A DNA stretch of 20,245 nucleotides, taken from positions 1 to 20,245 of the forward strand of contig DATJTD010000209.1 of NCBI GenBank assembly GCA_035503775.1, read 5' to 3'. The DNA is from Candidatus Acidiferrales bacterium (GTDB lineage Bacteria > Vulcanimicrobiota > Vulcanimicrobiia > Vulcanimicrobiales > Vulcanimicrobiaceae). A model generated the notes under the pieces. That model saw only the letters and a program-made list of their open reading frames with translations, did not search any database and was not told where the DNA came from. The position numbers and the translations under genes were made by a program. Each line of letters starts with the position of its first letter. Within the stretch, counting starts at the first letter, position 1. This document shows, piece after piece, positions 1 to 20,245 of this stretch.

Positions 1-77
1 CTATGTTGCCGTCGAAGAGAGTGCGCCGGGGAGTACCTTTACGATCAAGTTACCGTCAGGAAAACCGATGCAGGCAA

Positions 78-674
78 ATGTCGTCCCGCTTCCCTTTTAC
101 GATGCGGACAATGCTCGTCAGCAGCTCTGATCCCCCTCTCGTGGTGGCGGCGGAGATGCGTCTTGCCGATCTTTCGGCGTGGCCGCGAGCGGGCCTCAAG
201 GGAGCCGCTGCGACCGCGTGGCTAAAAGCCCGTGGTGCAATGCTCCCGGACGTGCACCGAGCAACGGTGCAGCCGGATGGGCATGTACTGGCCCGCTTAG
301 GGCCGAGCGAATACCTTGGTCTCGCATGCACGCCCGACGCCGTGCATCCGGCTGGCTTGCCGGCGTTTTCCGTCGGCGGTGACAACGAGCCCGGGCTCTG
401 TCCCGTGCCGCGCTTCGATGCAAATGCATGGTTCGTCGTTGTCGGCTCTCGCGCAGCCGAGATGCTGGCGAAAATCTGCGGAGTCGACTTGCGCGCCAAA
501 ACGTTTGCGGATGCCACGGTTGCCCAGACCATCGTCGCGCGCGCGAGCGCGATCGTCATTCGAGACGACCTCGATGGTGTGCTCCGGTATCATCTGCTGG
601 TCGACCGCACGATGTCGGCGTACCTGTGGGACGTTCTCCGTGACGCGATGACGGAGTTCTCCCCTCAAAAATAA
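78..674 (+). CDS. Sarcosine oxidase gamma-subunit (SoxG)-like family protein. The ORF in the track begins upstream at 3, but I chose the internal ATG at 78; the ATG at 102 is also possible.
   Basis: Around 190 aa. Segments such as LADLSAWPRAGLKGAAATAWL and LARLGPSEYL match my memory of the SoxG / GcvT-like folate-binding fold. The family call rests on recall only. Confidence 0.4.
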   Translation: MSSRFPFTMRTMLVSSSDPPLVVAAEMRLADLSAWPRAGLKGAAATAWLKARGAMLPDVHRATVQPDGHVLARLGPSEYLGLACTPDAVHPAGLPAFSVGGDNEPGLCPVPRFDANAWFVVVGSRAAEMLAKICGVDLRAKTFADATVAQTIVARASAIVIRDDLDGVLRYHLLVDRTMSAYLWDVLRDAMTEFSPQK

Positions 675-1132
675 CGATTGAAAACTAAGAACTCTTCGTC
701 GCGGACGTACCCCTGCGACCGATAGAGGGCTTGGGCCGTAAAGTTGTCGACGGCCGTGCTTAAGGTCAGGCCGATTGCTCCGGTCTCATGGGCGTGCTGC
801 TCCGCGCGCTGCATCAAACGGCCGCCGATGCCGTGTTTGCGATAGCGCGAATCGACGAAGAGATCGTTCAGGATCCAGAAGACGCCGATCGATACGGAAC
901 TGAACGAAGGGAAGAGCTGAACGAATCCGGCGTTCGCATCCTCCACGGTTGCAAAGAAGAGGACGGTCTCCCGGCGCTGCCACCGTTCTGCTAGGAACGC
1001 ATAGGAGGCGGCGAGATCGGACGGCTGCCGGTAGAAGACACGATACGCGTCGAACAGCGGTGCAACACGCGCCACGTCCTCAAGGCTTTCGGCGAGGCGA
1101 ATCTGCACGGATGCCGGTGAAGGCTCAGTCAT
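665..1132 (-). CDS. GNAT family N-acetyltransferase
   Basis: Acetyl-CoA binding-like core (RYRKHGIGGRLMQRAEQHA) and GNAT fold segments. I chose the ATG at 1132 (MTEPSPASVQIRL...) over the longer ORF starting at 1252. Its 3' end overlaps the SoxG-like gene by 10 bp in convergent orientation. Confidence 0.7.
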   Translation of the reverse strand: MTEPSPASVQIRLAESLEDVARVAPLFDAYRVFYRQPSDLAASYAFLAERWQRRETVLFFATVEDANAGFVQLFPSFSSVSIGVFWILNDLFVDSRYRKHGIGGRLMQRAEQHAHETGAIGLTLSTAVDNFTAQALYRSQGYVRDEEFLVFNRYF

Positions 1133-1483
1133 AGCGCAAATATCGTCGCACGGCTCCATCAGCCCTGCGGTGATTTGTAACACGGCTCGGAAGACACGCC
1201 GATGCCGTGCGGGCATCGTCGATGCGAGATCCGCACTGCTGCCGGCCGTCACCCGTCACCCGTCACCCGGCTGCCGCCTTCATACGCGTTAAGCCGCGTC
1301 CGCGTTGCAGATAATCCAGACGGGGCTGCTCAGTTTGGCGCTAGCCTCTTGACGAGCGGACTCACAGCGCGCGGCGGGAATCTTTTAGAAGCCTTGCACG
1401 CCTCTGGCGCGGGGCCAAAGGCAAATGTATCGGCCACTTGCCAACCTCGTGTGTGGTACGCCACAGCCGGTGGAGAGGGAATT

Positions 1484-1945
1484 ATGAGGCAAAAAAGGAG
1501 GCCGTTCATAACCAGGATAGCTTTTGCTGTGGTTGGTTTTGCTATGCTCCTTACACCGTTCGGCACTGCAGGCGCGCAGTCGGAGGCCTCGTTTTAACCG
1601 CAGCAACCGAGCGGTGTAAAGACCTATACAGCTACCGGCATCTTAGAGCTGTATGGCCGCGGCAATGAAAGCGGAGAATTCTCGATTAAGAACGCGAGAG
1701 GTGCGACTCTCTGGTTCTTCATTGGTTCGCCAATGACAGTTAACGGCACCGCCGTTTGGTGTGGTATACCACCCACCGTAAGCGCGACGGCGAACCCAAT
1801 ACTTTGCTCTGACTGGCCGGACAACATTGTGCTCGGAAGTACCACGGTGAGAGTGGTTTACTGGAAGACGGAATACAACGGCAAATCCGTGATGGTTTCT
1901 AATCAGATAAACTCGGTGAATAGCCCGGCGCCGGGTGCGACCTGA
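1484..1945 (+). pseudogene. Small secreted Cys-containing protein interrupted by an in-frame TAA at 1595-1597. A 37-aa signal peptide ORF (1484..1597) is followed in the same frame by a ~115-aa open segment (1598..1945).
   Basis: GGAGAGGG lies 5 nt upstream of ATG 1484. MRQKRRPFITRIAFAVVGFAMLLTPFGTAGAQSEASF is a textbook signal peptide with an AGA-Q cleavage site, then comes TAA. The same frame stays open for 348 nt with no convincing restart. The locus is visibly A/T-richer than its flanks. Confidence 0.35.
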
Positions 1946-2144
1946 GCTCGCGGGTACTGGCGTGGGTCGCGAGTCTGTGAGCCTTGAGCGGCTACGGTTG
2001 TGTTTAGGCTCGCCTGCACGCTGGGCCCTCTTTCGCTTAGAGCGATCAACGAAAGCTATCTCCCTCGGGTCGACCTTGGGGTGGTAAGTCCCGGGGGCCG
2101 AACGCTATTACGATCCGTTGCTCTCGCGGAGAGATTCTCAGATT

Positions 2145-2181
2145 GAATCCGCCTTTGCCGCCCCCGGGCGCCGGCGGATTC
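2145..2181. other. GC-rich perfect 9-bp inverted repeat (GAATCCGCC ... GGCGGATTC) with a 19-nt loop, lying between convergent genes. It may act as a bidirectional terminator or as a REP-like hairpin.
   Basis: The arms at 2145-2153 and 2173-2181 are exact reverse complements. No clean U-tract follows on either strand. Confidence 0.3.
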
Positions 2182-2200
2182 TCAATGAGCCGGCCGAGCG

Positions 2201-3421
2201 TCACGCGTACGTGCGCGTGACGTCGGCCTCGCCGACGGTGCGGTAGAAGGCGTTATCGGTCTCTTTCATTTGCGGTGCCCAGGGGTCGATTTGTTTGTGC
2301 GCCGTGGGGAAATGGACGGTAGGGCCGACGGCGTCGCTATAGTCGCTGTCGTTGAAGGGGCCGAAATCGGACGATTCGGCGTGCGCAAGCACGGTTGCGC
2401 CGATGGCGTTCACGGCGTCGGCAGCTGCCTTGCGCAGCGTGGGGTCGAGCCGGGTGTCTTGGGCGAAGGTCTGATAGAGTGCCATCGCCGGACGGTCGGC
2501 GCGCCACGGGAGCTGCTTGCCTTCCGGGAAGCGCACCATGCCGTCGATGCTCTTGGCATCTTCACGGACGGCGGCTTTCTCGTTTGCGTCGTGCCCGGCG
2601 TTGACGAGCGCCGCGTTGAGGGTCTTGACACTCGTCTCGACGGCAGCCGTCTTCTTGGGATCGAGGTCGATCACATCGAACGCCGCGGACGGAGCAAAGC
2701 CGCCCAGACCGCCATATTCCGTCTTCATCGTCCGGTCGACGAGTGCGTGCGCCATCGCGTTGGGATCGTCGAGGTGTTTGACGACGTCTTCGGCGACGGT
2801 TGAGGGAACGCCGGGAGCGAGCATGGTTTCGGGCGATGCGGCCAGATACGCGACGCCTGCGTGCGAAAGCGCCGACGAGAACGCGAGCGTCGCCATCAGG
2901 CATTGGTTTGCCACCACGCCGTCGACTCTCCGGTCCGCGTCTTCGGGGTGCTCCTTTGCGTGGAGGGCGACGCCGTCGGCGATCGCACCGGCGATGTCGT
3001 CGGCGCGCATGATCCCCAGACCGTGGTCGGCTTCGAGACCGCCACCGTCGCCGCCACCATGATCGATCAAATCGAGCCAGGTCTGCGACGCGCCGGCTTT
3101 CTGCGCGTTGTCGAGCGTGCGCGCGACGAACTGCGTGAGGTTGTCACGCGACGACATGTCGTGTGGTGAATCGCTGCTCACATGCGAGAGCGTGCCGTCG
3201 TCGATTTGATACTGATCGGTGTGCAAACGCGTGCCGCTCGCGAAGCCGCGCTGCGCAGTCGTATCCTCGACGGTGAATTCGATGGAGCCGTCGCGTGCGC
3301 TCAGTGCGCGCGCCTGTGCGATCGTGGCTTCTTGAACATGATCGAGATTGTTGTCGCCGTCGCGATAGAGCCCGAATTCGAGCTTGCGAGATGTGGATCG
3401 GTCCTGCACCGGTGCGAGCAT
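2201..3421 (-). CDS. Clostripain-family (MEROPS C11) cysteine peptidase
   Basis: YRDGDNNLD motif, His in LIDHGGGDGGG and the catalytic Cys in ANQCLMAT, the same order as the clostripain motif (DACLM). ATG 3421 is preceded by GGAGGA. A longer ORF runs to 3595 and would add an N-terminus with a lipobox-like LIAC motif, so the start is unresolved. Confidence 0.7.
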   Translation of the reverse strand: MLAPVQDRSTSRKLEFGLYRDGDNNLDHVQEATIAQARALSARDGSIEFTVEDTTAQRGFASGTRLHTDQYQIDDGTLSHVSSDSPHDMSSRDNLTQFVARTLDNAQKAGASQTWLDLIDHGGGDGGGLEADHGLGIMRADDIAGAIADGVALHAKEHPEDADRRVDGVVANQCLMATLAFSSALSHAGVAYLAASPETMLAPGVPSTVAEDVVKHLDDPNAMAHALVDRTMKTEYGGLGGFAPSAAFDVIDLDPKKTAAVETSVKTLNAALVNAGHDANEKAAVREDAKSIDGMVRFPEGKQLPWRADRPAMALYQTFAQDTRLDPTLRKAAADAVNAIGATVLAHAESSDFGPFNDSDYSDAVGPTVHFPTAHKQIDPWAPQMKETDNAFYRTVGEADVTRTYA

Positions 3422-3560
3422 GTGTCCTCCGACAAGAGCGAGTGGTGTCGGAGCCTCTATCGCGACGGCGCCGGCGGCCGGCAAGGGCTCACGCCGGATG
3501 TAAAGTTGCCGATAAGTGGTACAAGCGATTAGGAAGGAGAGGCACGTGGATGGAGCCGGG

Positions 3561-3815
3561 ATGAAGAACACCGTGTACAGCCGGGCGCTGGCCATTGGCG
3601 GGACGGCTTTGGCGCTCGTCCTCGCGGAGACGTTCTATATGGGCCAAACGGCAAGCCAAGCGCCCCCGGTTGCTCCGCTCGCGGCGCCCGTGAGCCACCC
3701 GGCCGATTCGAAATTCACGCTCACGCTGCCGCGCCCACCCGCGCCGGTGTCGCACAAGCCTTCAAAGCCCATCATCGGCCTGATCAGTAGCGCGGGCCAG
3801 CGGCCGCGGGGCTGA
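3561..3815 (+). CDS. Hypothetical small secreted Pro-rich protein (84 aa)
   Basis: GGAG lies 5 nt upstream of ATG 3561. The N-terminal hydrophobic segment MKNTVYSRALAIGGTALALVLA is followed by a Pro-rich tail. The gene overlaps the 3' end of the minus-strand gene by 54 bp and could be spurious. Confidence 0.25.
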   Translation: MKNTVYSRALAIGGTALALVLAETFYMGQTASQAPPVAPLAAPVSHPADSKFTLTLPRPPAPVSHKPSKPIIGLISSAGQRPRG

Positions 3816-4601
3816 TCCCGGACACGGGTCGAGCAGGGTATAGCCGTCGGGGCCGGTGCGCCGGACCGCGAGCACGGTCGCTGGTTTCTGCTCGGTTTCG
3901 AGGTCGTAGTCGGGTGGCGGCGGTTGCATCGTCGTCGTGAAATTGGGATTGCTGTCGTTCTGCGCTGAGAACGGGTTCTGGGCGTCGTTCGCATAGACGA
4001 AGGGCCAGCCGAGATCGTCGGTCACCGTCTCACCGTTGCGCAAATGAACGAGAATCTCGACCCAGACGTATTCCTTCCCGCTGCGTCTCTCTTGGTGTGT
4101 CGCCTCGAATTCGACGTAGCCGCAGGGAGCAGTCGCAGCGTCGGAGCCGGTCCCCTCACCCACGCCGGCGACGCCGGAGCTGGTGCCCGCGTCGCCGCCG
4201 CTGCCGACTCCGACGCCCGCGCCCACGCCCATACCGCCGTCGGCAACGCCCGCGCCGGTGTTTTCAGCGAAGGAGACGCGCTGCGGATGAAGCGGAACCG
4301 GCGGCGGCGTCACGAGCGAAAGATGCCGGTGCGCTGCCAATCCGCCACGCGTCTTGCGCATCGGTGCGGCGGCTTTGGGCGCCGGGGCGTAGACCGCAAA
4401 CACCGGTGCGATCGAGGCTCGCGGTGGCGGCGTCACCGGGGGCGTCGGGCGCGGAGCCGGAGTCGGTGCGGGTGTGCGCTGCACGATCGTCACGCGCTCG
4501 CTGATCGTGCGGTCGATTTCGGCAACCGGCTGCGGCACGGTGGAGAAGAAGACGCCGGCGATTGCGTGCAACGCGATCGCTAGGAAAAAAGCGAGAAGCA
4601 A
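3762..4601 (-). CDS. Membrane-anchored hypothetical protein with a TonB-like N-terminal architecture: TM segment, Pro-rich linker, Gly-rich tract and a C-terminal two-Cys domain of unknown function.
   Basis: TM segment RRRLLLAFFLAIALHAIAGVFF, linker TPAPTPAPRPTPPVTPPP, Gly-rich GVGAGVGVGSGGDAGT, then a domain with no TonB C-terminal signature. The start is unresolved: TTG at 4601 or GTG at 4667. The ATG at 4964 would overlap the upstream small gene. Confidence 0.4.
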   Translation of the reverse strand: MLLAFFLAIALHAIAGVFFSTVPQPVAEIDRTISERVTIVQRTPAPTPAPRPTPPVTPPPRASIAPVFAVYAPAPKAAAPMRKTRGGLAAHRHLSLVTPPPVPLHPQRVSFAENTGAGVADGGMGVGAGVGVGSGGDAGTSSGVAGVGEGTGSDAATAPCGYVEFEATHQERRSGKEYVWVEILVHLRNGETVTDDLGWPFVYANDAQNPFSAQNDSNPNFTTTMQPPPPDYDLETEQKPATVLAVRRTGPDGYTLLDPCPGSAPRPLARATDQADDGL

Positions 4602-4630
4602 ACGCCGCCGGCTGTTGGCGACGAAGCGCT

Positions 4631-4858
4631 CTACGACGGGTAGACGCCGTACGTTCGGTAATACCACGCGCGAATGACTTGTGCGCTCGGGTAGAGGCCG
4701 TATCTGCGGTAGTACCACGCGCGATAGAGTGAGACGCGCCGTGCCTGCTGTGCATCCACATGCGGAGCGTGCAGCGAAAACGCCGCCGTCGCAGGAACGG
4801 CAGTTGGCCCAAGTGCGATCGTCGCCAGAGCCAGCGTTGCCAGAATGCGCTTCAACAT
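4631..4858 (-). CDS. Small secreted peptide (75 aa) with two Tyr/Arg-rich repeats, RAWYYR(R/T)YG(L/V)YPS.
   Basis: ATG 4858 has a GGAAGAGA-like Shine-Dalgarno (SD) sequence. The signal peptide is MLKRILATLALATIALGPTAVPATAA. The mature ~49 aa carries a duplicated 13-aa motif encoded by a tandem DNA duplication. Third-position GC slightly favours this frame over the overlapping frame. Confidence 0.4.
   Translation of the reverse strand: MLKRILATLALATIALGPTAVPATAAFSLHAPHVDAQQARRVSLYRAWYYRRYGLYPSAQVIRAWYYRTYGVYPS
4638..4739. repeat. Imperfect tandem direct duplication of ~51 bp, two copies: GGGTAGA(C/G)GCCGTA...TACCACGCGCGA...
   Basis: Unit 1 (4638-4688) and unit 2 (4689-4739) align at about three quarters identity. 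Both contain (A/G)TACCACGCGCGA. Confidence 0.5.
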
Positions 4859-4912
4859 GCGGTGTCTCTTCCGACGAGTGCTCGGCTGCGCCTCGTTGCT
4901 CAGGAGGTTCCT

Positions 4913-5482
4913 GTGCGACCCGCACGAACCGCGCTGATGCCCTACGGAGGAGAAGGCTTGCCAAATACGCTGCATCTCGAATCGCTCATACGGGCGATCC
5001 CCGATTTTCCGTTGCCGGGGATTCTCTTTCGTGATATCACGCCGCTGCTCAAAGATGCCGACGGCTTCAAGGCTGCGATCGACCTCTTCGTCGACCGCTT
5101 CGCCAAGGAAGACATCGAACTCGTGGTCGGCATCGAGGCGCGTGGCTACATGCTGGGCGCCCCGCTGGCGTATCATCTAGGTGCCGGCTTCGTCCCGGTC
5201 CGCAAGCCCGGCAAACTTCCAGGCACGAAGATTACCGAGGAGTACGCCCTCGAATACGGCACCAACTCGCTCGAAATCCATGAAGATGCCGCCGTTGAAG
5301 GCCAGCGGGTCCTGGTGGTCGACGATCTGCTGGCAACCGGCGGCACCGCCGCTGCGACCGGGCGTCTCATGAGCCGGATCGGCGCCGAAGTCGTCGGCTA
5401 CGCCTTCCTGATCGAGCTCGAGGCGCTCCAGGGGCGCCGCAACCTCCCCCCGGATAAGGTGACAGCCTTTATCAAGTACTGA
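4913..5482 (+). CDS. apt: Adenine phosphoribosyltransferase
   Basis: PGILFRDITPLL, VGIEARGYMLGAPLA, GFVPVRKPGKLPG and the PRPP motif VLVVDDLLATGGTA. These are collinear with E. coli Apt as I remember it. AGGAGG lies 5 nt upstream of GTG 4913; ATG 4937 is an alternative start. Confidence 0.9.
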   Translation: MRPARTALMPYGGEGLPNTLHLESLIRAIPDFPLPGILFRDITPLLKDADGFKAAIDLFVDRFAKEDIELVVGIEARGYMLGAPLAYHLGAGFVPVRKPGKLPGTKITEEYALEYGTNSLEIHEDAAVEGQRVLVVDDLLATGGTAAATGRLMSRIGAEVVGYAFLIELEALQGRRNLPPDKVTAFIKY

Positions 5483-5498
5483 AACTTTCCGGCCTCCA

Positions 5499-5532
5499 GG
5501 GCGCCGGAGCGGGGCGGGCGCCCGCTTTCTTC
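5499..5532 (+). terminator. Intrinsic terminator downstream of apt
   Basis: A 7-bp GC stem (GGGCGCC at 5499-5505 pairing with GGCGCCC at 5517-5523), an 11-nt loop, then GCTTTCTTC. Confidence 0.45.
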
Positions 5533-5533
5533 A

Positions 5534-5566
5534 TAGACACCTGGTCTACCGGTGTGGCATTATAGG
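5534..5566 (+). promoter_or_regulatory. Candidate sigma70-like promoter for rel: TAGACA, 18-nt spacer, TGgCATTAT extended -10.
   Basis: Hexamer similarity only. The RBS AAGG lies 5 nt upstream of ATG 5581. Confidence 0.2.
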
Positions 5567-5580
5567 TGGACTAAAGGCCT

Positions 5581-7764
5581 ATGCACACCACCACCGCCCC
5601 TATCGATAGTCTCATCGCCAAAGTCCGGACCTACGACCCGTCGGTCGACCCGGAGTGGCTGTACGCGGTCTACGAGCTGGCGGACCGGGCGCACGACGGC
5701 CAGTTGCGCGCCTCGGGCGAGTCGTACATCGAACACCCGGTCGCTGTCGCCCAAATCCTCGCCGACATGGAGATGGACAAGGCGACGATCGCCGCCGCCA
5801 TCTTGCACGACGTCGTGGAAGACACCGTCGTGACCGGCGAAGAGGTCGCGGAAAAATTTGGCTCCGAGATCGCTCAGCTGGTCGAAGGGGTCACCAAGCT
5901 CACGCGGATTCCCTATCAGTCAAAGGAAGATGCCCAGGTCGAAAACCTGCGCAAGATGTTCCTGGCGATGGCGAAAGACATCCGCGTCATCATCATCAAG
6001 CTCGCCGACCGCTTGCACAATATGCGGACCTTGGCGAGCCTGCCGCCTGCCAAGCAGCAGACGATCGCCAAAGAGACGATCGAGATCTATGCGCCGATCG
6101 CCCACCGCTTAGGCATCTGGAAGATCAAGTGGGACCTCGAAGATCTCGCTCTGCGCTATCTCGACCCCGACGCCTACCGTGACATCTCCGACCGCGTCGC
6201 CAAAAAGCGCGCCGAACGCGAGGCATCGGTCACCAGCGTCGTCGAGCAGTTGCGCCGGCAGTTCGAAAAACTCGGGATCAAAGCCGACATCACCGGGCGC
6301 CCGAAACACTTCTACTCGATTTACTCGAAGATGCGCAAGGGGCGCGACTTCTCGACGATCTACGATCTCACCGCCGTGCGGATCATCGTCGACTCGGTCA
6401 AGGATTGTTATGGTGCGCTCGGTATCGTGCACTCGTTCTGGAAGCCGCTTCCAGGCCGGTTCAAAGACTACATCGCGATGCCCAAGCCCAATATGTACCA
6501 GTCGCTGCACACCACGGTGGTCGGGCCGGGCGGCGATCCGCTCGAAGTGCAGATTCGGACGCTCGAGATGCACCGCACCAGCGAATTCGGCATCGCCGCG
6601 CACTGGCGGTACAAAGAAGGCGGAAAACTCGACAACTTCGAGGAGAAGCTGACCTGGCTGCGCTCGTTGCTCGAGTGGCAGAACGACATGCGCGACTCGC
6701 GCGTCTTCATGGAGAACCTCAAGCTCGATCTCTTCGATTCGCAGGTCTTCATTTTTTCGCCCAAGGGCGACGTCTTTTCGATGCAGTCGCGTGCGACGCC
6801 GCTCGACTTCGCCTATCACGTGCACACGGGCGTGGGCAATCACTGTGTCGGCGCGAAGGTCAACGGGAAGATCGTGCCGCTCGATTACGAGCTGCACAAC
6901 GGTGACATCTGCGAGATTCTAGTCAACAAGAGTTCGCGGCCGTCGCTGGGCTGGCTCTCGATCGTGCGCACCTCGAGTGCCAAGCACAAGATCAAACAGT
7001 ACTTCCGCAAAGAGCGCAAAGAAGAGAACGTGCTCATCGGCCAAGAGGCCGTCGAACACGAACTGGCGCGCCAGCATTTGCGACCGGATGCGGCACGCGG
7101 CGAGATCATCGAGAAAATCGCCAAGCGTTTGAATTACGCGACGGTCCCCGACCTGTTTGCGGCCGTCGGGTTTGGCGATGCGTCGGCCGTTTCGGTGGTT
7201 ACCCGGCTCAAAGAGGAACTCAAAGCGGACAACGTCGTGGAACTCTCGGCGCTGCAACGCTTGCCGACGGCGCCGCGGCGCGTCTCGCGCAACGCTAGCG
7301 GCGTGCGCATCGCGGGCGTCGACGACGTGCTCGTGCGGCTCTCGAAGTGTTGTAGCCCGGTGCCGGGCGATCCGATCATGGGCTACGTTACGATCGGCAA
7401 GGGGGTCTCGGTGCACCGTGCGGATTGTCCCAACGTTGCGTACATGAGCAATATGCCCGAACGTATCTTACAAGCCTCGTGGGGCCAGCTCGACGAACTC
7501 ACGCACGCGGTCGACGTCGAAGTCGAAGCGATGGACCGCCCGGGCCTCCTCCAAGAAGTGATGGCCGTCTGCGCCGAGTTCAAGACCAACGCATCCTCGG
7601 TTACCGCGCGCACCAAGCGGGACAAGACCGCACTCGTCAGTCTCACCTTGCAGATTCGCGACCTCGACCATCTGCACCGAGTGATCGAGAAGTTACGCAC
7701 GATCAAAGATGTGCGCAACGTCTACCGCGCGACCAAACGCGAAGCACGGGTGAGCGGCGGCTAA
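5581..7764 (+). CDS. rel: Bifunctional (p)ppGpp synthetase / hydrolase of the RelA/SpoT family
   Basis: HD hydrolase motif (ILHDVVEDT), synthetase region (RIKWDLEDL...GRPKHFYSIYSKM...YQSLHTTV), TGS region (VFIFSPKGDV) and a C-terminal ACT region. 727 aa. Confidence 0.95.
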   Translation: MHTTTAPIDSLIAKVRTYDPSVDPEWLYAVYELADRAHDGQLRASGESYIEHPVAVAQILADMEMDKATIAAAILHDVVEDTVVTGEEVAEKFGSEIAQLVEGVTKLTRIPYQSKEDAQVENLRKMFLAMAKDIRVIIIKLADRLHNMRTLASLPPAKQQTIAKETIEIYAPIAHRLGIWKIKWDLEDLALRYLDPDAYRDISDRVAKKRAEREASVTSVVEQLRRQFEKLGIKADITGRPKHFYSIYSKMRKGRDFSTIYDLTAVRIIVDSVKDCYGALGIVHSFWKPLPGRFKDYIAMPKPNMYQSLHTTVVGPGGDPLEVQIRTLEMHRTSEFGIAAHWRYKEGGKLDNFEEKLTWLRSLLEWQNDMRDSRVFMENLKLDLFDSQVFIFSPKGDVFSMQSRATPLDFAYHVHTGVGNHCVGAKVNGKIVPLDYELHNGDICEILVNKSSRPSLGWLSIVRTSSAKHKIKQYFRKERKEENVLIGQEAVEHELARQHLRPDAARGEIIEKIAKRLNYATVPDLFAAVGFGDASAVSVVTRLKEELKADNVVELSALQRLPTAPRRVSRNASGVRIAGVDDVLVRLSKCCSPVPGDPIMGYVTIGKGVSVHRADCPNVAYMSNMPERILQASWGQLDELTHAVDVEVEAMDRPGLLQEVMAVCAEFKTNASSVTARTKRDKTALVSLTLQIRDLDHLHRVIEKLRTIKDVRNVYRATKREARVSGG

Positions 7765-7784
7765 TTCGCAATTTTCAGTGCGAA
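7763..7784. repeat. Hairpin motif copy A: AATTCGCAATTTTCAG-TGCGAA, a 6-bp inverted repeat TTCGCA/TGCGAA.
   Basis: It shares a 13-14 nt core, AATTCGCA(A)TTTTC, with copy B at 8035. Confidence 0.3.
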
Positions 7785-7974
7785 AGTTCTCAGGACGGAG
7801 ATATCGACCTTAGTTTTCACGGTCGAAGAAGGACCGGCAGGCTCTCCACGGCGGCAGAACCGTCAGTGATAGTCGCATACGTCAATCCACATCGCTTCCT
7901 TTTCCATCCTGACGAAGCGAATACGGTAGTGGTCATTGATCCGTATGCTGCACCGGTCTCCGCGACGGACGCAG

Positions 7975-7988
7975 CGAACAAGCGTTCG
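7975..7988. promoter_or_regulatory. LexA (SOS) box-like palindrome CGAACAAGCGTTCG, i.e. GAAC-N4-GTTC of the Cheo-box type.
   Basis: The core is a perfect 14-bp palindrome matching the Gram-positive / Actinobacteria / Chloroflexi LexA consensus CGAACRNRYGTTCG. It lies in the 390-bp A/T-richer intergenic region, 167 bp upstream of the SPFH gene. Confidence 0.35.
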
Positions 7989-8034
7989 ACTCTCTGAGCG
8001 CATTCCGTGGCCTCGGACGCGGCCGATCAAAACG

Positions 8035-8059
8035 AATTCGCATTTTCGATTCGCGAAAA
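8035..8059. repeat. Hairpin motif copy B: AATTCGCATTTTCG-ATTCG-CGAAAA, a perfect 6-bp inverted repeat TTTTCG/CGAAAA with a 5-nt loop.
   Basis: Direct repeat of copy A about 270 bp away. Together they bracket the A/T-richer intergenic segment that carries the LexA-like box. Confidence 0.3.
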
Positions 8060-8154
8060 CTAAAGGCGACCGAGGCGCTCTATTCCGTCTTCGCTTTTTG
8101 ACGTAACACGGCGCCGACGCGAGCGGTACGATGTGTTAAAGGAGTCGTTAAAAA

Positions 8155-9042
8155 ATGTTTGACAAGGCTAGAAGTGTGACGTCTTACCGGGCGGCGGTAC
8201 AGCCTTTTCCATTCGCGGTATTTGTTTTCGTGATTTCCGCTACCGCCGGAACGTATTGGCTCACGCAATCCGTCGCCGTCGCCGTGACGGGGGCCGTCGT
8301 CGCGGTCATCCTCGGCTGCGGCTTGAAAGTCGTGAACGCGTACGATCGTGGAGTCGTCTTTCGCTTCGGGCGCTTCGTTCGCGTGCTGGAGCCAGGCCTC
8401 GGGTTCGTCATCCCGATCGTCGAATCGCTTGTTGCGGCAGTCGATATGCGCGTGCGTACCACACGTATCGTTGCGGAACACACGCTTACCAAAGATGCCA
8501 TTCAGGTGAACGTGAGCGCCGTCGTTTTCTGGCGAGTCGTGGATTCTCAGGCAGCGTTGCTGGCCGTGGCGGATTACGCAAACACGTTGGATCTCGCCGC
8601 GCAGACGGGCTTGCGTGAACTGATCGGCAAGTCGATTCTCAGCGAGCTTTTGAGCAACCGAGCCGCACTCGATCTGGAGCTGCTGCACGAACTTAGACCG
8701 CGCACAGCGGAGTGGGGTGTCGAACTCTCCGCGGTCGAGATTCGTGACGTCGAGATTCCGGATTCGCTGCAAAACGCCATGTCGCAGGAAGCGCAAGCCG
8801 CCCGCGAGCGCGCGGCAAGACTCATCCTTGCGCTCGCAGAGAAAGATGCCGCACAAACGTTTCTCGATGCGGCCGCCCTCTACGAAAAGGCTCCGATCGC
8901 GCTGGAGTTGCGGCGCATGAACATCCTGTATGAAGGACTCAAAACCGACAACACGAGTATCGTCGTCATTCCAAGTTCGATTCCGTCGTCGATGTCTACC
9001 ATAACAGGCCTAGCCGCGCTCGCTGCCGGCGAAGGGCGGTAA
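8155..9042 (+). CDS. SPFH / band-7 (stomatin/prohibitin-like, HflK/C-like) membrane protein
   Basis: N-terminal TM segments, then an SPFH core (VVNAYDRGVVFRFGRF...VDMRVRTTRIVAEHTLTKDAIQVNVSAVVFWRVVD) and a coiled-coil tail. AGGAG lies 9 nt upstream of ATG 8155. Confidence 0.8.
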   Translation: MFDKARSVTSYRAAVQPFPFAVFVFVISATAGTYWLTQSVAVAVTGAVVAVILGCGLKVVNAYDRGVVFRFGRFVRVLEPGLGFVIPIVESLVAAVDMRVRTTRIVAEHTLTKDAIQVNVSAVVFWRVVDSQAALLAVADYANTLDLAAQTGLRELIGKSILSELLSNRAALDLELLHELRPRTAEWGVELSAVEIRDVEIPDSLQNAMSQEAQAARERAARLILALAEKDAAQTFLDAAALYEKAPIALELRRMNILYEGLKTDNTSIVVIPSSIPSSMSTITGLAALAAGEGR

Positions 9043-9608
9043 GGCAAAAGAGAAGGGACTGGTAGCGGGCTTCGAGCTGTCCTAGCGCGGACGACGGAGG
9101 ACGTCAAAGACTCCGCGAGTGGTAGCCGGAACTCGGGAAGCGCCGGATGCGTCAGCGTCTCGCCTTCTTGGAGAAGATGGTGTCCGGCCGTATCGCACGC
9201 GAGGATCGTGCGCTCGATCGGATCGACGATGAAGACGGCGTCGGCTCCCGCGGCCAGATTCGCCTCGACCTTGTGGTCGATATCGGCTTGATGGTCATCG
9301 GGCGAACGCACTTCGAAGGCGGCGTTCGGTGGGACGAGCGGTGCTTCGAGTCCATCATCGCTTGCGCTGCCCATGCGCTCGTGCGAAAGAAAGGCAACGT
9401 CGGGTGCGAGCGGCCGAATCTCGTCCCCGGGAGGCGCGATACGGAATCGCCACTCCGTGCCGACTTCGCCCCGGCCCCGGCCCCACGTCAGCAGTCGGTG
9501 CACGAGCTCGCCCTGGAGCAGGGCGTGCCTGCGCTTCGGGTTCACTCTCTGGACTGCCCGTCCCGTGATCCACTCCAGGCCGAGGAGGGGCCGGAGCAGG
9601 TTCCGCAC
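8880..9608 (-). CDS. Uma2-family (DUF820) putative endonuclease
   Basis: QGELVHR near the N-terminus, and PLVPPNAAFEVRSPDDHQADIDHKVEANLAAGADAVFIVDPIERTI, the Uma2 PD-(D/E)xK-like core with the WxVDP-type motif. GTG start. About 50 aa of non-conserved C-terminus runs into the SPFH 3' end, giving a 163-bp convergent overlap. Confidence 0.6.
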   Translation of the reverse strand: MRNLLRPLLGLEWITGRAVQRVNPKRRHALLQGELVHRLLTWGRGRGEVGTEWRFRIAPPGDEIRPLAPDVAFLSHERMGSASDDGLEAPLVPPNAAFEVRSPDDHQADIDHKVEANLAAGADAVFIVDPIERTILACDTAGHHLLQEGETLTHPALPEFRLPLAESLTSSVVRARTARSPLPVPSLLPYRPSPAASAARPVMVDIDDGIELGMTTILVLSVLSPSYRMFMRRNSSAIGAFS

Positions 9609-9748
9609 TTGCTAGGCGTTGGCTGTGCGTGATATGGTAGCTGGGTTTCCCGGACGAGCGCTGCTCGTGACGGGGCGTCTACCCGCTGCTCCCCCGTCGC
9701 GAGGAGCCTTCGGCCGGCCGGCCGATGTCCGCAGAGGGATCGAATGTC

Positions 9749-10042
9749 ATGCCTACGGCTTACGAAGTCACCTATATCGTCCGTCCGAGCCTCGAGGAGG
9801 CCGATGTCGACGCCAAAGTCACCCAGATCGCCGGCACGCTCAGAGAGAATGGCGCCGAGGTGGTGGGCGAGATCGAGAAGTTGGGCAAGCGCCGCTTGGC
9901 CTACGAGATCAACGATATGCGTGAGGGGTACTACGTCGTCATGAAGTTCAACGGCGACGCCGCCCAAGCCAAGGAGCTCGAGCGTCAACTCGGTTTGAAC
10001 GAAGACGTGATGCGTGCGCTCCTCATCAAACTCGACACGTAA
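9749..10042 (+). CDS. rpsF: 30S ribosomal protein S6
   Basis: MPTAYEVTYIVRP...KLGKRRLAYEINDMREGYYVVMKF is typical of S6. It lies directly upstream of ssb. Confidence 0.85.
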   Translation: MPTAYEVTYIVRPSLEEADVDAKVTQIAGTLRENGAEVVGEIEKLGKRRLAYEINDMREGYYVVMKFNGDAAQAKELERQLGLNEDVMRALLIKLDT

Positions 10043-10057
10043 ACTGGGAGGCATATC

Positions 10058-10486
10058 ATGGCCGGAAGCTACAATCGGATCACCCTCGTCGGCAACCTGA
10101 CGCGCGATCCGGAGATTCGTTATCTCTCCAGCGGTTCGGGCGTCACGAAGTTCGCGCTCGCCGTGAACCGCAAAACCAAGCAAGGCGATGAGACGATGTT
10201 CATCGACGTCGTTGCCTGGGACAAACTCGGCGAGATCTGCAACACGTACCTGAAGAAGGGCATGTCGGTCCTGGTCGAAGGGCGTCTCTCGATCCGCAAC
10301 TACGACGACAAAGAAGGCGTGAAGCGCAAAGCCGTCGAGGTCGTGGCGAGCGATATGCAGATGCTCGATAGCAAGCGTTCCGGCGGCGCCAACGGCGAGT
10401 TCGGCGGAGCCCCCGCCGCCACACGCGGTGCGTCGGTTGGTGCGGATTTCGACCAGGAAGCAATGGACGACGAGATTCCGTTCTAG
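10058..10486 (+). CDS. ssb: Single-stranded DNA-binding protein
   Basis: OB-fold N-terminus (NRITLVGNLTRDPEIRY...), a Gly-rich linker and the acidic tail DDEIPF. GGGAGG lies 6 nt upstream. Confidence 0.9.
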   Translation: MAGSYNRITLVGNLTRDPEIRYLSSGSGVTKFALAVNRKTKQGDETMFIDVVAWDKLGEICNTYLKKGMSVLVEGRLSIRNYDDKEGVKRKAVEVVASDMQMLDSKRSGGANGEFGGAPAATRGASVGADFDQEAMDDEIPF

Positions 10487-10492
10487 CGTTCC

Positions 10493-10807
10493 ATGGACGA
10501 CGAAGTACAGGCAAAGATTTTTCGATTGCTCGATGTCATTTCGATCGAGGTGGCGGCGAATCGCAGCGAAACCTCTGCACTTCGCAGCGAAACCACCGGA
10601 CTACGCAGTGAAACCGCTGGACTGCGCAGTGAGACCGCTGGACTACGCGACGAGATGCGTAGCGGTTTCAGCCGCGTTGATCGCCGCCTTTGGCGTCTCG
10701 AAACCCGTGTTGAGAACGTTGAGACGGAGCTCCAGAGCGTAAAGGGCGAGCTCCGATCGTTTCGCCATGAATTCGAGCGCCGCATCGCGCCACTCGAGGC
10801 GCCCTGA
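10493..10807 (+). CDS. Hypothetical coiled-coil protein with heptad repeats ALRSET / GLRSET
   Basis: 104 aa. It starts 6 nt after the ssb stop with no own SD, so it may be translationally coupled. Four to five 7-aa repeats are encoded by 21-bp tandem repeats. The whole protein is predicted coiled coil. I recognise no family. Confidence 0.5.
   Translation: MDDEVQAKIFRLLDVISIEVAANRSETSALRSETTGLRSETAGLRSETAGLRDEMRSGFSRVDRRLWRLETRVENVETELQSVKGELRSFRHEFERRIAPLEAP
10562..10666 (+). repeat. 21-bp imperfect tandem repeat array, about 5 units of CGCAG(C/T)GA(A/G)ACC(N)CTG(G/C)ACT(N).
   Basis: Units sit at 10562, 10583, 10604, 10625 and 10646. The last is degenerate. They encode the heptads. Confidence 0.6.
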
Positions 10808-11095
10808 GGTCAGCGACGAGTTCGTTGCGAATCGTCCCGGCCGCGGCGCGCTCACCTCGCGCGAAACCGCCCGGCTGGAGCGTTCGTTGGCTCCTGCATT
10901 CGCCTCGCGCATGTCTTTACGATGGCCGAAACAGCGTAAGCATTCGGGAGTAGTTTGTACAGCGTACCACACGCGGCAGAACTTCCCTCTGCGTAATCGG
11001 TGGGAGCAACCGTCATCAAGCTCACGGCGCAAGGTTACCGTCAGCGCTACTGTTAAAACGATACAGGGTCATGAATGTGACAAACTGGAGTCATT

Positions 11096-14000
11096 GTGGC
11101 AACGTGCGATGATACCTACCTGTCTCGACTAACAGATTATTGGCGCCGCATCCAAGTTGCTGCTGCACTCGAGGGCCTGAAAGACGAGCGCGATGGCATC
11201 GATGAAGAAGAGCAGCAAGAAAAAATCATTCGAGCGCCGTTTTCGTACAGAGAATTCGAATCCGGAACCTGCCCTGTTGTGCTCTACACGCAAGCCTTTG
11301 CGAAGCTCGATCGTGAGCGGGAGCTCGCCTACCAGAGAGCGCTTGAGCGGAACCCCAATGCGGAAATGCTGGCGGCTACGCAGCACATTCCGGTGGTGTT
11401 TAGCCCCTTCGCACTGGCAATGCCGGGCGAGCGCGACCTCATACATGTTCTCTTCGGCTGTGCCCTCGTAGATCGGAACGGAAAGATGAGCGTCGGAGAC
11501 ATCGAATCCGATCTTCCCGCTATATGGGTTGGTCGCGACCATCTTTCTCCTAGTGACGGCATCGAGGATGGCTTCTTTCCGCTCGCTGGAGCCGATGCGT
11601 ACAGCGAGGCGATTGCTGCGAAATTACGTAATCTGGGAACGTGGCCTGAAAATTGGGGTGCAATGCTTCGAGCATTCACCGAGATATGGGAAACCGCGGC
11701 AGCGAGTCGTGGCGGTTCGCAAGCCATACCATTATACGGTGCGCTGAGTACCCATTACGACGTAAAGCCTGGATGGATCCGTTTTGAGAAAAAAGACCCG
11801 AAGCGTATCGACATAGTTCGCATGTACGAAAAGCTGCAAGAACGTATCGTTGCAAAGCGCGTGCCCTCACTTTATCGCGAAGTGGCTCTAAGTGAACATG
11901 ACAACGTTTTCGATCGGCGGCGCGGAGAGATGCACCTCGGGCAAATGGGCGGCAAAAATCCTCTTGCCCCATCTCAACGTGACTCGTTGCTCGCGTACCT
12001 CCAGACTCCGGAATATCACGTTACCGCTATCAACGGCCCTCCTGGAACCGGCAAAACAACGCTTCTGCAAAGCGTGCTCGCTACTGAACTTGTGGCAAGT
12101 GCCCTGAGACAGGGCGATCCGCCGCTCTATTTGGCGGTTGCTGCAACAAATCAGGCCGTCTCCAACATCATCGCGGCATTCCGCGAAGCGACCGACGACC
12201 TCGATCATCCGCTCGCAGATCGTTGGATTCCGGGCTTGAAACGCCGCTACGGTGCGTATTTCAGAGGTTCGAGAGGCGAAGCCAAAAGACTCTCGCGGGG
12301 ATCAATCGTTTGCATCCCCCTTCAATTCAACAGCCATGCTAAAGAATACAAAGCAGACGACATAGAGCGACTTCGGCAAGACGTAGAAATTAAAAACCAG
12401 GTTGGCGACGAGGTCGCCGTGGATTTGTTCCTCCCCCTTGCTGAGTCACCGGCTGTGGTTGCCGCGTTTCTGGAGACGGCGGGCAGCGCGTTAGGTAAGT
12501 CGTTCGAAACGCTAAGTGCGTTTTTGTGCGACATACACGAGACTCTCAAAAATCTCACCGACCAGATTACGGAATACGCAAAGGCCGCAGATATCTTCAT
12601 GGAAGAAATCGAAAGAATCGGAGCTCTGGAATTCGGTAACGTTCGTGCTGCTAGAGAAGCTTTTAGCTCGCGCGTAAGAGAGGCCGAAGAGCAGTACCGT
12701 GAAGTTGCGATATCTATTTCACTTGAGTGCCGCGCAGAAGAGGACGGCGAGGCTGCCCTTCGCAAGGAAGAGGATCATCGGCTTGGGGAGTTCGATGCAA
12801 ATGAGGCCGCCATTGAGCGGGCGATCGCCATTGCTGAAGACGAACGGATTGCCGCCAAAAGGTCACGATTCGATGTTCTTAAGCTAGCGCGAGAGTCATA
12901 CGAAACTCTGCGTCCGCCGGCGACTCTGTTTGGATGGCTTGTCGAGGCGTTGTTTCCCTGGGTACGAAACCGTAAGCAAAATAAGCTGAGAGACCTAGCC
13001 GTGTTCGTCAGAAGCAACGAGAAGGTGACGTTGGGAACGAGCGTCGACAGTTTACGCGCGTTCATAGAAACGGCACTCGTCGAGTTGAATGATCTTGAGA
13101 TCGTTCGAGAAAACATCGCGGCAGAGTACGATAAGCGCCGTCGTCTACGCGATGAGCAGCGCACTCATGTAGTCAGGAAAATCGAAAATATGCGCCGAAG
13201 CCGCGAATTAGAGCGTATGGCGCGGGATGTGCCGCGAAAGGCGCATCTTCTCGAGAAGAAAAATACGTTAGACGCGGCACTTTATGCCGTGCAATCTCTT
13301 GACATGGCTCATTTGAGACTTGAGAGGTTGGATCCCGACTTTAGTTCTAACGAGTTTCCGCCATTTGAGACGGTTCGTGGGCGAATAGATACGACATTTA
13401 GACTCAAAGCGTTTCTTCTGGCTTCCCACTACTGGGAAGGCCGCTTTCTCCAAGATGCTCCAAAGAGCGGATGGCGGGCGCAAGCGAACCGCCGGAGGGC
13501 GTTTAGGATCCTGGCGATGCTAACACCTTGTTTCGTGAGTACGTTCGATAAACTCGGTACTTCGTTTAACATCATGAAGAGCGGAGAGACGCATCCACTT
13601 TGGGAATTCGCAGACTGTCTGATCGTCGATGAAGCTGGACAGGCGTCTCCCGACAAGGGGGCATTCGCATTTTCATTCGCAAAGAAAGCTATTGTCGTGG
13701 GCGATGAGCTGCAACTACCGCCCGTCAATGCGAGCGATTCGGTAACTATTCTTACGAGCGTCGCCGCTTCTGCCGGATTCCTTGAAGATGAATTCGCGGC
13801 AGATCATGGATTGCTCGCGGGCCAAGTCGGAATCCAAAAAGGACCTGGGAGTATAATGCGTATGGCATCCTCGTCGGCCTATTTTCATGCCAGTGAAGAG
13901 GCGCGCGGCATGTGGTTGCGGGATCATTTTCGATGCGATCCGCGGATTATTCGGTACTCGAATGAAATCTGGTATACCGGACAAACCTCGCTCGTACCGC

Positions 14001-14533
14001 GAAGGCCTAGACAAGAGGGCCTTCCGCTCCCGCATTTCGGCCATATGCATGTCTCAGGCAAGGCTACGAACCGGTCAAACAGAGCAGAAGCACTGTCGAT
14101 TCTGCACTGGATTAATGCTTTCGGTAAGGCGCTCGAGGATCACTACGGTATTCCGCTTCATGAAATAATTGCTGTACTAACTCCATTTAAGAATCAGAAA
14201 ACTACGTTACAAGACCTAAGAGATAAGACGTTTCGCTGGAACCGTGTGTACGCTATGCCTAGCGGCATAACGATGGGAACAGTTCATGCGTTGCAGGGCG
14301 CCGAACGTCCGGTCGTTCTATTTTCGACGGTTTATGATGAGCCCAACTCACGATATTTCTACGACGCGGAGCACACGATGCTGAACGTTGCAGTTTCGCG
14401 GGCCAAAGATTCGTTCATTGTATTTGGCAACAGAACCATTTTTGTTTCCGGCCAACCGGAGATTAGCAAACCTTCGACGGTCCTTCGCAGGCACATATTC
14501 GATGCCGCACTGAGACCGGTTCCACGCTTGTGA
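11096..14533 (+). CDS. Large (1145 aa) Upf1/DNA2-like SF1B helicase (Pfam AAA_11 + AAA_12 type) with a ~310-aa N-terminal domain of unknown function and a ~480-aa coiled-coil insertion between motifs Ia and II. Probable defence-island protein.
   Basis: Motif I AINGPPGTGKTTLL (12035-12058), Ia LAVAATNQAVSNI, II LIVDEAGQA (13619-), III IVVGDELQLPPV (13691-), IV RIIRYSNEIWY, V TVHALQGAERPVVLFS, VI LNVAVSRAKDSFIVFGN. The start is GTG 11096, with GGAG 5 nt upstream. The gene is visibly more A/T-rich than the surrounding genes. Confidence 0.8.
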   Translation: MATCDDTYLSRLTDYWRRIQVAAALEGLKDERDGIDEEEQQEKIIRAPFSYREFESGTCPVVLYTQAFAKLDRERELAYQRALERNPNAEMLAATQHIPVVFSPFALAMPGERDLIHVLFGCALVDRNGKMSVGDIESDLPAIWVGRDHLSPSDGIEDGFFPLAGADAYSEAIAAKLRNLGTWPENWGAMLRAFTEIWETAAASRGGSQAIPLYGALSTHYDVKPGWIRFEKKDPKRIDIVRMYEKLQERIVAKRVPSLYREVALSEHDNVFDRRRGEMHLGQMGGKNPLAPSQRDSLLAYLQTPEYHVTAINGPPGTGKTTLLQSVLATELVASALRQGDPPLYLAVAATNQAVSNIIAAFREATDDLDHPLADRWIPGLKRRYGAYFRGSRGEAKRLSRGSIVCIPLQFNSHAKEYKADDIERLRQDVEIKNQVGDEVAVDLFLPLAESPAVVAAFLETAGSALGKSFETLSAFLCDIHETLKNLTDQITEYAKAADIFMEEIERIGALEFGNVRAAREAFSSRVREAEEQYREVAISISLECRAEEDGEAALRKEEDHRLGEFDANEAAIERAIAIAEDERIAAKRSRFDVLKLARESYETLRPPATLFGWLVEALFPWVRNRKQNKLRDLAVFVRSNEKVTLGTSVDSLRAFIETALVELNDLEIVRENIAAEYDKRRRLRDEQRTHVVRKIENMRRSRELERMARDVPRKAHLLEKKNTLDAALYAVQSLDMAHLRLERLDPDFSSNEFPPFETVRGRIDTTFRLKAFLLASHYWEGRFLQDAPKSGWRAQANRRRAFRILAMLTPCFVSTFDKLGTSFNIMKSGETHPLWEFADCLIVDEAGQASPDKGAFAFSFAKKAIVVGDELQLPPVNASDSVTILTSVAASAGFLEDEFAADHGLLAGQVGIQKGPGSIMRMASSSAYFHASEEARGMWLRDHFRCDPRIIRYSNEIWYTGQTSLVPRRPRQEGLPLPHFGHMHVSGKATNRSNRAEALSILHWINAFGKALEDHYGIPLHEIIAVLTPFKNQKTTLQDLRDKTFRWNRVYAMPSGITMGTVHALQGAERPVVLFSTVYDEPNSRYFYDAEHTMLNVAVSRAKDSFIVFGNRTIFVSGQPEISKPSTVLRRHIFDAALRPVPRL

Positions 14534-14953
14534 TGCACCGCTAAATGGCTCCACGTTAACTCGACGAAGACGATCTCGCGCTGGCACCTGGCGCGTGGGC
14601 TTGTTCGGTCTAGGGAGTCTGCGCGACGCGGTCGTCCCGCTTACGCTGCGTCAGGACTCCGTGAATCGCGAGGTGATGCGGACACCAATGAACTCGGATG
14701 ACTGCGCCTCCGCGAGATACTGAGACGCATCCGCACCCGAGTTCAACAGATGCGAGTTTTTCAGTGATGGACCGAGCGGCGACATCTTTCCGTCTTTGTC
14801 GTACGGCCGAAATCGAGTTTGCCATGGTGGTCCTCCGCCAACACCTATTGTAGCGACAACGTAAGCCGCCGTGAAGCAAGGAGAGAGGCCACTATCGCCA
14901 AGGCAGTAAGCGACGGCGGTGCCTTACTCGCTCGTGCACCGAAGGAGGCTCCG

Positions 14954-15091
14954 ATGAAGCACCATGAGCCGACCAACGCCAAGCCGGGTGGATCGTTCTT
15001 GTGCGCCGTGGCATGGTCGAGGGAATCGATCCGCCGCGCTTCCGCGGCCGGCTCAATAACGATCAACGACACGCACCTTACTGCAGTCTAG
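14954..15091 (+). CDS. Candidate small ORF (45 aa) with a perfect Shine-Dalgarno sequence
   Basis: AGGAGG lies exactly 5 nt upstream of ATG 14954. The peptide is MKHHEPTNAKPGGSFLCAVAWSRESIRRASAAGSITINDTHLTAV. It sits in an otherwise non-coding ~590-bp gap. Confidence 0.25.
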   Translation: MKHHEPTNAKPGGSFLCAVAWSRESIRRASAAGSITINDTHLTAV

Positions 15092-15124
15092 TCGGCACCG
15101 CTTGGTTCGGCGGCCGGTTCGTGA

Positions 15125-16096
15125 TCAGCGCCGGTAGCCACCGCCACGGTAACTGCGGTACCCTAACGCGGCGCGGCCATAATAGGGATGCCCCGACCAA
15201 CGCCAACCGGCATAGAAACGCGGCCAGAAGACCGGTGCATACGGGTACGGCGGGTAGAACACCACCGGGGCTGGTGCGACGATGACGTAGGCCGATGGAG
15301 CGTATTCGGGCACGGCATAACTGGGAAGGGCGTTGTCGGGCACAGCATAGCTAGGAAGCTGTTGATATGAGGGCGGCTCAGGCTGCGGCGCTTGCACCGG
15401 CGGAGGAAGCGGAGCTTCGGGTTGGGCCGGCTCTGGCGCTTGTGCGACCGGTCCCGGCGGGGTTGCATCGGCAATTCGATCGCGGTCGGCGTTCCACGAA
15501 TCGAAATCATCTGCGGCGATCTCGTCGAGGGTCTTGAAATGCGTGGTGTCGCCTGCTCCGCTTGCGGCGAAGGTGCTGCCGGGATCGAGTACTTGATCGA
15601 ATTTTCCCGCCGCGACGTACGTCCGTCCGGCGCGGACGGTGACTTGCGTCGAGTCGTCGTCGAGCACGCTGATACGATAGGCTCCCGCGTGAATCGGGTC
15701 GATCGTCAGCGACGGCGTCTGGATATCCGGATACGTCGCGGCGTCGTGCACGACGCGCAGTTCGATCGTGCCCTCGTCGACCACCAACGCACGGCTCTCG
15801 GTATCGATGTCGTCGAACCGAACCTGCGTATTCGAGCTCAGGCGCAGCATCACGTTCGAATCGAACTGGACCTCCGCCCGCCCATCGTGCGTGGTGAGGT
15901 AGTCGCCTGGAGCGAGCGACGTGTTGACGGTCACCGCCTCCGGCGTTCCATCGTCACCGTGTTGAAAATCGACGTTGCCGTCGACGGCGCTTACCTGCGC
16001 GGAGCCCGTCGACTGTGCGTGCGCCGGCGCTGCGGCAAATGAAAAGAGAAGCACCGGCAAAGCCAGCGCGACTCGACAAAGCATCGAACCGTTCAT
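15125..16096 (-). CDS. Secreted FecR-domain-like protein with a Pro/Tyr/Arg-rich C-terminal low-complexity tail
   Basis: ATG 16096 with GGAGG 8 nt upstream. Signal peptide MNGSMLCRVALALPVLLFSFAAAPAHA. The beta-rich segment GDYLTTHDGRAEVQFDSNVMLRLSSNTQVRF...LVVDEGTIELRV resembles a FecR domain. The tail is PSYAVP...YPPYPYAPVF...GYRSYRGGGYRR. Confidence 0.55.
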   Translation of the reverse strand: MNGSMLCRVALALPVLLFSFAAAPAHAQSTGSAQVSAVDGNVDFQHGDDGTPEAVTVNTSLAPGDYLTTHDGRAEVQFDSNVMLRLSSNTQVRFDDIDTESRALVVDEGTIELRVVHDAATYPDIQTPSLTIDPIHAGAYRISVLDDDSTQVTVRAGRTYVAAGKFDQVLDPGSTFAASGAGDTTHFKTLDEIAADDFDSWNADRDRIADATPPGPVAQAPEPAQPEAPLPPPVQAPQPEPPSYQQLPSYAVPDNALPSYAVPEYAPSAYVIVAPAPVVFYPPYPYAPVFWPRFYAGWRWSGHPYYGRAALGYRSYRGGGYRR

Positions 16097-16312
16097 CCTA
16101 GAGGCCTCCAGCCCGTTGGGGCTCACAACACGATTATCGACAGAAATGCTTGAAAACATCCTGGCCCCTGCCTACTTGAAACGCCCGGCGACCTTTGCTA
16201 CCCGCGTTCGCCGCCGCTCGATCCATAGCTGACGGCGACAAGAAATCGAAGATCTGCAAAAGTGCTGCTTTACGGCGGAGTGGAGGTAGGCGCAATGTAA
16301 GGAGACCCGGCC

Positions 16313-16984
16313 GTGTCCGAATCTGCGCCTGCGCCAAGTTCATTGCCGAGTCCGCCGGATCGATCGCGCGCGTCCGCATGGGCCCGGATCTCTGCGACGG
16401 TGCTCGGTTTTATCGCCGGATATGCCGACGCGACTGGTTACCTGCGTTGGCACGTGTTCGGCGCAAACATGACGGGCAATACCGTGATTTTCGTGCTTAC
16501 GCTGTTCGAGCACGGCAAGGACGTGATGACGCCGCTGGTGCCGATCGTCGCGTTCCTCTGCGGCGCGCTGATCGCCGGCGTCTTCCTCCTCTCTGCAAAA
16601 CCTGCGGTGCCGCTCTTACTCGAAGCCGCCCTGATCGTCGCCGCCGCATTCTCGCACGGCTTCGTGTTGCAACTCGGGTTCTTAGCTCTCGCAATGGGCA
16701 TGCAGAATAATGCTGTCTCCCGGTTCGACGGCGTTCGCGCGAACACGAGTTTCATCACGGGCGACTACACGCAGCTTGCGAAGGCGCTGGCGGGGCTCGC
16801 CTTAGGCCGTGCAAGCGCCGACGAGCGGCGTACGGTATCAATCGTTGCTCCGTTGATCTTTTGCTATGCTTTCGGCGCATGTGTAGCGGCAGTATGCGGC
16901 CGCTACACCGACCTATCGCTGCTTCTGACCGTCCCTCTCGTCCTTGGGCTGGCATATGTCGCGAGGCGCGGTGCGCTCGCCTAA
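16313..16984 (+). CDS. DUF1275 (YoaK-like) family membrane protein
   Basis: GFIAGYADATGYL...ANMTGNTV motif and multiple TM helices. GTG start, with AGGAGA 8 nt upstream. Confidence 0.7.
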   Translation: MSESAPAPSSLPSPPDRSRASAWARISATVLGFIAGYADATGYLRWHVFGANMTGNTVIFVLTLFEHGKDVMTPLVPIVAFLCGALIAGVFLLSAKPAVPLLLEAALIVAAAFSHGFVLQLGFLALAMGMQNNAVSRFDGVRANTSFITGDYTQLAKALAGLALGRASADERRTVSIVAPLIFCYAFGACVAAVCGRYTDLSLLLTVPLVLGLAYVARRGALA

Positions 16985-17006
16985 GGGACTGCTAGGGCGG
17001 CGCGGG

Positions 17007-17348
17007 TTAGCGGTGGAGGTGCGCTTGCCAGTCGCGCGGGACGCGCCCCCTCGGACCCGGGACGGGCTGGTCGGGCGGATGCGAATGCGGTGGCGCAAGC
17101 GACGGTCCGGCGAACATCTCGTCGGAACGGAAATCGTAAAACCAGTGTTCACCCGGCTCGAAGCTGGCGATGATCGGGTGATCGCTGTCGTGGACGTGTT
17201 TGCGGGCGTGCTGGCTTGGCGAGCTATCGCAGCACCCGATGTGCCCGCAGGAGGCACACCGGCGGAGGTGCAGCCACCAGCCGTTGGAGGAGAGGCATTC
17301 GACGCAGCCGTTCCCCGACGGCTTCGCGTGCGGATTGATCTCAGTCAC
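17007..17348 (-). CDS. UBP-type zinc-finger (zf-UBP) domain protein
   Basis: The Cys/His pattern CVECLSSNGWWLHLRRCASCGHIGCCDSS...HARKHVHDSDHP fits zf-UBP. GTG start, 6 nt after the upstream gene's stop. Confidence 0.55.
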   Translation of the reverse strand: MTEINPHAKPSGNGCVECLSSNGWWLHLRRCASCGHIGCCDSSPSQHARKHVHDSDHPIIASFEPGEHWFYDFRSDEMFAGPSLAPPHSHPPDQPVPGPRGRVPRDWQAHLHR

Positions 17349-17354
17349 GGCGCG

Positions 17355-17627
17355 TCAGCGCTGGGCGTCGGCTCGCACGATCGTCTTCGCGTCCTCGAGG
17401 ATCGCGCGGCGTTCGGGCGAGAGCTTGTGGCCGGCACGGTTCTCATAGAATGTCAGCTTCGCCATCGCGCGGCGTTCAATGGTTTCCGGCGCCCCATCGT
17501 CGCGCGCCGCATCGATGACGGCCTGCGCGATCTCTTGCGCCGATCCGGTCGCGAAGACTCCGCCGCCGACGTCGTGCCGATCGGTCGCGGTGACCTCGCT
17601 AGACCAGTACTGTGGGTGCTCGCTCAT
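17355..17627 (-). CDS. DUF3175-like small protein
   Basis: About 90 aa. YWSSEVT...MAKLTFYENRAGHKLSPERRAILEDAK matches my recollection of DUF3175. I chose ATG 17627 (GGTGAGG upstream) over GTG 17636. Confidence 0.45.
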   Translation of the reverse strand: MSEHPQYWSSEVTATDRHDVGGGVFATGSAQEIAQAVIDAARDDGAPETIERRAMAKLTFYENRAGHKLSPERRAILEDAKTIVRADAQR

Positions 17628-17866
17628 ACGCCTCACCTCGACATTCGCTTGCGCTGAGGCTCGATCTCTGCGCCGTGCGCCTTCCGCCCTCCCGCCACGA
17701 TCTGCCGGGAAGAACTACCGGCTTCGATGCCACTCCGATGCAACCTGGATGCGCTTACGCGTCTTCGCAGGGGCGCCGTCCGATCTGGAGCAATCGGATG
17801 CTAACCAGTTCGAAATTCGGCATGTGCTCACACAATTGAGTAGTCAAGGTTGGTTGTAAACAGGAC

Positions 17867-18829
17867 GTGAGGTCGCGAGGTTCGCTGCCCGCGGGAATTC
17901 GTGAGTTGGAAAACCGCGATCCGATCTTTCGCAGGCTCGTCACGCTCCTCGGTCCGCTGCACTACGTGCGGCCGAACGAGCACGGACACTTCGGTGCGCT
18001 GGTCCGATCGATCGTCTTTCAGCAACTCTCCGGCCTTGCCGCGCAGCGGATTTTCGAGCGCGTCATCGTCGCGGCGGACGGACGTTTGACGCCCGAATCG
18101 CTCGCAGACGCGTCGGACGCCGCGTTGCGCGCCGCCGGTTTATCGAAGGCGAAGCTCGCGGCGCTGCGCGATCTCGTCGCCAAGGTGCTCGACGGGGTGC
18201 TCGACCTGAGCACGATGCCGCGGCGAAGCGACGAGGAGATCGTCGCCGAGCTCGTCGCGGTTCGCGGCATCGGACGGTGGACCGCCGAGATGTACCTCAT
18301 GTTCGAACTGCGCCGGCTCGACGTCTGGCCCGTCGATGATCTCGGCGTGCGGCGAGGCTACGGCCTCATCTGGGATGTCGATCCCGCGCCGGCGCCGAAA
18401 GCGCTCGCGCCCCTGGGTGAGCGCTTTCGACCGTATCGCTCGATCGTCGCACGCTATTGTTGGAAGGCGCTCATCTTCGCGCGAGACGAGTCGATCGAAA
18501 GCCTGCAACGGGCGCTCGCGATCCGCGCCGGTGAAGAGACGGCACGGCCGCTGAACCTCCGAGCGCGGCGCATTCTCGAACGGGTGCGCGCGATTCCCCA
18601 TGGCTCCGTCCGAACCTACGGCGACATCGATCTCGGTGCGCCGCGCTTGGTGGGACGCGTCCTTGCAGCGGCGCCGCATGATGTTCCCTGGCATCGCGTC
18701 GTGCGCGCCGATGGCACCATGCCGCAGGGGCGGCGACAACGCAAGCGCCTTCGCGACGAGAACGTCCCGATGCGCGGCGATCGCGTCGACATGCGCGCGG
18801 CACGCGATCTCGCCCGTCCCTCTCGTTAA
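17867..18829 (+). CDS. Fusion protein: an N-terminal AlkA-like HhH-GPD DNA-3-methyladenine glycosylase II domain and a C-terminal alkyltransferase-like (ATL; MGMT DNA-binding fold with Trp replacing the catalytic Cys) domain.
   Basis: HhH-GPD motif [17 protein letters not shown] with the catalytic Asp in [12 protein letters not shown]-terminal segment [44 protein letters not shown]: the MGMT PCHRV motif reads PWHRV, with the Trp at 18689-18691. Confidence 0.75.
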
Positions 18830-18914
18830 GAAGCGCTGGGCCAGCCTCCGGCGATGCCCACGCGAACGTCGAGGGGACGTAAGGTATCCGGGTGCCGAGG
18901 TCAAAGCAGGTTCG

Positions 18915-20245
18915 ATGTCTTTGACGGCCGGTCGCGAGATTCGCGCGCCACGGGGGTCCACGCTTCGGGCGCGGTCGTGGCAGACTGAAGGCGCAATTCG
19001 CATGCTGATGAACAACCTCGATCCCGAGGTTGCCGAGCGGCCGCATGAGCTCGTCGTATACGGCGGGATTGGAAAGGCCGCCCGCAACTGGGAAGCGTTC
19101 GATCGCATCGTCGCGGCGTTGGAACGCCTCGAAGACGACCAGACGCTGGCGATTCAATCGGGGAAACCGGTCGGCGTCTTTCGGACGCATCCGGACGCGC
19201 CGCGCGTCGTCATCGCGAACTCGAATCTCGTGCCGCACTGGGCAACGTGGGAGACGTTCCACGAGCTCGACCGCAAGGGCTTGATGATGTTCGGGCAGAT
19301 GACCGCCGGCTCGTGGATATACATCGGCTCGCAGGGTATCGTGCAGGGAACGTACGAGACGTTCGTCGAGATGGGACGTCGCCACTACGGGGGCGATCTG
19401 CGCGGACGATGGATTTTGACCGCAGGCCTGGGCGGAATGGGTGGCGCGCAACCGCTCGCGGCAACGATGGCCGGTGCCTCATTGCTTGCCGTCGAGTGCG
19501 ATCCGACGCGCATCGCCAAACGTTTGGAGACCGGCTACCTCGATCGTGAAGCCGCCTCGCTCGACGAAGCGCTGACGTTACTCGATACCGCTCGAACGCG
19601 CGGCGCACCAATCTCCCTCGGCCTCCTCGGAAACGCCGCCGAGATCGTGCCCGAACTTTGGCGTCGTGGCATTCGGCCCGACGCGGTCACCGACCAAACC
19701 TCGGCGCACGATCCCATCAATGGATATCTTCCGATCGGATGGACGCTCGACCAGTGGCATCGCCGTCGCGCAGAAGACCCCGCGGCCGTCGCGGAGGCGG
19801 CGAAGCGTTCCATGGTTGCGCACGTCGCGGCAATGGTTGCGTTTCACCGAGCCGGCGTTCCGACGTTCGATTATGGGAACAACCTGCGCCAAATGGCATA
19901 CGACGAGGGCCTGACCGACGCATTTGCGTTCCCCGGGTTCGTCCCCGCGTACATTCGTCCGCTCTTCTGCCGCGGGATCGGGCCGTTCCGTTGGGTTGCA
20001 CTCTCAGGAGACCCCGACGACATTCGCAAGACGGACGAAAAAGTCAAAGAGCTTCTGCCCGACGATCGGCAGCTACATCGCTGGCTCGATATGGCCGCGG
20101 CGCGCATCCGGTTTCAGGGCCTCCCTGCGCGCATCTGCTGGATCGGACTTGGCGATCGCGATCGCGTTGGTCTGGCTTTCAACGAGATGGTCGCGCGTGG
20201 AGAACTGCGGGCGCCAATTGTCATCGGCCGCGATCACCTCGACAG
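18915..20245 (+). CDS. hutU: Urocanate hydratase, 3'-truncated by the window edge
   Basis: Translation from ATG 18915 gives [56 protein letters not shown]...[24 protein letters not shown]...TDQTSAHDP...[20 protein letters not shown]...GRDHLD. This is near-identical in pattern to urocanases I know, such as B. subtilis HutU. The frame is open to the end of the window. The ORF is absent from the provided track because it lacks a stop in the window. Confidence 0.9.

What the first reader, a model, noticed from the sequence alone, without database searches (positions are those of the whole stretch)
10487..15124. Foreign-looking island after ssb: a giant Upf1/DNA2-like helicase with a novel N-terminus, a possible uncharacterised defence system
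rpsF and ssb are normally followed by rpsR and rplI. Here ssb is instead followed by a coiled-coil repeat gene, a 288-bp spacer, a 3.4-kb gene that is conspicuously A/T-richer than every flanking gene, and a ~590-bp non-coding gap. The large protein has the complete set of SF1B Upf1-like motifs (GPPGTGKT, DEAGQ, GDxxQLPP, V, VI). Its first ~310 aa match nothing I recognise, and only ~30 aa follow motif VI. An atypically composed, large helicase with an unknown fused domain, inserted into a housekeeping locus, is the signature of anti-phage defence proteins such as Nhi-like nuclease-helicases or Mokosh/Hhe-type helicases. I cannot assign this architecture (unknown N-domain, split ATPase with a giant coiled coil) to any named system.
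Basis: partly seen in the sequence, partly recalled or inferred. Interest (0 to 1): 0.8.

Follow-up and report, generated by a model that had tools for sequence, protein, structure and literature searches.

The report
Mokosh-type helicase lacking its nuclease
A horizontally acquired 1145-residue helicase beside the ribosomal-protein/ssb genes of an uncultured soil bacterium is a rare relative of the single-gene anti-phage protein Mokosh type II. It keeps that protein's whole body but lacks the PLD nuclease domain that Mokosh needs to defend.

Summary
Their meaning changes in four ways.

- **The helicase belongs to a named family.** The ORF at 11096..14533 matches PADLOC's MkoC profile (Mokosh type II) at E=6e-182. 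The match runs from the N-terminus to just past helicase motif VI.
- **The N-terminus is not novel.** The "novel" N-terminus and the giant helical insertion are standard MkoC features.
- **The PLD nuclease is missing.** This domain defines Mokosh. The protein stops about 40 residues after motif VI. Nine other proteins (38-57% identical) stop at the same point, so this is a conserved, rare clade and not a truncation.
- **The foreign segment is smaller than proposed.** It is essentially this one gene (about 10.9-14.55 kb; GC3 0.54 against 0.68-0.82 in host genes). The coiled-coil ORF after ssb is a native gene: in related Eremiobacterota the order is rpsF-ssb-cc-rpsR-rplI.

Clade members sit in variable neighbourhoods rich in defence genes and mobile-element fragments.

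My best reading is a nuclease-less Mokosh II variant that acts against phages or mobile elements through its ATP-driven Upf1-like motor, alone or with a partner encoded elsewhere. The identity is secure. The function is inferred. It is a new variant of a known kind, of moderate interest.

The parts
11096..14533 (+). PLD-less MkoC-like (Mokosh type II-like) SF1B/Upf1-like helicase, 1145 aa. GTG start with GGAG 7 nt upstream.
   Evidence: PADLOC MkoC PDLC03924 E=6e-182, protein 10-1137 against profile 6-966/1136. Pfam AAA_11/AAA_12. Homologues P0002-P0009 cover 98-100% of it, and P0002's MARRDD.. N-terminus supports the start codon. A second gene call starts at the same codon in L096. GC3 0.54.
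11096..11905 (+). N-terminal alpha/beta domain (aa 1-270), shared with canonical MkoC. No recognisable catalytic motif; probably a binding or sensor module.
11906..12211 (+). Linker with the HLGQM motif, plus the first half of RecA1 with Walker A GPPGTGKT (12035..12058; K320).
12212..13519 (+). About 440-aa helical insertion that splits RecA1, forming a giant stalk/coiled coil (helices 473-507, 516-586, 650-745).
   Evidence: Full-length AF2 model, pLDDT 89.6, pTM 0.82. The insertion is also present in canonical MkoC, where it is somewhat shorter.
13520..14440 (+). Second half of RecA1 (Walker B DEAGQ at 13628..13642; motif III GDxxQLPP) and RecA2 (motif V LQGAER; motif VI NVAVSRAK at 14384..14407).
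   Evidence: Foldseek's top PDB hits are SETX/Sen1, Upf1, Aquarius, IGHMBP2, Dna2 and ZNFX1. phmmer against PDB gives IGHMBP2, SETX and UPF1.
14441..14533 (+). Short C-terminal tail (KPSTxLRxHLF helix) followed by the stop codon. This is where canonical MkoC continues into the PLD domain.
   Evidence: Alignment A1: nine clade members end here, while PLD-bearing MkoC continue about 170 aa with HNK..D..EGSFNW. Canonical P0013 hits MkoB/DrmC PLD profiles at 989-1121; the window protein does not.
10808..11095 (+). Spacer upstream of the helicase. Synteny with relatives ends at its left edge, and GC falls from about 0.63 to 0.53 at about 10,900.
14534..15124 (.). Gap downstream of the helicase. Host-like GC, no credible ORF, no ncRNA family, no remnant of a PLD or of the partner gene seen in some homologous loci.
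10493..10807 (+). Native small coiled-coil protein (104 aa). It is context for the acquired segment, not part of it.
   Evidence: 39 homologues at 41-70% identity. Conserved ends with a variable number of heptad repeats. In L098/L099 the order is rpsF-ssb-cc-rpsR-rplI-lon-dnaB; the short contig L100 ends after rpsF-ssb-cc. DNA homology to L098 stops at its stop codon.
9725..10486 (+). rpsF and ssb, the left-hand host context.
   Evidence: Pfam Ribosomal_S6 and SSB. Syntenic with RelA in Eremiobacterota MAGs.

Best explanation
The ORF at 11096..14533 is a horizontally acquired single gene in a Candidatus Eremiobacterota genome.

**What it is (shown).** It encodes a member of the MkoC (Mokosh type II) helicase family. 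It keeps the family's N-terminal domain, its Upf1-like SF1B motor and the giant helical insertion in RecA1. It lacks the C-terminal PLD nuclease. It belongs to a small, rare, monophyletic clade in which every member lacks the PLD and has all ATPase/helicase motifs intact.

**How it most likely works (inferred).** It is an anti-phage or anti-mobile-element protein. The N-domain and stalk recognise a foreign nucleic-acid intermediate: RNA, an RNA/DNA hybrid or ssDNA, as hypothesised for Mokosh. ATP-driven 5'->3' translocation then provides the effect without an in-cis nuclease. This could happen by unwinding or stripping replication or transcription intermediates. Alternatively the helicase could hand the substrate to a protein encoded elsewhere.
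For: **Identity**
- PADLOC MkoC 605 bits, E=6e-182, over profile 6-966/1136.
- Canonical MkoC P0013 gives 1168 bits over 7-1135, plus a PLD (MkoB/DrmC) hit that the window protein lacks.
- Alignment A1 shows shared N-domain invariants and the common end point of nine clade members.
- All helicase motifs are invariant.
- The AF2 model and Foldseek place the core with Upf1, Sen1, IGHMBP2 and ZNFX1.

**A conserved clade, not a truncation**
- P0002-P0009 and L101 are 38-57% identical, 1136-1171 aa, with no PF13091.
- They form one clade in an NJ tree.
- Among 1.84 billion cluster representatives only 4 are full-length relatives, plus 3 fragments. The score then drops from 825 to 393 bits.

**Foreign origin**
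- GC3 is 0.54 against 0.68-0.82, and the low-GC block is about 10.9-14.55 kb.
- The gene is absent after ssb in every related locus.
- Helicase GC3 is also below that of housekeeping neighbours in L006, L009 and L092.

**Defence or mobile context of clade members**
- SIR2+HerA, PIN_8 and an integrase fragment.
- ResIII plus a methyltransferase.
- DUF4238.
- Integrase and transposase fragments.
- IrrE-like, DUF6791-ThiF and DUF6527.

**Family function.** Mokosh defends against phage and needs its helicase ATP site (Millman et al. preprint 10.1101/2022.05.11.491447).
Against: - In canonical Mokosh the PLD active site is required for defence. A PLD-less protein therefore cannot work the same way.
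- No effector was identified. The N-domain has no conserved catalytic residues and no structural match.
- No PLD gene lies in the window, in the 27-kb source contig or in any of the homologous loci.
- In this window the neighbours are ordinary genes, not a defence island.
- No mobility gene, tRNA or flanking repeat marks the insertion.
- Function rests entirely on homology and context in ten loci, most of them short contigs.
Confidence: 0.5

Rival explanations
1. It is the sensor/motor half of a split system. The effector (a nuclease or other toxin) is a separate protein that is not adjacent here, as MkoA pairs with MkoB in Mokosh type I. In some lineages the partner may be the 459-487-aa protein of repeated wHTH-like units found next to the helicase.
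For: A homologous 459-487-aa protein with no Pfam match lies beside the helicase in three lineages: convergent and abutting in L002/L003 and L004, upstream in L005 (27-45% identity, E 2e-27 to 1e-121). It has weak PADLOC PDC-M05A hits. In L101 an HTH_36 protein is convergent and abutting. Nuclease-NTPase systems generally work as complexes (preprint 10.1101/2025.07.10.664194).
Against: The partner is absent from the window (no tblastn hit) and from L006, L009, L092, L093 and L101. It carries no recognisable nuclease domain. No PLD gene lies near any clade member.
Confidence: 0.2
2. It is a decaying or inactivated Mokosh type II gene that lost its nuclease by deletion and no longer functions.
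For: The PLD is required for canonical Mokosh defence. A 591-bp featureless gap follows the gene. PLD presence is patchy across the wider family.
Against: Ten members at 38-57% identity share the same C-terminal end point and keep every helicase motif and the N-domain invariants. The ORF is uninterrupted over 3.4 kb. There is no PLD remnant in the gap. The same sequence was assembled from two independent samples.
Confidence: 0.1
3. It is not an immune protein. It is a Upf1/Sen1-like helicase used for host RNA or R-loop metabolism, or by a mobile element for its own replication or transfer.
For: Its structural neighbours are RNA-quality-control and transcription-termination helicases. It lies next to ssb and, in L009, 4.5 kb upstream of rpsF-ssb. 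Transposase and integrase fragments lie nearby in L093, L094 and L005.
Against: Its distribution is sporadic and rare. It is absent from all related Eremiobacterota loci and has foreign composition. The best profile by far is a defence-system model. No close members are found on catalogued plasmids or phages.
Confidence: 0.12

Closest known systems
Mokosh type II, MkoC (e.g. the fused helicase-PLD protein of E. coli; Millman et al. 2022; PADLOC PDLC03924)
   Same: Homologous over the whole length up to motif VI. It shares the N-terminal domain (YWR, W144/R147/P152, HLGQM), the Upf1-like SF1B core, the large helical insertion in RecA1 and the post-motif-VI linker helix. It is a single large gene of about 130 kDa.
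   Different: It lacks the about 170-aa C-terminal PLD nuclease (HxKx4D..GSxN), whose active site is required for Mokosh defence. It scores 605 bits against the profile, while a canonical member scores 1168. It has a longer coiled coil and an extra segment of about 25 aa in the insertion. It forms a separate rare clade.
Mokosh type I, MkoA (helicase) plus MkoB (PLD)
   Same: The helicase and nuclease are not in one polypeptide, so a helicase-only protein is conceivable as one half of such a pair. The RecA2 region matches MkoA profiles (119 bits).
   Different: The MkoA match is confined to aa 840-1118. There is no kinase-like or NERD region. No MkoB/PLD gene lies nearby in the window, the source contig or any homologous locus.
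Eukaryotic Upf1-like helicases (UPF1, SETX/Sen1, IGHMBP2, MOV10/MOV10L1, ZNFX1)
   Same: The same SF1B fold, with accessory domains inserted in RecA1. Several act on foreign or aberrant RNA without an in-cis nuclease, which is the working model proposed here.
   Different: Only the motor core is alignable (10-20% identity). The N-domain and the giant stalk have no counterpart.
Other single-protein helicase defence systems (Hhe, Nhi/Nhi-like, ProA, PLuB helicase-like protein)
   Same: Large defence proteins that share SF1 motor motifs with this one.
   Different: Profile matches are marginal and far below the family cut-offs: Hhe 25.7 bits against 2000, ProA 32.5 against 1500, PLuB 56.8 against 999, and no Nhi hit. 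All of these carry their own nuclease or other effector domains.

Membership tests
Mokosh type II (MkoC) | Upf1-like (COG1112, SF1B) helicase core with intact motifs I-VI | tested here: met
   Pfam AAA_11/AAA_12. Motifs are invariant in 51 homologues and were read directly. Foldseek's top hits are SETX, UPF1 and IGHMBP2.
Mokosh type II (MkoC) | Full-length homology to the MkoC profile, including the N-terminal domain and the RecA1 insertion | tested here: met
   PADLOC PDLC03924 E=6e-182, protein 10-1137 against profile 6-966 of 1136. N-domain invariants are shared with PLD-bearing MkoC.
Mokosh type II (MkoC) | C-terminal PLD-family nuclease domain (HxKx4D) in the same polypeptide | tested here: not met
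   No PF13091 hit. Profile positions 967-1136 are unmatched. The alignment ends about 170 aa before canonical members. There is no PLD motif apart from a non-conserved chance HAKEYKAD at aa 414. There is no remnant in 14534..15124.
Mokosh type II (MkoC) | Confers phage resistance that depends on the ATP-binding site and the PLD active site | not testable with these tools
   Requirement taken from Millman et al. preprint 10.1101/2022.05.11.491447.
Mokosh type I (MkoA + MkoB) | MkoA-type helicase with additional kinase-like region | tested here: not met
   MkoA profiles match only aa 840-1118 (119 and 79 bits). There is no kinase or NERD Pfam hit.
Mokosh type I (MkoA + MkoB) | Adjacent gene encoding a PLD nuclease (MkoB) | tested here: not met
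   No PLD-family gene among the genes called on the 22.9 kb of the 27.4-kb source contig that was read, in the window ORFs scanned, or among neighbours of the nine other clade members.
Hhe / Nhi-like / ProA / PLuB helicase defence proteins | Score at or above the family profile cut-off | tested here: not met
   NCBIfam: Hhe 25.7 bits (cut-off 2000), ProA 32.5 (1500), PLuB 56.8 (999). PADLOC: Hhe E=0.009, no Nhi hit.
Genomic island / horizontally acquired gene | Atypical composition and absence from the same site in related genomes | tested here: met
   GC3 0.54 against 0.68-0.82. The low-GC block spans about 10.9-14.55 kb. There is no helicase after ssb in 28 Eremiobacterota loci or in L098-L100.
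Genomic island / horizontally acquired gene | Mobility signatures (integrase, tRNA target, flanking direct repeats) and a defined empty site | tested here: not met
   No tRNA and no flanking repeats. No integrase or transposase domain matched in any window ORF scanned, nor in the precomputed Pfam lists for the called genes. The right flank (FecR, DUF1275) is not syntenic with any relative, so no empty site could be reconstructed.

The most novel reading that the evidence does not exclude
The PLD-less MkoC clade is a distinct immune (or anti-mobile-element) system. In it, a Upf1-like motor with the Mokosh sensor apparatus protects the cell without any nuclease. This would be a bacterial counterpart of helicase-only eukaryotic antiviral factors such as UPF1, MOV10 and ZNFX1. 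In some lineages it may act together with a previously undescribed protein of repeated wHTH-like units.
Probability: 0.25. Interest if true: 0.65.

Novelty: new variant of a known kind. Interest (0 to 1): 0.42.

Why it matters
Mokosh is defined by a helicase plus a PLD nuclease, and both activities are needed for defence. It is also discussed as a possible prokaryotic ancestor of the MOV10L1/PLD6 piRNA module.

A conserved clade that keeps the entire sensor and motor body but has no nuclease gives a natural separation-of-function variant. It could show what the helicase half does on its own: sensing, clearing nucleic-acid intermediates, or recruiting other factors.

There is also a practical warning. 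Profile-based annotation will probably label such genes 'Mokosh type II' although the defining effector is missing. The MkoC HMM hit is very strong and covers 85% of the profile.

The case also shows that a small repeat-bearing ORF next to a foreign gene need not belong to it.

Tried and rejected
- **PLD remnant or frameshifted PLD in the 591-bp gap.** Translations and tblastn with neighbours and partners found nothing.
- **Small ORF in the gap.** I first read one by eye on the minus strand, starting at 14826. Translation showed stop codons, so I dropped it.
- **The coiled-coil ORF as a partner of the helicase.** It has no homologue in any helicase locus. It is instead a native neighbour of ssb.
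- **Reconstructing an empty insertion site.** RelA-anchored loci from 28 Eremiobacterota genomes and exact look-ups of ssb were tried. The only other contig carrying this ssb is the same sequence from another sample. The right flank is not syntenic anywhere.
- **A defence hot spot downstream of ssb in the phylum.** The genes there are ordinary: AHSA1, redoxin, GNAT, CdsA, an esterase and others.
- **Carriage on known plasmids or phages.** Only distant MkoC-like hits at about 35% identity.
- **Other signals.** No Rfam family in the window, and promoter/terminator scans were at chance level.
- **Literature on PLD-less Mokosh.** None found.
Full report
**1. What is in the sequence**

The window has about 62% G+C.

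- *Host genes on the left.* Pfam confirms rpsF (9725..10042) and ssb (10058..10486).
- *Coiled-coil ORF.* Seven bases after the ssb stop lies a 104-aa ORF (10493..10807). It carries four copies of a 21-bp repeat, which encode heptads of the type LRSETxG.
- *Helicase ORF.* After a 288-bp spacer comes a 3438-bp ORF (11096..14533, 1145 aa). It has a GTG start with GGAG 7 nt upstream.
- *Gap and right flank.* A 591-bp stretch follows, then a convergent FecR-domain gene (15125..16159).
- *Composition.* The big ORF has GC 0.53 and GC3 0.54. Eleven flanking genes have GC3 0.68-0.82. A 200-bp sliding profile puts the low-GC block between about 10,900 and about 14,550.
- *No rpsR or rplI* in the window.

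**2. Host and neighbourhood**

RelA (5581..7764) is 73-83% identical to RelA of Candidatus Eremiobacterota (Vulcanimicrobiota/Baltobacteraceae) MAGs.

- *Conserved synteny.* The order PRT-RelA-[variable]-rpsF-ssb is conserved in that phylum.
- *rpsR-rplI after ssb.* These follow ssb in only three of the RelA-anchored loci: L016, L033 and L039.
- *Other loci.* Elsewhere the genes after ssb are unrelated ordinary genes.
- *Helicase and right flank.* No relative carries the helicase, FecR or DUF1275 there.

**3. The coiled-coil ORF is native**

- It has 39 homologues at 41-70% identity. They share conserved N- and C-terminal blocks and differ in the number of heptads.
- In L098/L099 the homologue begins 8 nt after ssb and is followed by rpsR-rplI-lon-dnaB; the short contig L100 carries it in the same place and then ends.
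- DNA similarity between the window and L098 runs through rpsF, ssb and this gene, and stops at its stop codon.

The foreign segment therefore starts after 10807 and is, in effect, one gene. There is no tRNA, no flanking repeat and no integrase. An exact look-up of ssb returned only the same sequence from a second sample, 100% identical over 4415 nt. No empty site could be reconstructed.

**4. Identity of the large protein**

- *Core.* Pfam sees only the SF1B core, AAA_11 and AAA_12.
- *MkoC match.* PADLOC's MkoC model (Mokosh type II) matches at 605 bits, E=6e-182. The match is one stretch covering protein residues 10-1137 and profile positions 6-966 of 1136.
- *Canonical comparison.* A canonical member, P0013, gives 1168 bits over 7-1135. 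It also hits MkoB/DrmC PLD models at 989-1121, and Pfam PLDc_2 at 994-1094.
- *Alignment.* Eighteen sequences were aligned. The N-terminal domain is shared: Y15 W16 R17, G57, G129, P141, W144, R147, P152, W183, Y244 and the HLGQM motif. The large insertion between motifs Ia and II is also shared.
- *End point.* The window protein and its eight closest homologues end about 30-40 residues after motif VI. PLD-bearing MkoC continue for about 170 residues with HNK..D..EGSFNW.
- *Chance motif.* The only HxKx4D string in the window protein (HAKEYKAD, aa 414) lies in the insertion and is not conserved.
- *Other families.* Hhe, ProA, PLuB and RecD2 models score far below their cut-offs, and Nhi gave no match.

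**5. Structure**

- *Full-length model.* The AF2 model (51-sequence alignment; pLDDT 89.6, pTM 0.82) shows four parts. These are an alpha/beta N-domain (1-270), RecA1 split by a helical insertion of about 440 residues with helices of 35, 71 and 96 residues, RecA2, and a short terminal helix.
- *Core neighbours.* Foldseek's best PDB matches are SETX/Sen1, UPF1, Aquarius, IGHMBP2, Dna2 and ZNFX1. A sequence search of PDB agrees.
- *No catalytic set.* No acidic or His/Lys residue within aa 1-270 is invariant or nearly invariant across the family; the first such residue, H280, lies in the HLGQM linker.

A hidden nuclease in the N-domain is unlikely. A binding or sensor role is the simplest reading, and that is inference.

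**6. A conserved, rare clade**

- *Close homologues.* P0002-P0009 are 38-57% identical, cover 98-100% of the query, are 1136-1171 aa long and carry no PLDc_2. A metagenome scan added one more, L101, at 41% identity.
- *Rarity.* Among 1.84 billion cluster representatives, only four are full-length single-stretch matches, plus three fragments. The score then falls from 825 to 393 bits. In all, 880 proteins reach E <= 1e-30.
- *Tree.* In a neighbour-joining tree of 120 relatives the window protein and P0002-P0009 form one clade. PLD presence is patchy elsewhere in the family.

All motifs and 230-odd positions are invariant within the clade. This argues against a dead gene.

**7. Contexts of clade members**

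| Locus | Neighbours |
|---|---|
| L005 | SIR2_2 + HerA-like, PIN_8, DUF5710, integrase fragment |
| L004 | ResIII helicase + N6/N4 methyltransferase |
| L006-L008 | DUF4238 |
| L092 | Two AAA_24 genes |
| L093, L094 | Integrase and transposase fragments |
| L101 | HTH_36, IrrE-like, DUF6791-ThiF, DUF6527 |
| L009/L010 | 4.5 kb upstream of another Eremiobacterota-like rpsF-ssb pair |

- *Composition.* Helicase GC3 is below that of housekeeping neighbours in several of these loci.
- *Possible partner.* A 459-487-aa protein with no Pfam match accompanies the helicase in three lineages. It is absent from the window and the other loci.
- *No PLD gene* lies near any member.

**8. Mechanism**

*Shown:*
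- a foreign, intact, conserved MkoC-type helicase without a PLD;
- a Upf1-like motor;
- an N-domain of unknown fold that is shared with Mokosh II.

*From the literature:*
- Mokosh comprises a COG1112 RNA helicase and a PLD nuclease.
- Type II is a single protein with the helicase N-terminal and the PLD C-terminal.
- Mutating either the ATP site or the PLD site abolishes defence.
- E. coli Mokosh II behaves as a monomer and protected only against an ssDNA phage in one panel (10.1101/2025.07.10.664194).

*Inferred:* the clade keeps the sensing and translocating apparatus. It acts either through the motor itself, as UPF1, MOV10 or ZNFX1 do without an in-cis nuclease, or by engaging a protein encoded elsewhere. 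I put about 0.5 on a defence role with nuclease-independent or trans-assisted action.

| Rival explanation | Weight |
|---|---|
| Strict split system | 0.2 |
| Non-immune helicase | about 0.12 |
| Decaying gene | 0.1 |

**9. Comparison and novelty**

The protein is homologous to MkoC but fails the defining PLD criterion. It should not be filed as Mokosh type II, although profile-based annotation will probably call it that. It is not type I either: the MkoA match is confined to RecA2 and there is no MkoB. I found no paper describing PLD-less Mokosh helicases.

Verdict: a new variant of a known kind, of moderate interest. Its claims of a novel N-terminus, an unassignable architecture and a two-gene island are not supported.

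Noticed in passing
window 10493..10807; L098 6001..6270, L099 2153..2422, L100 1684..1953: A small coiled-coil protein family (75-108 aa in most members, up to 150) with conserved ends (QAKILxLLDVISVEVAANR ... RVDRRLGNLETRVENVETE ... ELRSFRxEFERRIAPLE). The number of heptad (21-bp) repeats between them varies. In some Eremiobacterota it sits immediately after ssb and before rpsR-rplI. Its function is unknown. The repeat-number variation resembles a contingency or length-variable locus.
   Followed up: partly
window 8880..9608 (- strand) versus 9147..9632 (+ strand): The minus-strand ORF is a Uma2-family (PF05685) putative endonuclease, with homologues in L013 and L052. The source assembly's gene call instead lists the overlapping plus-strand 161-aa ORF, which has no family hit and is probably spurious.
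   Followed up: partly
window 11096..11662; L001 10001..12871: The public gene call for the helicase (P0001, 956 aa) starts 189 codons too late. Homologues and a second assembly (L096) support the GTG at 11096. Two minus-strand ORFs called over the missing N-terminus and the upstream spacer (window 10643..10912 and 11129..11542) are likely artefacts.
   Followed up: yes
L009 3..3452 and 7996..8891 (also L010): A 47%-identical clade member lies 4.5 kb upstream of rpsF-ssb in another Eremiobacterota-like contig (ssb 76% identical). So the helicase sits near the same housekeeping pair twice, on opposite sides. This may be coincidence, or the surroundings of rpsF-ssb may be a variable region in this phylum. 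RelA-to-rpsF spacing ranges from 0.2 to 8 kb.
   Followed up: partly
L002 6102..7481 (-), L004 13594..15057 (-), L005 5718..7097 (+): A 459-487-aa protein with no Pfam domain and internally repeated wHTH-like units, with a weak PADLOC PDC-M05A hit. It is adjacent to the PLD-less helicase in three lineages, and in two of them it is convergent and overlaps or abuts the helicase stop. It may be a partner or regulator.
   Followed up: partly
window 12335..12358 (aa 414-421): HAKEYKAD literally fits the PLD signature HxKx4D. It lies in the helical insertion and is not conserved in any homologue, so it is a chance match that could mislead motif scans.
   Followed up: yes
L101 10303..13421: Next to another clade member lie an IrrE-like M78 peptidase, a DUF6791-ThiF (E1-like) protein and a DUF6527 protein. 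This looks like a ubiquitin-like conjugation defence operon and supports a defence-island setting.
   Followed up: no
L012-L036, L039 (regions after ssb): rpsR-rplI follow ssb in only 3 of the roughly 20 RelA-anchored Eremiobacterota loci that contain ssb. The classical rpsF-ssb-rpsR-rplI operon is therefore frequently broken in this phylum, independently of the helicase.
   Followed up: partly
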